IMG/VR virus record: IMGVR_UViG_3300028832_000004
Span: 1 to 64,000 of that record
Strand: one strand, 5' to 3'
Length of the DNA stretch: 64,000 nucleotides
DNA from: a virus
Lineage: Duplodnaviria; Caudoviricetes
The translations under genes and the position numbers were made by a program. The notes beneath the pieces were generated by a model. The model ran no database searches and was not told where the DNA came from. It saw only the letters and a list, made by a program, of their open reading frames with translations. Positions 1 to 64,000 of the stretch are shown here, piece by piece (position 1 is the first letter of the stretch; each line of letters starts with the position of its first letter).

Positions 1-85
1 CCGTTCCGCCGTCCGCAAAGATAGCCGTAATAATTGAGGTCTTGCCTACGCCCTGGGCACCGGAAATTGAGATAATACGATTCAT
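1..85 (-). CDS. P-loop NTPase / nucleotide kinase (AAA_28-like), 5' part only; runs off the window
   Basis: Manual translation MNRIISISGAQGVGKTSII with an N-terminal Walker A motif. Confidence 0.7.
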   Translation of the reverse strand, partial: MNRIISISGAQGVGKTSIITAIFADGGT

Positions 86-92
86 GAATAGC

Positions 93-236
93 CTACGGTT
101 TTAAAACTGGTATTTTTCGTTTAAGGTTATCGAGCTGCATAAGAATGGCGCGTAATGCCTTACGAAGCCGGAATACACGGATTGTAAGATATACGCATAT
201 AATGAAAAGGAAAATTGAAAGAATCATCCATGTCAT
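93..236 (-). CDS. small membrane protein (47 aa)
   Basis: MTWMILSIFLFIICVYLTIRVFRLRK...; ATGA overlap with the upstream stop; hydrophobic N-terminus. Confidence 0.5.
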   Translation of the reverse strand: MTWMILSIFLFIICVYLTIRVFRLRKALRAILMQLDNLKRKIPVLKP

Positions 237-529
237 ACCGGGGTCCTCTCAAATTCATCGATAGTTTGGGAAATTTCCGATTCGGCCGCATGCAGCCATG
301 CATCCCCAATGGATTGGTCGAGCGCAACTGCAAATTGACGTAGGATTAAATCCAAAGATTCATGCGCCTGCGTCGCCAAAAGATTCAGGACCATGCGTGC
401 CTGCGGGGCGCTGCGTTCCGCCTCGGGGAACAGCGCAAGGCATTTATTCGCCGATTTCTCATACGCGTTTAGACATTCTTTACGGATAGCTCGAATCGCC
501 GCATTGAGTTGTTTTGTTTGAATATCCAT
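233..529 (-). CDS. hypothetical protein
   Basis: 98 aa ORF in a packed minus-strand run. Confidence 0.65.
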   Translation of the reverse strand: MDIQTKQLNAAIRAIRKECLNAYEKSANKCLALFPEAERSAPQARMVLNLLATQAHESLDLILRQFAVALDQSIGDAWLHAAESEISQTIDEFERTPV

Positions 530-540
530 AGCGGGTGCCC

Positions 541-849
541 TTAATAATGATAGGTGACACGGTACCAGCGAATGATATCGCCGACACGTTCACACCACAA
601 AAGCACATCCTCATCCGTCACAGTCGCTCCGGCATCGGATGTGACACAAAGCTTCCCGCGGATCCATGGGTCATCAATGGAAATCACAACACCGGATACT
701 TCTTCGGGGGTATCGGAATTGATGAATATCCGGGCATCCGATTCGCCAAAAAAACTAGTGCTGAATATTACTTGGTCAAGGCGTTCAACCTGGGCCTTAA
801 TGCCGTCGTTATGCGGCATATCAAATGTGCTTTTTGCAATGTATCTCAT
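541..849 (-). CDS. hypothetical protein
   Basis: 102 aa ORF, preceded by CGTATATA-N5-ATG. Confidence 0.65.
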   Translation of the reverse strand: MRYIAKSTFDMPHNDGIKAQVERLDQVIFSTSFFGESDARIFINSDTPEEVSGVVISIDDPWIRGKLCVTSDAGATVTDEDVLLWCERVGDIIRWYRVTYHY

Positions 850-967
850 GCCTATATATACGCCAAGGGCACCGCATGCCCCTGTCCTTTGCCTAAAAAT
901 ACATTAAAGCCATTACGGCGCCAACACCGGGGCGATTAAGGTATATTTCAATTATAAGGAGTATATT

Positions 968-1315
968 GTGGATTTCAATCACGATTTCAATGGCAATAAT
1001 GAGTTCCTGCTGACAGGGACAAAGGAGCGTCTTCAAATGGTGAAGGCTGCCATTCTTTCATTCGGCGATATGGGATACACGGATCCTCCGGTGCCTAACA
1101 TTCAATATGCCATTGGCGATTATACAGATTCGAATGGGCGGGCAGCGCTTGAAGGCGCCATACGAGAAAACCTCATTTCATCTATGGTAGTGCGCCCGGA
1201 TGAAATCGTTTCAATCCAAGTAGTATCCCCGATTGGGGATAACAAGTTTCAGGTACAGCTTGGTTTTACATTCGGGACATTGACCGTGGAGCATCCCGGC
1301 ATATCCGGCGAATAA
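968..1315 (+). CDS. baseplate wedge / sheath-initiator protein (gp25/gpW-like)
   Basis: AGGAG RBS with GTG start; size and pattern (ERLQMVKAAIL...ALEGAIRENL...IVSIQV...FQVQLGF) resemble the gp25 family. Confidence 0.55.
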   Translation: MDFNHDFNGNNEFLLTGTKERLQMVKAAILSFGDMGYTDPPVPNIQYAIGDYTDSNGRAALEGAIRENLISSMVVRPDEIVSIQVVSPIGDNKFQVQLGFTFGTLTVEHPGISGE

Positions 1316-1339
1316 CGCGCGTTTAAGGCGATAAAAGTT

Positions 1340-1363
1340 AAAGGCGGGCATTTACCCGCCTTT
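1340..1363. terminator. bidirectional intrinsic terminator between convergent genes
   Basis: AAAGGCGGG-cattta-CCCGCCTTT with A/T-rich flanks. Confidence 0.7.
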
Positions 1364-1418
1364 GTTTTATTTGCCTTTTATTTGCTGGTTATTTGCCAAA
1401 TACGCCACGGTTAATCGG

Positions 1419-3929
1419 CTATTTCTTTTTCTTGATCATGTCCGAAATTTTCACGATGTGGGAGTCCGTGCCATCCAACGCCGATGCCAAGGCAACCGCC
1501 TTTGAATCAAGCTGGTAGGCCATAGTCACGTCAATCGTTCTAGGCGCCACAAGATAATAGACATTGACCGGAACTTCCTGCCCGCCACGATGCAAGCGGT
1601 CTTCAGCCTGCCAGTGGTCCGTAGGCGCCGCAGTGAACTCAACAAAGACGCAGTTCGAACAAGCCTTCTGCAAGCCGTCAATGCCAACGCCCGCCGATTG
1701 AATGTTCGCCACAATCACGCGGATGTTGGGGTCGTTGATGAATGATTCCTTGATTTTGTCGCGCTGCGCCCCGCTAGTTTCGCCAGTCAACACATGCGCG
1801 CCGATTCCCTTATCTTTCAGGAACCCGGCAATGTCATCGACCACCGCATGATGCCAAGCAAAGACAAGGAGCTTTTCATCGGTGGACAAAAAGTCCATAA
1901 TCCATTGCTTACAGGCGTCCGCCTTCAAATCATAGGCGGAGCGGAATAGCCCGGCGATGGCGGCGGACTTTTCAAATTCGCTTGCCTCTCGTGCCTTCTT
2001 CGCCTGCTCGCGGTATGCTTCCATCTTGCCTTTATCAACGTCACATGGCACTGTCGTAATAATCTTAGGCGGGAGAAATGTCATCACCTCGGCCTTGGTT
2101 CGACGAAGAGCACGCGTTGAGAGAAGCGCATGAAGTTCTTCACCATTGGAGATGCCTTTATACTCAGTGCCATACGGGCCGACTTTCGGATTACAATAGC
2201 GATTCGCATACGCATAGAAGTTCGGGAATGTCGCTGGATCTATCGCATGAAGGACTGGCCATAACTGAACGGGGCGGCTTCTAGCAGGGGTTCCCGACAT
2301 TGCAAGCAGGCACGGTATTTTTTGCGCCAAGCGCAAAAACGCTTTGGTTCTTTGGGAGGTACGGTTTCCGATCGCCTGCACCTCATCGCACACTATTGCC
2401 TTGAAGCCATGGGTATGCAAATTGCCCCGTAGCGGGGAACGCTCCCACTTATAAAGAATATCCCAGTTAATTATATAGGATTTGCCCGGTTCGAGTTGAT
2501 AAGGGCGCTCGCCGGAAAGGACCTCAATATCATCCCGGTGCAACCACGACTTATAATTTCCCGCCCATTGATTTTTCGTAGACGCGGTCGCCACTATTAA
2601 TACGGGAAGGATTCCATGATACCGAATCCATGAAAGTGCCTGAACGGTTTTGCCGCAATTATGTACGACCACGCCATTTGCCAAGAAATTGCCATGATTG
2701 AGAACCTTTACATCATAGGTCATTTGTTTTCCGGCGGGCTCGATTGAAATCACCCGATGGATCGAGGGATTCACAAACTTGAAATGCCGATATGCGGTGG
2801 CGCCGTGAAATGCGGCGTGCGCCGCCTGGTCATCCAATAGCATTAAATTCGAAATATCATTATTTTGCCGATTTCCATCAATATGATGAACCACCTCATA
2901 CGGCAGCAGCGGGCGCCCGAGATGCTGCTCCATTATATAACGATGCTTTGGCACCTCCCCGCTTGCTAGGCGGCATCCACCTTTATAATCGCGCAGGAAA
3001 CTTCCGGACAAATAAATATATCCATCCTTGCGCAATATTTCGTGCATGCCTTCATGCTCATACACATTGCGTGATTCATACATACATTTACGGCAGTACC
3101 CATAAAATTTAGCACGGCGATTGGTAATAACCCCGGTAGATGCTCCACATTTTTTACATCCGGAAGTTCCATTGCATACAATCGCCGCATTAAGTGATTT
3201 CGCGGCCGCAACCCAACCACTTTCTGTTTTCATCAAGTGATCGGGCGTGAGTGTCAACTTACGCCCGTCATCAAATGTAACAGTCACGCACTCTTTAACT
3301 CCGGACTCAATTACATCGATAACTTGCCCAAGGCGAAACACGCCATCGTCATGGATACAGCGGATGAACCATGGGCGTTCTTCATGTGAATAGATGCGGC
3401 GATGATCCTTGCTATGGAATTTTTTGTAAAATTGGGCGAGGGTCATTTGCTTGCCCAATTTATGCCGATTTACGCCAACAATCATGCCCCCGGCGATGCA
3501 GCCCTGTTCATCAAACAAGGCAAGGCGCGGGCGGGTCAGGGAGAATTTCAAAAAGTCTTCTTGATATGGGTAGAGACCGGGGAGCACGCGCTCCTTGATA
3601 TAGGGAGGAGGCGGGCGGTTCACAATTTCGGGTTCAGGTATTTGCCAGCCCGAGGCACGGCACCAATCCCTCATCTCCTTTGTATTTGGAACGGACCACT
3701 TCTTTGTGGAGGAACTGTAACGTCGCCCCGGAATGTTCTTGATGGTGTCAAGGACCTGTCGCCATGCCGCCTGATCGGCGATATGCCATTCGAGGTTGAT
3801 ACGTAGCTTGTCCAAGTCAAATGTATACTTCATGCCCGGTATCACTATCGGATCCGGTATGGCTTGGGCCTGCAAAAATAACGGTTTTCGCATATTGAAC
3901 ATATATCCAATATACGTCCGTGCGGACAT
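1419..3929 (-). CDS. SNF2/SF2 (HARP-like) helicase containing an intein; start may be 3902
   Basis: LYPYQ, DEQG|CGKT Walker A split by the intein, CDEVQ, MSGTP, GVGIDGL, QAEDRLHRGGQ. Confidence 0.92.
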   Translation of the reverse strand: MSARTYIGYMFNMRKPLFLQAQAIPDPIVIPGMKYTFDLDKLRINLEWHIADQAAWRQVLDTIKNIPGRRYSSSTKKWSVPNTKEMRDWCRASGWQIPEPEIVNRPPPPYIKERVLPGLYPYQEDFLKFSLTRPRLALFDEQGCIAGGMIVGVNRHKLGKQMTLAQFYKKFHSKDHRRIYSHEERPWFIRCIHDDGVFRLGQVIDVIESGVKECVTVTFDDGRKLTLTPDHLMKTESGWVAAAKSLNAAIVCNGTSGCKKCGASTGVITNRRAKFYGYCRKCMYESRNVYEHEGMHEILRKDGYIYLSGSFLRDYKGGCRLASGEVPKHRYIMEQHLGRPLLPYEVVHHIDGNRQNNDISNLMLLDDQAAHAAFHGATAYRHFKFVNPSIHRVISIEPAGKQMTYDVKVLNHGNFLANGVVVHNCGKTVQALSWIRYHGILPVLIVATASTKNQWAGNYKSWLHRDDIEVLSGERPYQLEPGKSYIINWDILYKWERSPLRGNLHTHGFKAIVCDEVQAIGNRTSQRTKAFLRLAQKIPCLLAMSGTPARSRPVQLWPVLHAIDPATFPNFYAYANRYCNPKVGPYGTEYKGISNGEELHALLSTRALRRTKAEVMTFLPPKIITTVPCDVDKGKMEAYREQAKKAREASEFEKSAAIAGLFRSAYDLKADACKQWIMDFLSTDEKLLVFAWHHAVVDDIAGFLKDKGIGAHVLTGETSGAQRDKIKESFINDPNIRVIVANIQSAGVGIDGLQKACSNCVFVEFTAAPTDHWQAEDRLHRGGQEVPVNVYYLVAPRTIDVTMAYQLDSKAVALASALDGTDSHIVKISDMIKKKK
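2658..3500 (-). mobile_element. intein (281 aa) with an HNH homing endonuclease
   Basis: Starts CIAGG; block B LTLTPDH; HRYIMEQHLGR..VVHHIDGNRQNNDISNL; ends YDVKV..NFLANGVVVHN followed by C. Confidence 0.92.
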
Positions 3930-4021
3930 GGCATGTCATTTAATCGGAGAGTTGCCCCAGTCGTTTACATTAAAAAAAGTACGTCCGGCAAATATAATGA
4001 CGCCTATAAATATAAAAGTAA

Positions 4022-4300
4022 TCACGGCGTATCCTCCGTGTTCGGATCAAATATCGGATCTCCGGATGTCCATATATTCGGGTCAAATATGGCATCGCCA
4101 TATCCATCGCCGTCCGGCTGATTAAATCCGGCCATCGGGTCCTTGACCACCGGCGGACCCACCATGCTATTCGGGAAAATATCGCGCTCCTTGACATTAA
4201 CCAAGGTGATAATTGCCCCCTTGGCAATCAGGCTGCCAACCGTAATTGGCAACCTGATTAGCTTTCGAATACGGTTTACACTATCGCGCCTGATCGCCAT
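4022..4300 (-). CDS. hypothetical protein with acidic DxIFDPN repeats
   Basis: GAGG RBS before the ATG at 4300 (MAIRRDSV...). Confidence 0.55.
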   Translation of the reverse strand: MAIRRDSVNRIRKLIRLPITVGSLIAKGAIITLVNVKERDIFPNSMVGPPVVKDPMAGFNQPDGDGYGDAIFDPNIWTSGDPIFDPNTEDTP

Positions 4301-5096
4301 CGGTGATCCTCGCTGATTGAATATCCTTGAATAATTTCTTTTTAATCGGCGGATTCGTTTCCAGCAATTCCAACGCACGGGCGGACAAGTCGATGCACGG
4401 AATCATCACCGGGCCTTTCGCCGTAATATGCATGAGCATCAAATCGCCAATGCGGAGGTTCGTTTTCTTTTCAACGATCGCCTTGTAGGTGGATAGCTGC
4501 AAACTGTAGTGGTAGTAGTTGGCATCGGGGAAATCGGAGAACGGCGGCATCATGCGTTGCCACGGATTGTCCTTCTTGATTTCCTTGTTCGTCTTGTAGT
4601 CAAGGATAGCATACTGCCCTGTCTTGGTATTGTAGGCGAGAAGGTCAATCGTTCCGCACAAGCCCCAATCGGAATTATGTACGATTAATTCTTCTTGGAC
4701 CGGAATATAGGTCTGCGTAATCATTTGGTAGGCCGCGTTGCATGCTGGTATGCGGGAATCATAATCGGCAGGCATCTCCGGCCACTTCGCCATATCAAAA
4801 TGTGGTACATAGCGCTTATGCTGCATAAGATTTTCCATGTAGGCATGCACTTCCGTACCGAGATCGCACGAATAATCCCCGGCGCGTTTCCACTTAGCCC
4901 TCAATTCTTCCGGTGTGCATCCGTTCTTTGCAGCGGACTTCTTGGCAATTTCATCCCAGTCCTGAGGCGGGCTAAATTCATGCACCCAAGAAGTGACGGA
5001 AGTAAAAGGTGTTCCCTTACTGTCCGTGTACTTATGCGGAACCGGATCAAAATGAATGTCGTGGAATTTCCAAAGTTCTATAGGTGTCATGTCCAT
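4281..5096 (-). CDS. PD-(D/E)XK exonuclease (RecB/Cas4-like fold)
   Basis: SVTSW, GTEVHAYME, EELIV, GTIDLL, LDYKTNK, YSLQLSTY. Confidence 0.88.
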   Translation of the reverse strand: MDMTPIELWKFHDIHFDPVPHKYTDSKGTPFTSVTSWVHEFSPPQDWDEIAKKSAAKNGCTPEELRAKWKRAGDYSCDLGTEVHAYMENLMQHKRYVPHFDMAKWPEMPADYDSRIPACNAAYQMITQTYIPVQEELIVHNSDWGLCGTIDLLAYNTKTGQYAILDYKTNKEIKKDNPWQRMMPPFSDFPDANYYHYSLQLSTYKAIVEKKTNLRIGDLMLMHITAKGPVMIPCIDLSARALELLETNPPIKKKLFKDIQSARITDGDQAR

Positions 5097-5354
5097 AAAT
5101 ATACCCTTTTTTAGTCCTTAAACCAATGGCTATTTGTTAGATGAAAAAGATGTAGCGGAAGCAGGTTATACGCCAATCAAAATCATATAGAAAAGCGAAT
5201 ACAATATACGGCGCCCTGGCTGGATACGGTTTGTTCGCAAATGCCTATTACGCCGAATTACGCCGTCTTGGATTGTATGATAGAGTCCGAAAAAGAAACA
5301 CGCCGCCGCATGTGGAGAAAATGCGTATCGGCTTGAATCTTTTTAGTCTTCCCA

Positions 5355-8144
5355 TTATTGCCTCATGCGAACTTCATCGCATATGTGTTTGTCAATTTCC
5401 AGCCAATTTTCTTCACCGGGCGCCAAGCAGCCGTTTGTTGCCGCATTCGCGGAGAAGCCCAATGCGTGTTCCCCTCCCATCTCGGCCCAGCATCCCCCAT
5501 CCTCGGACACCTCTGCTTCAATGACAAGGGGAACCGCAATCCACTTGAAGTTGTGCATAACCTTGACAACTCCATTCTTATACAGAATATCCTCGACCAG
5601 TTCCTGCTCCTCGGTCTTGACCAGCAGGACAATGGCGTCATGAATCTGTCCGATAATACGGCTCTGCAAGCCAAGCCTTTCAAAATCATCAAGGTCATCG
5701 CCTAACGCCTGCAATAGCGTGTGGAAACCGGATCCCTGAATACAGCGGTTGGCGCATTCGGTGAATGACATGGGGCCGTAGCATCGGCATCCCATATATC
5801 CTTCCACATATCCATTCTTTTGATAGCGCTCCCATTCCGCGTTGCGCCATTCGTTGTAGACCTTGAAGCGCTCATTCCAAAAGATCGAGTCTGCCGTCTT
5901 GACATGGTCAAGGAATTGCGGGTAGTTGGTGATGCCATGCGCCGCCAAATTCTCCTTCGCGGTATCCGGCATTTTCGCCCACATGCGCTCCGCACAATGC
6001 TTATAGCTTGCGCCGTAAAAGCTGGAGAACACATAGCCGGTCTTGATCGATTGGCGCTCCAATTTCGTCACATCCTCCGGCCGGCGCATATACATGTCCG
6101 CGGCGGTATCGCGATGCATGTCGGAACTGGGGTCCTGCAAATATTTAAGCATGCTCGGGTCATGATGGTAGCTGGCGGACACCATAACTTCAAGCGATTT
6201 GTAGTCCGCTTCCATATACTTCCATCCCGGCGGGGCAATGAACAAGGAGCGCAGAATATGCTTCATAGTCTTGTCGCGCTTCGGAATGTTTTGGAAGTTC
6301 GGGGAATCCGCCGAGCTTCTATATGTGCGGGGGCCGCCGCTTTCGCCGCCGGAACCGGTGGACAAGTTAAAGAAGGGGCGTATCAGGTAGCTTTCGGTAG
6401 GCTTATCATACATTGCCTCGCGATCGTAGCCCTTAATAAAGGTCTTCCCAATCTTCGCATACTTGCGCATTTGAAGAATGTTTTCGGCAAGCGGGGTATT
6501 CAATGATTCAAGATATTCAACGTCCAGGGATTTTCCTTCGGCATCCTTTTCGGAAATGGTCCCGTTCATTATAAATAGTTTCTTGAGGTCGGCGGGAGAG
6601 TTCGGGTTGAGTATTGCGGCGTAGCGCTGCATATACCTTTTGGCATCGTCCGAGTTGAGGATGGCATCCTGCGCCTCCTGTCTCTTGGCCTCCACTTCAG
6701 CTTTCGCAACGGCAACCTGATTCTTGTCCATTGGCAGGCCGCCGCTTTGAACCTTGGAGAGTGTCACCATCCCGCGCATGAAGAAGTTAAAGAACTCGCG
6801 TTCCCTGCCTACCATTTGCTTTTCTTGAATATCTCGGATGGGCAACGTGTATAACGAGTCCTGCCCGCAGTAATTCGCTATTTGGAACCACGGCACGCGC
6901 TTATCATCCGCAAGCCTATTCAGCGCATAGCACGATTCGTTGTCCTCGCCCGGCATGCATTGCGCCATGTAAGGATCCGCCTCGGTATCATAGCCGATAA
7001 TGCCGAGTTCTGTATAAGTGTGGAACTTCAACCCGACCTTTTGGTTGTTGTTGAGAACATGGGCGCCGATGCAGGTGTCCCAATCCCAATTCAGCGGCCA
7101 ATCCGTAATGCTTCCATGAAGACCCGCCTTGAAATGGGTCCAGCATGTTTCGAAGTCCGCCTTATGGGCAACCAGTCCAACCGGGGAGCCGGGCTTGAAA
7201 AGTTCATGCCACGCGTTTATAAGATTTTCATTGTCCGCATCCCATTTGAATCCGATGCCGCGATATTTGCCATTTGCTCGCCAAGCAAGGGAACCGGCGA
7301 CAATACGCTGCTCGGGGCGATGCGGCTTGATGCCGGTGGTTTCGTAGTCTATTGCCATGGATGGATGCGGGTCATATTGGAGCGCTTCCTGAATGGCTGC
7401 CCGTATCCAAGATGCAGCCTCGTCCGGATTAACCGTGGTACGCAGGTCATTCGGAATTTCGGGGAAAGGCTTATTGACAAGTCCCAACGCCTTTTCAATG
7501 TGGGCGAGGCGTTGCTTGTAGTAGGCATTGTCCTCTTCCGCCTTGCGTCGCATCGCCTGCATATATGGGCAGCCCCAAGTCGGGCATATCCATGCATTAT
7601 AGTAACGATCCGGGATGGTCTTGCCGAAGAAATCGTCCGCCTTCACGTTCGAGATACGCCCGGACAATCTTGGTCCGATCACGCACCATGTGGCAATGAT
7701 GCCTACCGGGACTATCACCTTCGGCTTATACTTTGCGATCACTTCCGCAAGAAATGGCTGCCCCATGGCGGCGGTTTTGGTGTCCAATAAGGTCCCGGAC
7801 GTTTTCCATGGGATTGCATTCACAAATGCGAATTGGTCCAGCACATCGGAAGCGTCCATGCCGATTTCGCGGAACGCCTCCCACAAATCCTTGAAGCGGG
7901 GAGACTGGAGCGGGCGGTTGCCATCCTCTATAATAGAAGGGCCGGCGATTTGGCGCTCCCACGGCTTTGGCAAGTTGACCGTGTATTTTTCCGAAAGCGG
8001 ATAGTCGCCGACAAATAGAATGCCGCCGGACATATTTCCGACAACGGGGCTGGACTTGATTCCATTTGCTTGTGCGGGAAGATTGGCTTGTTTCTTTTTG
8101 GTGTCCTGTTTTTCAGGCGCGATACCTAGATTAAAAAATCCCAT
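5355..8144 (-). CDS. polA: DNA polymerase family A with an N-terminal uracil-DNA-glycosylase-like domain and a 3'-5' exonuclease
   Basis: DYETTG exonuclease motif, PNFQNIPKRD, ADYKSLE (motif A), KTGYVFSSFYG (motif B), QIHDAI (motif C); N-terminal ILFVGDYP..KPKVIVPVG. Confidence 0.93.
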   Translation of the reverse strand: MGFFNLGIAPEKQDTKKKQANLPAQANGIKSSPVVGNMSGGILFVGDYPLSEKYTVNLPKPWERQIAGPSIIEDGNRPLQSPRFKDLWEAFREIGMDASDVLDQFAFVNAIPWKTSGTLLDTKTAAMGQPFLAEVIAKYKPKVIVPVGIIATWCVIGPRLSGRISNVKADDFFGKTIPDRYYNAWICPTWGCPYMQAMRRKAEEDNAYYKQRLAHIEKALGLVNKPFPEIPNDLRTTVNPDEAASWIRAAIQEALQYDPHPSMAIDYETTGIKPHRPEQRIVAGSLAWRANGKYRGIGFKWDADNENLINAWHELFKPGSPVGLVAHKADFETCWTHFKAGLHGSITDWPLNWDWDTCIGAHVLNNNQKVGLKFHTYTELGIIGYDTEADPYMAQCMPGEDNESCYALNRLADDKRVPWFQIANYCGQDSLYTLPIRDIQEKQMVGREREFFNFFMRGMVTLSKVQSGGLPMDKNQVAVAKAEVEAKRQEAQDAILNSDDAKRYMQRYAAILNPNSPADLKKLFIMNGTISEKDAEGKSLDVEYLESLNTPLAENILQMRKYAKIGKTFIKGYDREAMYDKPTESYLIRPFFNLSTGSGGESGGPRTYRSSADSPNFQNIPKRDKTMKHILRSLFIAPPGWKYMEADYKSLEVMVSASYHHDPSMLKYLQDPSSDMHRDTAADMYMRRPEDVTKLERQSIKTGYVFSSFYGASYKHCAERMWAKMPDTAKENLAAHGITNYPQFLDHVKTADSIFWNERFKVYNEWRNAEWERYQKNGYVEGYMGCRCYGPMSFTECANRCIQGSGFHTLLQALGDDLDDFERLGLQSRIIGQIHDAIVLLVKTEEQELVEDILYKNGVVKVMHNFKWIAVPLVIEAEVSEDGGCWAEMGGEHALGFSANAATNGCLAPGEENWLEIDKHICDEVRMRQ

Positions 8145-8264
8145 TGCATAATACCTCGCATTAATATACGGCGGAATCGCATTGTATGGATTTTGGCTAT
8201 AAACAAGGAATTATGCGTTGGGATTCGAATATAAATTGGTTATATTTATGAAAAAGGAGATGGA

Positions 8265-8678
8265 ATGGAACTTATCCCATATTTGGCCGACTTCGGAAAA
8301 CTTCTTGGCTGGCCTGCCGTGGTAGTTGCGGTTATTTTGATTTTTATCATCCGTGATTTAATAAAAAGGGTCGACCGGCTTGAGGCGGAAAAGAAAGCAC
8401 TTACGGAACGCCTAGAGGCCGAGAAGGCGGCACTTGAGAATAAGATCTCTTCCGAAACAAGCGCACTTGCCGATGCGGTTGCCACACGATTGGACGATGC
8501 CCTGTCAAAGGTCACCGCAAGGCTTGAAAAGCTTGAGTCCGCGGACACGTCCATCAAGAATGATTTCAAGGACGAGCTCGGCAAGATATATGAGAAGATT
8601 AATGCAATGGCTACGAATATTGCGGTATTGAAGGACCGCAGCGATCGAAAAGAAAAGAAGGAACCCGATGAGGTATAG
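8265..8678 (+). CDS. membrane-anchored coiled-coil protein (holin/spanin-like)
   Basis: AGGAG RBS; one TM segment (WPAVVVAVILIFII) followed by a long coiled coil. Confidence 0.6.
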   Translation: MELIPYLADFGKLLGWPAVVVAVILIFIIRDLIKRVDRLEAEKKALTERLEAEKAALENKISSETSALADAVATRLDDALSKVTARLEKLESADTSIKNDFKDELGKIYEKINAMATNIAVLKDRSDRKEKKEPDEV

Positions 8679-8680
8679 TC

Positions 8681-9163
8681 ATGAATGCAGTCTACTCCTA
8701 TTCATTCGTACGGGGCCCCGACTATGATAAAGGCCGGGAGGACCTTAACAATTTAATCGAAAGCAAAAGCGCAAAGCGCAGATATTTGCTTGAACACCCC
8801 ATTTATATGATCGCGGAATGCGACACCGGACGCCTGCTCGCAAGATCCGAGGCAGGATTCATGTTTGATGGCCGAAGCGGATCCCCGCTCATAGACTTCT
8901 TCATACCTAATCTTGGCAATGAGGATGAACGCGCAGCGTGGCTGTTCCATGACCTCCTAGCATACGGCGGCAGTCTTAATTTTCATGATACCAACAGATT
9001 CCTCCGAGTATTCCTCCGGGATCAGGCACGATATAGCGGATTCAAGTCATGGCTTGTCGAAACTGCGGTTAGCATCGATGATTCATGGTATGGGGAGCCG
9101 AAGGAAGGCGACTGGTGCCGCTACAACATTGGAAAGGTCACAACCCTTTGGATTCCGAAATAA
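8681..9163 (+). CDS. DUF1353-like protein
   Basis: GFMFDGRSG..AAWLFHDLL pattern. Confidence 0.6.
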   Translation: MNAVYSYSFVRGPDYDKGREDLNNLIESKSAKRRYLLEHPIYMIAECDTGRLLARSEAGFMFDGRSGSPLIDFFIPNLGNEDERAAWLFHDLLAYGGSLNFHDTNRFLRVFLRDQARYSGFKSWLVETAVSIDDSWYGEPKEGDWCRYNIGKVTTLWIPK

Positions 9164-9200
9164 TGCGCGATTACTGCGCATATAACGGCGAATAATTAAA

Positions 9201-9222
9201 AGGCAGGTATATTTACCTGCCT
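9201..9222. terminator. bidirectional terminator between convergent genes
   Basis: AGGCAGGTA-tatt-TACCTGCCT. Confidence 0.7.
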
Positions 9223-9248
9223 AAATTTTTATTGCCTTAAACCGCCGT

Positions 9249-9560
9249 CTATGCGCGTTTCTTGTGGCGTAGCGGCCGCATGACAAAATAGATACATGGA
9301 TAATTAGGATCGCCCTGTTTTTGGCAATAGGTCCCCAAATGCACCTTCGCCCGGCGGAACGCCTGCCTCATGAAATGCTCCGCCTTCTTCAAAACTTCAG
9401 GGGCGGTCGTCATCTCATATGTGATGCAATATACGTCCTCGTTTGTATTGCGGTGTACGCCCCAATACGTGCGCACCATTTTCATTCCAAGCGACTCGGC
9501 GATCCCGGCGGCTCTGTGGGCCAACTTGGTTTCATAGTAATCCTTCTTAACTGTCGACAT
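9249..9560 (-). CDS. hypothetical protein
   Basis: GGAG RBS; 103 aa. Confidence 0.65.
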   Translation of the reverse strand: MSTVKKDYYETKLAHRAAGIAESLGMKMVRTYWGVHRNTNEDVYCITYEMTTAPEVLKKAEHFMRQAFRRAKVHLGTYCQKQGDPNYPCIYFVMRPLRHKKRA

Positions 9561-9595
9561 GTCCTACTCCAATGCCAGTGGTGAAATCCCCGGTA

Positions 9596-9775
9596 TCATA
9601 CGGGGCGTGGTTGCGATAGCGTTGCTCGCGTGCCGTCCTTCGAAATGCGAAAGTTTTCCGGAGAGAACGCGCTGTCGGACATTCGCGCGATCATGTCGGC
9701 GATAAAAGCGACAATGGGCAGTTCGTAGAGGGATCCGTCCGTACAGATTTTCGGAATGATAGCTACCGGGTGCAT
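9596..9775 (-). CDS. hypothetical protein (59 aa)
   Basis: AGGAGG RBS before the ATG at 9775. Confidence 0.5.
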   Translation of the reverse strand: MHPVAIIPKICTDGSLYELPIVAFIADMIARMSDSAFSPENFRISKDGTRATLSQPRPV

Positions 9776-9776
9776 G

Positions 9777-10178
9777 CTATGCGCCCTCCTTTTTAGATTC
9801 GGTTTCCTTTTTGAGAATTTCCTTGGGATTGACCAGCGATGCCTGATTCGTGATGGAGTTGAACAGCGCGTTAACCATAGTGCCGATGGACTGAACGCAC
9901 TCTGCGCAAGCACGGACATATTCCACCGAAAGTGTCTTGCATTGCTTGAATTCAATCACGCGCGGGAGCGCACGGCAATCATAATTCACGAAATTAAGGA
10001 TGAGGCGGCAATCGAGATGCTTGAAGTCGCCCTTAACGGTGCGGCAAATGCCCACGTTGAATGTGAAGTAGGCGCCAATCTTTTCAAGATTATGCTTGTC
10101 GCGATCGGGCACATACCCCATACTTTCGAGCGCCATGACAAAGTTGGCGATATCGCCACAGCTTGGTTTTTCAGCCAT
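9777..10178 (-). CDS. hypothetical protein
   Basis: AGGAG RBS; part of the putative early operon. Confidence 0.7.
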   Translation of the reverse strand: MAEKPSCGDIANFVMALESMGYVPDRDKHNLEKIGAYFTFNVGICRTVKGDFKHLDCRLILNFVNYDCRALPRVIEFKQCKTLSVEYVRACAECVQSIGTMVNALFNSITNQASLVNPKEILKKETESKKEGA

Positions 10179-10190
10179 AATAAAATCTCC

Positions 10191-10592
10191 TTATGCGGCG
10201 AAGCCGCGTGCCCAGTTAATTGCATCGTTGGCGCAGCGCTTGAGTTGGCCATTGACTTCAACTGTCCAGCAATACTTCGCCTTGCGATTGAAGCCAACCA
10301 GCTTGAGCACACGGCCGTTAAGCGCGTAAACGGAATGGCCGATGACAGTGTCGCTATTTTTAACCTCTTCCGGGGCGGCGGCGATATGACCAAGAATAAC
10401 CATACGGTCAAGTTCGCTCAATTCGGCGTATCCATTTTCTGCCTTTTCCTTGGCCTCGAACTTATAATCGAATGAGGTGTTTGAATAGGAAAGGGACTTC
10501 GGCACAAACACAAGGCCATGTTCTTCGCAATATTTTTTCATGATTGCGTTGAGGGCGTCGTGGTGCTGGCGGATTGTTTTTCTATCGAACAT
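10191..10592 (-). CDS. hypothetical protein
   Basis: AGGAGG RBS; start MFDRKTIRQ. Confidence 0.7.
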   Translation of the reverse strand: MFDRKTIRQHHDALNAIMKKYCEEHGLVFVPKSLSYSNTSFDYKFEAKEKAENGYAELSELDRMVILGHIAAAPEEVKNSDTVIGHSVYALNGRVLKLVGFNRKAKYCWTVEVNGQLKRCANDAINWARGFAA

Positions 10593-10593
10593 A

Positions 10594-10941
10594 TTATGCC
10601 TCCTTGTCCGAACGGGTTTTACGTTCAATGATGACGGTGCCTTTTTCACGGCAGTGCTCGACCAGCTGGCCGCAGTAGTGCGGGAGAATGGCGCGGAGTT
10701 TTACCATTGTGGTAGGATAAAGACGAGGGTAACTGGCTACCGTGGTGCAGAAGTTGGCGTGACGCGGCTGGAACCCTACATTGTTGTGGTTGATCGTTGT
10801 ACGCGTGGCCTTTTCTTCATCCGTTTGATAATTGGTGAGCGTTTGAAGTGCCCCGATAACCCACTTGTCGTCAGTGGCGATCTTTTTTTCGAAGAAAGCG
10901 ACCGCGCCCTTTTTGGTCTTAAAGCGATAAACAGTTGCCAT
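10594..10941 (-). CDS. hypothetical phage early protein
   Basis: First gene after a repeated promoter cassette; motif ALQTLTNYQTDEE..NNVGF. Confidence 0.7.
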   Translation of the reverse strand: MATVYRFKTKKGAVAFFEKKIATDDKWVIGALQTLTNYQTDEEKATRTTINHNNVGFQPRHANFCTTVASYPRLYPTTMVKLRAILPHYCGQLVEHCREKGTVIIERKTRSDKEA

Positions 10942-11045
10942 AATTTCTTTCCTTGATTGAGGCGCTACCTGCACCCTTATGTCTATAATATAGCTCCATT
11001 GTTTGAAAAAGACACCCCGTTTTGTGAAAATTTCTCGCTTTTTAA
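10942..11045 (-). promoter_or_regulatory. repeated promoter/stem-loop/RBS cassette, copy 1
   Basis: GTGTCT-N17-TATATT, then the GGTGC-AGGTA-GCGCC hairpin, then AATCAAGGAAAG. Confidence 0.8.
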
Positions 11046-11165
11046 GGGCTGGCGCGTTTTTGCGCAAAAGGGCGCATTTAAGGCAAAAAGAAAGGCGCCA
11101 GGGTATTTAGGCGCCTTATTATAAATATGCGGTTATATGCGCAATTATGCGCGCGCATTTGCCAT

Positions 11166-13661
11166 TTAAGCGAGGAGGGGTTCGTCATCCGCGGGCTTTT
11201 CAGGTTCCACATCAGCAGGCTGTTCCGTGGCTTCTTCAGCCACGGGTGCAGGCGCAGCAGGCGCTGGCGGCGGGACCACCGGAGAAACGGGGGCTGCCGG
11301 GCGCGGACCATACTTGCTCGGGCGATTCAGCAGGACAGAATCTTCAAGCGCTTCCCACTTCGCAATGACGCGGCGGGTAAGCTCCTGAGCCATATCCGGA
11401 TTCGCCTCGCACAGGTTGATGAGCTCTTCACGGGTATACTGCTTGCCGAAGCGTTCCTCGAACTTTGCCAGCAATTCCGGGCGCTGCGCGATCCAGCCCT
11501 TCGCCCAATCCATCGAAATGTTGGTATTGTCTTCTTTCTTCTTGCGATCGGCACGACATTCGGCGGTGCAGCCCATTTCGTTCATCCAGTCCTTCATCGC
11601 CTTCACGTCGAGGTCCTGCCCTTCTTCCCACTTAATTGCGTTGGCGCATGGCTTGAGCTTGCCGTCCTTTTCGCGGAGGTTGAAGAGGTAGTCAAGGTTG
11701 CTCCCGATATTGTCAATGCCGTAGTTGAAATACACGGTGTAGTAAACCGTGCGGTAAGGACGCGGCGTCTTGGACTTGAAGGTGGTGGCCTTGACATAGG
11801 CGCCGATAACAAGGCCGTCCTTTTCGATCTTACGGATGGTTTGCAGGAATAAGCGGGTGTGGCAATAGAATTCCAACGCCTTGCCGCAACTCACGTCCCA
11901 TTTCTGCCCATATCCCATGGAATCTATCTTATCGCGTATCTGCGAGATAATGATAAGCGAGGTGTGCGCATCTTCGAGCTTTTGATGCTTGGTGCGGAAG
12001 AACTGCTGACTGAGGAACTTCGGTCCCTGCATGCCGTAATCCCCTTTGTCCTTCACATCATATCCGGTCTTTAGCTGCCCAAGCCTTGCGCCTTCCATGG
12101 ACTCCTTGGCGGCATCGCTCAAACCATCAAGGGAGTCAATCGCATAGATGCCAACCGCTTCGTCCGGCAAGGTGTTCATGTGTTCAAGGAACAGCGATAC
12201 ATGCGCATCCATCTCTTCAAGGGTTGTGGAGTCATAGACGCGCTTTTTTCCAATAGGAAGTTTGCCTTCTGCGTCCACGGGGCGGAGGTCCACATTGTAA
12301 AGGGCGCCTGTATTGAAGGTATCGCCGCTTTCGCAGTCATCGGAGAACCACGCGAATTTCTTGGGGTCACCTTGGTGTTTATGGTATGCCGCCGCGAGAA
12401 TTTCATTCTTAATGAAGGTGTTATGTGTCGGAATGAAATTGTCCGTGATATACAGATGCTTGGGGTGATCGAGATATATGCACTGACATTCAATCTTTCC
12501 GAGATATTCAACGGACTGGAGCACACGGCGTTGCTTGGTATATACCTTTCGAGAAGAACGTTCCGCCCAATTTGCCATGTGCTTTTCGGACGAGAATGGA
12601 AGTATATCTCCGCCGACCATATAAATGCGATAATGGTCGGCGCAGTATTGACGCTTGCCTTCCCTCAGGTAGAACGGGGTATGCGGGGCGGATACCGTGG
12701 CACGCATTCCAAGACTGCGGGCGAGTTCCGCAACGTCAGCCGCCAAGGCCTTTGACGATGTCGAATATATGGCAGCTCCATTCTTGGAAATCCACCCATC
12801 CCCGTCAAAAAGGCCATGAAGAAGCGCAATGCGATCTTCCACGGAGGCACGCAAATAGATTTCAGGTATGTGTTTCTCCGTGCTTTTGCAATCAAGACCC
12901 AATTCGCAGATATATTCGGGAAGCCACGAGCGGCCCTGTTCATTTTTACCAAGAACCACGGAGTATTCCATGCCGCCATGCCCCTCTTTTTGATGGAGTT
13001 CCATTCCAATTTTTGCAGCATCTTTGGTGGCCTTTTCAATAATGTCCGGTTCCGGATTTGCAATAATCGGGGTGCGGGAAGTAAGCCCGCCTTCCGAAAG
13101 GAAAAGACCCATCAGGTAAGGCGGAATCTTTCCCTTGGATTTGGATTCGGCGTATTCAATAGGTTCAACCGGCGGCAATGCCATCACATCGGCGGACGCC
13201 GGGGCGCCATCCTTATAGAGTTCGGCGAGTTCCTTTGTGGTTACAAGGAAATGGCCGCGTGCACGCCCAAGCGCCGATTTATGTGCGGATGAGTATTGAT
13301 TCGGCGATTGCATAACCCAATAGTGGTTGTCCGCCGAATCCACGGCGGTCCCATCGTTGAAGTGGAAGCGGTATGTGTCACGCTTGCCTTGCGGGAATAC
13401 TGCAAGGACCTTTGCGGTCTCGCCACGGAACGGCGTGCACACTTCCGTGCCGACCTGCATGTCCCCCATGGTTTTCCATCCGGATGGAGTAAGCACTTTT
13501 GAATACAGCGGCTGCGCCTTTCCGCTAGATTTGTCCCCCGCAATACCTAATATTGCCCCGTAAGGCAAGCCCATCACGCCCTTGGCTCCGCCGACAAGCA
13601 GGTCAAGGAGATCGGAACCCATGCTCATGTATGGCGTGGGCTTTGCAATTTCTTTAGCCAT
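11166..13661 (-). CDS. recA: RecA/UvsX-like recombinase containing an intein
   Basis: GSDLLDLLVGG, GDKSSGK|T, AIDSL, IIISQIRDKI, GKALEFYCHTRL, YGID; AAGGA RBS before MAKEIAK. Confidence 0.9.
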   Translation of the reverse strand: MAKEIAKPTPYMSMGSDLLDLLVGGAKGVMGLPYGAILGIAGDKSSGKAQPLYSKVLTPSGWKTMGDMQVGTEVCTPFRGETAKVLAVFPQGKRDTYRFHFNDGTAVDSADNHYWVMQSPNQYSSAHKSALGRARGHFLVTTKELAELYKDGAPASADVMALPPVEPIEYAESKSKGKIPPYLMGLFLSEGGLTSRTPIIANPEPDIIEKATKDAAKIGMELHQKEGHGGMEYSVVLGKNEQGRSWLPEYICELGLDCKSTEKHIPEIYLRASVEDRIALLHGLFDGDGWISKNGAAIYSTSSKALAADVAELARSLGMRATVSAPHTPFYLREGKRQYCADHYRIYMVGGDILPFSSEKHMANWAERSSRKVYTKQRRVLQSVEYLGKIECQCIYLDHPKHLYITDNFIPTHNTFIKNEILAAAYHKHQGDPKKFAWFSDDCESGDTFNTGALYNVDLRPVDAEGKLPIGKKRVYDSTTLEEMDAHVSLFLEHMNTLPDEAVGIYAIDSLDGLSDAAKESMEGARLGQLKTGYDVKDKGDYGMQGPKFLSQQFFRTKHQKLEDAHTSLIIISQIRDKIDSMGYGQKWDVSCGKALEFYCHTRLFLQTIRKIEKDGLVIGAYVKATTFKSKTPRPYRTVYYTVYFNYGIDNIGSNLDYLFNLREKDGKLKPCANAIKWEEGQDLDVKAMKDWMNEMGCTAECRADRKKKEDNTNISMDWAKGWIAQRPELLAKFEERFGKQYTREELINLCEANPDMAQELTRRVIAKWEALEDSVLLNRPSKYGPRPAAPVSPVVPPPAPAAPAPVAEEATEQPADVEPEKPADDEPLLA
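12420..13517 (-). mobile_element. class 3 intein (366 aa) with a LAGLIDADG endonuclease
   Basis: Starts with Ala (AQPLYSKVLTP); HYW, CQCI, PTHN followed by T; YLMGLFLSEG and LLHGLFDGDG. Confidence 0.9.
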
Positions 13662-13720
13662 AAAAAAATTCCTTAGCTGAATTAGCGATTCATTCATTGT
13701 TTTTGTCCGGTTAAGAATAA

Positions 13721-13749
13721 GAAGGCCGCCCAATATACAGGCGGCCTTC
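13721..13749 (-). terminator. hairpin between ssb and recA with TATATT in the loop
   Basis: GAAGGCCGCC-N9-GGCGGCCTTC, a perfect 10-bp stem. Confidence 0.6.
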
Positions 13750-13773
13750 GGCCGTAGCCTTTACCGATATCAA

Positions 13774-14784
13774 TTAGAAAGTCGGTTCCGGATAGCCGGT
13801 TGCGGCGGGATCATAAGCGGGAGCGCCCGTCGGAGCAGCCGGTGCGGCAGTGCCCGGTGCGCCATAACCCGGAGCTTGACCAGCGGGTGCGCCGTAGTTC
13901 GGGGTAGCAGGAGCGCCCTGCTGAAACGCCCCCTGCCCGTAACCCTGCGCCGGAGCGGCTGCGCCATAATTCGGGGTAGCGGAAGCGGCCGGCGGATAGG
14001 CAGGGGCGGCCGGTGCGGCAGCGGTGGTGTCCGAGCCGTAAAGCGCTTCGGCGATTTCCTTGTCGGTCGGAATATGCAGGAACTTGTCGATGGCCGGAAT
14101 GGTTTCAAGGATGTTCTGTGCAATCGGGGCGCGGCGCGGGATGAAACCGAACTGGACGCAGTTGAGGAAATCAAAACCGCCACCACTCTTGTTTTCAACA
14201 CGGAAGGTCACAATTTTGCCGTTGATGGACGGGTCTGCATACGGAATAGGGCCGGGGAGGCCGAGGCGGCGTCCCTGCACTTCGGCGGAATCGATTAATT
14301 CCTTGCCAAACGTTGCGTAGCTCGTAATGAAAAGCTTCGGAGTCGGGTCGCCACCGATCGGATTGCCCTGCGCATCTACATGCTGAACCCAAAGTGCCAT
14401 GCGGTGGGATGCCTTGGCTTCGCCTGCGCCGGAGTTCTTGGATGCCTCGCAGAACGGGCAGCGCTGGCCATACATACGCTGAAGGCAAAGGGAATTGCCC
14501 TTGACAACGCCTTCAACACGGTGGGTCCACATTTCGGCGAAGATTTCGCCCTGGCCGATCTGTGCCGTACCGTTATGGACACCCATGTGCTTGTCGGTTT
14601 CAATGCCCCACGGAATGACGTTGAGGTAAACGTCCTGACCAATCATTTCCTTTTTAAGGTTGAAGAGCTTGACGCCGGCGGGGATATCAATGATGGTAGG
14701 ACCGGATGCGCCGAAGCTGTCCTTGGATGCGGCGGCATTTGCCTGTGCGGTGTTGAGGTTCATTGTTTGCGGATTGTAAGGCAT
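13774..14784 (-). CDS. single-stranded DNA-binding protein (gp32-like)
   Basis: WTH..CL..YGQRCPFCE zinc motif; Pro/Ala-rich tail ending PEPTF; lies between the uvsY-like gene and recA. Confidence 0.8.
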   Translation of the reverse strand: MPYNPQTMNLNTAQANAAASKDSFGASGPTIIDIPAGVKLFNLKKEMIGQDVYLNVIPWGIETDKHMGVHNGTAQIGQGEIFAEMWTHRVEGVVKGNSLCLQRMYGQRCPFCEASKNSGAGEAKASHRMALWVQHVDAQGNPIGGDPTPKLFITSYATFGKELIDSAEVQGRRLGLPGPIPYADPSINGKIVTFRVENKSGGGFDFLNCVQFGFIPRRAPIAQNILETIPAIDKFLHIPTDKEIAEALYGSDTTAAAPAAPAYPPAASATPNYGAAAPAQGYGQGAFQQGAPATPNYGAPAGQAPGYGAPGTAAPAAPTGAPAYDPAATGYPEPTF

Positions 14785-14835
14785 ATTGATTTTTCCTTTT
14801 TGTTGATGGGCATTGCCCGGTTTATGTTTAGGTGA

Positions 14836-15321
14836 TTATACTTTTTTGCGGATACTAAGACGCGCCTCGTCGGCGAGCGCATTGGTGAAGTTGCCGTTGA
14901 AGCCGCCGGAAACCTCGAGGCGGACAGCATCGTCAATCATGGACTTTTTGTGATCCATCGCCCATTTGGCGGTATCTAAAAGACCTGCCACTGCCTCGGC
15001 ATCAATAAGTTCGTTTTCTAAGGCAATAAGGTCCTTGTCAACCGCAAGGAGCGCCTTGATATGATTTTCGGTATATTTCTTACCCTTCTCGTCTGCTTTG
15101 TCACGCAAGGCGAGTTCTTTTTCGCCGGTCGCTTGTTTAAGGCGAAGTTTTGCTTGGGCTGCCTCGCGCTTTGCATTAATGGCAAGCTTTCCATAATATT
15201 GGAACCACGAGGATTGCTTGCGGATATCTTCCACAAGATTGAAGACCTTGAAATGGTCCGGATTGATATTGACCGGGCCTTCGGACATCTCCGGACGGTC
15301 TAAATTGAATTGCGTTGCCAT
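14836..15321 (-). CDS. recombination mediator (UvsY-like)
   Basis: Helical protein with KKYTENHIKA..AMDHKKSMID; adjacent to ssb and recA. Confidence 0.7.
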   Translation of the reverse strand: MATQFNLDRPEMSEGPVNINPDHFKVFNLVEDIRKQSSWFQYYGKLAINAKREAAQAKLRLKQATGEKELALRDKADEKGKKYTENHIKALLAVDKDLIALENELIDAEAVAGLLDTAKWAMDHKKSMIDDAVRLEVSGGFNGNFTNALADEARLSIRKKV

Positions 15322-15452
15322 AATAGATACCCTTTTGAAAATTAGCCGTAGCATTTTATGAGCGGGTAATCATATATACGGTTTTGCGAAACTATATGTT
15401 TATTGCGGTTTCATAGTCATGCTTGACGGCAGCTGCTCGGCTATACATTCCA

Positions 15453-16016
15453 TCACTTATACAAAATGCGGAAATTTTTAAAGCAGAACTCGTTGCGATA
15501 GGTGGCGGATTCCAACTGCATGCGGATGTATCTCAGGCTCAAGGGGTCTGCATAAGTAAGTAATGCGGAGCTAGTTTTAGAGGCGAGATATAAGTCAGTA
15601 TATGTAACGGTTACTCTAATACTGTAACTATCTACAACCTCATACTTATAGTGTTTTGGTGCGGACACGCGCGCCGCGCTATTAATTCGTATTGACTTGC
15701 AGTATTCTGTAGGCTTTCCCGCCGCCTGATTTTGGTAATATGCATTGTTAAGTTCGGAATACGCCGGGAAAGAAATGCTATCATATCCAGTTGTGCTAAA
15801 TTTCGCAATCAAAGGCAAATAACTTATCGTGTCAAAATTATAATGGGCTCTAACAGGAGCCGCATCCCAAATTCCATAATCACACGCATTTACGTAATCG
15901 CTTACGTAAATGTCAAACTCCACTTCCTTAACTGGTCCGTCAAACCAATACAGCGCCTGGGATAAACCGGTATCGAAATATTCGTAGGTTACGCCGTTTT
16001 TAGTTGTTTTCTGCAA
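15453..16016 (-). CDS. tail-fibre-associated beta-rich domain (in frame with the upstream gene)
   Basis: Tyr/Ser/Thr-rich; TTG start with no clear RBS; separated from 16029..16823 by a single TAA. Confidence 0.55.
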   Translation of the reverse strand: MQKTTKNGVTYEYFDTGLSQALYWFDGPVKEVEFDIYVSDYVNACDYGIWDAAPVRAHYNFDTISYLPLIAKFSTTGYDSISFPAYSELNNAYYQNQAAGKPTEYCKSIRINSAARVSAPKHYKYEVVDSYSIRVTVTYTDLYLASKTSSALLTYADPLSLRYIRMQLESATYRNEFCFKNFRILYK

Positions 16017-16028
16017 ATGCGCGGCGGT

Positions 16029-16823
16029 TTAGGGCGCCACGACGCTAGACAGGAACTCAAAGAAAACCTCTTTAGGTTGCGTAGGAGAATACACGGCAGT
16101 AGGCACAGTGAATGATTGGCGGTTATTGGAGTAGTCACCTTTCCTAATTGATAAGAAATTATTCCCAATATAAACGGGATATGCTTCTTGAGTAAACACA
16201 CCTGTGAACGATTTTGGCATACTCGCTAGCGAACTATAGGTAGCTATCGCATTAAGCACGCCGTGAGCAAAAACATACGCCTTCAACTCGTCATAATCAA
16301 TAACCACCGCAAAATGGCATCCTTTGGGGTCAGTGAACACGGACCGAGTGCTCTGAATATATACATAAGAACCCGCTGAAGCATGTAGCGTTGCTCCATT
16401 GTATAACTGATAAGAAGCGCCACTAGGACAGTATACCTGTAATCGGTAGATGTTTGGAGAAATTTCATATTCTACATTATACGTCACAAACCCTGCTTCG
16501 GTGATGGAATCATTATTGTAGTATCGCATACCGCCACTACATAAGTAAGCTTCCAAAGTAAGAACGGGATTATTCCCAGCTTTCACTGCTTGTAGTGTCC
16601 TAACAGTTCGTCGGACATCCGGGTCGTAGTTATTAATCCAATAGCAATAATGTCCGGATATATTATTAGATGTAGAACGAACAAAGCCTTCCGTTATACT
16701 GCAATCCGGGCCCACCTCGCTAATGAGGCGAGTCCCATCTCCCGACAAGGTGCCCATATTATTCAACAAAAGGAAAACAGGGTGCTCGCGGCGGAGAGAA
16801 TTGATGCCATGTGTAAGTATCAT
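16029..16823 (-). CDS. LamG/concanavalin A-like receptor-binding protein
   Basis: CHFAVV..AYVFAHGVL..YIG..IRKG..FTVPTAVY pattern. Confidence 0.65.
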   Translation of the reverse strand: MILTHGINSLRREHPVFLLLNNMGTLSGDGTRLISEVGPDCSITEGFVRSTSNNISGHYCYWINNYDPDVRRTVRTLQAVKAGNNPVLTLEAYLCSGGMRYYNNDSITEAGFVTYNVEYEISPNIYRLQVYCPSGASYQLYNGATLHASAGSYVYIQSTRSVFTDPKGCHFAVVIDYDELKAYVFAHGVLNAIATYSSLASMPKSFTGVFTQEAYPVYIGNNFLSIRKGDYSNNRQSFTVPTAVYSPTQPKEVFFEFLSSVVAP

Positions 16824-18763
16824 CGTTCGTCACTCCCGCGGTCTTCCTGCAATATATCTTCTCCATCATCCCCTTCTGATGACGAGCCTTCCGACAAGTC
16901 ACTTATTTTACGGGTATCCAGAGTATCAATGCTGCGCTGTGCATTCGGGTTTGTGAACTCCGCCAGTGTCCAGCAGTTTCCGACGCACGTTAACTGATAG
17001 TACTTGCCACTTTCAAGAGATGTGCCGCCCGCCTCCGACGGGTATAGTGTGGTTGCAACGTTGTTTACTGTCTTTGTCAACGTGAGAGTTATTGCGGCAC
17101 TCGCGCTGATTTCAACCGCAAAGTTCGGCACTTCGGTTCCTTCACAATTTACGTTAAGAGTAAGTGCCGCTTGGGAGCTGGTGAGTTGCTGAGTTGCGTT
17201 GTTGGTAACATCGATGGTCGCTGCATCCGTGAGCGCTCCTGCATCATACAAGAGCGTCTGCATTTGCCCTTGGGAATTAAATCCAAGTCCGCGGCCAAGC
17301 TTTGCCGAAATCACATCGTTTGTAAGGTCTATGCCATTTCCGGCAGTATAGGTGGTGCCGCCGCCACCTCCGCCTCCAACCACGCTCAACGGATGTGCGC
17401 TCGTGCCATCACCCGTCAACGTAGTGTCAGTAGCCACCGACTGCAATGCGTGGGAAGCTATATCTGTTATTAATTCAATTAAAGTCTTCTTTTCCCATTT
17501 GGACCTATCGAAATTGGCCGGCGGGGCATATAGGGTTTTCAAACGATACAGACCCTCGCTTGTGATACAATAATCGCCTACTGCATATTGCTTGGTTCTA
17601 TCATAGGGGTCCGCAATGGCAAGAAATTCTGTGCCGATTCTAAGGGAAAGGCCGAACAGGTCACTTTCGTCCTTATATACGCTAATATCGATACTGCTAA
17701 GTCCGGCATCCGCCGAGGTGTTCGATGTATAAACACTCATCATCGGAGTCTGTATCGGATAATTGACCCCGGCAAAGGTTGTCCCGGCAAATCGTATAAG
17801 GGTCTTCACGCCAGGGGTCATTCCGCTGGACGTATCAAAACCCAAAAACATCATATTGCTTATGCGAGGCAATCCCTGCGATACTGTCGTCATCGGAAGA
17901 AGCATGTACGCCTTGGAATTGGCCGCAGTGGCATTATCAAGCTGTAGAATCGCGGTAGTGCTCATGCCGGGCATAATGTTCATGACGGCAGCCCCGCTCC
18001 CCGAATCAATCCCAGTGATTTGGAAAGAATTGCGAAGCTTTATGCTCCACACGCTTTGGCTATTGAGCAATGCCTCCACGAATATGGTAAGCGGCGGCAT
18101 GGTCCCCCCGGCACTGTGGGCAATGGAGCACCCAAAATGAATGCCGTCGGAATCTATGCCGGTAAATGGCATGGTGGTTCCCCTAGTCAATGGCGCATAC
18201 GTTCCGGACCCTGCATACGGAATCGGCGTATCATACTTGAGCACACAAACCAACGGCATCTCTTTACTTTTTGCGCCCGTTGTATCCGTGCCGCCGTCAA
18301 GCATTGCCATTACATCTGCATACGATGTTACGCCATAAACCGCGTAGGCAGTGTCTACTGCCTGCTCACCGGTCGTCCATTGACTTGCGGATGAACATTC
18401 CGCCCAATAATATTTGCCGTTACATACGGCGCTAAAACGGAAGGCGCCCTGCGGGTCGAACTTTTCAGGATATAAATAGCGATACGCGGAATTTTCCGTT
18501 CCTTCAATAACAGGAAGGACCCCGCCCGCACAATCCGCGTTGCCATAGGCATAGCGTACAATGGTTGAATATGCGGTCCCTACCGAAATCTTGACCACCT
18601 TTGAATGGGGAACCAATTTCCCCGCCGCATTCTTGACATAGAGAAGATTATCATCAATGCACCAGCCGCCTTCATTTACGGCGAGATTCGCCTTGAGATA
18701 GGCGAAGGTGCCGCGATGTTCCAGCTGTTTTCCAGGGATATGAGATGTTTGATTTCCGGGCAT
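16820..18763 (-). CDS. tail fibre / adhesin
   Basis: CBM-like YDRTKQYAVGDYC..LYR..W; TLTGDGT..PL; GGGGGGGTTYTAGNGIDL. Confidence 0.7.
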   Translation of the reverse strand: MPGNQTSHIPGKQLEHRGTFAYLKANLAVNEGGWCIDDNLLYVKNAAGKLVPHSKVVKISVGTAYSTIVRYAYGNADCAGGVLPVIEGTENSAYRYLYPEKFDPQGAFRFSAVCNGKYYWAECSSASQWTTGEQAVDTAYAVYGVTSYADVMAMLDGGTDTTGAKSKEMPLVCVLKYDTPIPYAGSGTYAPLTRGTTMPFTGIDSDGIHFGCSIAHSAGGTMPPLTIFVEALLNSQSVWSIKLRNSFQITGIDSGSGAAVMNIMPGMSTTAILQLDNATAANSKAYMLLPMTTVSQGLPRISNMMFLGFDTSSGMTPGVKTLIRFAGTTFAGVNYPIQTPMMSVYTSNTSADAGLSSIDISVYKDESDLFGLSLRIGTEFLAIADPYDRTKQYAVGDYCITSEGLYRLKTLYAPPANFDRSKWEKKTLIELITDIASHALQSVATDTTLTGDGTSAHPLSVVGGGGGGGTTYTAGNGIDLTNDVISAKLGRGLGFNSQGQMQTLLYDAGALTDAATIDVTNNATQQLTSSQAALTLNVNCEGTEVPNFAVEISASAAITLTLTKTVNNVATTLYPSEAGGTSLESGKYYQLTCVGNCWTLAEFTNPNAQRSIDTLDTRKISDLSEGSSSEGDDGEDILQEDRGSDER

Positions 18764-18826
18764 AATACATCCTAACTATTGATTTATATCAACAAAAATA
18801 CATTATATCTATGGGAAAGACCCCGA

Positions 18827-21283
18827 TTACCATGCCTGAGTTGCCGCTATTAAATCTTCGCGCAACTTATATACGGCATCGATTGCATCCTTTAATTTTC
18901 CGGCAAACTCATTCATTGCGGTGAATTCAATGCGGACGGATTCGCCATCATTCTCAGGCAACTGTCCTACAAAGTGCGGGCCATTCCCGGGGCCATCGGC
19001 AACAATGCCGAATTGATTCAGCAAGTCATTTAGTTCCGCACGGCGCTTGCCGCCATCACCGCATAATGTGGTTAACGAATCTGCAAGCAGCCATAATTCA
19101 TGGATTAAATCCATGACGGACCATTTTTCAGGGTCAACGTGCTTGGGCCATCGCGGGATCACATTTACTGTCAAATCATACTTATATTGGGTGCCGGTCG
19201 CCGGATCCACGGCATCCACGCGCTGAAGGCTGGCGAAGCTAGGCATCTCAGTGCCAAACATCTGCGCCGATTCCGGAACCATTGAAACGGTACATGTCTC
19301 GCTCGGGAAAATATGCACGGTATAGCTTTCGGACCCGCGAGATATTGTCTCGGACGCGGCCGCATTGCATGTTACAATATATTTCAGGAACCCCGCCCTG
19401 ATTATATTGTCGGCGAACACCACCTTCGATGGATTATCCTTCCGATAATAAATGCGATATGATCCTTTGATACGCGCATATTTTTCCATGAAATCAGTGT
19501 ACTCGACAACGCGATAATCCCATGGGCACATTTTAAGAAGATTCCCGTAAACGCCGATGGTTGCGAATAGCGGCTGGCGGCCGCCATCGATACGGCGCCC
19601 CACCTCCGCATCCACGTCAATTTCGGATGCCAACACCTTATTTGCCTCGGTATAGAAAACCCCGGCGGCTGCATTTATTGCATCTATGGCGCCGGTATAT
19701 AGCATGAATGCGGCGGATGTGTTTTCATCAAGAGGCCGTGCCGTAAATACGCTATACGGCCCAAACATTTCCGGGGTAGTTTCCCCTTTTTCTATTACGG
19801 CGGTCAAGGCAGGCAACTCAGATTCGGTAGCCACCTGCGCATAAAAATTCTTTAAATATTTAATTAGCGGGGAAGACTCCCCGATTACATTGAAACCGGG
19901 TATAACATCCGGGGCGGATGGATCCACAACATCCCGATATGCGCCGGTCAATGCAGCCACCGCATTTCCAAACTTAACAAACGATTCCAATTCAGCCACA
20001 ACATCATAACAGGCGGCGGTGGCGATGACATCCGGGGTTGCGCCTTGCTGCCCGGTAATGACGGACCACCACTTCCCTACATATTGGGCACTGTCTTCGC
20101 CATTCTCGGCGAGCATTGCAGTAATGGCGTCATCGCGCCGGGCGCAAACATCCGCATTCCCGAGATCCTTTTCAAGATCCGCCAACGCGGCATCCACCGC
20201 CGCATATGCGGAAGCCAAGGCATCCGTCATTATTTCAATCGGGTAGCTCTCATTCTTTCCGGTATAGAGCTGGGAAAAAGTATGCCCCACGCGTAGTGGG
20301 GTTCCGAGCGGATGATTGTGCTTGCGCCTGCCGAATCCGGCAGTAAACTTTCCTCCGGTCAATTTGCGGGATGCGGCGGATAATAATTCATTTACGCTTG
20401 TTTCATTTGTGTAATTGCTGCGCCAATATTTGTAGGCCTTTTGGAATGCGGCACGCGATTTCGACGTAAGCACATCCCACGTCTCCGGATTATCATAGCT
20501 AAAGCGGCTAGTAATTTCCTGTATGGAATAATGCTCGTAATCGAAAACCGGAATAGGCATCGGGGCAAATGCGCCGGGGCCCGGAGCCGGATTATACTTA
20601 TCCAGTCCGGTGTTCGCGCTTCCGGGGAGCTGCCCGTTATCCACCGGCTTGTAATAATAAGCGCACGTTACCTGAGGGCAAATGCTGTCTGTTAATGGGA
20701 GCCAAATTTCCTTCGCATAGAGCCATCCCCAAAATTGGGTGAGCTGCGTTATGTATGACTCGAAATGCATAAGGCCATCTGTCATTGAAATTAACGCATA
20801 TATGGTCCCCTTGATCGCCCCCTTGAGATTGGACGTAATATCCGCCCCAATCGATGCGCCTTGAGTTGACATTGTGGCAAGGGTATCCCAAAGGACCCAA
20901 TAATTGGCCTCCCCCGCATAACGGCGAAGAACAGGATTGGAATTCAGCAGGTCAAATGCGGTCTTCATTATATCAAGATTCAACCCCGCCGCAAAGCTTG
21001 CACCGGCATCATTCATTTGCCCAAGTATTTCCTTATACTTGTCCGCGATCTTCTTGCAGCGCTCCTCAATCTGCCGAACTACCCCGCCCATTTTCTCAAG
21101 GACATTTGCCTTGCCGCGTATCACATACTTCAGCGCGTCAAACATCGTATCATAGACGGCGCATGCGGTGTCAATAACAGGGCCTACGAATTTGTTATCG
21201 CGGTGATCCTCCTGCATGGACTGATCATCGATATACTTATCATCCGGGGTATCGTCCCCTAAAATATTCCCGATAAAACTCAT
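18827..21283 (-). CDS. large hypothetical protein, probably virion
   Basis: 818 aa ORF upstream of the fibre genes; no recognisable motif. Confidence 0.65.
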   Translation of the reverse strand: MSFIGNILGDDTPDDKYIDDQSMQEDHRDNKFVGPVIDTACAVYDTMFDALKYVIRGKANVLEKMGGVVRQIEERCKKIADKYKEILGQMNDAGASFAAGLNLDIMKTAFDLLNSNPVLRRYAGEANYWVLWDTLATMSTQGASIGADITSNLKGAIKGTIYALISMTDGLMHFESYITQLTQFWGWLYAKEIWLPLTDSICPQVTCAYYYKPVDNGQLPGSANTGLDKYNPAPGPGAFAPMPIPVFDYEHYSIQEITSRFSYDNPETWDVLTSKSRAAFQKAYKYWRSNYTNETSVNELLSAASRKLTGGKFTAGFGRRKHNHPLGTPLRVGHTFSQLYTGKNESYPIEIMTDALASAYAAVDAALADLEKDLGNADVCARRDDAITAMLAENGEDSAQYVGKWWSVITGQQGATPDVIATAACYDVVAELESFVKFGNAVAALTGAYRDVVDPSAPDVIPGFNVIGESSPLIKYLKNFYAQVATESELPALTAVIEKGETTPEMFGPYSVFTARPLDENTSAAFMLYTGAIDAINAAAGVFYTEANKVLASEIDVDAEVGRRIDGGRQPLFATIGVYGNLLKMCPWDYRVVEYTDFMEKYARIKGSYRIYYRKDNPSKVVFADNIIRAGFLKYIVTCNAAASETISRGSESYTVHIFPSETCTVSMVPESAQMFGTEMPSFASLQRVDAVDPATGTQYKYDLTVNVIPRWPKHVDPEKWSVMDLIHELWLLADSLTTLCGDGGKRRAELNDLLNQFGIVADGPGNGPHFVGQLPENDGESVRIEFTAMNEFAGKLKDAIDAVYKLREDLIAATQAW

Positions 21284-21720
21284 CTATGCATATCCCCGCG
21301 GCGCATAAGGAATGAAATATAGCCATAAATGTGCTTACAGCAGGTTACAATATGTTCCGGGTTTGCCTCGCGCCCGGTCTTGGTAGGCTTCTTGGTATAG
21401 CGCGTATACAAGGCGGCGCCGTTTTGATGAAGCAGCTCATTGTTACGGAATACATAGGTGGGGCAATTACAGTCCACCTTGCATGGGCTGGAAAGGGTAT
21501 ACGCGCCGGAGCGATCGCGCCCAAGCTTAATGATTACTTGATGGACCCCGCCGGTTGCGGAGCGAAGCGTTGCGGTAAACGTCTTTGCGGTTTTTTCCTT
21601 GTCCTCTGTCGCATCCGATTTAATGACGGTACAATTAACCTGAGATCCATATAATTTATTGTAATTGTTCAGGAGCCCGCCCAATGTCAATTTCGAGGTT
21701 ACGCCTTCATTCAGCTGCAT
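21280..21720 (-). CDS. SWIM zinc-finger protein
   Basis: VDCNCPTY...CCKHIYG. Confidence 0.75.
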   Translation of the reverse strand: MQLNEGVTSKLTLGGLLNNYNKLYGSQVNCTVIKSDATEDKEKTAKTFTATLRSATGGVHQVIIKLGRDRSGAYTLSSPCKVDCNCPTYVFRNNELLHQNGAALYTRYTKKPTKTGREANPEHIVTCCKHIYGYISFLMRRGDMHR

Positions 21721-21722
21721 AT

Positions 21723-22580
21723 TTATTCTCCTTTCACATACCCTTCATCCGTGTAATAATAGCCATCGCGGGCAAAGGTATAATTCAGTGTTTTGTCGGT
21801 GTCAAAGTATCCTACCACAATTCCGCCAGGGCTCATGTAGATGGAATCTCCACGGCTGACCCGGACCGTGCCTGCCACATCCGTCCCGGACTCTGTGCCG
21901 CTTCCGGATGGCTCGGGCAAATCTTCCACCACGGTAGGCTTATTTACTATCGCTGCAACATCATTCTTGAATGCAAGCCAGCCGTCAAAGGCGCCGTCGT
22001 TGTTGCACCACATTGCAGGGCAAAGCTTTCCGCTTATGTGATGATGCATAATCAAATTGCGGAGCGGGATGCCAAACTCATCTAGAAGCCATGCGGTCAA
22101 TGCCACCAAATTTGAATACGTTTCATTCGGGAAGTAAAAGTCGGTGTCCATATAGGCATTAGGGCGGCCGCTCACGGGGGTACGCTTGGACGAGCAGGCT
22201 TCAATGTTAATCGTATTAACATTCCCCGCCAGTCGGAGATGCGTGCATGCATATGGGCTTGGATGCCCGTTTGCCTTTTCATAAAACTTCATATGATCAT
22301 CGCACGCCTTTGAAGCGCAGGCATATTGGCATGAATACTTCTTGGGATCCACGCACTCGTAAATGCCACCGGAATCGACTATATAATGGGTATTCCCGCG
22401 GGAAGCCTTGGGGCGCTTGAGCCACGATTTATAGGTGTCCGCCGCGTTCCATCCATTACCCGATCCGGTAAAATGGATTACTACGAATTCCGGCGCGGGC
22501 GCCACCTTTCCACGCCCCCATCGGGCAATGTGCCAATCGATTGAATATGTGTGACGGATGCTGGGCTTCTCTACGGTCAT
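21723..22580 (-). CDS. N-acetylmuramoyl-L-alanine amidase (Amidase_2), endolysin
   Basis: VVIHFTG, THYIVD, INIEAC, IMHHHISGKLCP. Confidence 0.88.
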   Translation of the reverse strand: MTVEKPSIRHTYSIDWHIARWGRGKVAPAPEFVVIHFTGSGNGWNAADTYKSWLKRPKASRGNTHYIVDSGGIYECVDPKKYSCQYACASKACDDHMKFYEKANGHPSPYACTHLRLAGNVNTINIEACSSKRTPVSGRPNAYMDTDFYFPNETYSNLVALTAWLLDEFGIPLRNLIMHHHISGKLCPAMWCNNDGAFDGWLAFKNDVAAIVNKPTVVEDLPEPSGSGTESGTDVAGTVRVSRGDSIYMSPGGIVVGYFDTDKTLNYTFARDGYYYTDEGYVKGE

Positions 22581-22592
22581 ATATTCAATATA

Positions 22593-22748
22593 CTATTTTT
22601 TAGAGTCATCCGGTGCGGACTTTATGGGGATGATATATGCCTCCTCATCCTCCGAATTTACACGGACACAATCGATCGGAAGGAACTCGCCGTTCCAATA
22701 AATATATAGGGTGGTACCCTCCGGCATCAATGCCATCTTTTTTCGCAT
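22593..22748 (-). CDS. small hypothetical protein (51 aa)
   Basis: Manual translation MRKKMALMPEGTTLYIYWNGEF..; fills the gap after primase. Confidence 0.45.
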   Translation of the reverse strand: MRKKMALMPEGTTLYIYWNGEFLPIDCVRVNSEDEEAYIIPIKSAPDDSKK

Positions 22749-22759
22749 TGCCCCTGCAT

Positions 22760-23668
22760 TCATAAGCCAAGCTCACTCCGTATACGTGCTATTTCATGCG
22801 GTGCCAAATCGCCTACATCCCGTTTCTTGCCATCCGGCGTAGAACCGAAATCTTCATATGCGACGGACACCTGAACGCCGCATCGTGCCAACTCTTCCGC
22901 GTATTCATGCGCTTCCGCCTGTGCGGCGGGTTCGGGGTCGAAAAAGAAGATCACCTCCTTCCACCGTGTCAGCGACATGATTTGTGCCTTCTTGCAACCT
23001 GTCCCGAATGTTGCCACGGCGCCGGGGCCTAATTTCCATGCATCCACAACACCTTCAACAACGACAACACGGTCCCCCTTTGCAAGATTTCCGCCGTAAA
23101 CAAGATCCTTATAATGCATCAGCGATTTTTTGACCGGGCACACCTTATATCGGTCAACCCCGGGGCATCCGGTCACATCGCGCCCTTGGAAGGATACCAA
23201 CATTCCATCAAAATCATAAATAGGGATAATTATGCGATTCCCATAATTTTGGCCATCGAACGTATCAAACGGATTGGTGCCTAAGATGCCATACTGCCGG
23301 ACAAGAAAATCAGGGTCCAGCCCGCGGCGTAGAAGATAGTTGCGGTGATATGGCAAAAGTTCGCGACCCGGCAATTTAATGGAGGACGCAAACTGTAAAT
23401 GTGAATCAGGCACGGCGGCGGCACCGCCGCATTCCTTTAATGCACGCGCAATTTCGTGCTGAGGACGGGAAGACAATGCCTGAAGCGCTTCCATCGCCGT
23501 GCCGCCCTTGCAGCGCCAACAATGGTAACGGAGTGCATACCGATAAAAGCCCCCGTGTTCACTTGGATCGTCACAGAAAGGGCAATGCACCTGCAACCAA
23601 TTGCCGGTGCTTTTTCCCTTGGTATCATGAGGAATTCCAAGATCGTCGAGAAGCTTTGCGGTATCCAT
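22760..23668 (-). CDS. DNA primase (zinc finger + TOPRIM)
   Basis: CPFC..CWRC, RIIIPI, FQGR, VVEGVVDA, FFDPE. Confidence 0.9.
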   Translation of the reverse strand: MDTAKLLDDLGIPHDTKGKSTGNWLQVHCPFCDDPSEHGGFYRYALRYHCWRCKGGTAMEALQALSSRPQHEIARALKECGGAAAVPDSHLQFASSIKLPGRELLPYHRNYLLRRGLDPDFLVRQYGILGTNPFDTFDGQNYGNRIIIPIYDFDGMLVSFQGRDVTGCPGVDRYKVCPVKKSLMHYKDLVYGGNLAKGDRVVVVEGVVDAWKLGPGAVATFGTGCKKAQIMSLTRWKEVIFFFDPEPAAQAEAHEYAEELARCGVQVSVAYEDFGSTPDGKKRDVGDLAPHEIARIRSELGL

Positions 23669-23669
23669 T

Positions 23670-24167
23670 TTAAATAGTCAATACGAATGGGAAGGTTTGC
23701 TTGACCATCTTTGTTTCCGGGCCGCCCTTGGACCACTGGGTCTTGGGCTTATCCACGGTTTCTTCCACACGATTGTTGAGATACGGCACAACGAGGCGGT
23801 TGACTGTTTCGAGCGCCATTTGGCGTGTGATGGCGAACTTATAGGTATTGGTGCCGCCGTCCTCGCATACCTTGCGGGAACAGCCAATTTCGGACAATTC
23901 CCCATGGAACTCCTGATCGTCAAACGTTACGGTGCACATGCTGTCTTGCGGATACTTGACGCTCCATGCATCCGGGTTAGCGGCGAGCTTTGCATCGAAG
24001 TGGCTGAGGATGGTGGGATACCCCTCTTCCTTCACGGTGAATACAATCTTTTCATAAACGAGAAGATCCTCCTTCTTCGTGAATGCGGAATAGGCAGTGA
24101 GGGCGGCTTCGCCCTCGATTTGGAGTTCAAATGGTTTTGCTTCAGGGGTCTGTGCTTGTTCAGTCAT
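23670..24167 (-). CDS. hypothetical protein
   Basis: AAGGA RBS; 165 aa. Confidence 0.7.
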   Translation of the reverse strand: MTEQAQTPEAKPFELQIEGEAALTAYSAFTKKEDLLVYEKIVFTVKEEGYPTILSHFDAKLAANPDAWSVKYPQDSMCTVTFDDQEFHGELSEIGCSRKVCEDGGTNTYKFAITRQMALETVNRLVVPYLNNRVEETVDKPKTQWSKGGPETKMVKQTFPFVLTI

Positions 24168-24170
24168 GTT

Positions 24171-24620
24171 TTATCCTTTTTTGAAAAGAAGTTGTCCGCG
24201 CGGCTTGGCGGCGAATCCTATATGGATCCATTTAATCGCCTGCTTTGTGGTCAGCGGGTCCTTGCCATCGGCGGTATAGATGATCAACTGGTCGATGTTG
24301 TAATTTTGGATGTTGATGCGGAGGAGGCGCATCAGTGCATCCATATTCGCTTTCGTATTCTTATACGGCTGAATATCAACCGCCATGCCCTTACGGTGTG
24401 CGCTTGTCTTGCTGCCGCCTACAGCAGTGTTTACGGCGGCGGAACGATAACCGGAAGTTACGCGGATGCCCTGCCCATAGGCTTCACGAATTTGATCGAG
24501 CGCCAACGCGGTTTCATGTAACGCAATAAACTCTTCCCAAGTCTCCGGCATGTTCGGAAGCTTGGTGGAGGTAGCCGTCATTTCCTTGAGGGTGAAATAT
24601 TTAGGTAATTGAACGGACAT
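24171..24620 (-). CDS. peptidase M15 family peptidoglycan hydrolase
   Basis: YFTLKEM, VTSGYRS..N..VGG..SAH..G.AVDI, WIHIG. Confidence 0.9.
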   Translation of the reverse strand: MSVQLPKYFTLKEMTATSTKLPNMPETWEEFIALHETALALDQIREAYGQGIRVTSGYRSAAVNTAVGGSKTSAHRKGMAVDIQPYKNTKANMDALMRLLRINIQNYNIDQLIIYTADGKDPLTTKQAIKWIHIGFAAKPRGQLLFKKG

Positions 24621-24655
24621 GTGTAGCTCCTATATGTAAATGGTTCACCCGGATT

Positions 24656-25369
24656 TTATTTATTTTTTTCGGAAGGACTCCAGTAATACTTATGTTGCTG
24701 GAGCTGACAAACGAAATTGCCGTCCGGGTGCGCCAACACGAACTCCGGAATACGATTCATAGTGACCTTACCGAAACTCGGACTGATATAAATCGGTACG
24801 CAATGTGGCAGCCTTTCGCGCAATGCCAATACATCATCGAAGTCATCATCGGCAACCACGCACTTGACAATATCCCATGGCTTCAATAACATAAGATTTC
24901 CCGGGACCATTTTATTGAGCATTTTGGAGCTGGAGCACTTCCAGTCCATAATGAAATGCGTAGATACGGACGCTTCCTGCGAAGTGCGCCATTCCGCCAT
25001 CGCATCCAAAGGCACAGCGCCATTCGTTTCAAAATCAACGTGGAATCCGCTGCCTATAAGCATATTGCCCAGCACCTGCATCCAAGGGACATTTTCGGGG
25101 AGCAGCGGTTCACCGCCGGTAATGGTCACATGATTGATATGGTCACCTGCAAGCTTCACGATGCGCTCATATGCCTCTTCCGGTTGCAATTCAAGCAGAG
25201 GACGGTCATAGTACTTTTCGTACTCGGACATAATCCAACTCTCGCGCGTATCACAATACGAGCATCTCAGATTACACCCATATGTACGGAGGAATATGGT
25301 CGGGCGGCCGGCATGATAGGCCTCGCCGTCAATGGACTTGAAGATATTGATGATTTTGAGTTTGGACAT
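24656..25369 (-). CDS. queE: 7-carboxy-7-deazaguanine synthase (radical SAM)
   Basis: IFKSIDGE, GCNLRCSYCDT, TITGGEP, ETNG, QLQQHK. Confidence 0.92.
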   Translation of the reverse strand: MSKLKIINIFKSIDGEAYHAGRPTIFLRTYGCNLRCSYCDTRESWIMSEYEKYYDRPLLELQPEEAYERIVKLAGDHINHVTITGGEPLLPENVPWMQVLGNMLIGSGFHVDFETNGAVPLDAMAEWRTSQEASVSTHFIMDWKCSSSKMLNKMVPGNLMLLKPWDIVKCVVADDDFDDVLALRERLPHCVPIYISPSFGKVTMNRIPEFVLAHPDGNFVCQLQQHKYYWSPSEKNK

Positions 25370-25485
25370 TTTCTTACCAAAAATTAAAATTTTATATAAA
25401 AATATACGTAACCGTGCTCAATGGCAGTTGCGGTGCTTAAAATCTTTTCAATTAGTTATATTTGTAGGATAACCAAGGGGCAGAT

Positions 25486-26325
25486 ATGAAAAACACTAGC
25501 ACTATCAAAGAAATAGCAAAAACGTTAAAAACAATACAAATAAAAGGGATTAAATTACAGGAGGTGAAAGCATCTATTGTAAGTGTAATGCCATATACCG
25601 GAACTGGCAAATATATCATTGACAGTAATGGGTATATCGGCGCAATACTGCCGGATCCCAATCCTTATAGTTTTTGCCACGATAAAGCCATTTGCATATA
25701 TAATGCAGACTTCTCCACACAAGGCCTCGGAAAAATTTCTATAGTAACTAACGGCGGCGATACTATTGGCGGAAAAAAATACCGCACCGTAAAAATAGGG
25801 AACCAAATATGGGCTGCGGAAAACCTCGATTATAAAATCGAAGGATTCCAAATAGCCACAGATGAAAATCCCATGGAATCCCAGCCACCATTCTCGTATC
25901 CGCAAAATGATATACCGGCATGCCGCTATTATAATAAAAACGAACAATATGCTTCGCCATATGGCTTGCTCTATAATGGGGCGGCAGTTCAATACATCAT
26001 AGATAATGCGGAATCAATATGCCCAGGATGGCATGTTCCCACATACGATGATATGGTGGAATTGTTTAATTTTATAAGCGAGGACGTGAATATCAAGTTG
26101 GCCGCCACATCTACATGGAATACCCCATTTGGCGAAGATACCTATGGGTTTTCTGCCGTGGCTAATGGCTTTTTTGCGGGAAGCTATACCCAAATGGGCG
26201 ATCTATGCAAACTCTACATAGACAGCAGCACGAGTCAAGTTACTTTAGGCCCCGGCACTGTATCGTTAAGCGGCCCAGGACTTAGTGACATGTACTGCGG
26301 TGTTCGCCTTATTAAAAACGCATAA
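25486..26325 (+). CDS. FISUMP (Fib_succ_major) domain protein
   Basis: YRTVKIGNQIWAAENL, YGLLYN, ICPGWHVPT, DTYGFSA, GVRLIK. Confidence 0.85.
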   Translation: MKNTSTIKEIAKTLKTIQIKGIKLQEVKASIVSVMPYTGTGKYIIDSNGYIGAILPDPNPYSFCHDKAICIYNADFSTQGLGKISIVTNGGDTIGGKKYRTVKIGNQIWAAENLDYKIEGFQIATDENPMESQPPFSYPQNDIPACRYYNKNEQYASPYGLLYNGAAVQYIIDNAESICPGWHVPTYDDMVELFNFISEDVNIKLAATSTWNTPFGEDTYGFSAVANGFFAGSYTQMGDLCKLYIDSSTSQVTLGPGTVSLSGPGLSDMYCGVRLIKNA

Positions 26326-26347
26326 TAGGCAAATAATAACCCAATAT

Positions 26348-26374
26348 AAAAGGCGCCCTTGTGGGGCGCCTTTT
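26348..26374. terminator. bidirectional terminator
   Basis: AAAAGGCGCCC...GGGCGCCTTTT at a convergent junction. Confidence 0.75.
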
Positions 26375-26412
26375 AAAATGCTAGGAGCATAGGTCTGCGG
26401 ACTGGTCCTCGA

Positions 26413-26757
26413 TTAGGTGAGTTCGAGGAGATACTTGATGGCGGCGCCGAGCGAGTTCTTGTAGGCGACCATTGCTTCTCGGACCTCGGCGATCGGGCGG
26501 GCGATCGCGACAGGTTCGCCAGTCGGGTTCTGTGCCTTGATATCTTCGTCCCATTCATTGATGCGGGTGCAGATGGCGTCACGATCCTCGGCGAGCTGAA
26601 TGATGCGTTCACTCAAGGTCGGCGGGTTCTTCTTGTCGTTCATGATGTGGTCCAGCATTTCCGAGATTCCACGGGGAAGGCTGCACACGCGCTGCGGGGT
26701 TTCCGGGGTTTCTTGAGCCGCATTCTTAATTTCAGGTTCTTTCTTCTTGCTCGACAT
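26413..26757 (-). CDS. hypothetical protein
   Basis: AAAGGA RBS; start MSSKKKEPE. Confidence 0.65.
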   Translation of the reverse strand: MSSKKKEPEIKNAAQETPETPQRVCSLPRGISEMLDHIMNDKKNPPTLSERIIQLAEDRDAICTRINEWDEDIKAQNPTGEPVAIARPIAEVREAMVAYKNSLGAAIKYLLELT

Positions 26758-26845
26758 AGTTAATCCTTTGCCTATCAGGCGGTTAAAGTTTTTAATCGTT
26801 ATCACACGCGGTTACGCGAAACAACAGCCGGAAAGATTCCCGATA

Positions 26846-27205
26846 CTATTTTTTATCGGGGGAGGCACACCGTCCGGATTTACGGGAATAACGCCAATAT
26901 ACCTCAATGCTGTCACGACGGTATGCGTCCATACGTTCGGCGCATGCATAGGACATTAGAGTTCCGCATTCTTCTACAAGTGCATGGCGGGCCGAAAGTA
27001 TCTTATCATAGCGATATGCCCAATAGCCGGTAGTATTCCTCGCGGAACCCGCCACCATCATCATTACGGTGGAGACGCAACAGATTGCGCCGAATATGAT
27101 CCCCAAGCCATCCTTATTTGAAGGCGTGCATATTACGCCGAAAATCGACACAATACTCATAATTATGAATATGCCACTCAAATCAGCGATGTAATATGAA
27201 ATCAT
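26846..27205 (-). CDS. membrane protein (2 TM)
   Basis: ATGA overlap with the upstream stop; two hydrophobic segments. Confidence 0.6.
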   Translation of the reverse strand: MISYYIADLSGIFIIMSIVSIFGVICTPSNKDGLGIIFGAICCVSTVMMMVAGSARNTTGYWAYRYDKILSARHALVEECGTLMSYACAERMDAYRRDSIEVYWRYSRKSGRCASPDKK

Positions 27206-27837
27206 AGCGACAACCCCACCGGCCCGCATTTGCCATGCTCATTTCCAACAATGGATACGCCATCCTTGATATCGACATGGTAATGCTCGGCTCCATCAAT
27301 CGGGGCGCCGGCAACGTCCGCAACCATCACAACCTGAACCTTGCTTTCAACCGCAAGCAGGTTCAGCAGGTCTCCAAGACGCGTTCTCGCATCGCCACGG
27401 ATGAATTTAAAAGGTTCATCCAAGAAAAGGACCTTGCGATTCTTGGACAAGAGCAGGCAGCAAGTGCGCAGGGCAAACGCGATCACATCCACCACGCCGC
27501 CGCCAGCGGCTTCCAAAGGCGGGACCTTTTCGCCGTTGCGATCGAGCCACATGTCCAGCTCCGCCTGATTGCGGCGCGATTCAAATTTCATCTTGAACTG
27601 GTAGGACCCGGGGAACACAATGTCAAGCGCCGACTGGACGCAGGAGGTGAAGAACGCCGTAAGATCCGCCTGCAATTCATTGGCGATGGTTTGCACCGTA
27701 AGAATTGCCTGCGTGATATGGTCCGAGCGCTTCGTCAGGTCGTCAATGCGCTGACGGGAATCGGCTACTGCCTTGGCAAGCGTTTCGCGCTGCCCTTCGG
27801 CCTTCGCCAGCGATATCAATGCGTTACTAAGTTTCAT
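27202..27837 (-). CDS. SbcC/Rad50-like ATPase, C-terminal half
   Basis: Coiled coil, AAGGGVVDVIAFALR signature, Walker B LFLDEPF. Confidence 0.85.
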   Translation of the reverse strand: MKLSNALISLAKAEGQRETLAKAVADSRQRIDDLTKRSDHITQAILTVQTIANELQADLTAFFTSCVQSALDIVFPGSYQFKMKFESRRNQAELDMWLDRNGEKVPPLEAAGGGVVDVIAFALRTCCLLLSKNRKVLFLDEPFKFIRGDARTRLGDLLNLLAVESKVQVVMVADVAGAPIDGAEHYHVDIKDGVSIVGNEHGKCGPVGLSL

Positions 27838-27863
27838 ATTGACTTATACGGAAAAAGGACAAG

Positions 27864-29030
27864 TTATAGCGGCTTGCCGCAGATAGGGCACGCCTTGCCT
27901 TCAAGTGATGCGGACACCTCCGCCAATTCGTGTTCAGCGGTGTGAATCGAATTGGAAAGGGCTTCCACCTCGTTTACATAGCGGATTGTTTCTTCAAGAT
28001 CGCGGATGCAATCGCCAACATACTGACCTCGCTCAATAAGCGCGTTTGCTGCGCTTATACAGCCGTTTTTCTTGGCGAGCCCTATAGTTATATTCTCCAA
28101 GGTGAAAAGCGCCGGAACGAGCGTATTAACCTCAAAATCGAGCGTGCGGACATCAATGTGGGAGAGCGCATCAATCTTCGGTTCGGCTGCCTGAACGGCG
28201 AGCTTGGAGCGTTCCAGCTTGGCCCCGGCATCCTTGATTTCGTCAAGGTGCTGAAGGCTCATCAGGTCCGCATACAAGACGTCCGTGTTCGGGTAGGAAT
28301 TGATTTTGGCATCCGCGTTGATGAGAACGCATTTGGTGCGCTGAATTTTTTCGTCAAACTGAGCCAATTCTTCCAAAGCGCCCAACGTGGCGATGTCGGA
28401 TTCAAACGCTTCAACAACGCCGCAGATCTTTTCCAGCTCGGCAACCTTTTCTTTGGCGCCATCAACCCAATCATACTTAGCAAAGTTCTTTTCAGCCTCG
28501 GCAAGGCGAGCGTTTTCGTCCTTCAAGGAATTGGCGTTGTCGCGGCTCTTGCCTTTCAATGCCTTTTGATAGGTATCAATTTCTTCAAGGCCGACCAACG
28601 AATTCAGGTAGCGGGCAGCCTCGCCCGGGGTGGCCGAAAGCAGGAACGGCGGATCCATTTGACGCTGAATGTTGACGGCGCCAATGTTAACGGCGCGTTC
28701 AATTTCAACCGGGACTGCGCCCTTCAATGCCTCATAGCGCTCTTCGCCGCTAGCGCCGTAACGGATATAGCCGTTAAACTCCTTCGAGCGGATGCGCGTG
28801 ATGTTGTCAATCGAAACGGAAACGGGGGCTTGGATTTCGCCCTTCTTGTTCTTTGCCCAGTAGGAGGCAAAGGCGGTCCCATCCGGCTTGTTTGTCAGCG
28901 CCCACAGCATGGCACGCAAAACGGCGGACTTGCCGGAATCGCTCACGCCTTCCAAGGAGTTAACCGTAGGGGACAACTCAATTTGGGTTTCCTTGTGCGA
29001 TTGGAAGTTTCGGATGGTTACGTGATGCAT
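27864..29030 (-). CDS. SbcC/Rad50-like ATPase, N-terminal half ending in the zinc hook
   Basis: IRNFQSH, GVSDSGKS, Q-loop NIQRQMD, coiled coil, terminal CPICGKPL. Confidence 0.88.
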   Translation of the reverse strand: MHHVTIRNFQSHKETQIELSPTVNSLEGVSDSGKSAVLRAMLWALTNKPDGTAFASYWAKNKKGEIQAPVSVSIDNITRIRSKEFNGYIRYGASGEERYEALKGAVPVEIERAVNIGAVNIQRQMDPPFLLSATPGEAARYLNSLVGLEEIDTYQKALKGKSRDNANSLKDENARLAEAEKNFAKYDWVDGAKEKVAELEKICGVVEAFESDIATLGALEELAQFDEKIQRTKCVLINADAKINSYPNTDVLYADLMSLQHLDEIKDAGAKLERSKLAVQAAEPKIDALSHIDVRTLDFEVNTLVPALFTLENITIGLAKKNGCISAANALIERGQYVGDCIRDLEETIRYVNEVEALSNSIHTAEHELAEVSASLEGKACPICGKPL

Positions 29031-29033
29031 TGA

Positions 29034-29261
29034 TTATGCCCCGGCAAAGATGGTGTCAAGTTCGCCTTCGATCTTGGCCTGCTCGGCCTTGGCGTTTGAG
29101 AGTTCTATCTGCTTTGCGTCTCGAATCTTGATGAGTGTCGGAATATCATCGGTCCCGAATTTCATTTTCAGGTCGTTGAGAATGGTGGCGCGTTTATTTT
29201 CCATGATGCCGATATCAACCTTGAGTTGATCGCGGCGCTTGATTGCGGTTTGAATATCCAT
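29034..29261 (-). CDS. small coiled-coil protein of the SbcC module
   Basis: GGAG RBS; MDIQTAIKRRDQLK... Confidence 0.7.
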   Translation of the reverse strand: MDIQTAIKRRDQLKVDIGIMENKRATILNDLKMKFGTDDIPTLIKIRDAKQIELSNAKAEQAKIEGELDTIFAGA

Positions 29262-29508
29262 TATTAGATCTCCGTGTAAGATGTACATATATACGGAATG
29301 CCCGCAAGGGTGGGGTCGGCGTATAATAGGGATACATGTGCCGAGGGTGGCGACGGAAGCACGCCGTTTGTATATTATGGATACATTAGCAAGCATGTCC
29401 AGTCCCCTTGCGCCACGAAAAAGAATTTAGAGAAATCCCGTTTGCAATACCCGGGGCTGGACACTTTGGGGCATTGCGGCGGGATTTCTCATTTTTTTTA
29501 TTGATGGT

Positions 29509-30864
29509 ATGCTACAATACATCAACAATCGCGCCATGGCCAAGGCAGATGCGGTCGCCTTCAAGTCCGGGAAAGGCCCGGCGGCGACGCAATTCTATTG
29601 CCTTGAAAATGAAACATGGGACGATATTGTGTATTTGGCATCAAATGGGTATACCATCGCCCGCGCCGGGAAAAGAACCTCCTTCGTATTCCTTGACATA
29701 GATGGCGGAAATGCCGAGGCGGCTGATCTCAAAAATGTAATAATCGGGTGGAACACCGCAGTTATCCTCCCATCCACATCCAAAAATCCCATAAAGCATC
29801 ATGTCCTTATCAAAATTCCGGAAATTGAAATAGCGGACGAAATTGACGGGCAGGCGGAACAGGCACAGCGCGAATTTCGAAGGCTGGTCCTAAATCTATT
29901 TCACGATCTTGAACGGCGCCTGCCTCCGGGAAAGCGCATCGTCTTAGACGATGCCTCCACCTATTACTGGCAATGCCTCTATTCGGCATGCGACTTGGAT
30001 GATTTTAATCCGGATATCCCCGCCGCCTGCGGGGGAAGCCGGATCAAAGGCTGGATACGCAAATACAGGGCGCCTAAATACATGGATGCGCCGGACGGAT
30101 GCAAACGCTACATCCCGTCATGCCCGCGCCAACTCAATCGCGCCTACGGGAAGCATGAAAGGAAAGGGCTGCGCCTAGAATGGGACGCATGCACCTACGG
30201 GAATCAAGGAGGCGAGCTTGGGTATCATATCCACATAATCCCCGAGGGGAAACGGGGCAAATCGTTGGACCGCCTTTGCATGGCCAAGGCCTATTATGGG
30301 CACTACTGTAACATCCATTATGGCGGGGATAAAGGCGGGGTGTTATTTACGGCGGACGATGCCATTGCGTCCGTCCGATCCACAATCCGGCTCCAATTTG
30401 AAAAGGGCAAGAACTACCTGAACGAGAAGGCCTCCGAAATAATAGCGAAGTGCCGCTATTTTTGGAATGAAATTGAGGAGTCAGGGCTGGAAGTATTTGC
30501 CCGCCGGATCGAACGGCTGCTGGGTGAACGGCTGAAGGATGGGTATGTCCCGAGATCCCATGAAACCTCCAAATTATATGCGGACCATCTTGAAGAATTT
30601 TCCGCATGCACAACTAAAGAGGCCGCGATAGATTTAGCCTATGGCATCGCCGAAGGGGATGCCAAGATAGGGCAGCGATTGTATCGAAAATGGGCCAAGT
30701 CAAAAGAGGCACGCAAAAGCGTGCATATGGAATGGAAGGCCATCATCGAAAATGCCCCAAGAAATGAAAAAGGACGGTTAATCCTCCCAAAACGCCTATA
30801 TGGACCAAATTTCAAGCGTTTCCTCAAAAAACTAGGAATAACAGACAAGTTGTCGTGGCGTTAA
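29509..30864 (+). CDS. AEP/replicase-like replication protein
   Basis: FVFLDID (DxD), PSTS..KHH, PriCT-like IPEGKRG. Confidence 0.55.
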   Translation: MLQYINNRAMAKADAVAFKSGKGPAATQFYCLENETWDDIVYLASNGYTIARAGKRTSFVFLDIDGGNAEAADLKNVIIGWNTAVILPSTSKNPIKHHVLIKIPEIEIADEIDGQAEQAQREFRRLVLNLFHDLERRLPPGKRIVLDDASTYYWQCLYSACDLDDFNPDIPAACGGSRIKGWIRKYRAPKYMDAPDGCKRYIPSCPRQLNRAYGKHERKGLRLEWDACTYGNQGGELGYHIHIIPEGKRGKSLDRLCMAKAYYGHYCNIHYGGDKGGVLFTADDAIASVRSTIRLQFEKGKNYLNEKASEIIAKCRYFWNEIEESGLEVFARRIERLLGERLKDGYVPRSHETSKLYADHLEEFSACTTKEAAIDLAYGIAEGDAKIGQRLYRKWAKSKEARKSVHMEWKAIIENAPRNEKGRLILPKRLYGPNFKRFLKKLGITDKLSWR

Positions 30865-30870
30865 TGCAAC

Positions 30871-31005
30871 TTTAAGTCTGATTGCCCTTAGATATACCTC
30901 CCCCCCCCCAATATAATAGAAGGGCAATCAGACTTAAATTGAATGAGCCCAATAAACATAAGGGGTTTGTAAAAAATTAAGTCTGATTGCCCTTAGATAT
31001 ACCTC
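30871..31005. repeat. three copies of TTAAGTCTGATTGCCCTT (direct-inverted-direct); origin-like
   Basis: 19-bp perfect inverted repeat at 30871-30889/30920-30938 around a C10 tract; 29-bp direct repeat at 30872-30900/30977-31005. Confidence 0.9.
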
Positions 31006-31019
31006 AAAAGGAGAGCAAA

Positions 31020-31235
31020 ATGGCAATAATTCGAATAATACTAGGAAAGGATGGGCGCCCCATCTCCGCCGAGCAACGGGACGAGATGGAACGGGCGGCA
31101 CGGGAATATGATCAAAAGGTCCGGGATGCGATCGCAAAAGACGAGCTGCGCAAAAAGATGAAACCGCCTAAAAAGAAGGGCAGGAGATCCGGAACAATGC
31201 ATGGGCGCTATTTAAAGGCGTTTTACGGCAAATAA
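31020..31235 (+). CDS. small basic protein
   Basis: AGGAG RBS; MAIIRIILGKDG... Confidence 0.6.
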   Translation: MAIIRIILGKDGRPISAEQRDEMERAAREYDQKVRDAIAKDELRKKMKPPKKKGRRSGTMHGRYLKAFYGK

Positions 31236-31303
31236 TAGCGGCACACGCATGTTTGTATGCCAAATAGAAAATATCGCCTTAAATGCGCTTATATGCGCAA
31301 ATA

Positions 31304-31332
31304 AAAAGCCGCCTAGCAACTAGGCGGCTTTT
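31304..31332. terminator. bidirectional terminator
   Basis: AAAAGCCGCCTAG-caa-CTAGGCGGCTTTT. Confidence 0.8.
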
Positions 31333-31354
31333 AGAAATGGGATTTTTTTTCGAA

Positions 31355-32266
31355 TCATGCGGCGGATGTGAGGGATTCCATAACTTCCGTGAGGACCTGC
31401 TGAACGCCTTCGGGGAGTGTAGGCATCTTTTCGGCGAGCGCCTCGGAGAACGATTTCATTGAAATTGCCCCGGACTGGAGCGAGGCAATGAAGTGCGCCT
31501 TCATCCCTTCGACCTGATGCTCGCGCGCAAGATATTCGGTGGAGACGGTCCCTTGCACCGGAATGTCAACGCGTTCAGCCGAAAGGTCAAATGTGTCATA
31601 TATGTAGACATGCGGCTGGTAGTCCTTCATGTCGGCTGCCTGAATGTTCAAGCATCCCGGAGTAATGACGCGGCGGCCATCCTTAGGGCTGGTGTAAATG
31701 TAGCCGTGGTGGTAGTCGCCGGTGAGCACTACGCTTGCGGCCGGGCATGCGTCCAACAGATCCGGTGCGATGACGCCTTTCATTCCGGCGATTGGCTTTG
31801 CGGCTTCATTAGGGAAGGTGAGCTGGTGGGTTGCCCATGTATGAATTGAATTCGCCTTCATATAGGCGGACAATTCCGCATATTGCGGTTCCATTCCGAA
31901 CGGGAATGCGGAAATGCCCACACTTTTATCTTCCGCAAGCATCATGTATTTATGAAGAATGATACCAATGGAAGAGCGCTCCAGTTCGCGGAAGCTATGA
32001 TACGGAAGGTCATGGTTTCCGCAGAGTACACGGATCTCGCATGGCGCCTTTTCAAATTCCTGAAGGACGAGGTTAACCGCCTCGGTGGAGACGCGGCTTG
32101 TGTCGAACAGGTCCCCGAGGATCCAAATAGATTCAACCTTCTTGGCGCGGGCAATTTCCCACACGGATTCAATATCGCGTCTTTGTGCCTCGATCCAATC
32201 TTCATCGGCACGGCAAAGCGGGCGCGTTCCGCTTATATGCCAGTCGGCAGTGATTAAACACCTCAA
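31355..32266 (-). CDS. SbcD/Mre11 metallophosphoesterase nuclease
   Basis: ADWH, GDLFD, GNHD, GDYH, PG. Confidence 0.9.
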   Translation of the reverse strand: MRCLITADWHISGTRPLCRADEDWIEAQRRDIESVWEIARAKKVESIWILGDLFDTSRVSTEAVNLVLQEFEKAPCEIRVLCGNHDLPYHSFRELERSSIGIILHKYMMLAEDKSVGISAFPFGMEPQYAELSAYMKANSIHTWATHQLTFPNEAAKPIAGMKGVIAPDLLDACPAASVVLTGDYHHGYIYTSPKDGRRVITPGCLNIQAADMKDYQPHVYIYDTFDLSAERVDIPVQGTVSTEYLAREHQVEGMKAHFIASLQSGAISMKSFSEALAEKMPTLPEGVQQVLTEVMESLTSAA

Positions 32267-32288
32267 TTTTGATCTCCTTTATTCAGCA

Positions 32289-32531
32289 TTAAAGAATGTC
32301 TTCGCCCTTATTTATGATATCCTCTATTAAATTGCTAACCGGATTGCTCAACGACTCATCGGGCCGGCATCTTGGCGCAAAAGCCGTGGAAAGGGCGATG
32401 AGGCATGCGACCAAGTGGGCGGCGCCCCTAAGGATAGCATATACGAGTGTTGCGGGGATGGCGGAGATGGCCCATGCGAGGGCCCATGCCCGTCGAAGTT
32501 TAGGTTTCTTTTTAATTTTGAATGCGGTCAT
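32289..32531 (-). CDS. small membrane protein
   Basis: Hydrophobic segments; CGTATATT-N5-ATG upstream. Confidence 0.55.
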   Translation of the reverse strand: MTAFKIKKKPKLRRAWALAWAISAIPATLVYAILRGAAHLVACLIALSTAFAPRCRPDESLSNPVSNLIEDIINKGEDIL

Positions 32532-32596
32532 GCAATAATATACGGACAGGTTGCGCCAATCAAAGTTTTATATGCGAATAATGACTTCGCGCGTCA

Positions 32597-33085
32597 TTAT
32601 TCGTATTCCGCCGCTTTTTTTCTACACTTCATTTCTGCTATTATTAAAAGGTTTTCCATAATGGATTGGCTCCTTTTTGTCCCTGGCCGGCGCCTGCGGT
32701 ATAAATCAATCCTGAAGTTGTGGCAGTAGTTTGCTCTCGCAAGCCACAGGGCATGTTTCGTTTCACGGAGATTTTCCTCATACGTCCACACTGCTAATCC
32801 TGCTTGGCCTTCGGTGACTTCGTCAATATAATGCAATTCATTTTTCAGCCTTTCGTTTTCGGCTTTCAGCTTTTCTACATAATTTGCAACATCAATGGTA
32901 TTTTTGAATCCCATCTTAGAGAACCCGCAACCGTCCCAAAAGAAGTCTTTCTGTTGTATCCTATCTTTCAGCTCGGCGATGGCGGCGTCTACTTCGCCTT
33001 TTCCATACATTTGCAGCGTTATACTTGTACCCTGAGGTACTACTGTTTCGGCTTTCAGTCCGTCGCACTTCATAGTTTCCTCCAA
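32597..33085 (-). CDS. hypothetical protein (MKCDxL paralog family)
   Basis: MKCDGLK..YGKGEVDAAIAELK..ENERLK..ALWLARA. Confidence 0.7.
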   Translation of the reverse strand: MEETMKCDGLKAETVVPQGTSITLQMYGKGEVDAAIAELKDRIQQKDFFWDGCGFSKMGFKNTIDVANYVEKLKAENERLKNELHYIDEVTEGQAGLAVWTYEENLRETKHALWLARANYCHNFRIDLYRRRRPGTKRSQSIMENLLIIAEMKCRKKAAEYE

Positions 33086-33088
33086 ATC

Positions 33089-33394
33089 TTAGCGACCACC
33101 AATGCGGCCACACGCGTAGCCTTTTTTCCATGCATCAAATTCACCACTTTCAGGGCATCGTAAGGCAAAGAATTTAGTCGTTGCGTCATATTTTACGGAG
33201 GCCCATCCTTTTGCGCCGCTGAGGGCAGCATCGCTGACGTCGGCACCGCGGAGATTCGCACTAATGAGGTAGGCGTTGCTAAGGTCTGCATGGCGGAGAT
33301 TAGCTTTCAGGTTTTCCCAGCCCTCGCAATCTCTTAGCAGCCAATGTTTATGATTCTCGATAATCTTGTTTAATTCGTCTTGCGTGTATTGCAT
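33089..33394 (-). CDS. pentapeptide-repeat protein, probably C-terminally truncated
   Basis: ANLRHADLSNAYLISANLRGADVS; ends shortly after CPESGEFDAWKK. Confidence 0.7.
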   Translation of the reverse strand: MQYTQDELNKIIENHKHWLLRDCEGWENLKANLRHADLSNAYLISANLRGADVSDAALSGAKGWASVKYDATTKFFALRCPESGEFDAWKKGYACGRIGGR

Positions 33395-33398
33395 AGTG

Positions 33399-33557
33399 CT
33401 AGCCTCCGCAAATTATAGAAGTAACCATGTCCCCGACAATAACCAGCGCAACGGCGGCAATGGCAAGCAGGCGATCGCGGGCGGGATGGCCCTTGCGCTG
33501 CCGTTCCCAATATTCAGGGCATTTATATTCGTTGAAATAAGCGTGATTGCGCTTCAT
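33399..33557 (-). CDS. small membrane protein
   Basis: First gene after promoter cassette copy 2; C-terminal TM segment. Confidence 0.6.
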   Translation of the reverse strand: MKRNHAYFNEYKCPEYWERQRKGHPARDRLLAIAAVALVIVGDMVTSIICGG

Positions 33558-33655
33558 AAGATCTTTCCTTGATTTAGTGCTACCTGCACCGTTATGTCTA
33601 TAATATAACTTCGTTGTTTGAAAAAGACACCCCGTTTTGGGAAGATTCTCGCTTC
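33558..33655 (-). promoter_or_regulatory. repeated promoter/stem-loop/RBS cassette, copy 2
   Basis: GTGTCT-N17-TATATT, GGTGC-AGGTA-GCACT, AATCAAGGAAAG. Confidence 0.8.
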
Positions 33656-33669
33656 TTCGTGGCGGCATC

Positions 33670-33879
33670 CTACCCGATGAGAATTTTCGCTAGCTTGTCG
33701 CCAAGCACCAGCAATACGCCAATGCCATAGGCCACGGGCAAGTTTTTGATGAGCCATAAGAAGGCGCGCCGATGGGCACGACGTGGGGTGGCTCCGGCCC
33801 TACGTTCCAAGAAATAGACTACGATGTATGCGATAACCGGCATAAACACCGTTATGAGCAAAATTACGTGACCTGTCAT
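33670..33879 (-). CDS. small membrane protein
   Basis: GGGGG RBS; 2 TM segments. Confidence 0.6.
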   Translation of the reverse strand: MTGHVILLITVFMPVIAYIVVYFLERRAGATPRRAHRRAFLWLIKNLPVAYGIGVLLVLGDKLAKILIG

Positions 33880-33880
33880 A

Positions 33881-34219
33881 TTACCCCCTAAATCTATCAG
33901 TGAGCGCCCGCCACTTACGGTCATGGTAGAAGCGAAGATCGTCAATTAAGTCATTGGGTTCGATGTGGCGCGGGCGGTTGCGTTCCAAGTCATTCGGCGT
34001 TGTCAACCTGCAGTTAATCAACCAGCATTCGTGCTGAAACTTGCTAATGAATATCGACTTGTATGGATTGTAAATAACTGGTGGCGGATTAGGATCGATA
34101 ATAGTCGCCGAAACAAAGTGCTCGTATTCGAAGAACTTGATGTCGGGAAAAAATGCCCTCAAAAGAATTTTAAACGTTTCAATATCCATTTTATATTCTG
34201 TTTCATTCAACATGGCCAT
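33881..34219 (-). CDS. hypothetical protein
   Basis: 112 aa ORF in a packed operon. Confidence 0.65.
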   Translation of the reverse strand: MAMLNETEYKMDIETFKILLRAFFPDIKFFEYEHFVSATIIDPNPPPVIYNPYKSIFISKFQHECWLINCRLTTPNDLERNRPRHIEPNDLIDDLRFYHDRKWRALTDRFRG

Positions 34220-34222
34220 ATT

Positions 34223-34621
34223 TTACCCCCTAAATTTGTCTGCAAGTTCGGTCCATCTACTGGACCACTTTTTAGCCCAGCGTATCCATTTTAGCCAACC
34301 GTCCCCAAACCCTTCCTCGGCATCGTACTCTGCACGATAATGACCGGCCTTCTCGCTGGACATGTTAGCCATCGCGCGGCAACACTTGCGCTTATAATGG
34401 CGAATTTCCTGTTCAGCCTCGGCTTTGAGTCTTTTAATTTCTGCATTCAGCCTACCTATTTCGGCGCCGTTCTCGATTAGCAAGTCATCCTTAATTTTCA
34501 AGGCGGCTTTCATTTCGGAGATGGCGTCGTCAACATCGGCCTTATCGTATACCACGTGCTCTGTATAGCATCCGGGATACCCTTCATATATGGTTTTTGA
34601 TTCTAATTCGTCGCATTTCAT
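34223..34621 (-). CDS. hypothetical protein (MKCDxL paralog family)
   Basis: MKCDELE..YDKADVDDAISEMK..EIKRLK. Confidence 0.7.
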   Translation of the reverse strand: MKCDELESKTIYEGYPGCYTEHVVYDKADVDDAISEMKAALKIKDDLLIENGAEIGRLNAEIKRLKAEAEQEIRHYKRKCCRAMANMSSEKAGHYRAEYDAEEGFGDGWLKWIRWAKKWSSRWTELADKFRG

Positions 34622-34647
34622 ATTTTTACTCCTTGGTGTGTGTCCGA

Positions 34648-34993
34648 TTAACCGGCACTCTTTTTCATATTCATGGGCGGATTCTCCGGTCGATAGATTA
34701 CCCGAAAATTAGGATTCGGCGCTCGCCTAAGTTCTTCAGGAATTTCATCATCAATCCAACGATGATTTTTACCAGTCCAGTACCAATAACCGTCATCGTT
34801 GTCGCGATAAAGCATTGGATTCTCGGTGAAAGTATGGAATCGCGGAGAATAAAGCGGCTCGTCCATAGCGACATAGCAGTGATGTTCATTCGCATAAGCC
34901 TGAAGCCATTTGACCAGGTCTTCAGCCGGTGCCCGCGGGCACCGGCTGCGGCTTTTTACGCAAAGGCTTAGAAAGAAATCCAAAGAACTTCAT
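34648..34993 (-). pseudogene. hypothetical gene apparently frameshifted near a 26-bp palindrome
   Basis: GGAGG-ATG at 34993 gives 23 aa; the long ORF continues in the +1 frame. Confidence 0.5.
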
Positions 34994-35012
34994 TTTGGTT
35001 ACCTCCGGTTGA

Positions 35013-35303
35013 TTATCCTTCAATAAATGGGGTAGCGCTGACGGAAAACTCGCCGATAAATTTGTCCCACCACGCGTCATTCCTGATCAGGAGCTTGGCA
35101 TTGGATATGTTGCATGTTTTTGCCAAGGCATTGCGGAACGCGGCTGCACCTTTGAGGATCAAGAAGTTTTTGAAGTCCTTGCCGTGGTCCATTCGCATGC
35201 GTTTAATAATGGCGTCTTTATTCGTAAAAGCCAGCCCTACATATCGGCACTCCGAATGAATGCAGAAAAAGACATTTTCCTTATTTTTGTTATTGACCTT
35301 CAT
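35013..35303 (-). CDS. hypothetical protein
   Basis: GAGG RBS after promoter copy 3. Confidence 0.65.
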   Translation of the reverse strand: MKVNNKNKENVFFCIHSECRYVGLAFTNKDAIIKRMRMDHGKDFKNFLILKGAAAFRNALAKTCNISNAKLLIRNDAWWDKFIGEFSVSATPFIEG

Positions 35304-35385
35304 GGTTGAAACCTCATTGGTTAATCACTTACATTATAAATATACTTCCTCTTTTTGAAAAAGACACCCTATTTTTGAAAAAAAT
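35304..35385 (-). promoter_or_regulatory. promoter copy 3 (no stem-loop), divergent from copy 4
   Basis: GGGTGTCTTTTTCA..; GTGTCT-N17-TATATT. Confidence 0.75.
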
Positions 35386-35414
35386 GGGGTGATTTTAGGT
35401 GAACAGCGCAGATT

Positions 35415-35514
35415 TAAAAAGCGGGAAATTTTCACAAAACGGGTGTCTTTTTCAAATAATGAAGTTATATTATAGACATAACGGCGCAGGTAGCGCCGAA
35501 TCAAGGAAAGAACT
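35415..35514 (+). promoter_or_regulatory. repeated promoter/stem-loop/RBS cassette, copy 4
   Basis: GTGTCT-N17-TATATT, GGCGC-AGGTA-GCGCC, AATCAAGGAAAG. Confidence 0.8.
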
Positions 35515-35916
35515 ATGGCTACGCTTTATGAAAAAGAATTCACGGCACAGGTCGCCCGCTTGATCGCGGCCGGATATACTATCGCGGTCCACCCTATGTG
35601 CGGCCATCAAGGCGAAATCGCCAAGGTCTGTTTCGAAAAGGATGGCAAGTATTACGCACTGTATTTGACCAACGAGTATAACCATGACATACCATCTCCG
35701 GAAAATCCCGGAGATGAAGTCCGCATAATTTTTGGATACGCTCCCGGGGATTACGGGGAGCCGTATTCTACAATGTGGCTGAAAAACGTATCTGAAATTG
35801 AACGCCGCACCTTTTACATCATCGGCGGCTATAACAAAAAGAACGCGTTTATCACGGAAGATAAAGACGCGGCTTGGAAGGCAGCGCAAGAACACGAGGT
35901 AGCGGCATGCCGGTAA
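35515..35916 (+). CDS. hypothetical early protein
   Basis: First gene after cassette copy 4. Confidence 0.7.
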   Translation: MATLYEKEFTAQVARLIAAGYTIAVHPMCGHQGEIAKVCFEKDGKYYALYLTNEYNHDIPSPENPGDEVRIIFGYAPGDYGEPYSTMWLKNVSEIERRTFYIIGGYNKKNAFITEDKDAAWKAAQEHEVAACR

Positions 35917-36437
35917 AAACACTAGCGATGCGTAGGCTCAACGGCCAAAAACGCTCATTCTACTGCGATGATGGGTGCCATCACCGTAACATCGACTTCT
36001 ACCCCGCAGAGCTCGTCGAAAAGATTATTACAGATCTCGCCAACGAAGTGCTGGACGGCCGCAAGGCGTTGAATTCCGCCTTCGATCATTATCGTGCCAA
36101 GCGCAAGGAACTGCGGGACGAGCGCCACGCCGCCATCGCCGAACTCCACGCGCTTCAAAACAAAATGTGCGAGGATGTGTTCGAAGGCGTTTCGCCGCGC
36201 CATATCCAGTGCCCGCCTTTGAGATACGCCGCCTTCATCACCAACAAGACGCGCCGGAACTATTACCTTGCCCTGGCGCGTGCCGCCGAAACCGGTCGCC
36301 TCTTTTGGGCAAAAGAAGGCATCTTTGCTTTGCGCGAAGGACGCAAGAAAGATTCGGAAAAGGCTTACAAGCTGGAACTGCGCCGTAGCCGTCAGGTTCG
36401 CGTATTCACTGCGAAGGCTATGGAGGTTAAAATCTAA
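35874..36437 (+). CDS. hypothetical protein, distantly like the MKCDxL family; start probably at MPVKTL
   Basis: FYPAELVEKIITDL..RRNYYLALARA. Confidence 0.65.
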   Translation: MEGSARTRGSGMPVKTLAMRRLNGQKRSFYCDDGCHHRNIDFYPAELVEKIITDLANEVLDGRKALNSAFDHYRAKRKELRDERHAAIAELHALQNKMCEDVFEGVSPRHIQCPPLRYAAFITNKTRRNYYLALARAAETGRLFWAKEGIFALREGRKKDSEKAYKLELRRSRQVRVFTAKAMEVKI

Positions 36438-36667
36438 TGACAGATGAAGAATTCCAAAAGGCGCCGGACTGGTCTTACTGGACCCCGAAACGCATCCTCA
36501 AGAAGAAGTGCGATTGCCCGGACTTCTGTGAACGGCGCGTTGTGGGTTGCGGCTATGATGGCAGCAAGCAGTATTTGTGCAAGAACTGCGGCCAAATTTA
36601 TGAGGTGAAAGGGCTCCGCCCGATTCGCATTCGAGGGACCAAAAAAGGAACACTGCGGAGGTTGTGA
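36437..36667 (+). CDS. small Cys-rich (zinc-ribbon) protein
   Basis: GGAGG RBS; CDC..CKNCG. Confidence 0.6.
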   Translation: MTDEEFQKAPDWSYWTPKRILKKKCDCPDFCERRVVGCGYDGSKQYLCKNCGQIYEVKGLRPIRIRGTKKGTLRRL

Positions 36668-36850
36668 TGGCAGCTGTGGATTACTGTAAAAAAACGACCA
36701 TTGCCCGACGCGGTCAAGGAAGCACTCCTTGATTTAGTCGATCGATTGGATTATTACTATTACGATAAAGAAAGCAGCCAATACAAAGGCCTGCATAGTG
36801 TTGTCGCCGACAAGTTGAAATACGTACATCGAAAAATGGATGGAAAATAA
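36667..36850 (+). pseudogene. small gene frameshifted at an A7 run
   Basis: GGAGG-N5-ATG; removing one A at 36688-36694 gives MAAVDYCKKRPLPDAVKEALLDLVD...DGK. Confidence 0.5.
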
Positions 36851-36867
36851 TTGGGAGAGGCAGCCAA

Positions 36868-37203
36868 ATGAGCAAGTATCCTAAACAAACAATTATGATT
36901 TGCACGAAATGCGGGTTGACCGAACCGCAAACCAAACAGAACGAAACCGGCTATTGCAGCCGCTGCGATACATTTCATATGGTCGCGAAGGCTGGAACGC
37001 GCGTCTATTTGACGGCGGATGAAGTCCAAGTCATCAAGAAGGCGCTGGACGCTTATTCCGACCACTGCGGCGAAGTCATTGGGGACTACAAAGAAAGTGA
37101 AACCTTGGGGATGCCGCATACGGACTTTGAAACGGAGAACTATAATGAAGCATTCCACGATCGGGATGTGATCCGGCTCTCGCTATCGGGCAAGCTCAAA
37201 TAA
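36868..37203 (+). CDS. hypothetical protein with CxxC..CxxC
   Basis: CTKC..CSRC; GGAG/GAGG RBS. Confidence 0.65.
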   Translation: MSKYPKQTIMICTKCGLTEPQTKQNETGYCSRCDTFHMVAKAGTRVYLTADEVQVIKKALDAYSDHCGEVIGDYKESETLGMPHTDFETENYNEAFHDRDVIRLSLSGKLK

Positions 37204-37238
37204 AGGTGCATAGACAGCGATTTAAGGCGATTAAAAAT

Positions 37239-37260
37239 GGCAGGCATGTAAATGCCTGCC
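37239..37260. terminator. bidirectional terminator
   Basis: GGCAGGCAT-gtaa-ATGCCTGCC followed by TTT. Confidence 0.7.
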
Positions 37261-37341
37261 TTTAATATTTGAAGCGCTTATACGCGCCTTTACGTGCATT
37301 TAATCGCCCGTTTATTCGCCCCTTTAATGGCTCCGGCGAAT

Positions 37342-37818
37342 TTAAATATCGGCGCTCTTGGGGAGCAGCTTCTGCGTTTCTTCGCGGACCTGCTGGAGCA
37401 ATTTTTCATATTCGCGCAAAGTAAGGTGCTTGTGATCCGGTGTGATGTAGATGGGGATTCCAGTCGGGAGCGGCTTTCCGTTTTCCATCGGCCATACCTT
37501 GATGCCACGCGCAAGGTATACGTCAAAAAAGATGTCGGATATCTTGCGGCGGATCACATCATAGCCTTTACCTTTGAGATACTCAATCGCCTTGTCCGCA
37601 TCGTTCGGCTGGCTTTTGGGAATGGAAAAGTTAAAGGAGAAGGTGATCAAATCATCCGCAGATTTCACGAGGGAATCAAGGGTTGCAAGATCTTTGACAA
37701 ACATGCAATCGCCGATGCGGAAATCGCGGTATCCATCTTTAAACTTATACTGGACGAGATAGCCATCCGCATTTTCAAGGGTGGCGGCTTCGTTCTTGTG
37801 TATCATCTTGATATTCAT
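37342..37818 (-). CDS. hypothetical protein
   Basis: Own GTATATT element and AAGGA RBS. Confidence 0.7.
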   Translation of the reverse strand: MNIKMIHKNEAATLENADGYLVQYKFKDGYRDFRIGDCMFVKDLATLDSLVKSADDLITFSFNFSIPKSQPNDADKAIEYLKGKGYDVIRRKISDIFFDVYLARGIKVWPMENGKPLPTGIPIYITPDHKHLTLREYEKLLQQVREETQKLLPKSADI

Positions 37819-37865
37819 ATGTTCTTCCTTATATTAAAATTCCTCTTAAATATACATTCCTTCGA

Positions 37866-38693
37866 CTAGACGACCCAATATGTAAAACGCGCCCCGCGTG
37901 GCGTATAAACCGCCTCCTTCGCAACAACCAAGCGCTTGTCGTCCGTCAATGCGGAAACCACCATGCTTCCAACCGGAATGTCCTGCCCGTCCGTCGTAAA
38001 TGTCTGCTTCTTGGACCATAGCGCCGCAAGATCATTGTAATTCTTCACAAGGCTCGCCATGACGCCCGCGGCATGCGTTATAGGGCGGCCGCCTTCAAGC
38101 ACCACATTCGGGGTTTCCTTGCCGCCATATAAGGTGGCGTTAGGCTCCGATAATGTGTATCCTACCGAAAGGGGGCGGCTGTACGTTCCTTGGAATCCAG
38201 CCAATACGTCAACCGGCTTCTGCTTATAAAGGCGACTCAGGAACGTAATCTTCTTGTTTTTAAAATCGACAAACGCGGGGGAACTTCCCATATTCGCCAA
38301 TGCCAAAACCATATCCGCGTCGGAGTGGCTCATATTCAAGATGGACATTTCAGCGGATAGCATTTCCGGCCCATCTATTTCAAACCCATAGTTGGCAATA
38401 ATATCCGAAATGGGAGTGTCCCTAAAGCTGACCGGATGCGCCTCGTCAAATACGGGGCATGCGGAATCCACGGCGCCTGCGTTGTAAAGCAAGGCGCCTG
38501 TCCCGTCTACCGACACATCCATGCCGGAGAGGGTTCCTTCATATTCCTTATCGCCTACGGTGAGCATCACCTTTTCCAGCCCGGTATAACTATCGACCTT
38601 GCAGGTGAACCGATAAAATGGATACTCCGACAAGGCTTCACGGATAATGATGTGTTCAGGCGGCTCCGATGCAACCGAAATGTTTATGTTCAT
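37866..38693 (-). CDS. baseplate hub / tail protein (gpD/gp44-like)
   Basis: Position after the tape measure module; SF..ISDII..SD.DMV pattern. Confidence 0.5.
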   Translation of the reverse strand: MNINISVASEPPEHIIIREALSEYPFYRFTCKVDSYTGLEKVMLTVGDKEYEGTLSGMDVSVDGTGALLYNAGAVDSACPVFDEAHPVSFRDTPISDIIANYGFEIDGPEMLSAEMSILNMSHSDADMVLALANMGSSPAFVDFKNKKITFLSRLYKQKPVDVLAGFQGTYSRPLSVGYTLSEPNATLYGGKETPNVVLEGGRPITHAAGVMASLVKNYNDLAALWSKKQTFTTDGQDIPVGSMVVSALTDDKRLVVAKEAVYTPRGARFTYWVV

Positions 38694-38974
38694 ATGTGGA
38701 AGTCCTCGTCCATGTCGATCAGCTCACGATTCAGCGAAAGGTGGTCAGGGCGCGGATATGCACGGCCATGAACCAACATCCACGGCGAATCAATGCCCGC
38801 GGCGACCATGTCCAGCTTCATATACTCATTTGCGCCGAAAATCTTGTCCGGGCGGAATTCGGTATCCCGCCTAATTACCACCGGCTGCCCTGCCTGCACC
38901 TTCTTGATATGAAGATCGCTGTTCGTGGTGAGCAACATTTGAATGTTCTTGGATTCCAAATTTACGCCGGGCAT
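38690..38974 (-). CDS. LysM/gp53-like baseplate protein
   Basis: FRPDKI..AAGIDSPW; small; typical position. Confidence 0.5.
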   Translation of the reverse strand: MPGVNLESKNIQMLLTTNSDLHIKKVQAGQPVVIRRDTEFRPDKIFGANEYMKLDMVAAGIDSPWMLVHGRAYPRPDHLSLNRELIDMDEDFHI

Positions 38975-38983
38975 ACTCGCCTC

Positions 38984-39943
38984 CTACCCCAATTCCTTTG
39001 CCTTGCTTAAATAGCGGGACGGCACGGTTTCAAGAGATGTGCTGCTGTCCTGTGCCTTGCCTTCCGTTTCATCCGTGAAGTTCGCAAGAAGGCCGCCAAG
39101 CGGGTTTTCCATCGAAATAGAAACGGTACATTTGGTCGGATAGAATCCGGTATTGTCCGTTACGAATGCGCCCGGGGTCACCGACATGCTTGTCGGCATG
39201 TATGATATGTTTGCATGCCATTGCGGGATGCCATCTACAATCAAGGTCGGCGCAGTTTCCGCGCCCATGCCCGCCCACTGGTTTTGTACCTCACGTGGGG
39301 TATTCGAATAATACTGGATAGCGGCGGTATTAAATACGCTTCCGCCTAAATAACGGTCGCGCGCCGCGAAATATGCCTTTTCCTCATTGGATCCTGCCTT
39401 CACCTTCTCGTTTGTGGTGGCAATGGTCAATGCATCGCCCACATCGGAAAAGGAATGCATTACCATCCCCTTGACGGCCGCTTGCACCGGATCCGAATTC
39501 ACGAATGAATTCTTGGCCGGATGGTATACCGCGCATGATGCAGCCGCCGACACCGATTGGCGCCAGCCGTATTCGGCCGCAATACTAGATACCTTTTCGT
39601 CAAATGCTGCACACTGGCGGGCATTTTCAAAGTACACATCCCCGGATAAGGACATGCTCATGGATGAGAGCTCGTCATAGGATACCCCGGGGACCGGCTT
39701 TGAATCGCTCATACGCAGGCCCTTGCGGATCTGCTCTATCTGCGTATTCATATTCACCAATGTGGAGAACAGCTGGGATACCGCCCCGTTAGGGCTTTGG
39801 GTCCTAAATGTCGGCAATGCCAATTTCTGCAGCTCGGGAATATTGGACACGTAAATGGGTATGCCCAAGTACATGATGCAATTCCGGCGGGCGGCTGCCC
39901 TGAACGTTCTCGATTCAATTGCCTCGGGCATGGTTACCTCCAC
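38984..39943 (-). CDS. tail-tube/baseplate junction protein
   Basis: Follows the tape measure gene; GFYPTKCTVSISME. Confidence 0.45.
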   Translation of the reverse strand: MEVTMPEAIESRTFRAAARRNCIMYLGIPIYVSNIPELQKLALPTFRTQSPNGAVSQLFSTLVNMNTQIEQIRKGLRMSDSKPVPGVSYDELSSMSMSLSGDVYFENARQCAAFDEKVSSIAAEYGWRQSVSAAASCAVYHPAKNSFVNSDPVQAAVKGMVMHSFSDVGDALTIATTNEKVKAGSNEEKAYFAARDRYLGGSVFNTAAIQYYSNTPREVQNQWAGMGAETAPTLIVDGIPQWHANISYMPTSMSVTPGAFVTDNTGFYPTKCTVSISMENPLGGLLANFTDETEGKAQDSSTSLETVPSRYLSKAKELG

Positions 39944-41892
39944 ATATCAACATTGCTATTGCTTGCGCCAACCGGGACAACCCCGACGGATTGTTCTCGC
40001 GGATAAGCAGGTGCGGGCGCCGGGGATTCAACGCGGCTGGACTTTGCGGCGGTACTGGTCGGCGCCTGATGCGTAATGCCGCCGGATGTTCCGGGGATGG
40101 TTTCCACGGAGAACGTGGCGGGCGCGTTTGCCCTCACGGGACTTCTAAGGGTGGCAACTGATCCGCGATCCGCCGAGCTTGCCAATGTTGTAGTCTTTGC
40201 ACGCTGCCTTTCTTCTTCAACGCGGGCGCCCTGATATTCGGAAAACCATTCGGCGCGGGTCTTGCCGGTGGCTTCGGCCACGCGGGTGTTTGATTCCTCA
40301 TAGCGTTCGCGAAGAGGATTGCTTGTCAGGCGGATGGCATCGGAAATTTGGGAGCCCATGAAAATGAGCTTGGCGGCCAATTCGTTCCCGAGGGTGATGC
40401 CGACAGCGGGGATGGCGGTTGCCATTTCAATCAAGGCGCCGCCGGTCTGTTCAAAGACCGGGAACATATCCTTGAACTTGTCCATAACCTTTCCAATGGC
40501 AATGACTGCAGGCGGGGCCACCGCCATATTCATCAGGTTGGAAAATCCAATATCCTTTTGCTGGGACGCGGTGACAAGCGAGCCTTCCTGTTTTTGGGCA
40601 AACGCCTCGCTTACCGTTTTTTCCTCCTCGCGTATGGCAGCGGCCTTGGATGCGGTTGCTTCGGCACGCGCCGCCTTATTCGCATCCTCCGCCGCAGTAA
40701 GGTCGGCTACGGCGCCCTTGCGTATCTCCGCCGCGTTATATGCCGCCCCAATGCCTTCCGAGTATGTAATGAGTCCGGAAGTTTCAACGGACGGCCTAGT
40801 CTTCCCTTCTGCGTCCGTTTTAGGGGTGACCAATTTTGCATAGGCATCGCCTGCCTTGGAAACAGCGGCATCCGCTTCCAAATTCTTGGAAGCAACTTCC
40901 GCCTCCACTTTAGCCATCTTTTCAGCCTGAACGGCGGCTTGGGTACCGGCATCAAGTATGAGCCCTGCGCTTGCTGCCGGGGCTTCGCGAATGGCGGATG
41001 CAATGTCGCCAATCGGGGAGATTACGGCGCCAAGGGCTGCCGTTATGGATTGGATCCCCGTGGCCCCGTTTAAACCTGCGGGGGTGGCGGTTTTGCGTGC
41101 TTCTTGTAGTTTGGCGGCACCGGCGGCGGCAACGGCATCCCGATTTTCTTTGGCAGTATCGAGTGCAGCCTTTGCGGTTTCTACCTGTGTGAGAGCCGCG
41201 TTGCCAACTTCAACCTTTTGGAGTGCACGCCCGCTCAGTTCTGCCGCTTTTTCCATGGAAGCGGCATATTTCTTTTGGGCGCGCGCAAGGGCGGCATCCG
41301 CATCATCCACGCCTTTATCAATCCCCGAAACGGTTTCTGCGCGTATATCGGAAGCCTCGCCTACCATGTTCTCATAACGCGCAGTGGATACCGCCGCTAT
41401 GTCCGTTTTGGTCTGTTCGCTAGCCTTGACAAAATTTTCAACAAGTCCTTGAAATCCTTTTCCGCCTATGGCGCCTATTAAGCCAAGCCAATTTTTTTGA
41501 AGTTCTCCGGATTGGCGTCCGGAAACCGCATTTAAATTTTCGGCACGTTTAGCTGCGGCGTCAGCACGGCGGCGCGCAGCCTCGCCGTCCTTCGCTTCCT
41601 TCTCCGCCAGCTTGAGTGAGCGGGCCTCTGTTTCATTTAACGCATTGAAGGCGCGGGCTGCTTCTTTAAGGTCCACCAAAAATTGGCGTTCAAGTCCCGC
41701 CATTTCATTTTTTCGGTTTTCGGCAGCATCGAGTTCTTTCTTATTGGTATTTGCCCTAATAAGATTGCTTTCATCTATGGCATCCACCAATTTCTTCAAG
41801 GAATCGGGCAAGGCGTTGCGCTCTTCCTTAGATAAGGAATCCTTGCCGCCGGTTATTTGTCTTGCAAGAAATGTAGTTATATCTGTCGCCAT
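39934..41892 (-). CDS. tape measure protein
   Basis: Ala-rich helical 652 aa protein downstream of tube and chaperone. Confidence 0.7.
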   Translation of the reverse strand: MATDITTFLARQITGGKDSLSKEERNALPDSLKKLVDAIDESNLIRANTNKKELDAAENRKNEMAGLERQFLVDLKEAARAFNALNETEARSLKLAEKEAKDGEAARRRADAAAKRAENLNAVSGRQSGELQKNWLGLIGAIGGKGFQGLVENFVKASEQTKTDIAAVSTARYENMVGEASDIRAETVSGIDKGVDDADAALARAQKKYAASMEKAAELSGRALQKVEVGNAALTQVETAKAALDTAKENRDAVAAAGAAKLQEARKTATPAGLNGATGIQSITAALGAVISPIGDIASAIREAPAASAGLILDAGTQAAVQAEKMAKVEAEVASKNLEADAAVSKAGDAYAKLVTPKTDAEGKTRPSVETSGLITYSEGIGAAYNAAEIRKGAVADLTAAEDANKAARAEATASKAAAIREEEKTVSEAFAQKQEGSLVTASQQKDIGFSNLMNMAVAPPAVIAIGKVMDKFKDMFPVFEQTGGALIEMATAIPAVGITLGNELAAKLIFMGSQISDAIRLTSNPLRERYEESNTRVAEATGKTRAEWFSEYQGARVEEERQRAKTTTLASSADRGSVATLRSPVRANAPATFSVETIPGTSGGITHQAPTSTAAKSSRVESPAPAPAYPREQSVGVVPVGASNSNVDMWR

Positions 41893-42045
41893 GGCCGCAT
41901 CCTGAAACCTTAGAAGTATACTACAAAACTACATAATTTGACGGTTATTAACACCGCTGCCTATTTGCGTGCGGCATCCCTTTGACGGATCATTTCCTCG
42001 CGGGCATTTAGAAAATCCAGTATCTCCGCAAGGCATTGATCTTCA

Positions 42046-42777
42046 TCAAGGTTGTAGCCTAAAATTAGTTTTATATTGGCTAAGCGTTTCCGAGTCAAGA
42101 AATGGAACGTATTGAGTGACCTCCAAGGCACTCAACGGCACTCGATAAACCTTCTTGCACTTTTCACAAACGCATTCCTTATATGTGTCCGGGATTGCAA
42201 AGTATTGTACCACGGTCTTGAGCAGCAAGGTCACCAAAGAAAAGTCGGTTATATCCCCCAGCATTTCAAAAATCTTGTCCGGGTCGGTCTCTTCATCAAT
42301 CTTCGTTACATATTGCGCAATGCTTGCAATTATATTGGAATGCTGCGGATCCCGTTCTTCATATTTCTCCATCGATTCCACGGTTGCAAAGCCTAGTTCA
42401 TAAATATGAACCCCGTCGGAGATAGTTAACGGATACGGGGCGTCCTTATCGAGCACGCCAATCGGAGGAAAATCATTTCGCGTCAGCCCAATGGTGCGCT
42501 TATCCTTACAATAAGGGCAGGTTACATCTATGCGCCAAGAGCGATTCTTTTCAGTGTTGAAGGCAAGCACCGCGATTAGAAAACGAAGATCCTTTGGCAC
42601 AAGCAGCTTCGTGTCAATTTCGTCGGTCAATTCCCCCATCAAATCGCGGATATCCCTATCCGTGGGGCGCGAGCCTAATTTAAGCGCCTGATTGATGGTC
42701 ATTGCCTTGATTTTAAAGCTTTTAAATGGATATGGCTTGAATCCGGTAGGGAGTTCACGAATTGGTATGTAAATCAT
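42046..42777 (-). CDS. tail assembly chaperone / baseplate hub assembly protein (T4 gp26-like)
   Basis: ELPTGFKPY..IKAMT..DLRFL..CPYC..CEKC. Confidence 0.7.
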   Translation of the reverse strand: MIYIPIRELPTGFKPYPFKSFKIKAMTINQALKLGSRPTDRDIRDLMGELTDEIDTKLLVPKDLRFLIAVLAFNTEKNRSWRIDVTCPYCKDKRTIGLTRNDFPPIGVLDKDAPYPLTISDGVHIYELGFATVESMEKYEERDPQHSNIIASIAQYVTKIDEETDPDKIFEMLGDITDFSLVTLLLKTVVQYFAIPDTYKECVCEKCKKVYRVPLSALEVTQYVPFLDSETLSQYKTNFRLQP

Positions 42778-43241
42778 TAAATTAACCTCAATACCATAGA
42801 TACGGGTAGCAAGGTCGCGGCCGCAAATGTGACATTATTTGGCGGGGTATATGCCGCAAGGTAGAAGTCGTGGGAATCCAGTCCGGAATCGTTTAAAAGT
42901 CCGTCGGTATCGGATGCGGGGCGTGCAAAAGGCATTGCAGAAACATCGCCCCATTCAACCCTGATAGGATAGCGCTGGTCAATGTATCCGGGGCGGACCG
43001 TTGCCACATACAGATGGCGGAGCAATGAATCTTGCTGCTTGGTTACATGTGCCGTAATGGTAAGCTCCGGGGTATGCATTTGCCCATTTTCAATCAGGAA
43101 GGCATTTGCGCCATTTATGCTTTCAACCAATAAGGAATTAGGCCCCCCGTCATAGGGGGCCGGAAGCTTTACGAAAACATCATAGTTTCCGTTATCGAGA
43201 TACTGCGTCTCGATTACAGATTCTAAAATGTCCTTCGCCAT
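42777..43241 (-). CDS. tail-associated hypothetical protein
   Basis: Lies between tube and chaperone. Confidence 0.55.
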   Translation of the reverse strand: MAKDILESVIETQYLDNGNYDVFVKLPAPYDGGPNSLLVESINGANAFLIENGQMHTPELTITAHVTKQQDSLLRHLYVATVRPGYIDQRYPIRVEWGDVSAMPFARPASDTDGLLNDSGLDSHDFYLAAYTPPNNVTFAAATLLPVSMVLRLI

Positions 43242-43244
43242 TCA

Positions 43245-43832
43245 TTATGCCTCGAACGGCTTATGCCAGCCGTGACAGAACAAGGTGAATTGCGTGCCTA
43301 CAATCTCGGCATTGTTGCCGGAAGTGAAGGTGCCGGGCTGGACGCCCTTGATTTGGGCGCCATCAAGGATAATGATATTGTCCGGGTTGGCCTTGCCGTC
43401 ATTGCCGAGTTCAATGAGTGTGATGCCGGAGAACGTGTATACATTCTTTGCGGCAATGTCGCGCGATCCGAAATAGCCGGCGCCCTTATTCTGCGCCTTG
43501 ATAAGCGCATTTTCAACGGAACGGTCCATCGGTTCAAGCACGGTAATCTGCAAATTATCAATTACGCGGGTTTGCCATGCCGCCTGACTGATTGATATGC
43601 CCTTGATATTCTGCTGCGCATAGGTCGTTTCCGAATTGAAGGTATAATCGGTAGTGCATGCATAACTGAGATGCTGTGCAATGCCGACGTCACCGCCCAA
43701 TAATTCCACGAACTTCTTGCAGGTCGCAAAATCAATGCGCCAGTTTGAACTGACGGCGTAGTCCTTCTCGCTGAAGTCTGCGCCGAGCAATTCATTGAAA
43801 GTAACATTCGCCATATCTGCCATATTATGCAT
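43245..43832 (-). CDS. tail tube protein
   Basis: Immediately after the sheath; gp19-like size and beta pattern. Confidence 0.65.
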   Translation of the reverse strand: MHNMADMANVTFNELLGADFSEKDYAVSSNWRIDFATCKKFVELLGGDVGIAQHLSYACTTDYTFNSETTYAQQNIKGISISQAAWQTRVIDNLQITVLEPMDRSVENALIKAQNKGAGYFGSRDIAAKNVYTFSGITLIELGNDGKANPDNIIILDGAQIKGVQPGTFTSGNNAEIVGTQFTLFCHGWHKPFEA

Positions 43833-46089
43833 CCTCCGCCAAGCTGATTTCGAGTGACTGTGTCTGCGGGTAGGCTGTCACGTAAACGTCCACAAAAAAG
43901 GCTACACCCTTGAAACGTACCGGGAAATCGAAGCGCATGACTGTGTCCCCGATAATATTCTTGTCGGCGTTCGGCTTGCCTTCCTCAATGTAGTTGCGGT
44001 CCGTGAAAGTCTTGTTCAGGCTCTTCAAAACGCGGAGACCTTCATTGATGGTAGGCACATCGTTGTATTCTGCCACGAACGGACGCATCGACTGATAAAT
44101 CATGTACTTCATCCAGCAGTATGAAAGAATAACATGAGTGTCGGAAAGTGCGGTATTCGTGATCTGCGAAGTGGCTTCTGCCCAAAGATAAACGCCGCCT
44201 TCAACGATTGCCGGGTTGATTTTATAGGTCTCTGCAAGAACCTTACGCTGCGGACCGGTGAATTCCTGCGACAATTCTTCGCACTGGAGCTGGCCGTAAG
44301 TCAAGCCCATCGGCGGGCGAGCCTCGTTGCGATTCTTATAGTTGGTGTTAAGGCAAAGGGTGACCAAGGCTGCAAACGTCATCCACATGCGGCGTCCGGC
44401 AACGGTCTTGCGCCCGTATTGCGAGAAGTCCGCGATGAAGCGGTTGCCATGGCGGCCGCCCATATTTTCGAATGCCGAGATAGATGCTGCCTTGCCGATA
44501 TTGGATATGCCGAGGGTTGTTTCGCCCGCGGCTTCAATGACGCCTAAGAAATCCGGGGCGTTCATTACATCCGCAAGGTTTGCCGTGACCACGCAACGAT
44601 ACTTGGTAAGGTTATCGCCTGCAATTTGACGAAGTGCCAAGGCGTATGCGTAGGACTTTTGCCCCGGGGCAATGGAATTGCTCTTCAGCTGGTCGTTGCC
44701 ATCAAAGTATTGCGGCTTCATGATGAAGAGACTCGGCTCTGTCGGGGAGGCCTTGTGAGCGAGGCTTGCAGCTTCAACATCGCTTGCAAAATCAATGGAA
44801 TACTCGCCAAATACTTCACTTGTGCGGCACACCAAATAATTTGATGCGGCAAGCACAGTATCCATTTGCATGGATACGCCGGAAGCGTCATAGTCATCGT
44901 AGTTGAAGCTGGCGATATATGTTTCCTTCACATAGGCGGAGTAACATGCGGCCCAAACCGCATTCTCTTCGCCCATATACATATAATCCTTGCGATTCTC
45001 GAGATAAAGGCCGGTTGCAATGGCAAATTCAACGGTTGCCATTTCTCCATCGGCATCCGGGGTCACCGTCACGGATCCGCATCCGTAATTGAGATATGCG
45101 GTACGTGCCTTGCCTTCATCCGGGACGCCGCGGGCAGTAGCCGAAATCGAAATCGAGATAGAAAGATTGAAGCAGTTAAATGCACCTGCCGGGACCGTAA
45201 ACGTGCCATTGTCATTCGCCGTGAATGCCGCGAGACCTGCCATATCGTCCCCGCCATTTTCGGCGGCATTACGTACGGCATTCTGTATGGCGATGTACAC
45301 AGATCCACCATTGTATTCAGCAGTGCCCTTAACGCCGTTTACAAATGCCGTGACGGTATTCGTTGCGCGGGCAGCGCCTTCATCACCGGAAGAGCCGGAA
45401 TCAAATACGAGGGTGTAGCCCTTAAGGGAAAGTCTATCCGAATCTTCATCGGAGCCATCCCCGCCAAGTACTGAATCTAGACTTGGGGTCAAGCCCAAGA
45501 TACCGGGCATGTCCGTATCAATATGGCGGGCACCGGCAAAATCAAACACCTGAAGCTGGAAAACGCGTTTCTTGTCTGCGTATGCGGACTGGGTGGCAGG
45601 CTCGCTAAAACGAAGAACGATATTGGAGTAATTGGCAGTGTCCTCGCCCTGGCCGATCACCTTGCCGCAATAATTGCCTTCGCCTTTGAAGAAAAGCAAG
45701 GCGGTATTATCGTCCGCCGGGGTCGCTATTGCATTTTGGTTTGCATCCGGATCAATGAATAGCTTCTTGGTATCCTTATTGATGCTAACGCGCATACAGC
45801 CGAAAACCGGATCGCCGGGCTCAATGCTCGGATCCTTGGCACGGGAGATAACAAGCGGCACATTGCGTTGTGCCAAGAAGTATGCTTCCATGTTTGCCTG
45901 ACCATACTTATCGTATGCAGGATTGCCAAACACTTTCACAAAATCATCGGAGCTTGTGATAAATACCGGCTTGTTGCAAAGGCCACGTTCCGCTTCTATC
46001 GCAACGGCAGCCTTGAAACCATCCGCGGGTGCGGGGCGCTGGGACTTGTCAACAAGAATTACGTCGGTTCCGGCGGAATCATTGACCAT
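43825..46089 (-). CDS. contractile tail sheath protein
   Basis: RGLCNKPVFITSSDDFVKVFGNP; PPMGLTYG; INPAI..YLW. Confidence 0.9.
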   Translation of the reverse strand: MVNDSAGTDVILVDKSQRPAPADGFKAAVAIEAERGLCNKPVFITSSDDFVKVFGNPAYDKYGQANMEAYFLAQRNVPLVISRAKDPSIEPGDPVFGCMRVSINKDTKKLFIDPDANQNAIATPADDNTALLFFKGEGNYCGKVIGQGEDTANYSNIVLRFSEPATQSAYADKKRVFQLQVFDFAGARHIDTDMPGILGLTPSLDSVLGGDGSDEDSDRLSLKGYTLVFDSGSSGDEGAARATNTVTAFVNGVKGTAEYNGGSVYIAIQNAVRNAAENGGDDMAGLAAFTANDNGTFTVPAGAFNCFNLSISISISATARGVPDEGKARTAYLNYGCGSVTVTPDADGEMATVEFAIATGLYLENRKDYMYMGEENAVWAACYSAYVKETYIASFNYDDYDASGVSMQMDTVLAASNYLVCRTSEVFGEYSIDFASDVEAASLAHKASPTEPSLFIMKPQYFDGNDQLKSNSIAPGQKSYAYALALRQIAGDNLTKYRCVVTANLADVMNAPDFLGVIEAAGETTLGISNIGKAASISAFENMGGRHGNRFIADFSQYGRKTVAGRRMWMTFAALVTLCLNTNYKNRNEARPPMGLTYGQLQCEELSQEFTGPQRKVLAETYKINPAIVEGGVYLWAEATSQITNTALSDTHVILSYCWMKYMIYQSMRPFVAEYNDVPTINEGLRVLKSLNKTFTDRNYIEEGKPNADKNIIGDTVMRFDFPVRFKGVAFFVDVYVTAYPQTQSLEISLAEDA

Positions 46090-46144
46090 TTTCTTACCTC
46101 ACGGTTTTGAACGAACAGAGTTGAAAAGTTGGGGCAACGGCGAA

Positions 46145-47278
46145 TTACTTCGCCTTGATCGTTTGGCTGGAGATGATTGCACTCACGCCGGGGCTAGCAC
46201 GATGCGATCCAGTCATGCCACGATGCAAATTGTCCAAAAGCGACTCAAATGCGTCCGGGGAAGTTTCCTTCGCCGGATTCTGCTTCGGGGCGGGCGTGCC
46301 AAGCGCTTCAATCACGGCGCGTGCCTTGCGTGCACCGAAACGGAGAGTCATCAAGGCTTCAGCCTTATCGTTCCCGTAGGCATCTCGAACAGAGGCAACA
46401 GCCTGCGCAAACTTTTCATCGGACATTGCAAGGGCAAGGCCGTCTGCGCTCTTCATGAATGAAAGGCGGCGGGCCATATTGGCATCCGGAACAGCGTTTT
46501 CAATATCGTCTGCCCAAGAATCAACATCCTTCGGTTCCGGCGTATCAGCGTCATCAAGAACGCCAACCACTGCCTTATCGATAAATTCGAGCAATTCTTC
46601 CACGCCAAAAATTTCGGACGGGAGAACCACCACCACGCAGTCGCCATCATTGCAAGTTTCAATACCGGAGCCGTAATAGTCATCGCCTTCCGGAATGGCC
46701 TCGCACATTTTAGAAAGGGTGTTGCCCTTGGCGCCGCTGACACGGATGAGGCGATCTTCGCGCTTGATGGTGCAGCCTGTGCCGGTAAGCGCCGTCATTG
46801 CCTGTTCAATGCGTTCATCGATTAAGTCTTCGGCCTTGCGGAAATTCGATCCGGTGGTCTTGTTTAGGTTGGATACATACTTATCGGGGTCATCCACCTC
46901 GACAGCCTTTCCGTCCTTATTGACCATGTATTTCTTGCCATCCTTTTCGATGGAAGCCACGGCATTCTTGCCATCCGTATAAACAGATTCGTTTTTCGGC
47001 GCGTCTTCCATGGTCTTTGCGGCGGTAAAATCAATGGTGAATGCATAAGATTCATCTGCCCTGGAGGTGGACGATACCTTTACGCCGCAACCAATGGCTT
47101 CTTCCAAGCGGGCGCAAATGCCCATTGCATCGCGGGCACTGGTGGCATGTTCCGTTACGGACACACGACCGTGTACGTAATCTTGCTCATACAGCCAATT
47201 TTCGGGGTTTTGGGTGTGTCTGCCAAATACGGCGGAAATGCCTTCGCAAATTTTTTGACTTAATATATTACGGGTCAT
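46145..47278 (-). CDS. hypothetical virion protein
   Basis: AGGAG RBS; lies between head and tail modules. Confidence 0.65.
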   Translation of the reverse strand: MTRNILSQKICEGISAVFGRHTQNPENWLYEQDYVHGRVSVTEHATSARDAMGICARLEEAIGCGVKVSSTSRADESYAFTIDFTAAKTMEDAPKNESVYTDGKNAVASIEKDGKKYMVNKDGKAVEVDDPDKYVSNLNKTTGSNFRKAEDLIDERIEQAMTALTGTGCTIKREDRLIRVSGAKGNTLSKMCEAIPEGDDYYGSGIETCNDGDCVVVVLPSEIFGVEELLEFIDKAVVGVLDDADTPEPKDVDSWADDIENAVPDANMARRLSFMKSADGLALAMSDEKFAQAVASVRDAYGNDKAEALMTLRFGARKARAVIEALGTPAPKQNPAKETSPDAFESLLDNLHRGMTGSHRASPGVSAIISSQTIKAK

Positions 47279-47311
47279 GGTGAACTCCTAATGTCTATTG
47301 GAAATATAAGA

Positions 47312-47344
47312 AAAAAACCCCAAGGAGAACACCTCGGGGTTTTT
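47312..47344 (-). terminator. intrinsic terminator
   Basis: AAAACCCC..GGGGTTTT with a U-tract on the minus strand. Confidence 0.65.
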
Positions 47345-47357
47345 GTAAAAATGAGGC

Positions 47358-48065
47358 TTATGCTTCAGGCGAATTTTGGCCGCCATCGCCCGCCGGGTTA
47401 GGCAATGAATCCGGTGAAGTCGGCTCATCATTATAGATCGCGGAAACCTCTGAGCTCAACGAATCCGTCGGGGCGCCTGCATCCCTTTCGGAATCGCCTT
47501 CATCATCGCCACCGGCAATTTCCTTGATCGCATCGCCCAGCAAGGAAAGGGCCTTCATGGTATCCTCATTCTTATGATAGGACATTGCCTTGCCCATCAT
47601 AAGAAGTGAAACCGATGCCTTTTCTACGCATGATTGCATCCCGGCGATGGCGTTGTTGAGGGCAAGAATATCGCCGTCGCAATCTTCAACCATCACAGAA
47701 TTCGTGTCGTAAATTGCCTTTACGGCGGCACGGCACTTGGCTGCAAATGCCTCGACATGCTTTTTAAGGGAAAGCGGCGGCACCGGGGTAACGCCCAATG
47801 CGGATGCGCTTTCCTTTGAAGGTTTCCCTTCTTTTGGAAGACCCGGATTTTCCGGGGTACGCACTTCGATTGCGGAATAGAGATCCTTGTTTTCCTTGGC
47901 GGCGGCAACCAATTCGGCAGCCTCATCCTCGGAAATAAAGTTGTCGGAGACAAGGCTTGCGGCCCAATCGATAACATCATCGTGCTTCGGGTCCCCGGTT
48001 CTTCCGGCTATGGCAAACCAAGTCGGGAAGTCTGCAAAGTAGTGCCTAATTGCATTTTCGGTCAT
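47358..48065 (-). CDS. hypothetical protein
   Basis: GGAGG RBS; 235 aa. Confidence 0.7.
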   Translation of the reverse strand: MTENAIRHYFADFPTWFAIAGRTGDPKHDDVIDWAASLVSDNFISEDEAAELVAAAKENKDLYSAIEVRTPENPGLPKEGKPSKESASALGVTPVPPLSLKKHVEAFAAKCRAAVKAIYDTNSVMVEDCDGDILALNNAIAGMQSCVEKASVSLLMMGKAMSYHKNEDTMKALSLLGDAIKEIAGGDDEGDSERDAGAPTDSLSSEVSAIYNDEPTSPDSLPNPAGDGGQNSPEA

Positions 48066-48080
48066 TTTGGCGTTCCTCCA

Positions 48081-49022
48081 TTAATTTTCAGCCGTGGATG
48101 CATCGGCCGTATCAAGAACGGCCATAAGTGAATTGACTTCATCATCGGCTTCCTTTACGAGGCCGAGAATGCGATTGACAAAGCCGCGAATCTTGTCGGC
48201 GACTCCGGTGAACCAATCCGCAAGCCTTGAGAAGATGCCTTCCCTAATCTTCGATTCGCCAAGGGTATCCGGAAGCGGAATGGCCTTGAGATCTTCGGGG
48301 CTGGCTGCTGCGACGGTTGTCTTCACGGTCTGTTTGACAGTTTCCGCATCTGCCTGGGCCTGATCGAACATATCCTTCATTTCGAGGAGGATGGCGTTGA
48401 TGTCGGAAGCTACAATCGCGTCCGCCGCCTTGACGGCGTCAATTGCCTTTTCCAGCTGCGGACGCATCTTTACGATGAACTCCGCCACTGCCTTGCTTTT
48501 TTGTGAATTGGTGATGGTCGTTGCGGAATAGAGGCCGGTTGTAACGTCGTCACCGGTAAGGCCATACTTTTCCATTTCCGCTTTAGAAACTTCGATATTG
48601 TGAATGCCATCCTCAAGCACGCGCTTCGCATTGGTGGCATACTTGGAAGTAAGGGTATTCACCATGCCGTTGAGCTTATCATCATAAATCGCCTTGCGGA
48701 CGAGGAATACGGCGCTGCGTGCACCCTTAAAAATGCTTTCCTTTTCGGCGTCCGCCTGTGCAAGCGGGCCGTGGATGCGATTGAGGGAGGCTCGCATATC
48801 GGCAGGCTCAATCGCCATTTCCTTTTCAAGTGCTTCCTTTGCGGCCGCAATCTTATTTGCCAGATCCTCGGACACCTGTGCGGATGCCAAGGCTTCCTCG
48901 CAACGGGCAATAAAGGCCTTGTCATCGTCAAGGTAATATCCGAAGTTTGTCATCTTCGCAAGAGAGCCCTTGCGCTTGACGGTGCCGGTAGAACGGGCGC
49001 CTGCTTCGTTATGTGAATTCAT
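48081..49022 (-). CDS. coiled-coil head-associated protein
   Basis: AGGAG RBS; helical; IREGIFSRLADWF. Confidence 0.65.
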   Translation of the reverse strand: MNSHNEAGARSTGTVKRKGSLAKMTNFGYYLDDDKAFIARCEEALASAQVSEDLANKIAAAKEALEKEMAIEPADMRASLNRIHGPLAQADAEKESIFKGARSAVFLVRKAIYDDKLNGMVNTLTSKYATNAKRVLEDGIHNIEVSKAEMEKYGLTGDDVTTGLYSATTITNSQKSKAVAEFIVKMRPQLEKAIDAVKAADAIVASDINAILLEMKDMFDQAQADAETVKQTVKTTVAAASPEDLKAIPLPDTLGESKIREGIFSRLADWFTGVADKIRGFVNRILGLVKEADDEVNSLMAVLDTADASTAEN

Positions 49023-49185
49023 GATTTATCTCCTATAGGGTTTCTTCCATGAAAAATAACAACATTAAGTCGGGACGGGCACATCCCTTGCGCATAGGCG
49101 CGTGTTTTAGCGCATCAAATAAAAAAGCGCCTAAATATCCGCAAAGGAAATTTAAGCGCCGTAAACGCGCGATATGCGCATTTAT

Positions 49186-49392
49186 TTAGATGTCCCAAGG
49201 ACCATCGGAAATATCATCGGGATATGCTCGCACATATGCGCATGATGCCGGTTCAAGCCGTCCAAATACCGCAGGCAAGCTAGTTTCTCCTGCCTGAGTA
49301 ATGGCATCCGCAAGGCGATGAACCATTTCGGTAAATGCCATGCGTCCGGTTTTTTCCGAGTGGACCTTATCGATCAACTCTTTTTGTGTCAT
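49186..49392 (-). CDS. small hypothetical protein
   Basis: CGTATATT element and AGGAG RBS. Confidence 0.6.
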   Translation of the reverse strand: MTQKELIDKVHSEKTGRMAFTEMVHRLADAITQAGETSLPAVFGRLEPASCAYVRAYPDDISDGPWDI

Positions 49393-49435
49393 AATTTCTC
49401 CTTTTTAGAATATGACGATACAATATACGGGATAT

Positions 49436-49466
49436 AAAAAAGGCCCCCGCCGAAACGGGGAACCTT
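49436..49466 (-). terminator. terminator after the major capsid gene
   Basis: CCCCG..CGGGG stem with a T-tract on the minus strand. Confidence 0.6.
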
Positions 49467-49489
49467 CTCCTCAAGGAAAGAAACCTCGA

Positions 49490-51187
49490 TTAACCCTGGG
49501 AGCCTGCGGAACTGCCGCCGCCCACCGCATTGGTGAGAGCCACAACGGCATCCGGGGTGACCGCCGGGGTGCGGGTCAGGACGATGCGGACCACATACTC
49601 GGGGACAACACTTTGGATTGCCTTCCAAGCGGCGATAGCACGCATGTTCTGGAACGGGTTGTTTGCAACCTTGAGAGTGTTCGTGAGGAACACCGGCATA
49701 TAGGTTGCGTCGACCACGGCAGCTTCATACGGGCTGTTCGGGTTAATGTAGCAGCCGATAATTTCGTTCGTTGCCACAATCGTGCTGGAACGAATCACCG
49801 TGATGCCTTCATTTTCAAGGGTACCGTACACATGCGGGCCAATGCCGTTGTGTGCGGGTGCCTGACGCCAGCCGTCCAAGGCCGCAAGGTATTCACAGGC
49901 GGCATAACCGGCAACAATCTTGTTGATGCGGCCACGTCCGGTGCGGACACCGATAAGGGAGCTGCCTGCATTGATCGTGAAGAGCAAGCTCTTACGATGC
50001 TGGGCTTCTGCAATGCCAACCGGGCAGGTGATATTCCAAGTAAGCGGCTTGCCATTTCCGTTGGCTGCCAACTTGAGGGCGCCGATAACCTTTTCGGATT
50101 CGGCCATGGCGAGATGGCCGGAAAGGTCTGCAACCATATCGTCTTCGGCGCTCTTGCCGAAGCGCTTTTGGAACTGGTAGGACTTGAAGTCGCCCTGGAC
50201 TTCCTTCACGCCGAAGATGTGGGCGGTCACGAAGGTGGAAGTCGTTGCGGATTCGATTGTCGGAACATCCGGAGCTTTTTCAAAGTCAACATCGTATGCG
50301 ACAGCGCCGCCAACGATGGCCTTGCCCTGAATCGTACCATCGAACACGAGAACGAGGTTATTGCCCTGCGGGACTACTTCAACGTTGACGCCGTTGCCGA
50401 AGAACTTCGGGAGCTGGCCCGGGCCATCGCAAATACCCTTCAGGTCGACAGTCGCGCCGTCTTCATTTACAAGGCGAACGTCCATCGGAACATTCCAACG
50501 GGTGTTGCCAATGACGTTTTCCAACGTAGCGGCGGAATCGACCACCTTCGCATACTGGCGTTCGCTCATGTATGCGGTCGGGGAGGACTGCCAGCCTTTC
50601 AAGGCGCTAAAGGTAATAGCGTCAAAGTTCTTTGCGGAAATGTCCTTGGACGGAAGCGTGCCTGCGGAAGAGGCGCCTTCGGAACCTGTAGGTGCGCCAC
50701 GGTGGTCATGCCATGTCTTCCACATGCCATTGAACTTGGAGCCCGGTTCATTGCCATCTGCATCCATCCAGCCATCATTCGGAAGTGCCGTTAGGCCTTC
50801 AGTTGCGGTGAACGGATAGCCATGGGTGAAGACCTTCTTGAAGTAGATGATGCCCTGGCATTCATCAATATTCTGCATCGATGCAAGCTGCGGGGCAACG
50901 GTGAGGCCATAGGAAGCGCTGATCAAATCGACGGCGACTGCCGGGAGCTTTCCGAGAGAAGATGCGGAAGAGCCTCCGGAAACGAGATCGGATTCATAGC
51001 GCTTGTAGGCGTCGAGGTTGGAGCCGAGAACAAAACGGGCGTTATCATCAAGTCCGCCCTTGTAGGAATTGGACTTGGCAAGAGCTTCGAACTGTTCGGC
51101 ATAACGACGGTCGTAAGACTCAAGCTGACGCGCGTGCTTGGCAACGAGAGCGTTTTCGTCCATTTTTTCGGTAGTAGGCTGTGCCAT
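49490..51187 (-). CDS. major capsid protein (T4 gp23-like)
   Basis: LASMQNIDECQGIIYF; SAEDDMVADLSGHLAMAE; GRGRINKIVAG; ATYMPV. Confidence 0.88.
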   Translation of the reverse strand: MAQPTTEKMDENALVAKHARQLESYDRRYAEQFEALAKSNSYKGGLDDNARFVLGSNLDAYKRYESDLVSGGSSASSLGKLPAVAVDLISASYGLTVAPQLASMQNIDECQGIIYFKKVFTHGYPFTATEGLTALPNDGWMDADGNEPGSKFNGMWKTWHDHRGAPTGSEGASSAGTLPSKDISAKNFDAITFSALKGWQSSPTAYMSERQYAKVVDSAATLENVIGNTRWNVPMDVRLVNEDGATVDLKGICDGPGQLPKFFGNGVNVEVVPQGNNLVLVFDGTIQGKAIVGGAVAYDVDFEKAPDVPTIESATTSTFVTAHIFGVKEVQGDFKSYQFQKRFGKSAEDDMVADLSGHLAMAESEKVIGALKLAANGNGKPLTWNITCPVGIAEAQHRKSLLFTINAGSSLIGVRTGRGRINKIVAGYAACEYLAALDGWRQAPAHNGIGPHVYGTLENEGITVIRSSTIVATNEIIGCYINPNSPYEAAVVDATYMPVFLTNTLKVANNPFQNMRAIAAWKAIQSVVPEYVVRIVLTRTPAVTPDAVVALTNAVGGGSSAGSQG

Positions 51188-51215
51188 AAGAGGTGTCTCC
51201 TTATAGTAAAATTAA

Positions 51216-51665
51216 TTAGCGCTGAAGACGACCGCGGATTGCCTTGCGGGCTTCTTCAACCGCAGCGGCCTTCTTTGCTTCTTCAGTGGTTTCAGGTTCG
51301 TTGCCGCCTTCCGCAGCGGGGGCTTCGCCTTCGCCAACGGTCACCGACGTAAGGACTTCTTCTTCTTCGAGGTTATCGTGTTCGGCGGTTACAACGGCAA
51401 CGGTGATGCCGCCATCCGGATCTTCGCCCACGACGACCTGTACATTTGCGTCCTTGTCGGAATAGATAACAGATGCGGTATCGGCATCGATGTTGATGTC
51501 TTCAATCTGTTCGCCTTCGCCTTCGCGCATGGAAGCCTTCTTTGCGGCAACAAGTGCTTCGGCTGCCTTGCGTGCAGCACGGCGGGCGGATTCGCGTGCA
51601 ATCACAGATTCACCCTGCGTTGCCGTGCCGCTCTTTGCGCTGTACTTCTTGATAGTACGGATCAT
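51216..51665 (-). CDS. prohead scaffold/core protein
   Basis: Acidic; lies between protease and MCP. Confidence 0.6.
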   Translation of the reverse strand: MIRTIKKYSAKSGTATQGESVIARESARRAARKAAEALVAAKKASMREGEGEQIEDINIDADTASVIYSDKDANVQVVVGEDPDGGITVAVVTAEHDNLEEEEVLTSVTVGEGEAPAAEGGNEPETTEEAKKAAAVEEARKAIRGRLQR

Positions 51666-51735
51666 AATTTTATCTCCTTAAAGAGGTGGTTAACAGTAAT
51701 ATAACTCATTTTAAGAACGTGGGCAACACCCCGTG

Positions 51736-52752
51736 TTATCCCAAGATCCTTTCAAGGCGGGACTTTGTCTTTTTGGGGGTATATGCATTGGATTCCATAA
51801 TACGGAATTCCGGCGTACGGACAATATGTTCCTTCGCAATCATGTCGAACGTGGCGCCCTCATCTAAGCGGGTACGGACATATGATTCATCCAAGCCATT
51901 CTCATTTGCAAAACGGGCAATTTTCAAATCGCGGGTCAATACCGAGTGATCCTCGCACTTTGCGGCCTTGATAATGGACTTTTCGAGCGACGGGATGACC
52001 TCCGCAAAATCCATAAATGAATAGGATTCGGAAAGATGCGTATCGACCATTTCCATCTTGGCGCCGGACTTGTCCAACGATTCGACCATATAATTGCGGC
52101 CATCAAGGAATAAAGGCGCCTTCAACGTTTGGGCGATACGGAGCAAGGATTCAACGGCAAGCAACTTTCCGTCGCTCTTGCCTAAGGATTCGGATACAAG
52201 GGACGGCTGGGCTTCAAGGAAACCCGGATCCTGAACGAAATCAAAGCGTTCAAGGCAATAAGTGTCAGGGTCCATAATATCATCGCCGCTTTCGGTCTTG
52301 CCCTTATAATCGCCGGTAGCACGGGAGCTGATGAAAAGAATTACGCCTGCTCTCAGGTACGTAAGCAGGTTGCGGCCCATCGGGGTATCCATGATAACGG
52401 ATTCGGCATCCCCGGTTTCCCAGTTGATATTTCGGGTGAAATGGGAGCACTTTCCTTCGGCGATGTCCTCGTCCGTAATTTCAGGTTCATGGCCTACGCG
52501 GCCGATTACGGCATTGCGCTTGAGGCGCGCCATAAAGTTTTCGTCCTTCTTCACGCCGGTCCAAAGTTCAGGTGGGTACCAACGATGGTTACGGGAGGTG
52601 CCGCCGGGACAGAAATGTTTGCCCTTGACGATGGCAAGAATGGCGCCGTGGCTATTGTTAACCTCATCCTTAAACGCCTCGGAAATTTTAGCGCGATCTT
52701 CGATAAGGGTGTAGCCTTCAAAAGCGATCTCGTCAACTATTTTGCGTTTCAT
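51736..52752 (-). CDS. prohead protease (T4 gp21-like)
   Basis: SRNHRWYP, GRVGHEP, DTPMG, ISSRATG, FDFVQDPGF. Confidence 0.92.
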   Translation of the reverse strand: MKRKIVDEIAFEGYTLIEDRAKISEAFKDEVNNSHGAILAIVKGKHFCPGGTSRNHRWYPPELWTGVKKDENFMARLKRNAVIGRVGHEPEITDEDIAEGKCSHFTRNINWETGDAESVIMDTPMGRNLLTYLRAGVILFISSRATGDYKGKTESGDDIMDPDTYCLERFDFVQDPGFLEAQPSLVSESLGKSDGKLLAVESLLRIAQTLKAPLFLDGRNYMVESLDKSGAKMEMVDTHLSESYSFMDFAEVIPSLEKSIIKAAKCEDHSVLTRDLKIARFANENGLDESYVRTRLDEGATFDMIAKEHIVRTPEFRIMESNAYTPKKTKSRLERILG

Positions 52753-52786
52753 ATAAATGGATCCTCTTTTAATAGTGAATATATGA

Positions 52787-52813
52787 AAAAAGACGGGTCA
52801 CGACAACCCGTCC
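52787..52813 (-). terminator. terminator after folE
   Basis: GACGGGT..ACCCGTC with a T6 tract on the minus strand. Confidence 0.65.
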
Positions 52814-52833
52814 TCCAAACATTGCGGACAATT

Positions 52834-53523
52834 TTATTTGTTCGAGTTCTTGTCCATTAAGGCGAATGCCTCTGTGCGTGCCGCGTCATTCTCCGTGAAG
52901 ATGCCACGCACGCAACTGGTAGTCGTCTTGGAAGTCTGTTCGGAAGCGCCTCGCATCGAGACACAGGAATGGATCCCGCTAATGCGAACGGCAACGGCAA
53001 TGGCGCCGAGCTTTTCCATAATGGCGTCCGCGATGTTTGCCTGCCAGCCTTCCTGAAGATTCAGGCGGCGGCCATACATCTTGACCATACGGACAATCTT
53101 GGAGAGCCCGACCACCTTGTCTTTCGGGATGTAGGCAACATCCACGCGACAATGCATCGGGGCGAGATGATGGACGCAGTTGGACCACGCATCGGTCGAA
53201 ACAACTACAATGCCCTGCTCGTAAAGGGTCGGGGTGGTGTTTGCGTCAAAGTGGCGATTTTCCGCATCATCCGCCATATTCGGACTGTTCACGGGGAACA
53301 TCTTGTTCAAGAAGTCCGCAGGGTTCGTGCGATAACCTTCGGTCATTTCGGTCCACATCTTGCAAACGCGATGAGGAGTTTCTTTGAGATTATCATCCAG
53401 CTCCTCATCCTCGGAGATGCCAAGCATCTTGCGGATGAGATGTTCTACCATCTTTTCGTCTTCGGCACTAAAGATGTTTTTGGTGACGGACACCTGTTCG
53501 GTGATTTCATATTTGCGTTTCAA
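52834..53523 (-). CDS. folE: GTP cyclohydrolase I
   Basis: ETPHRV, SNCVHHL, AYIP..VVGLSKIVR, RRLNLQE, HSCVSMRG; TTG start after AGGAGA. Confidence 0.93.
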   Translation of the reverse strand: MKRKYEITEQVSVTKNIFSAEDEKMVEHLIRKMLGISEDEELDDNLKETPHRVCKMWTEMTEGYRTNPADFLNKMFPVNSPNMADDAENRHFDANTTPTLYEQGIVVVSTDAWSNCVHHLAPMHCRVDVAYIPKDKVVGLSKIVRMVKMYGRRLNLQEGWQANIADAIMEKLGAIAVAVRISGIHSCVSMRGASEQTSKTTTSCVRGIFTENDAARTEAFALMDKNSNK

Positions 53524-53643
53524 AGGGAGTCTCCTATTGTAAGTATACAAATATACGAAAAGCGGCCCCTCCCGAAGGAGGAGCCGGCTCCGTTTGAGTG
53601 ATAGGAACTCTTACTTAGGCAACCGCAACCAATGGGGTATATC

Positions 53644-54381
53644 CTATTTAAATGGGATATTCTTAACCTGATCGTAGTTATAATATTTCGCGCCGGAAGT
53701 ATCAATGAACGTAAATTGCTTGCGCAAGTCATCTTTATAGCGCCCGCGCTTATATGAAGCTTCCATGTCAGCGGCACATACATCCTTATCATCATACCGC
53801 CAAATATACGAATCGACAAACTTGCTATGCCCCAAAATATCGACATATAGGCGCACGCTGTCGCCATTTACGCCACACCAAGGCTCGCTCGAATCGACCG
53901 CCTTGAAGAAATCGTCAGCGCTCTTGAATTTGCTGGCCGGTATCTCCACGCGATCATCCCCCCAGCCCCATGCTATCTTGACGATCTTTGGTCCGGTAGT
54001 CCCCTGCGCTTTTGGTTCGGCGGGGCTACCTGCAAGAGTATACGGGGCATCGGTTTTGGTATTGCGTTTTACGCCTTTGAGATCATAATAATACGGGCGG
54101 CCCAAATCTTTACATGCTGCGACGTAGTTGCCATGAAGTTCCGGGGAAATGCTGTAAATATAGTAAGGCTTGCCCGACACCTGATCCTTGCCAAGCCCAT
54201 CCGTATTATTGAGCACATTCGAAAGAGCCATATAGCCGGAATAGATACCTTGAAGATCCGTGGCGCGCGCATTATTACCCGTGGCGGCAATGCGGTCGAC
54301 CACCTGAAAAAGGCCGGTCGGCTTATTGCCACGAATAAAGGTAGACGCCTCATTGGTGTTGTAGACGAAATGAATCTTCAC
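53644..54381 (-). CDS. modular protein: domain A (wHTH-like) plus unique C-terminus
   Basis: N-terminal ~95 aa align with 55148..56002. Confidence 0.7.
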   Translation of the reverse strand: MKIHFVYNTNEASTFIRGNKPTGLFQVVDRIAATGNNARATDLQGIYSGYMALSNVLNNTDGLGKDQVSGKPYYIYSISPELHGNYVAACKDLGRPYYYDLKGVKRNTKTDAPYTLAGSPAEPKAQGTTGPKIVKIAWGWGDDRVEIPASKFKSADDFFKAVDSSEPWCGVNGDSVRLYVDILGHSKFVDSYIWRYDDKDVCAADMEASYKRGRYKDDLRKQFTFIDTSGAKYYNYDQVKNIPFK

Positions 54382-55145
54382 TAGTCTTCGCCAAGTTCGC
54401 GCAGAATATTTGCGGCAGCACTGTCGAAATCGCGCTCATATGAAAGCTTGTGGGTGGCAAGATCCACCTCGTAACGGACTTTCTTGGTGGAAGCGCCGTT
54501 ATCGTATGCCGGGGTCTTGAGGTCCTTTTGGATGTAGTAATCCATTGCCTTCAAGGCGGCGTTCTGCAGTGCGATGGAAATTTTCTCATTGGTAAACGGT
54601 GTCACCACGGTTATGCTGCCGGATGCGCCTACCGCATTGTCGGACAATTTCATAGAAACTTCCAACAAGATGGTTGCGTTTTTCAATTCATAGTAGGCAT
54701 CATACCCGCTATTGATTTCAAGGGAGCCGGAGTTCCCTTCATTCGCATGCGCGATAACGGCGCCGTCAGCAGCCTCGGAAGCATTTTCCTTTTTGGCAGG
54801 CTTGATTCGAATCACATAGCAGTCGCAGTGGTAGCCCGCCGAATAAACCTTTTCCATCGACAAAACATAAGCACCTTTGCCATACTTTTGAGTGATGTAG
54901 TCGTTGCCGGCCTTGACAATTTTCTCAAGGTCGTTTCTGTAGTAATAAGGAAACGGAAACAACAGCTTCTTGGTATCGCTATACCACTTGGGGAATGTAA
55001 TGGACGTAGGATTGCCAAATGCATTCGTTGCCGTTACCTTTTCGGGCTGGACACCCTTGAGATAATTCGCAATGTCCTTGACAGCAGCCGTATCTTCCGC
55101 GCTCAAGGCCTCATTCTTCACCAGTTTAATCTTTTTCATATACAC
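54381..55145 (-). CDS. modular protein: unique N-terminus plus domain B
   Basis: C-terminal half aligns with 56027..56467. Confidence 0.7.
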   Translation of the reverse strand: MYMKKIKLVKNEALSAEDTAAVKDIANYLKGVQPEKVTATNAFGNPTSITFPKWYSDTKKLLFPFPYYYRNDLEKIVKAGNDYITQKYGKGAYVLSMEKVYSAGYHCDCYVIRIKPAKKENASEAADGAVIAHANEGNSGSLEINSGYDAYYELKNATILLEVSMKLSDNAVGASGSITVVTPFTNEKISIALQNAALKAMDYYIQKDLKTPAYDNGASTKKVRYEVDLATHKLSYERDFDSAAANILRELGED

Positions 55146-55147
55146 TC

Positions 55148-56002
55148 CTATTTGTAATTCCAGTTGATGATACGCGGGTTGGCCGGATATGGTTCAACGA
55201 ACTGGACCTTTTCATCGGTTTCATACCCGTCCTTATTCACAATCGCGTATTCACCATCATGTTCGCCGGTTGGCTTGAGTTTCAAGCCATTAAAGTATGC
55301 CTTGAATTCGTCCATTGTGGCATCCTCTTTATTGTCCGGATCCCAACCAAGACGGCGAATATAATACTCCCTTGATACAACCGGGCGCCATCCCGCCCCC
55401 TGGCTAAGCTTGTGCGAGAAGGTGAGTTCAATTAGCTCGCAATCCGGGGAGGCATCCCGAGGCTTCAATCGATTGATATAATCCGATGCCTTATTCATAA
55501 CATCCTGGGCGGTCTCCCGGTAGCGCATATCATAGATAAAATTCATCAAGATGCCCTTAATACGATTGTAAAAATCCGCGTCCTTAGGGCCGACATCAAG
55601 CGCACGGCTCAGATCATCGAAATACGAGAAGGTCGCGCTGGTATCTGCGGTATTGGGAAACGGGGGCAAATCATATTTGTCGGCCCTTTTCTTCGGAGTC
55701 GGAGCTTCTCCAGCCGGGGTTCTGCCCAATTCCTTACACGCGGCAATATAATCCTTCTTCAAATCATCTGTAATCGTTAATGCGGGGAAGGACCCCGAAG
55801 TGTCCCGGATAATTCCGGAAGCATTGCGCAATGTCGAATAGAGGACTTGAGGGCGCGTAAAGAACTGATGAAGATCCTTCCCGCGGCATTTGCCGCCATT
55901 TTTCATGATATAGTCCACTATCTCGAAAAGCTTGGCCGGGCGCCCGCCGCGAACCAAGACAGATGCTTCATCCTTGCTGGTCACTAAATGAATTTTTGGC
56001 AT
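55148..56002 (-). CDS. modular protein: domain A (wHTH-like) plus unique C-terminus
   Basis: N-terminus aligns with 53644..54381. Confidence 0.7.
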   Translation of the reverse strand: MPKIHLVTSKDEASVLVRGGRPAKLFEIVDYIMKNGGKCRGKDLHQFFTRPQVLYSTLRNASGIIRDTSGSFPALTITDDLKKDYIAACKELGRTPAGEAPTPKKRADKYDLPPFPNTADTSATFSYFDDLSRALDVGPKDADFYNRIKGILMNFIYDMRYRETAQDVMNKASDYINRLKPRDASPDCELIELTFSHKLSQGAGWRPVVSREYYIRRLGWDPDNKEDATMDEFKAYFNGLKLKPTGEHDGEYAIVNKDGYETDEKVQFVEPYPANPRIINWNYK

Positions 56003-56026
56003 ATGATTCTCCGAGATGCCGCTGCC

Positions 56027-56467
56027 TTACGCTGAAGCGCCTTCGCCAAGTTTTTGAATAATTTTCGAGGCGGCGTCCTTGAAATCTCGAATATTGTTTG
56101 CCGCCACGATAGCATCGGCGGCGCCCTTTCCTACCTGCTTGGTGGATGCACCGCCGTCCTTTGCCGGAGATTTGAGGGTATTTCCCATATAAAAATAAAC
56201 TGCGCTTAATGCCGCATACTGCAATGCTGTAGCAATTCCATCAACCGTAAACGGCACATTCACTATAGCACTGCCGGAAGCGGGAGATACTCCCGGGGCA
56301 AGAATCAAATCGGCTTCAACAATAAGTTTATCGGAAGTTCTTTCATAATAGGCATTGTACGCGTGGTTGACTTCAACCACCCCGGATTTGCCCTCCACTA
56401 TCTTTCTTTCGGCAATAGGGGATCGCGGCATACCTGCTCGGGAGGATATCAGGTTGATTTTTGGCAT
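56027..56467 (-). CDS. modular protein: leader plus domain B
   Basis: Aligns with the C-terminus of 54381..55145; GTATATT element upstream. Confidence 0.7.
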   Translation of the reverse strand: MPKINLISSRAGMPRSPIAERKIVEGKSGVVEVNHAYNAYYERTSDKLIVEADLILAPGVSPASGSAIVNVPFTVDGIATALQYAALSAVYFYMGNTLKSPAKDGGASTKQVGKGAADAIVAANNIRDFKDAASKIIQKLGEGASA

Positions 56468-56515
56468 AAATACTCCGGATAAAAGTTTTCAATAATATAC
56501 CCTTTTTCCGGAAAC

Positions 56516-56929
56516 CTAGGCACCTGAAAGGTGCTCCAGCAATAGGCGCTTCAAGCGTTCCACTGCCTCCTCCAATGGCGGGTCACCCCAAAAGCCAAAC
56601 CCCTCCTTTGTATGAAGGGCGGCGGGATCCTTTATCGGATAGACAAAATCCTTGAATGGGCGCGTCGATGTAAATAGTGCATGAACATCCGTATCGGACA
56701 ATTTCTTGGGCGCCGGGAAGAAATCCAAGAATGGCCATAATAATCCCTTCACGCCGGAATGAGAAACAAGGTCGCCGGTGTCCGGGACCGCCATCCCTTT
56801 TCCCGGGGAATACATGTGCTGGCGATGTACAAGATCGGTGGTCTCCCCAACTATGATCGCCTTACGATAATACTTGGTGCCCAGTAAATTGTCGCCTGCA
56901 AAATAAATGTATTTTTGTTTATCCGCCAT
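56516..56929 (-). CDS. GIY-YIG/T5orf172-like protein
   Basis: YIYFAG..IVGETTDLVHR. Confidence 0.4.
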   Translation of the reverse strand: MADKQKYIYFAGDNLLGTKYYRKAIIVGETTDLVHRQHMYSPGKGMAVPDTGDLVSHSGVKGLLWPFLDFFPAPKKLSDTDVHALFTSTRPFKDFVYPIKDPAALHTKEGFGFWGDPPLEEAVERLKRLLLEHLSGA

Positions 56930-58017
56930 TAACTTTCTACGTGCATCGGGGTCACAACATACTCTTCGCCGATTGCCTGCTTTATGGCATTCGACACAGC
57001 AGCCATATCCGCATCATGATCGGCGCCTTCCGCATGGTTCAAGGACAAAGGCATGCGCACTACTATCATATACCGCGTGGAGTTCAACGATACCTCGCCA
57101 CCGATCGCCTTGATAGCAGATTCAATCAATACCCTCGCCTCATCCGAAATGTCATACGCACTCGGCATAACCGGTGGTTCCTGCCCTCTCGGGGTAGACC
57201 CATCATCATACGGGACAGAATACGGCAGTGTAATCGAGAATGGCGCATAATCGCGCGGATCTGCGCTTGTAAAAGCGACTAATGGTTCATCCGGCACATT
57301 AGGCACCTCCGTGCCATCCACAGCCGTATAGGTATGCGTTTGCGCTTTTCCGAATTGGTCCAGCGATGAGATCGGGAAACCCTTCGGGTCATAAAGATCA
57401 ATGACCAATTTCTCGACCGGATAAACACGGGACCACGCAAATTCGGATACATAGTTCATGTATATCGTGGCGGACCATCCATACGCAAAAAGGTTGCCCT
57501 CCTTGAAATTGACAAGATCAGCCTCGCCCATATTTTGTATGTACGTGAAATTAATGGTCTTATCCTTTACGTATTCCGAATTATAAATATATTCCAAGGA
57601 CAGCGGCATATTGTAGGTGTTTTGGAAGACGGCAGCAAATGCCTCTTCCAAATCCTCAACAGCCTCGGCCTTATTGGACACGAAGGCGCATGCTATCTTG
57701 AATGATGCGGAAACCGTCGATTTTCCTGCCGGGCCGCCCTCCGCATTCGTATCGAGCAGGCGATACCGCTGCCGTACAATCGGGGTAAGGGAAGTGCGAG
57801 TCCAAAACAGGCACATAAACGGACCCGATCGTACATCATCTCGCACGGTCATCTGCTTGCGGCGCATTTCCTTGTCCGCCAATTCATCGGAGAGCCAAGT
57901 GTCCGCCATTTCATTCTCGGAATCATAGACTACGCGCATGCTGTCGTCAAAGCCTTGTTCCTTAAATAAGGCGCGTATCCTTGTCAAATATGCCTGTACT
58001 GCAACGGAGGTGATCAT
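56929..58017 (-). CDS. putative neck/tail-completion protein
   Basis: 362 aa ORF downstream of the portal; position-based call. Confidence 0.45.
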   Translation of the reverse strand: MITSVAVQAYLTRIRALFKEQGFDDSMRVVYDSENEMADTWLSDELADKEMRRKQMTVRDDVRSGPFMCLFWTRTSLTPIVRQRYRLLDTNAEGGPAGKSTVSASFKIACAFVSNKAEAVEDLEEAFAAVFQNTYNMPLSLEYIYNSEYVKDKTINFTYIQNMGEADLVNFKEGNLFAYGWSATIYMNYVSEFAWSRVYPVEKLVIDLYDPKGFPISSLDQFGKAQTHTYTAVDGTEVPNVPDEPLVAFTSADPRDYAPFSITLPYSVPYDDGSTPRGQEPPVMPSAYDISDEARVLIESAIKAIGGEVSLNSTRYMIVVRMPLSLNHAEGADHDADMAAVSNAIKQAIGEEYVVTPMHVES

Positions 58018-58286
58018 TTTTGGCCTCCGGATTCATTCAAGGAAGGGCGGCGAACTATGGTAATTTCAAAATGCTCGTGCAGTGCCTTATGCAATGCAAG
58101 CTTACGATAAAAGCGGCGGCCGGCCAAGGAATGGGTCCAATTCAACATGCCCTTCTTGCGCTTTACCCCGGTGATTGCCCAAGAACGGGAGGTGCGAGCC
58201 GCCTTAATGGGATTCGGCCGATGATATAAATCGTGCATAGCCTTCTTGACGCTATTCGGGTCATGATGCAAAAAATAATCGCTCAT
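58014..58286 (-). CDS. small basic protein
   Basis: Overlaps the portal stop and the next start. Confidence 0.6.
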   Translation of the reverse strand: MSDYFLHHDPNSVKKAMHDLYHRPNPIKAARTSRSWAITGVKRKKGMLNWTHSLAGRRFYRKLALHKALHEHFEITIVRRPSLNESGGQK

Positions 58287-59839
58287 TAGGACCTCTTCTG
58301 TTCCGCAGTTTCTTCATCAGGCACGTTTATAACCTGCGTTGCGCCGGAAATGCTATCAAGCAGCGATTCAATGTAGCGTGCCTTCTCCCGCTTGTTTACA
58401 TACGGGCGGACATCTTCATCATTGGTCAATGTCGTAATGGTATTGTAGATGTGTTCCATCACTGTCGTGGTAGCATCCACGTATTCCATTCGGTCAAGTT
58501 CGGCGACGTTGACGGCGCAATACTGGCTCACATGGATGTATTCGTCCGGAACGACCATGCCGTAGGACCGGAGAAGATCCTTTAATGTCTTAGTCAAGAA
58601 TCGGCGCAGACCGTTTTGCATCATTTTCACGGTACGCGCATAACGCACATACTGGCGCATGGCAAGTCCGGCGGGCTGTGCGGTGCGGCCTTCAGGACTG
58701 AATAGGAATGAATACGGCACGCCCTTAATATCTGTAATAAGATTACGGAGCGCATTGATTTGATCCGGAAGGGTTGCATCATTCGTCTGTGCGGATCCAA
58801 GGGCAACGCCAATGGCGCCACGTTGCGATTGTTCGGGGACCACTCGAAGCTTTGCTGCGGCGGCGGCAAACATGCGAATTGCGCCAATATCCTGCGTATT
58901 CAAAGATGTCAGGTCGGCGCTGTCGTTATTATTAAGAATATTTTCATAATATGCGGTGAATGAGCGCAGCTGCGTAAGATCAAGTCCATCCGGCGCCTTC
59001 ACGCCAACAATGGTATTGCGTTGAATTGCGGCGGCAATGCTTGCAAGATACATCTGCTCCAACAGCTCAAGCGAAAACACCTTATCATATATTTCAACAC
59101 AGAATGGGCGCCCGACCGTGGATGTCTGCGCAATAATGGAGTCCCTGCCTTGAATCATAATGGGATTCGTGGACAATGCAAATCGCATTCTATCGGACTG
59201 CATGGACAGGCATACTATATCATCGTTGTCTAGCGTGGAGATGCGGGTGGAATCGCCCGGAGTCACCTTATAGTAAAGCGGCTTTGCGCTCAGCCCTTCA
59301 AGGCCGACCGTAAATACGGATCCCGGCTGATAACTGTCCTGAAGGCCCACTATGTGGTTTTCCTGATCGCGCAGATATTCAATCCAATATTGCCCATAGA
59401 AAATGGCATCGCATACAATCTTATTCAGGAACGTGTCCAATGAGATATTATAGCGAAAATCGTCGACAATTCGCTGCGCCTTGCGGGATGCCGGATACTT
59501 GGTATCGATTGTCAAGTCGATTGATTTTTCGGTCTGCGGATCGATGGCCAGCACATCGTATGCGTAGGCATTAATCATTGCGGAGACCAAATATTGACCT
59601 TTCAAAGGTTCATACTTATTTAGGTCGTTTCTATAGGTGACAAAATGCTCATAAAGCTGCATCCACAATCCCATTTGGGACGCGGGGGCATTGGCGATTT
59701 GGCGTAACCGTTCGCGGTCAGCATCGGACGTGGCAATAGCATATTCAACATCGGTCATGCGGGACGCGATGTTCTGCATTATGGTTTGATCTGCAAATAC
59801 CTGCTGAAATGTCCGGGCCGCACGTGTAAAAATGTTCAA
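58286..59839 (-). CDS. portal protein (T4 gp20-like)
   Basis: LVSAMINAYAYD, AIFYGQYW, VGRP, LELLE, KGVPYSFL, YARTVKMMQ. Confidence 0.8.
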   Translation of the reverse strand: MNIFTRAARTFQQVFADQTIMQNIASRMTDVEYAIATSDADRERLRQIANAPASQMGLWMQLYEHFVTYRNDLNKYEPLKGQYLVSAMINAYAYDVLAIDPQTEKSIDLTIDTKYPASRKAQRIVDDFRYNISLDTFLNKIVCDAIFYGQYWIEYLRDQENHIVGLQDSYQPGSVFTVGLEGLSAKPLYYKVTPGDSTRISTLDNDDIVCLSMQSDRMRFALSTNPIMIQGRDSIIAQTSTVGRPFCVEIYDKVFSLELLEQMYLASIAAAIQRNTIVGVKAPDGLDLTQLRSFTAYYENILNNNDSADLTSLNTQDIGAIRMFAAAAAKLRVVPEQSQRGAIGVALGSAQTNDATLPDQINALRNLITDIKGVPYSFLFSPEGRTAQPAGLAMRQYVRYARTVKMMQNGLRRFLTKTLKDLLRSYGMVVPDEYIHVSQYCAVNVAELDRMEYVDATTTVMEHIYNTITTLTNDEDVRPYVNKREKARYIESLLDSISGATQVINVPDEETAEQKRS

Positions 59840-59857
59840 AGTATATGCCTCCTATAA

Positions 59858-60244
59858 CTACGCAAAATGAAGAACTCTCCACATTTTACGGCTATGAGAA
59901 CCACTAAAGACTGCATTACGGACGCAGTCCGTTAGCAGAAACCGGTATTTGCATTTGTATTCGGCCTTAGTTATCTTCCCTTTTAAATAACGCATCAAAT
60001 TAAAGCGCCCGCCAAAAACAACGCGCTTGGTTCCAAAGGAAGAATAAATGCCATGCGCATATCTTACGGCGGACTGCATAAGCCAGCTGTTCACGTGAAA
60101 ATACTGCTTGACATGCCGCCGAACCCCCGTTTCATCTAGACCATCTAAATAACGATTATATGCCATGCGGACAATGCTACTGAAAGCACGCATGTGGCCC
60201 AACAGGGAGGAACCATTCGTTATTTGAAGTTTAAGGGTTTTCAT
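59858..60244 (-). mobile_element. tnpB: internally deleted IS200/IS605 TnpB-like remnant
   Basis: MKTLKL..FSSIVRMAYNR..NSWLMQSA..VVFGGR..KGKITKAEYK joined to a YRF..VFS tail; no RuvC. Confidence 0.65.
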
Positions 60245-60338
60245 ACACTAAATATACGATTTTCGAGGAAATTTCCGCACCGGATAATAAAAGGCGGCCT
60301 AATCAACCGCCTTAAAATACCGCAAATGAAGGCACCGA

Positions 60339-60701
60339 CTATCCAACGGAATAACCTTTTTCTTTAAGGGCATTCATAATGGCGTCGATCACCGCATTGA
60401 CCTCTGGGCGCTCGTCCATCCAGGCATTGTAAGTTTCTTCCTCTTCCCCCTTTGGAAGGCCAATATGGGCAATAATCCATTCCTCCAAATAGAGCCCGGA
60501 ATCGGACAACGTATCCATCAAATCTTCGATCTCATAACCGTCTTTGGGGTCGATTTTGCGGCGCTTGAGACTTTTAAGATAAAGATCAGCAGCACTCCGC
60601 ACAAAATCATCTTTAGTCATTGCACCATAATTATAACGGCGAGCCTCGGATGCAGGGGTAGCCCTCACAGCCTTCTTTTTGATCAATTTAATTCTAGGCA
60701 T
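60339..60701 (-). CDS. hypothetical protein sharing the MPxIxL leader
   Basis: MPRIKLIKKK..SEA; AGGAG RBS. Confidence 0.7.
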   Translation of the reverse strand: MPRIKLIKKKAVRATPASEARRYNYGAMTKDDFVRSAADLYLKSLKRRKIDPKDGYEIEDLMDTLSDSGLYLEEWIIAHIGLPKGEEEETYNAWMDERPEVNAVIDAIMNALKEKGYSVG

Positions 60702-60759
60702 AAAAGCTCCTTATGAAAGTTCTTTCCATAAAAATAACATTTTTAAGGCAAAAGGCAAC

Positions 60760-61497
60760 CTACGGCAGGCGGACGTGCTTCTTCACTTCGACCCAATACT
60801 TGAATCGCCCCCACGCCGGGGACTCCGGGCAAACGAATCCATCGGGAACCCAGCCGCCTTCATTTTGGTAGCCTTCCACCGCAATGAACAAGGAGGACGC
60901 CTTTCCGAGCAGCAACTTCTTCGCGTCGTTGTCCATAAAGGTTTCCGGAATGGCCTGCCAATAGTGGAGCAGGTTGACGGCGCCCTGCCAAAAATATGCC
61001 GGCGCCTTCATTTGCGCCTTCACGCCCATTCCCTCAACCATATCACAAATTCGTCCCTTCAATTCCGCCTTCGCCTCCGCAATCCTAGCGGCTTCGGACT
61101 TTTGAAAGAAGAAATGAAGGAAAGGACTAAACACGCCTTGTCCCTTTGTGACCGGGGCTATAAGAAAATGTGCCACCGGAACTTTCATGCGGACGCCGTT
61201 CTGCAGCGGCGGATACCAGCATCCCTCCTTTTGACGCTCGCTGATTGTCTGCAAGGCGGTTGTGATTGCATTTACGGCGGAATCGGTCCCATTAAAGACT
61301 AGCGGATAACGCGGCTTGCAGTGATCCGCCCAATCGCGGACAAATCGATTGGTTGCAATTTCATCAATGAGGGCGAGGCCTTCGCGATGCGTCTTGGTGA
61401 ACGCATTTTGCGAAGCCCTTAAAATGTTCGGAAAACGGCGCTCAAGGACAAATACCGGATCATCCTCGACGCCCTGCGGTCTAAGATTGAATGCCAT
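60760..61497 (-). CDS. hypothetical protein
   Basis: 245 aa; CGTATAAT-N5-ATG upstream. Confidence 0.7.
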   Translation of the reverse strand: MAFNLRPQGVEDDPVFVLERRFPNILRASQNAFTKTHREGLALIDEIATNRFVRDWADHCKPRYPLVFNGTDSAVNAITTALQTISERQKEGCWYPPLQNGVRMKVPVAHFLIAPVTKGQGVFSPFLHFFFQKSEAARIAEAKAELKGRICDMVEGMGVKAQMKAPAYFWQGAVNLLHYWQAIPETFMDNDAKKLLLGKASSLFIAVEGYQNEGGWVPDGFVCPESPAWGRFKYWVEVKKHVRLP

Positions 61498-61503
61498 GTC
61501 AAA

Positions 61504-61809
61504 TTATACGGAAGGGTTTTGCCGTTTAGCCACTGCGCTACGGACAGCAGGGCTAAATCTAAGGACCGGAACCAAACGCCGTGGCACCGGGGCTTTGGCC
61601 CCGGTACGCGGATTTCTTGCGGGGCGAGCCTTGCGGCGCTGTACGAAGAATGTGCCGAAGCCACGTATCTCGATGGTCTCGCCCTTTATAAGATGCGCCG
61701 CCATGCTGGACAATAGGCATTCCACCGCCGACTTGACCTGCCCGGCCGGAATATCCGTACGGTAGACAATCGCATCCACTATATCTTTTTTCGTGATGTT
61801 CAGGGTCAT
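61504..61809 (-). CDS. HU/IHF-family DNA-binding protein
   Basis: ITKKDIV..IEIRGFGTF..RKARPARNPRTG. Confidence 0.92.
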   Translation of the reverse strand: MTLNITKKDIVDAIVYRTDIPAGQVKSAVECLLSSMAAHLIKGETIEIRGFGTFFVQRRKARPARNPRTGAKAPVPRRLVPVLRFSPAVRSAVAKRQNPSV

Positions 61810-61820
61810 AGGTACCTCAT

Positions 61821-62372
61821 TTATCCGATTGAGATGGTAGGCACCGTCGAGACGTGTACGCCCTGAAGCGGGCACGCAGTGCACGCATTAAGAGCCGGGG
61901 CGACGGCGCTGCCCACATTAATTACATCCCCGGTAACGGTTACAAGTCCCTTTGCATCAATCTTGGTGCCCATGGCATCATGTACAATCTTCAGGTTGCC
62001 ATCCCCGGTTTCCATCGAAATCATCGAGCCATCCTTCTTGCCGGAAATAATATTCTTCCCGAAACGCATATAGAAATCGGTTGTAAGATCAACCCCATTC
62101 AATTCCTCGGCAAGTCCCAATATATAGGTCTGCATGAAGGTGTCAACCGAAACCACCACCTTATCCCCGATCTCATATGAAAATGACATAGGGGCCAGCT
62201 GGCGGGCGGTGGTGACAAGCTGGCGTTCATTCCCTTCGGAATCCGCATACGTAATTTCGATTGCGTAGTTTGGCCCATCCTCCGTAATCCTGCCAATATA
62301 GCAGGCGCGGCGAGGATCTAAAAACTTATGCAAGGCCCTGAGTCCGAGATCAAACTGCATACATGCCTCCAT
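61821..62372 (-). CDS. baseplate central spike (gpV/gp5-like)
   Basis: N-terminal OB-like YEIGDKVVV..YILG; beta repeats; C-terminal CPLQGVH. Confidence 0.65.
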   Translation of the reverse strand: MEACMQFDLGLRALHKFLDPRRACYIGRITEDGPNYAIEITYADSEGNERQLVTTARQLAPMSFSYEIGDKVVVSVDTFMQTYILGLAEELNGVDLTTDFYMRFGKNIISGKKDGSMISMETGDGNLKIVHDAMGTKIDAKGLVTVTGDVINVGSAVAPALNACTACPLQGVHVSTVPTISIG

Positions 62373-62467
62373 TTGCGCAAAAACGCATGTTTACGGCGAG
62401 TTCTATATCGTGCATACCCTTTTATACGCCTATACATAAAACAGGCGTAAACTCCCATTAAAATATA

Positions 62468-62502
62468 AAAAGCGTTCCCGATAATCAATACCGGGAACGC
62501 TT
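62468..62502 (-). terminator. terminator after the queC-PRTase pair
   Basis: AAGCGTTCCCG..CGGGAACGCTT with a T-tract on the minus strand. Confidence 0.7.
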
Positions 62503-62535
62503 GGGTGAGTATGTTTGGGGGTGTTTCATTATTGT

Positions 62536-62937
62536 TTATTGTTTCGGGGGGCTGGCCAATTCCCAAGGGAATTCAAACCATGCCTCCCGATCTTTGTGTA
62601 GCTCCGAAACGAGCAGACCACAGAGATCCGGTTGCGCCTTTGCTCCAGCCTTGGCAACGTCCGTATAAAAAATCGGATTGTATTTCTTATACGCGAGCAA
62701 GGTATTGCCGGTATCGCAAATGTCATCCACGATAAGGCAGCCCGGGCGCGGTTCGGTCAGGTATTCGACCTTCAAAAGATGGGAGAAGAGGACGGCAAGG
62801 CAGACGCCGCCGCGAGGGATTCCATATACACCATTTATGAAGCGATTGGACTTCACAAATTCCTTCGCGGCGGTACCTGCGGAGAGGATCACGTCCTCCC
62901 ATGTTCTATGCACAATTCTAGGCTGATTATTTTTCAT
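62536..62937 (-). CDS. type I phosphoribosyltransferase (Gpt/XGPRT-like)
   Basis: YGIPRGG, PRPP loop LIVDDICDTGNTL, WFEFPWE. Confidence 0.88.
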   Translation of the reverse strand: MKNNQPRIVHRTWEDVILSAGTAAKEFVKSNRFINGVYGIPRGGVCLAVLFSHLLKVEYLTEPRPGCLIVDDICDTGNTLLAYKKYNPIFYTDVAKAGAKAQPDLCGLLVSELHKDREAWFEFPWELASPPKQ

Positions 62938-63628
62938 AAGGAACCGGATACTCCACACCGTTGGCCTTGAATGCTGCAATGGCGTCGACGCAAGTGCCGC
63001 ACTTCCCGCATGCCTTTTCGCCTCCGCGATAGCATGACCACGTAAGTTCATACGGTACCTTTAGGCGCAGGCCCTCTTTTACGACGCCTGCCTTATTTAG
63101 CTTAATAAGCGGACGCCAAACGTGAATGTTTCCATATGTGCCGATTGAGATGGCCTTATCCATGGCCTCGGCGAATGGTTCCGAACAATCGGCATACGCT
63201 TGCCCGGCGGCATCGTCCGCATGTGCGCCATAAACAACCACGGCCTTCTGTTTTGGGAACAGCGAGTCCGCATACGCCGTGGCGATGGCCAAAAGCAAGC
63301 CGTTGCGGAACGGAACGTAAGTGCCAACGCGGCCTTCGCCATTTTCGGCAATCTGTTCGGCGTACGACTTATCCGGAATTTCAAGCTTGGAATCCTTCAT
63401 TAGCGAGCACACGTCGCCAGCATACTTCATCACGCACGAGATGTCTTCCTCGATGTGGCGGACGCCGTAATGCTCGGCGACCTTCTTGGCGCACAGCAAT
63501 TCCTTGTCGTGGCGCTGCCCGTAGTAGAGCGTGGCGGTGACAACATTTTCCTTGCCATACTTTTCAATGGCGAGGGCAACGCAGGTGGTGGAATCGACCC
63601 CACCGGAATTCAAAACCAATGCCTTCAT
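62927..63628 (-). CDS. queC: 7-cyano-7-deazaguanine synthase
   Basis: SGGVDST, YGQRH, YVPFRN, YADC, TWSCY, CGKCGTC. Confidence 0.95.
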   Translation of the reverse strand: MKALVLNSGGVDSTTCVALAIEKYGKENVVTATLYYGQRHDKELLCAKKVAEHYGVRHIEEDISCVMKYAGDVCSLMKDSKLEIPDKSYAEQIAENGEGRVGTYVPFRNGLLLAIATAYADSLFPKQKAVVVYGAHADDAAGQAYADCSEPFAEAMDKAISIGTYGNIHVWRPLIKLNKAGVVKEGLRLKVPYELTWSCYRGGEKACGKCGTCVDAIAAFKANGVEYPVPYEK

Positions 63629-63717
63629 ATTTGTCCTTTGATTAAATGATGCGGCCCGGCGTTATTGGGAGCGCAAAATCTCTTAGGGGCCGCCGCCACC
63701 TAATATACGAAATCGCT

Positions 63718-63821
63718 ACAAAAAGGGGAATTTTTACAAAACCAGGGTGTCTTTTTCAGTAGATTAATGTATATTTATATCATAAGGGTCCGGGTAGGGT
63801 CCAAATCAAAGGAAGAACATC
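63718..63821 (+). promoter_or_regulatory. repeated promoter/stem-loop/RBS cassette, copy 5 (divergent)
   Basis: GTGTCT-N17-TATATT, GGTCC-GGGTA-GGGTC, AATCAAAGGAAG. Confidence 0.7.
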
Positions 63822-64000
63822 ATGGCTGAAATTACATACGAAAACGTCGAATCTTTCTACGGCACGGCCTTTTACGGCAAATCCTCCGGGGATACCATTA
63901 ATATCATCGGCAAGGCAAAAACATCGAATGGCGAGGAGGTTATCCTGCTTGACAATCGCCGCTTTGTCACGGTCAAGGGCTTCAACATGCAGTATATGCC
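63822..64000 (+). CDS. hypothetical early protein (partial)
   Basis: MAEITYENVESF.. open to the window end. Confidence 0.6.
   Translation, partial: MAEITYENVESFYGTAFYGKSSGDTINIIGKAKTSNGEEVILLDNRRFVTVKGFNMQYM

Follow-up and report, generated by a model that had tools for sequence, protein, structure and literature searches.

A mosaic four-gene array with a shared N-terminal leader in the head region of a rumen phage: candidate capsid-targeted internal proteins

Four co-oriented genes located among the head genes encode a mosaic of domains, and each of the four proteins opens with a Lys-rich leader that is disordered and has Glu-Ala or Glu-Gly at its end. The array was found in the window, a 64,000-nucleotide stretch (positions 1 to 64,000 of IMG/VR record IMGVR_UViG_3300028832_000004) of the 128-kb genome of an uncultured phage of the cattle gut (bovine rumen). 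On balance, and by analogy with phage T4, we favor with modest confidence the reading that the array products are capsid-targeted, protease-processed internal proteins similar to the T4 internal proteins (IPs), which carry a capsid targeting sequence (CTS). We infer that they would be directed to the capsid, cleaved, packaged, and injected, and that they may have an anti-defence (for example anti-restriction) or DNA-binding role after entry.

Organization of the array and its domains

The array is arranged in the order [B][A+X][Y+B][A+Z] and is made up and delimited by the following features:

56493..56500, minus strand: promoter-like GTATATTA, 33 nt ahead of the ATG of gene 1
56027..56467, minus strand: gene 1, leader and stand-alone B, 146 aa
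55148..56002, minus strand: gene 2, leader, A and X, 284 aa
54381..55139 (ATG) or 55145 (GTG), minus strand: gene 3, leader, Y and B, 252 or 254 aa
54741..55119, minus strand: module Y, an insertion/deletion unit
53644..54381, minus strand: gene 4, leader, A and Z, 245 aa
53563..53586, minus strand: intrinsic-terminator-like hairpin directly after A+Z, closing the array

An earlier note on this DNA had described a domain-shuffled array of this order, and pairwise BLASTP bore this out, with the two B domains identical at 51 of 118 residues (43%, E 7e-27) and the two A domains at 35 of 94 (37%, E 2e-19). X, Y, and Z have no mutual relatedness (no X–Z similarity by BLASTP), and no further copies of A or B occur elsewhere in the genome. 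The ATG of gene 3 at 55139 is preceded by an AGGAG box, the GTG at 55145 being an alternative start, and the GTG start of gene 4 overlaps the gene 3 stop. A single promoter and a single terminator had also been proposed, and this agrees with the position of GTATATTA, which within the array is found before gene 1 only, and with the strong hairpin at 53586-53563 (10-bp stem, 8 GC, T run after). The GTATATTA motif is enriched 8.5-fold upstream of genes of this genome and also precedes the scaffold gene and the gene for GTP cyclohydrolase I (FolE). The array was intact, without joints, in contigs from four bovine-gut sequencing runs. It lies between the genes of a T4-like portal (58286-59839) and the prohead protease, as the earlier note had stated, although it is adjacent to neither: on the portal side, three conserved genes (encoding 90, 362, and 137 aa) lie before it, and on the protease side the FolE gene follows.

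The fold of domain A is a winged helix, as had been suspected, and it may bind DNA. In gene 2, the leader is followed by A (approximately residues 15-95), a Pro/Ala linker (96-120), and X to the C-terminus. The AF2 model of A has pLDDT 78-87 across residues 20-95 and a predicted H1-B1-H2-H3-B2-wing-B3 topology that can be superposed on solved wHTH proteins. Superposition with VIA gave Z 8-10.3 to MarR, ArsR/SmtB, TubR, and STIV F93 (rmsd 1.7-4 Å over 74-84 residues; 43 chains with Z of at least 8), and Foldseek gave probabilities of 0.98-1.0 to AspA and PH1932-type chains at E ~0.1. No sequence-family membership was found for A, and it differs from MarR, ArsR/SmtB, TubR, and F93 in that a Pro/Ala linker and a C-terminal domain that varies are always attached to it. 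These linkers, present in both A genes and leading to dissimilar C-termini (X and Z) as first noted, were modeled without structure; X is modeled as three helices and a beta sheet, and the matches listed for A+X in fold searches were filled by the winged helix. Glu sites expected at domain junctions were located in disordered linkers, that between Y and B in gene 3 carrying ASE↓A and ANE↓G (the arrow marks a junction).

Domain B was predicted with confidence (pLDDT > 90), and no clear match to the fold of B or Y+B was obtained with Foldseek against PDB and BFVD or with VIA (best Z ~6, background). Matches of Y+B to type III secretion chaperones (Z 4.5-5.5) were not trusted. As a single sequence, B matched phrog_4964 (E 0.029) and AcrIIA6 (6eyy; phmmer E 0.2); an identification as AcrIIA6 is doubtful, as the match was lost with the B-family profile, in 13 of 14 members and among the fold matches. 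ESM Atlas searches with B and X returned nothing usable, Pfam found no family in ten cargo-bearing relatives, and blastn and tblastn of the array against 50,697 phage records gave no match. The earlier statement that no named family could be recognized is upheld by the family and profile searches: A, B, X, Y, Z, W, and V (W and V being modules of related loci) have no annotation in Pfam or PHROGs.

The shared leader and exchange of modules behind it

The leaders of the four array proteins and of two further proteins of the window are as follows:

Gene 1: MPKINLI..., with I-A-E20 and I-V-E25 immediately before B
Gene 2: MPKIHLVTSKDE↓A
Gene 3: MKKIKLVKNE↓A
Gene 4: (M)KIHFVYNTNE↓A
60339..60701, minus strand: MPRIKLIKKK...ASE↓A, 120 aa, just upstream of the portal region
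37342..37818, minus strand: MNIKMIHKNE↓A, 158 aa, no family match

These leaders are 8-25 residues in length and have pLDDT 26-30 in both structure models, that is, they are disordered. Two classes can be distinguished, M-x-[KR]-I-x-L-[IV]...[ND]-E↓A (class 1) and, in relatives, M-[FY]-[VI]-K-K-[KR]-Y-E↓A (class 2), and one or the other opens all array genes of the 11 related loci. The class-1 pattern was found 11 times at N-termini against ~0.55 expected, an approximately 20-fold enrichment, and the class-2 pattern six times at N-termini and never internally in 123,328 residues. Since the leader codons vary from copy to copy, selection acts on the leader peptide. The leader is also found on about six scattered genes per genome, and across three genomes it precedes unrelated domains, namely A, B, W, W', V, a Fib_succ_major domain, and another wHTH; capsid and portal genes are without it. 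A third leader-bearing protein matches the phage transcriptional-regulator family phrog_2440 (E 1.2e-6).

The junction before A is always [NDH]-E↓A-[ST] and that before B is E↓G-x-S-G or YE↓AED, whether a leader or another module stands in front. The strict T4 motif L/I-x-E is confined at leader ends to gene 1 (IAE20, IVE25), which counts against head cargo; the other leader junctions are KNE, KDE, TNE, and K[KR]YE, with Glu always present.

Among the 11 related loci, which have conserved flanks, the array is hypervariable, and whole modules are swapped in frame behind the common leader. It consists of one to four genes, so that the locus is not invariant, and any single array family can be missing. 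The modules A, B, W, W', V, X, X'', Y, Z, and Z' are gained or lost exactly at leader/domain junctions. In one relative (L028, 93-95% identical) there are two clean indels with respect to the window, the A+X body and module Y, and where Y is missing the leader is fused directly to the E-G-x-S-G start of B. The longest precursor in relatives is leader-W'-W-A-Z' at 608 aa, a size that counts against head cargo when set beside the small T4 IPs. Genes for FolE and ThyA were found in the same inter-module region of the head genes; this site evidently accepts non-structural genes, a further point against head cargo, and map position alone is thus no proof of a head role.

The earlier note had proposed a carrier-plus-cargo locus, with A as one of its recurring domains. 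A is an unlikely carrier because the shared element is the leader, which is common to A, B, and the scattered genes, and because modules insert between the leader and A or B. By analogy, it is most likely the leader, and not domain A, that would be the capsid address.

Head-assembly genes and the possible roles of the array products

Three genes on the protease side of the array bear on its function:

51736..52752, minus strand: prohead protease of the T4 gp21 family, the proposed processing enzyme
51216..51665, minus strand: putative scaffold protein, acidic, 149 aa
49490..51187, minus strand: gp23-like major capsid protein with invariant AYKRYE65↓[SA]DLVSGG

The protease belongs to PHROG 207 (phrog_207, head maturation protease; E 9e-18) and aligns with T4 gp21 by BLASTP (E 4e-4), with the catalytic residues His85 and Ser140 conserved. 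Enzymes of the gp21 family cleave after Glu, and the earliest gp21 site to be found was a Glu-Ala bond (PMC9026906). The putative scaffold protein, identified by position and composition only (which itself counts against head cargo), had no BLASTP similarity to T4 gp22. Its N-terminus is leader-like, MIRTIKKY here and MSIKI[IL]KKF.GKK.E↓[SA] in relatives. In the capsid protein, which is at most 33% identical to those of cultured phages, no Glu other than Glu65 lies near where T4 gp23 is cut in maturation (E65↓A66), and KRYE65↓[SA] is close to the class-2 leader ending K[KR]YE↓A. Because scaffold N-termini and this capsid site resemble the leaders, a link of the leader to head assembly is suggested.

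The leader could instead serve translation initiation, turnover, or docking elsewhere, the array products being non-virion accessory proteins made in the cell (DNA-binding regulators, anti-defence, or host-takeover proteins). Lys codons following the ATG can favor translation, A is a generic winged helix like the MarR/ArsR regulators, the phrog_2440 match points to regulation, and metabolic FolE and ThyA share the locus; that winged-helix proteins are ordinary regulators needing no packaging also counts against head cargo. We nevertheless consider this explanation unlikely, as conservation of the leader extends to hydrophobic and Glu-Ala positions of the peptide and is not merely one of A-rich codons, and as the leader is absent from capsid and portal genes, is like the scaffold N-terminus, and retains its Glu junction despite module insertion.

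The scaffold-like leader, the several Glu sites in the linkers, and the map position between portal and protease, where gp67/gp68 also map, would fit accessory prohead-core proteins like T4 gp67/gp68, which are targeted to the core, cut by the protease, and then degraded or expelled in maturation rather than injected. Such a role is improbable: a set of one to four genes of which any family is dispensable is a poor fit to a core that determines head size, good folding is predicted for the domains (B above pLDDT 90), and hhalign of B to gp67/gp68 revealed no similarity (probability ≤ 1.4%). It is very improbable that the proteins are ordinary structural components of the virion (decoration, neck, or adaptor proteins) duplicated by chance, since their location within the late head module and the weak, sub-threshold match of two B members to head-tail adaptor phrog_477 (E 0.12) are opposed by presence/absence variation among close relatives, by fold searches without a structural-protein match, and by the atypical winged-helix domain.

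If the products are capsid-targeted internal proteins, the four genes would form a cassette array for accessory head-internal proteins. The leader would act like the T4 CTS and dock the precursor on the scaffold core during prohead formation, after which the gp21-family protease would cut after Glu at the leader/domain junction and probably also at the Glu junctions between stacked modules. The mature modules (A with X or Z; B; Y) would be freed inside the head and exit with the DNA at infection. A bolder version is possible but doubtful: the leader would mark some ten proteins in each genome as capsid cargo, and stacked precursors would be cut, polyprotein-like, at conserved Glu junctions to release several injected proteins, including three winged-helix DNA binders acting on phage or host DNA before phage gene expression.

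Comparison with known systems and significance

The head genes of this phage are T4-like (portal, protease, scaffold, and gp23-like capsid protein). T4 ip genes lie elsewhere than the head module, whereas the array lies inside it. Like T4 IPI, IPII, IPIII, and Alt, with propeptides of 10-19 aa, the array products have a short N-terminal extension on unrelated, dispensable proteins; a Glu-ended junction, a gp21-family protease with His and Ser encoded nearby, and gene content that is diverse among relatives are also common to both. In contrast to the T4 IPs, the leader sequences here differ and fall into two classes in which L/I-x-E is mostly missing, and the predicted products are larger, multi-domain proteins in which a single leader heads several stacked modules. 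Searched against the complete T4 record, profiles of A and B had no match at E up to 10, a point against head cargo. The T4 IPs have been described as diverse proteins sharing only the CTS (PMC3012670, PMC9026906) and, because T-even IPs are mutually unrelated, missing T4 homology does not bear on mechanism.

In the giant phages phiKZ, 201phi2-1, and SPN3US, cleavage after Glu at S/A-x-E or A-x-E is carried out by a gp21 homolog that has diverged, with several sites per propeptide (PMC5694885, PMC9026906); as S/A-x-E is used by the phiKZ and SPN3US relatives, the P3 position varies within the protease family (PMC9026906). In SPN3US, gp53 and gp54 are diverged paralogs with identical 15-residue N-termini (PMC5694885, PMC9026906). 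The ejection or inner-body paralogs of phiKZ, 201phi2-1, and SPN3US are head proteins that similarly have conserved N-terminal propeptides and Glu cuts, although these propeptides are usually longer than 100 residues, compared with leaders of 8-25 residues in this 128-kb phage; no homology to these giant-phage proteins was detected. Hyperplastic regions of T4-type phages, in which variable ORFan cassettes interrupt conserved core modules (PMC2839356), differ from the array in that the in-frame exchange here concerns whole protein modules as well as genes, all behind a common leader.

Should the leader be a capsid address, the proteins that an uncultured lineage of rumen phages injects could be read from sequence, and such cargo would offer one of rather few opportunities to predict first-minute host takeover or anti-defence functions without culture. 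The clean in-frame indels in near-identical strains show how cargo could be renewed. If this reading is true, any domain placed between leader and junction would be packaged, and nature would have supplied a rule by which foreign proteins could be loaded into capsids other than that of T4. New anti-defence or DNA-handling activities may be sought among the A, B, X, Y, Z, W, and V families.

Domain composition and position of the array

The four minus-strand genes at 53644–56467, ordered B, A+X, Y+B and A+Z (A and B being repeated domains, X, Y and Z other modules), form a genuine domain mosaic, as the earlier note had proposed. Pairwise alignment gave 51 identical residues of 118 between the B copies of genes 1 and 3 (E 7e-27) and 35 of 94 between the A copies of genes 2 and 4 (E 2e-19), the latter genes showing no alignment past domain A. 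No further copy of A or B was found in the rest of the genome. The array had been described as belonging to no named family, and searches of Pfam and PHROGs likewise gave no match. Both families are tiny, with 17 clusters recovered by the A profile from 1.84 billion representative proteins and 18 clusters for B at 90% identity.

The virus record is complete (127,987 bp with direct terminal repeats, the window being its first 64 kb) and was assembled from bovine gut metagenomes, with the array locus near letter-identical in three bovine gut samples. No close cultured phage was found; comparison of the array with cultured phages at DNA and protein level gave no match, and the capsid protein shares at most 33% identity with theirs. 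The proposed placement between portal and protease was borne out by the gene order, which along the minus strand is:

58286–59839, minus: portal, T4-like
56516–58286, minus, between portal and array: three conserved genes of 90, 362 and 137 aa
53644–56467, minus, downstream of the 137-aa gene: four-gene array, then terminator
52834–53550, minus: GTP cyclohydrolase I (FolE)
51736–52752, minus: protease, gp21-like
51216–51665, minus: putative scaffold, acidic, 149 aa
49490–51187, minus: capsid protein, gp23-like

The 90-, 362- and 137-aa genes, conserved throughout the relatives, do not carry the N-terminal leader described below and matched no family in Pfam or PHROGs; the 90-aa product has a pI of 10.8 and the 362-aa product one of 4.6. 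Upstream of the portal (59858–60701, minus) are two small genes, of 128 aa and a leader-bearing 120 aa, whereas in the relatives' genomes G001 and G002 a 244–245-aa gene directly abuts the portal. This region looks like another variable slot.

The motif GTATATT[AT] is enriched 8.5-fold upstream of genes and is found 33 nt before gene 1 and ahead of the scaffold gene and of FolE, which, 3' of the array, has its own copy and probably starts at the ATG at 53523, not the TTG at 53550. Between successive array genes lie 24 and 8 nt, the last two genes overlap by 1 nt, and a hairpin at 53586–53563 closes the array. Taken with these consensus matches, the packing would fit a single transcription unit. 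A second upstream element, GGGTGTCTTTTTCAA, recurs before several genes about 10–15 nt ahead of a [GC]TATATT[AT] box (window 35013–35303, minus, and 35515–35916, plus; genome 68961, 74110, 79390 and 116343), and may constitute a distinct promoter class.

Leader peptides and predicted folds

The N-termini of the four array products are alike (MPKINLI, MPKIHLV, MKKIKLV and (M)KIHFVY), with Glu-Ala or Glu-Gly a few residues past each start (class 1). In relatives a second leader, M-[FY]-[VI]-K-K-[KR]-Y-E-[AGS] (class 2), is found on A-type and B-type genes alike. A scan of crude gene sets covered this genome together with two complete relatives, in total 609 genes and 123,328 residues. The class-2 pattern occurred six times N-terminally and never internally, and the class-1 pattern 11 times N-terminally, where its internal frequency predicts about 0.55. 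Synonymous codons vary freely among the leaders, which are thus conserved at the peptide level. The locus had been read as a carrier with variable cargo; the element in common is the leader, not A, which would be one cargo or anchor domain among several.

Looser scans identified further leader carriers at 60339–60701 and 37342–37818 in the window and at genome positions 64434, 76496, 105775 and 109770. The 106-aa protein at genome 76496–76816 (plus; region L042) has a class-1 leader, MHRIRLIKHE|A (the bar marking the proposed cut), followed by a MarR-like winged helix matching phrog_2440 (E 1.2e-6), and brings the leader-tagged wHTH proteins of this phage to three. One relative encodes a leader-tagged Fib_succ_major protein (L018 845–1384; G002 100845–101384; PF09603, E 8e-11). 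This Fibrobacter succinogenes major paralogous domain hints at a rumen host of Fibrobacter or Bacteroidota type.

The AF2 model of A+X begins with a disordered stretch (residues 1–14, pLDDT about 30), after which come a winged helix at residues 15–95 (pLDDT 78–87), a Pro/Ala linker without structure at 96–120, and X, which has three helices and then a beta sheet. VIA-align grouped A with MarR, ArsR/SmtB, TubR and STIV F93 at Z 8–10.3 (rmsd 1.7–4 Å over 74–84 residues; Z at least 8 in 43 chains), in agreement with the winged-helix character first noticed in the sequence. A is probably DNA-binding. In the Y+B model, B (pLDDT > 90) has four strands and then three long helices and one short, Y is an alpha/beta domain of moderate confidence, and residues 1–12 and the linker 119–136 are disordered. 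Fold searches with B and Y gave nothing above background.

Turnover among related loci

Using the conserved 137-aa gene as anchor, 11 metagenomic loci were collected and their architectures determined by domain mapping. Two are incomplete at the contig end (L032, W+A to where the contig stops, and L038).

Array architectures in the window and related loci (X'', Z', W, W' and V, further modules; ThyA, thymidylate synthase)
Window: B, A+X, Y+B, A+Z
L028: B, B, A+Z
L029: A+X, B, A+Z'
L030: A+X, B, W'+A+Z'
L031: W+A+Z' only
L033: A+X'', B (contig ends past B)
L034: A+X'', B, W'+A+Z', then ThyA
L035: B, W'+W+A+Z' (608 aa), then ThyA
L036: V, B
L037: W only, then ThyA

The expectation that the locus varies among relatives was thus confirmed. 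A leader is present on every array gene in these loci; in the first B gene of L028 (4354–4818) the N-terminal ~35 residues lie in a different frame and the leader is lost, a sign either of gene decay or of misassembly. L028, whose flanks are 93–95% identical to the window, differs from it by two clean indels. The body of A+X is removed in the first, with its last 36 nt left behind; the second takes out precisely module Y, so that its ends fall at the leader and at E-G-x-S-G, where B starts. Whatever precedes them, A always follows [NDH]-E|A-[ST] and B always E|G-x-S-G or YE|AED. The ThyA gene is inserted between array and FolE (L034 9639–10448, L035 3123–3932, L037 6059–6868).

Links to head assembly and possible roles

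The N-terminus of the lineage's putative scaffold, MSIKI[IL]KKF.GKK.E|[SA], holds both leader cores, I-K-[LI]-[IL]-K and [IL]-K-K-[FY]. In the capsid protein AYKRYE65|[SA]DLVSGG is invariant directly upstream of the conserved mature core, and its K-R-Y-E mirrors the K-[KR]-Y-E ending of the class-2 leader; Glu65 is the sole Glu near the T4 gp23 cut position E65|A66, the alignment being too weak to fix the residue. Alignment of the protease to T4 gp21 shows that the catalytic His85 and Ser140 are kept. According to published work, gp21 cleaves after Glu, as do its homologs in phiKZ and SPN3US; T4 internal protein (IP) propeptides of 10–19 residues bring proteins that are otherwise unrelated to the core before being cut off, and IP sets vary among T4 relatives (PMC9026906, PMC3012670, PMC5694885).

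The simplest account is a system like that of the T4 IPs, to which we give only a slight preference because we infer each functional step. It is tempered by the strict L/I-x-E motif, present in gene 1 only, and by FolE and ThyA, which occupy the same slot, so that the region also accepts non-structural genes. Beside such neighbours, the products could be non-virion accessory proteins whose leader has another function, although we consider this unlikely for proteins sharing their leader cores with the putative scaffold. That same resemblance would suit core accessories later degraded, as gp67/gp68, a reading we hold slightly less probable again for a locus of changing content, and such a locus is most improbable as a source of ordinary structural parts. 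If the system is indeed T4-IP-like, the leader would be the capsid address of the array proteins, a gp21-type protease would cleave after Glu, and the mature modules would stay inside the head as cargo and leave it together with the DNA.

Follow-up and report, generated by a model that had tools for sequence, protein, structure and literature searches.

Organization of the Locus

The window analysed here is a stretch of 64,000 nucleotides, positions 1 to 64,000 of the IMG/VR virus record IMGVR_UViG_3300028832_000004 (Duplodnaviria; Caudoviricetes). Close to its right end queC, the gene of 7-cyano-7-deazaguanine (preQ0) synthase, is followed by that of a type I phosphoribosyltransferase (PRTase). 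The features of the locus, together with the pathway genes found elsewhere in the genome, are collected in Table 1. The queC product was also recognized in profile searches by TIGR00364 (154 bits, cut-off 150) and phrog_1550 (4e-58). An 11-nt overlap had been claimed for the two genes, and it was confirmed by the ATG of the PRTase gene at 62937 and the queC stop codon at 62927-62929; from this arrangement the PRTase is predicted to be translationally coupled to queC. We preferred this ATG to the upstream one at 63051 because homologues of 129-133 aa share the same start point.

Table 1: Features of the queC-PRTase locus and related genes of the phage (window positions, except where genome positions are indicated).
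Feature	Position	Strand	Evidence
queC, 7-cyano-7-deazaguanine (preQ0) synthase, 233 aa	62927..63628	-	Pfam QueC E 7.7e-50
Loop-less Gpt/XGPRT-like type I phosphoribosyltransferase, 133 aa (P0001)	62536..62937	-	phrog_8995 1.7e-10
11-nt overlap ATGAAAAATAA, PRTase start / queC stop	62927..62937	-	Direct sequence reading
Intrinsic terminator 3' of PRTase gene	62470..62502	-	14-bp stem, 7 G-C pairs, T-run
Divergent intergenic region, predicted home of the queC-PRTase promoter	63629..63821	.	Plus-strand ORF begins 63822
First of two ORFan genes in 1.35-kb insertion, start only	63822..64000	+	Alignment to relative L010
folE, GTP cyclohydrolase I, pathway entry enzyme	52834..53550	-	PF01227 2.1e-48
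QueE-like gene	24656..25369	-	PF04055 2e-14; phrog_2076 8e-37
phrog_887-type DpdA, just beyond window edge, beside ParB-like gene	genome 65009-65773		phrog_887 1.1e-29
DpdA3	genome 124780-125538		immuto DpdA 32% identity, E 2.4e-31; phrog_19058 1.6e-33

According to the original prediction, the pair forms a unit with its own promoter and terminator. The terminator, a strong one made of a stem followed by a T-run read from 62502 to 62470 on the minus strand, was found 34 nt past the PRTase stop. No sigma-70-type promoter was detected by motif scan in 63629-63821, nor was a Bacteroidota-type TAnnTTTG motif seen upstream of queC when the region was inspected by eye; a promoter is nevertheless implied, because the upstream gene (63822 on, plus strand) runs divergently and there is a hairpin after dpdA. 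As for the separate unit, it is peculiar to this phage. By alignment to the relative L010, an insertion of 1.35 kb (genome 63629-65008), whose ORFs had no Pfam or PHROG match, parts queC from dpdA here only, whereas in L010 the end of dpdA and queC are 24 nt apart. The pair belongs to a gapless ParB-DpdA-QueC-PRTase operon in the closest relatives.

Pathway Genes in the Complete Genome

Phage 7-deazaguanine clusters consist of FolE-QueD-QueE-QueC together with DpdA1-4 (Hutinet 2019 PMC6884629; Cui 2023 PMC10516641), the DpdA-family transglycosylase being the signature protein of these systems (Cui 2023 PMC10516641). The complete genome of this uncultured phage (128 kb) encodes all the described components, FolE, QueD, QueE, QueC and DpdA, the last of them twice: a phrog_887-type gene, which has the ParB-like gene beside it and precedes queC by only 1.4 kb, and DpdA3. 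The premise that no dpdA was in view was thus an effect of the window edge, and the full-genome check proposed at that time gave two genes (Table 1). PF01702 and PF20314 had no match in this phage, and the idea of a phage devoid of DpdA, to which these blanks had led, was overturned by searches with immuto DpdA and PHROG profiles. Genome searches for MazG, HD, RNR (class I/II or III) and guanylate kinase gave no gene.

Fold and Active Site of the PRTase

By sequence alone the assignment of the PRTase is weak: it scored 24.7 bits against Pfam PF00156 (cut-off 26.3, which some homologues exceed) and 32.3 bits against NF006613 XGPRT (cut-off 138). By family profile and fold it is firm. The family profile matched PDB 1vdm with an E value of 2.8e-20 and E. 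coli XGPRT with 6e-11, hhalign gave 98.6% against E. coli Gpt, and the AF2 model (pLDDT 93.6) had E. coli and Yersinia XGPRT as its top Foldseek matches (TM 0.74-0.76). The protein therefore has the fold of E. coli Gpt (XGPRT; PDB 1A95, 1A97, 4JIT), and the archaeal 6-oxopurine PRTases compared, P. horikoshii 1VDM and S. solfataricus GpT 4Z1O and 4TRB, fell together with the E. coli enzyme in the profile range of 2.8e-20 to 6e-11. All of them have in common with the phage protein an N-terminal VTW strand, the RGG loop, DD..DTG, the O6 Lys, the stacking Trp and a C-terminal PW[ED].

The PRPP motif D71, D72, D75, T76, and G77, corresponding to D88, D89, D92, T93, and G94 of Gpt, was invariant in 30 family members. 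The pyrophosphate loop R42-G43-G44 aligned to R37-G38-G39 and P124-W125-E126 to P138-W139-D140, while K96 is the counterpart of K115, the lysine contacting O6, and W120 that of W134, the tryptophan that stacks on the base. The position of K96 is variable, being R, H, or S in some members, and the Asp that contacts the purine N7 in Gpt is kept invariant in the family. Among 115 diverse members the PRPP/Mg-binding acidic residues, the pyrophosphate loop and the stacking Trp were invariant or nearly so. Taking these residues and the model together, the gene product is best explained as a minimal 6-oxopurine phosphoribosyltransferase of the Gpt/XGPRT type, a prediction from sequence and modelled structure.

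The flexible hairpin is absent. The phage protein has 133 aa and E. coli Gpt 152 aa, and about 22 residues (57-79 of Gpt; ~53-85 of 1vdm) have no counterpart; this gap is family-wide, cellular members included. In Gpt residues 57-79 form a beta-hairpin, placed between helix 2 and the PRPP strand, that carries the flexible catalytic loop II. Without this loop, which canonical 6-oxopurine PRTases have, the protein may not turn over normally, and we know of no member of the loop-less family that has been assayed. An adaptation to deazaguanine was considered as the reason for the loss and discarded, given that stand-alone relatives in Brachyspira, CPR, and DPANN lack the hairpin too.

The family-wide gap could also indicate a PRTase-fold protein that is not an enzyme but only binds guanine nucleotide, PRPP, or (p)ppGpp and modulates FolE or the pathway as a whole. 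Known regulators with this fold are PyrR and PurR, PDB 5vog, a PRTase-fold protein with bound ppGpp, appeared among the structural neighbours, and in many phages the domain is physically fused to FolE. We consider this role very improbable, because the conservation among the 115 members is what a functional active site would show, and the gene stands alone in reduced CPR/DPANN genomes that show no canonical Hpt.

Association with que and dpdA Genes

Relatives of the PRTase were encoded on 323 viral contigs. Within 10 kb of the PRTase in 80 viral loci we found FolE in 71, QueD in 62, QueE in 52, and QueC in 46; in the cellular control loci FolE was found at this distance in 7 of 80 (p = 1.7e-26). 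By these counts the pairing of queC with the PRTase gene is far beyond chance. After dereplication, 49 of the 53 groups had a que gene and 41 had at least three. Inside the que operon the PRTase occurred in five architectures, and it was present in the que/dpdA clusters of many unrelated phage lineages; its commonest immediate neighbour was FolE (26 adjacencies), and QueC adjoined it in at least 9 lineages. DpdA accompanied it in 5/5 QueF-type contigs and 23/30 records. Among genomes at least 90% complete DpdA was present in 8/9, the ninth genome lacking que genes in the neighbourhood of its PRTase, and it was found in every complete que-plus-PRTase genome examined. The co-occurrence of PRTase, que genes, and dpdA across phages, which the original prediction proposed to check, is thus very strong, and neither of its two hypotheses, discussed below, is refuted on this ground. 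The link of the PRTase to the deazaguanine pathway is real, and the best explanation for the protein is that of a helper of phage 7-deazaguanine DNA modification.

Among cultured phage records QueE was found in about 269 and the PRTase domain in about 45; most cultured que-phages thus do without the PRTase, which counts against the helper role. The culturable carriers of the gene include NP1, immuto, phiST, and CP220. In P0051, P0052, and the NP1-type 297-aa "GTP cyclohydrolase" the PRTase is fused to FolE, with its motifs intact in the NP1-type protein; such a fusion occurs in about 35 records of cultured phages, NP1 included, among them well-known Pseudomonas, Vibrio, and Stenotrophomonas phages, those of NP1 type being Queuovirinae. 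Although immuto, phiST, and CP220 are phages studied in PMC6884629 / PMC10516641, the term "phosphoribosyl" is absent from the main text of both papers and of the 2016 review PMC5699537, and the PRTase and its FolE fusion in NP1-type Queuovirinae therefore represent an unexplained extra component.

An auxiliary gene of general purine salvage would be expected to show another distribution. Such an enzyme would be an ordinary guanine/hypoxanthine/xanthine PRTase that raises GTP from any free purine, for instance from degraded host RNA or DNA, and it would not be tied specifically to the guanine that DpdA expels. Its fold and residues would be the ones described above, and it would serve a modification pathway that consumes one GTP for each modified base. 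Close relatives that stand alone are known from cells and from a few phages lacking que genes (L034, L059, L089), and the PRTase of phiST adjoins RNase H and ribonucleotide reductase and not que genes. However, a gene of this kind should be scattered among genes of nucleotide metabolism, and what was observed instead is a que gene in nearly all the dereplicated lineages and a fusion to FolE; moreover, no recruitment of the PRTase was seen in phages that have other pathways with a high demand for GTP or nucleotides. We thus regard general salvage as quite unlikely.

Cellular Relatives and Family Tree

Stand-alone cellular relatives were found in Brachyspira, CPR, and DPANN genomes, with no que genes nearby. 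It was considered that this mini-PRTase could be the sole purine salvage enzyme of the cells that carry it; this is false for Brachyspira, which has a canonical Hpt too, and possible for the CPR/DPANN MAGs. In the PRTase tree, which is poorly resolved with only 136 columns, the stand-alone CPR, DPANN, and spirochaete clades were nested among phage clades; 13 state changes were needed, and well-supported branches require at least 3 of these. When the que-linked enzymes were compared by alignment with the stand-alone cellular ones, no active-site or specificity-determining position separated them. Neither result supports a single specialized que-linked clade with an active-site signature of its own.

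Comparison with Deazaguanine Phosphoribosyltransferases

The first hypothesis of the original prediction was that it converts preQ0 to a nucleotide, which would finally be incorporated by the phage PolA. In a broader form, a dedicated enzyme would couple preQ0, CDG, ADG, or preQ1 to PRPP, and host kinases and a reductase would bring the ribonucleotide to a dNTP for the phage polymerase, opening a pre-replicative route beside or ahead of DpdA. There is a precedent in Streptomyces: TubE (tubercidin) is a proven CDG:PRPP transferase, that is, a PF00156 enzyme acting on a 7-deazaguanine, and ToyH (toyocamycin) is its proposed preQ0 counterpart (PMC6112128). The likeness of these two enzymes to the phage PRTase, judged by description and gene context, includes the location of their genes beside FolE, QueD, and QueE (and QueC) homologues (PMC6112128). 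The coupling to QueC, the maker of preQ0, and the repeated adjacency of both genes point in the same direction. The twenty recurrent neighbour clusters comprised replication proteins, DpdA types, deaminases, MazG, HD, cupin, and glycosyltransferase, and in some cluster types MazG, HD-domain, dCTP-deaminase/dUTPase-like, and thymidylate-kinase-like genes and a DNA polymerase adjoin the PRTase. It is also consistent with this route that DpdA3 phages attain 100% replacement, with ADG nucleoside reported in infected cells (10.1101/2023.04.13.536721), and that each of the three cultured phage groups for which 100% G replacement is reported carries a Gpt-like PRTase (levels from 10.1101/2023.04.13.536721).

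Several observations are opposed to it. TubE has 194 aa, and its cluster contains genes for a GMP-reductase-like enzyme, a UbiD decarboxylase, and a Nudix hydrolase but none for insertion into nucleic acid (10.64898/2026.04.15.718813). Clusters of the ToyH/TubE type are marked by such nucleotide tailoring (GMP-reductase-like, adenylosuccinate or UbiD, and Nudix/HAD enzymes); in contrast, the phage clusters always have DpdA, and the tailoring enzymes of the TubE cluster are not among the recurrent neighbours, none of the twenty clusters being GMP reductase or UbiD. The Asp that contacts N7 is invariant, yet a 7-deaza base has no N7, although this residue could persist for other reasons. FolE, the commonest neighbour and fusion partner, is the first enzyme of the pathway and not the last. 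DpdA is also present in every complete que-plus-PRTase genome examined, and twice in this phage. In spite of the TubE precedent, the preQ0 nucleotide hypothesis is weakened, because genes of MazG, HD, RNR, and guanylate kinase are absent from the genome and no position separates the que-linked from the cellular enzymes. That the PRTase is a phage counterpart of TubE/ToyH dedicated to 7-deazaguanines is, in our opinion, unlikely.

Proposed Recycling of the Guanine Released by DpdA

The second hypothesis of the original prediction was that guanine set free by DpdA is salvaged to GTP, which FolE would use. This reading fits best, because the residues are those of a Gpt-like 6-oxopurine enzyme, including the Asp for N7, FolE is the neighbour and fusion partner, and DpdA is always present; we give it about an even chance, and the original interpretation as a whole is partly supported. 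The Gpt-like PRTase of the three 100%-replacement groups, the active sites shared by que-linked and stand-alone cellular members, and the absence of MazG, HD, RNR, and guanylate kinase genes from this genome also speak for it. DpdA would swap the 7-deazaguanine base into DNA, expelling one free guanine per site, which the PRTase would couple to PRPP to give GMP. Host kinases would convert the GMP to GTP, and FolE would take this GTP for the next deazaguanine, closing the loop. The PRTase would also clear free guanine, a potential competitor of the deazaguanine base in the exchange, as may be extrapolated from the chemistry of tRNA-guanine transglycosylases.

From GMP to the GTP used by FolE there are two kinase steps, which counts against recycling; the enzymes joined in the FolE-PRTase fusion are for this reason not successive ones. 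The missing catalytic loop, the variable position of K96 and the use of a 7-deazaguanine by TubE are further arguments against it. Most hosts possess an Hpt or Gpt, which counts against the need for salvage by the phage, and the purine could equally come from the breakdown of host nucleic acids. Gpt is a housekeeping gene; by comparison, the phage PRTase is encoded inside que/dpdA operons.

Implications

7-Deazaguanine DNA is a major anti-restriction strategy of phages, and its pathway is regarded as solved, with four enzymes that make the base and DpdA that inserts it. A fifth enzyme that recurs on hundreds of phage contigs, and as a FolE fusion in well-known phages, suggests a step missing from the textbook scheme. 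If the PRTase made deazaguanine nucleotides instead, it would be the missing explanation for complete guanine replacement; a dedicated transferase would account for the 100% replacement of DpdA3-type phages, with DpdA as a finishing or repair enzyme. If guanine recycling is true, heavy base exchange would need both the removal of its product and a closed purine loop, and the PRTase would offer a simple handle for higher modification levels in engineered systems.

The queC-PRTase Unit in the Complete Genome

The phage genome, of which the window makes up the first half, is complete, measures 127,987 bp, and has direct terminal repeats; its relevant features are listed in the table. The noted 11-nt overlap between queC and the phosphoribosyltransferase (PRTase) gene was confirmed from the ORF coordinates, the PRTase start lying inside the final 11 nt of queC (ATGAAAAATAA). 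This start was preferred over an upstream ATG at 63051 because homologues 129-133 aa long share it. Of the promoter and terminator also attributed to the pair, the terminator stands (a 14-bp hairpin with a T-run, 34 nt 3′ of the PRTase stop); the region upstream of queC yielded no sigma-70-type promoter. L010 and L011, the two closest relatives (PRTase identity 81% and 59%), have the genes of ParB, DpdA, QueC, and PRTase side by side, with 24 nt between the end of dpdA and queC. In this phage a 1.35-kb segment absent from L010 is inserted exactly at the dpdA-queC junction (63629-64000 of the window, on to genome position 65008), which makes queC and the PRTase gene a two-gene unit; a hairpin is also located 3′ of dpdA. 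Pfam and PHROG searches with both ORFans of the insertion gave no match. An HU/IHF-type gene lies two genes downstream of the unit, and phiST has a similar PF00216 "DNA binding protein" near its PRTase.

No dpdA had been seen originally because the window ends at 64000. The whole-genome check yielded two DpdA-family genes, one of phrog_887 type, next to a ParB-like gene, and one a DpdA3 homologue elsewhere in the genome, while Pfam TGT and DUF6610 (DpdA4 family) had no match across the genome. With FolE, QueE, QueD, and QueC encoded, the 7-deazaguanine pathway of this phage is complete. QueD occupies the N-terminal 150 aa of its protein, and the 170-aa C-terminal extension gave faint UBA/TAP-C-like matches only. 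Both DpdA-family genes are also present in the close relatives G032 and G033; two transglycosylases per phage could mean different bases or different sequence contexts.

Coordinates of pathway genes and neighbouring features in the phage genome
Feature	Position	Strand	Remarks
QueE	24656-25369		
FolE	52834-53550		
HU/IHF-type DNA-binding protein	61504-61884	minus	PF00216, 2.4e-22
PRTase	start 62937, end 62536	minus	133 aa
queC	63628 to 62927	minus	233 aa; Pfam QueC, E 7.7e-50; TIGR00364 above cut-off
ORFan 1 of insertion	63822-64385	opposite to queC	187 aa
ORFan 2 of insertion	64398-64922	opposite to queC	174 aa
DpdA-type gene	65009-65773		phrog_887 "queuine tRNA-ribosyltransferase", 1.1e-29
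ParB-like gene	65785-66399		
QueD	87553-88521 (L005:3553-4521)	minus	N-terminal part of 322-aa protein
DpdA3 homologue	124780-125538		252 aa; phrog_19058; 32% identity, E 2.4e-31 to Flavobacterium phage immuto DpdA3

A Gpt-Type Enzyme Lacking the Flexible-Loop Hairpin

The PRTase sequence by itself narrowly missed the Pfam PRTase cut-off (24.7 versus 26.3 bits), and among NCBIfam models the best match was a partial one to XGPRT. A search of a large protein collection gave 48 relatives of 115-143 aa, and a profile of 30 relatives matched the P. horikoshii purine PRTase (1vdm, 2.8e-20) as well as Sulfolobus GpT enzymes and E. coli XGPRT (6e-11), all of them in two blocks, with about 33 reference residues missing in between. 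The AlphaFold model was confident (pLDDT 93.6), its top structural matches were the XGPRTs of E. coli and Yersinia (TM 0.74-0.76), and hhalign against E. coli Gpt gave 98.6% probability. By alignment and hhalign, Gpt residues R37-G38-G39, D88-D89, D92, K115, W134, and P138-W139-D140 correspond to R42-G43-G44, D71-D72, D75, K96, W120, and P124-W125-E126. D92 is the equivalent of the Asp contacting purine N7, K115 contacts O6, and W134 stacks on the base. Gpt residues 57-79 have no counterpart; this is the hairpin carrying the flexible catalytic loop in XGPRT/HGPRT. The protein is therefore a pared-down enzyme of Gpt type in which the residues contacting the substrate appear intact.

Many Brachyspira species (L133-L163) carry stand-alone members of the family on the chromosome, alongside canonical Hpt, and such members also occur in CPR/DPANN MAGs (L101, L109, L112, L119, and others), where no canonical Hpt was seen; we know of no characterised member. 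The hairpin is absent from these proteins too, que-linked and stand-alone members conserve all catalytic and base-contact residues to the same degree, and no position separating the two was found. In the tree, which is poorly resolved, both contexts are clustered yet interleaved (13 changes versus 38.7 expected under shuffling), at least 3 of the changes being forced by supported branches. General purine salvage seems a doubtful role for the phage enzyme, and a regulatory one very improbable.

Linkage to the que and dpdA Genes

In IMG/VR, a relative of the PRTase is encoded on 323 viral contigs. Of the best 80 viral loci, 71 had FolE within 10 kb, 62 QueD, 52 QueE, 46 QueC, and 18 DpdA3. The proposed co-occurrence held after dereplication at 90% PRTase identity: at least one que gene accompanied the PRTase in 49 of the 53 groups and at least three of the four in 41, with a DpdA-type gene within 10 kb in 36. 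Among 80 bacterial and archaeal loci given the same test, FolE was near in just 7, all resembling phage-derived MAG contigs (Fisher p = 1.7e-26). The link between PRTase and pathway is real and general. The gene lies inside the que operon in five architectures: ParB-DpdA-QueC-PRT-QueD-QueE-FolE; QueD-QueE-x-QueC-FolE-PRT-(TGT-like)-HD; DpdA3-x-QueC-QueE-FolE-PRT-x-(dCTP deaminase-like); QueD-QueE-PRT-FolE-cupin-MazG-DpdA3-QueF (immuto type); and QueF-QueC-QueD-PRT-QueE-FolE. FolE was the commonest immediate neighbour (26 adjacencies versus 10 for QueD, 9 for QueC, and 8 for QueE). The PRTase is not essential for the pathway: QueE is found in about 269 records of cultured phages but the PRTase domain in only about 45, with none in the E. 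coli and Mycobacterium groups.

FolE is also a fusion partner, in two metagenomic proteins (P0051, 282 aa; P0052, 307 aa) and in about 35 cultured-phage records, including Pseudomonas phages NP1, PaMx25, JG054, and Quinobequin and phages of Stenotrophomonas, Xanthomonas, Variovorax, Sphingomonas, and Vibrio. In NP1 (Queuovirinae; QueE, Gat-QueC, QueD, [PRT~FolE], HNH, DpdA, clamp, PolB) the 297-aa fusion is annotated "GTP cyclohydrolase"; its N-domain retains PRGG, DDLIDSG, the Lys, and W..FPWE and likewise lacks the hairpin.

Some loci carried additional elements. In metagenomic P0050 (366 aa) the PRTase domain is followed by NUMOD4 and HNH_3 homing-endonuclease domains in one ORF. A GlcNAc-type glycosyltransferase (PF11397) and a mannose-6-phosphate-isomerase-like cupin recur in DpdA3-type clusters with PRTase (L040:13766-15043, L066:11135-11611, and related loci), which hints at further sugar decoration of the base. 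The PRTase of Campylobacter phage CP220 (L179, 163869-164282) is two genes upstream of a 389-aa radical-SAM protein; homologues turn up in 15 records of Campylobacter phages, CPt10 and CP21 among them.

Guanine Recycling or a Nucleotide Route

Of the two roles originally proposed, recycling of DpdA-released guanine into GTP for FolE is the best supported, by the Gpt contact residues, the FolE neighbour and fusion, and the presence of DpdA; we give it about an even chance. Four lines of evidence favour a canonical 6-oxopurine substrate, that is, predicted guanine salvage. First, the enzyme retains the base-contact residues of Gpt, among them the Asp for N7, and 7-deazapurines have no N7 atom. 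Second, no position sets que-linked members apart from stand-alone ones. Third, DpdA is present wherever testable: elsewhere in all five QueF-type contigs with none nearby, as a phrog_887 or phrog_19058 gene in 23 of 30 records examined, and in 8 of 9 genomes at least 90% complete, the ninth having no que genes near the PRTase. Fourth, no MazG, HD, ribonucleotide reductase (class I/II or III), or guanylate kinase gene was found in this phage's genome. Guanine would be the sole purine by-product, one being freed per exchanged base, and each deazaguanine would cost one GTP, consumed by FolE, the preferred neighbour and fusion partner; this chemistry adds to the case for recycling. By extrapolation from tRNA-guanine transglycosylase, competition from free guanine would be expected in the DpdA exchange as well.

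The other proposal, that the PRTase produces a deazaguanine nucleotide for the polymerase, is possible but unlikely. It is consistent with the translational coupling to QueC in this phage, with the MazG, HD, kinase-like, and deaminase genes added in some cluster types, and with TubE, a PF00156 enzyme of a FolE/QueD/QueE cluster and a proven CDG:PRPP transferase (PMC6112128); the retained N7-contacting Asp argues against it. A Gpt-like PRTase is present in all three cultured groups with reported 100% G replacement (immuto, phiST-type, and CP220-type; 10.1101/2023.04.13.536721), which heavy recycling and the nucleotide route fit equally well.

In GenBank the immuto, phiST, and CP220 genes are annotated "phosphoribosyltransferase". 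The term "phosphoribosyl" appears nowhere in the main text of Hutinet 2016 (PMC5699537), Hutinet 2019 (PMC6884629), and Cui 2023 (preprint and PMC10516641), and our literature search found no publication joining the relevant terms. The PRTase thus adds an unexplained fifth enzyme to the phage 7-deazaguanine clusters, a variant of a known system.
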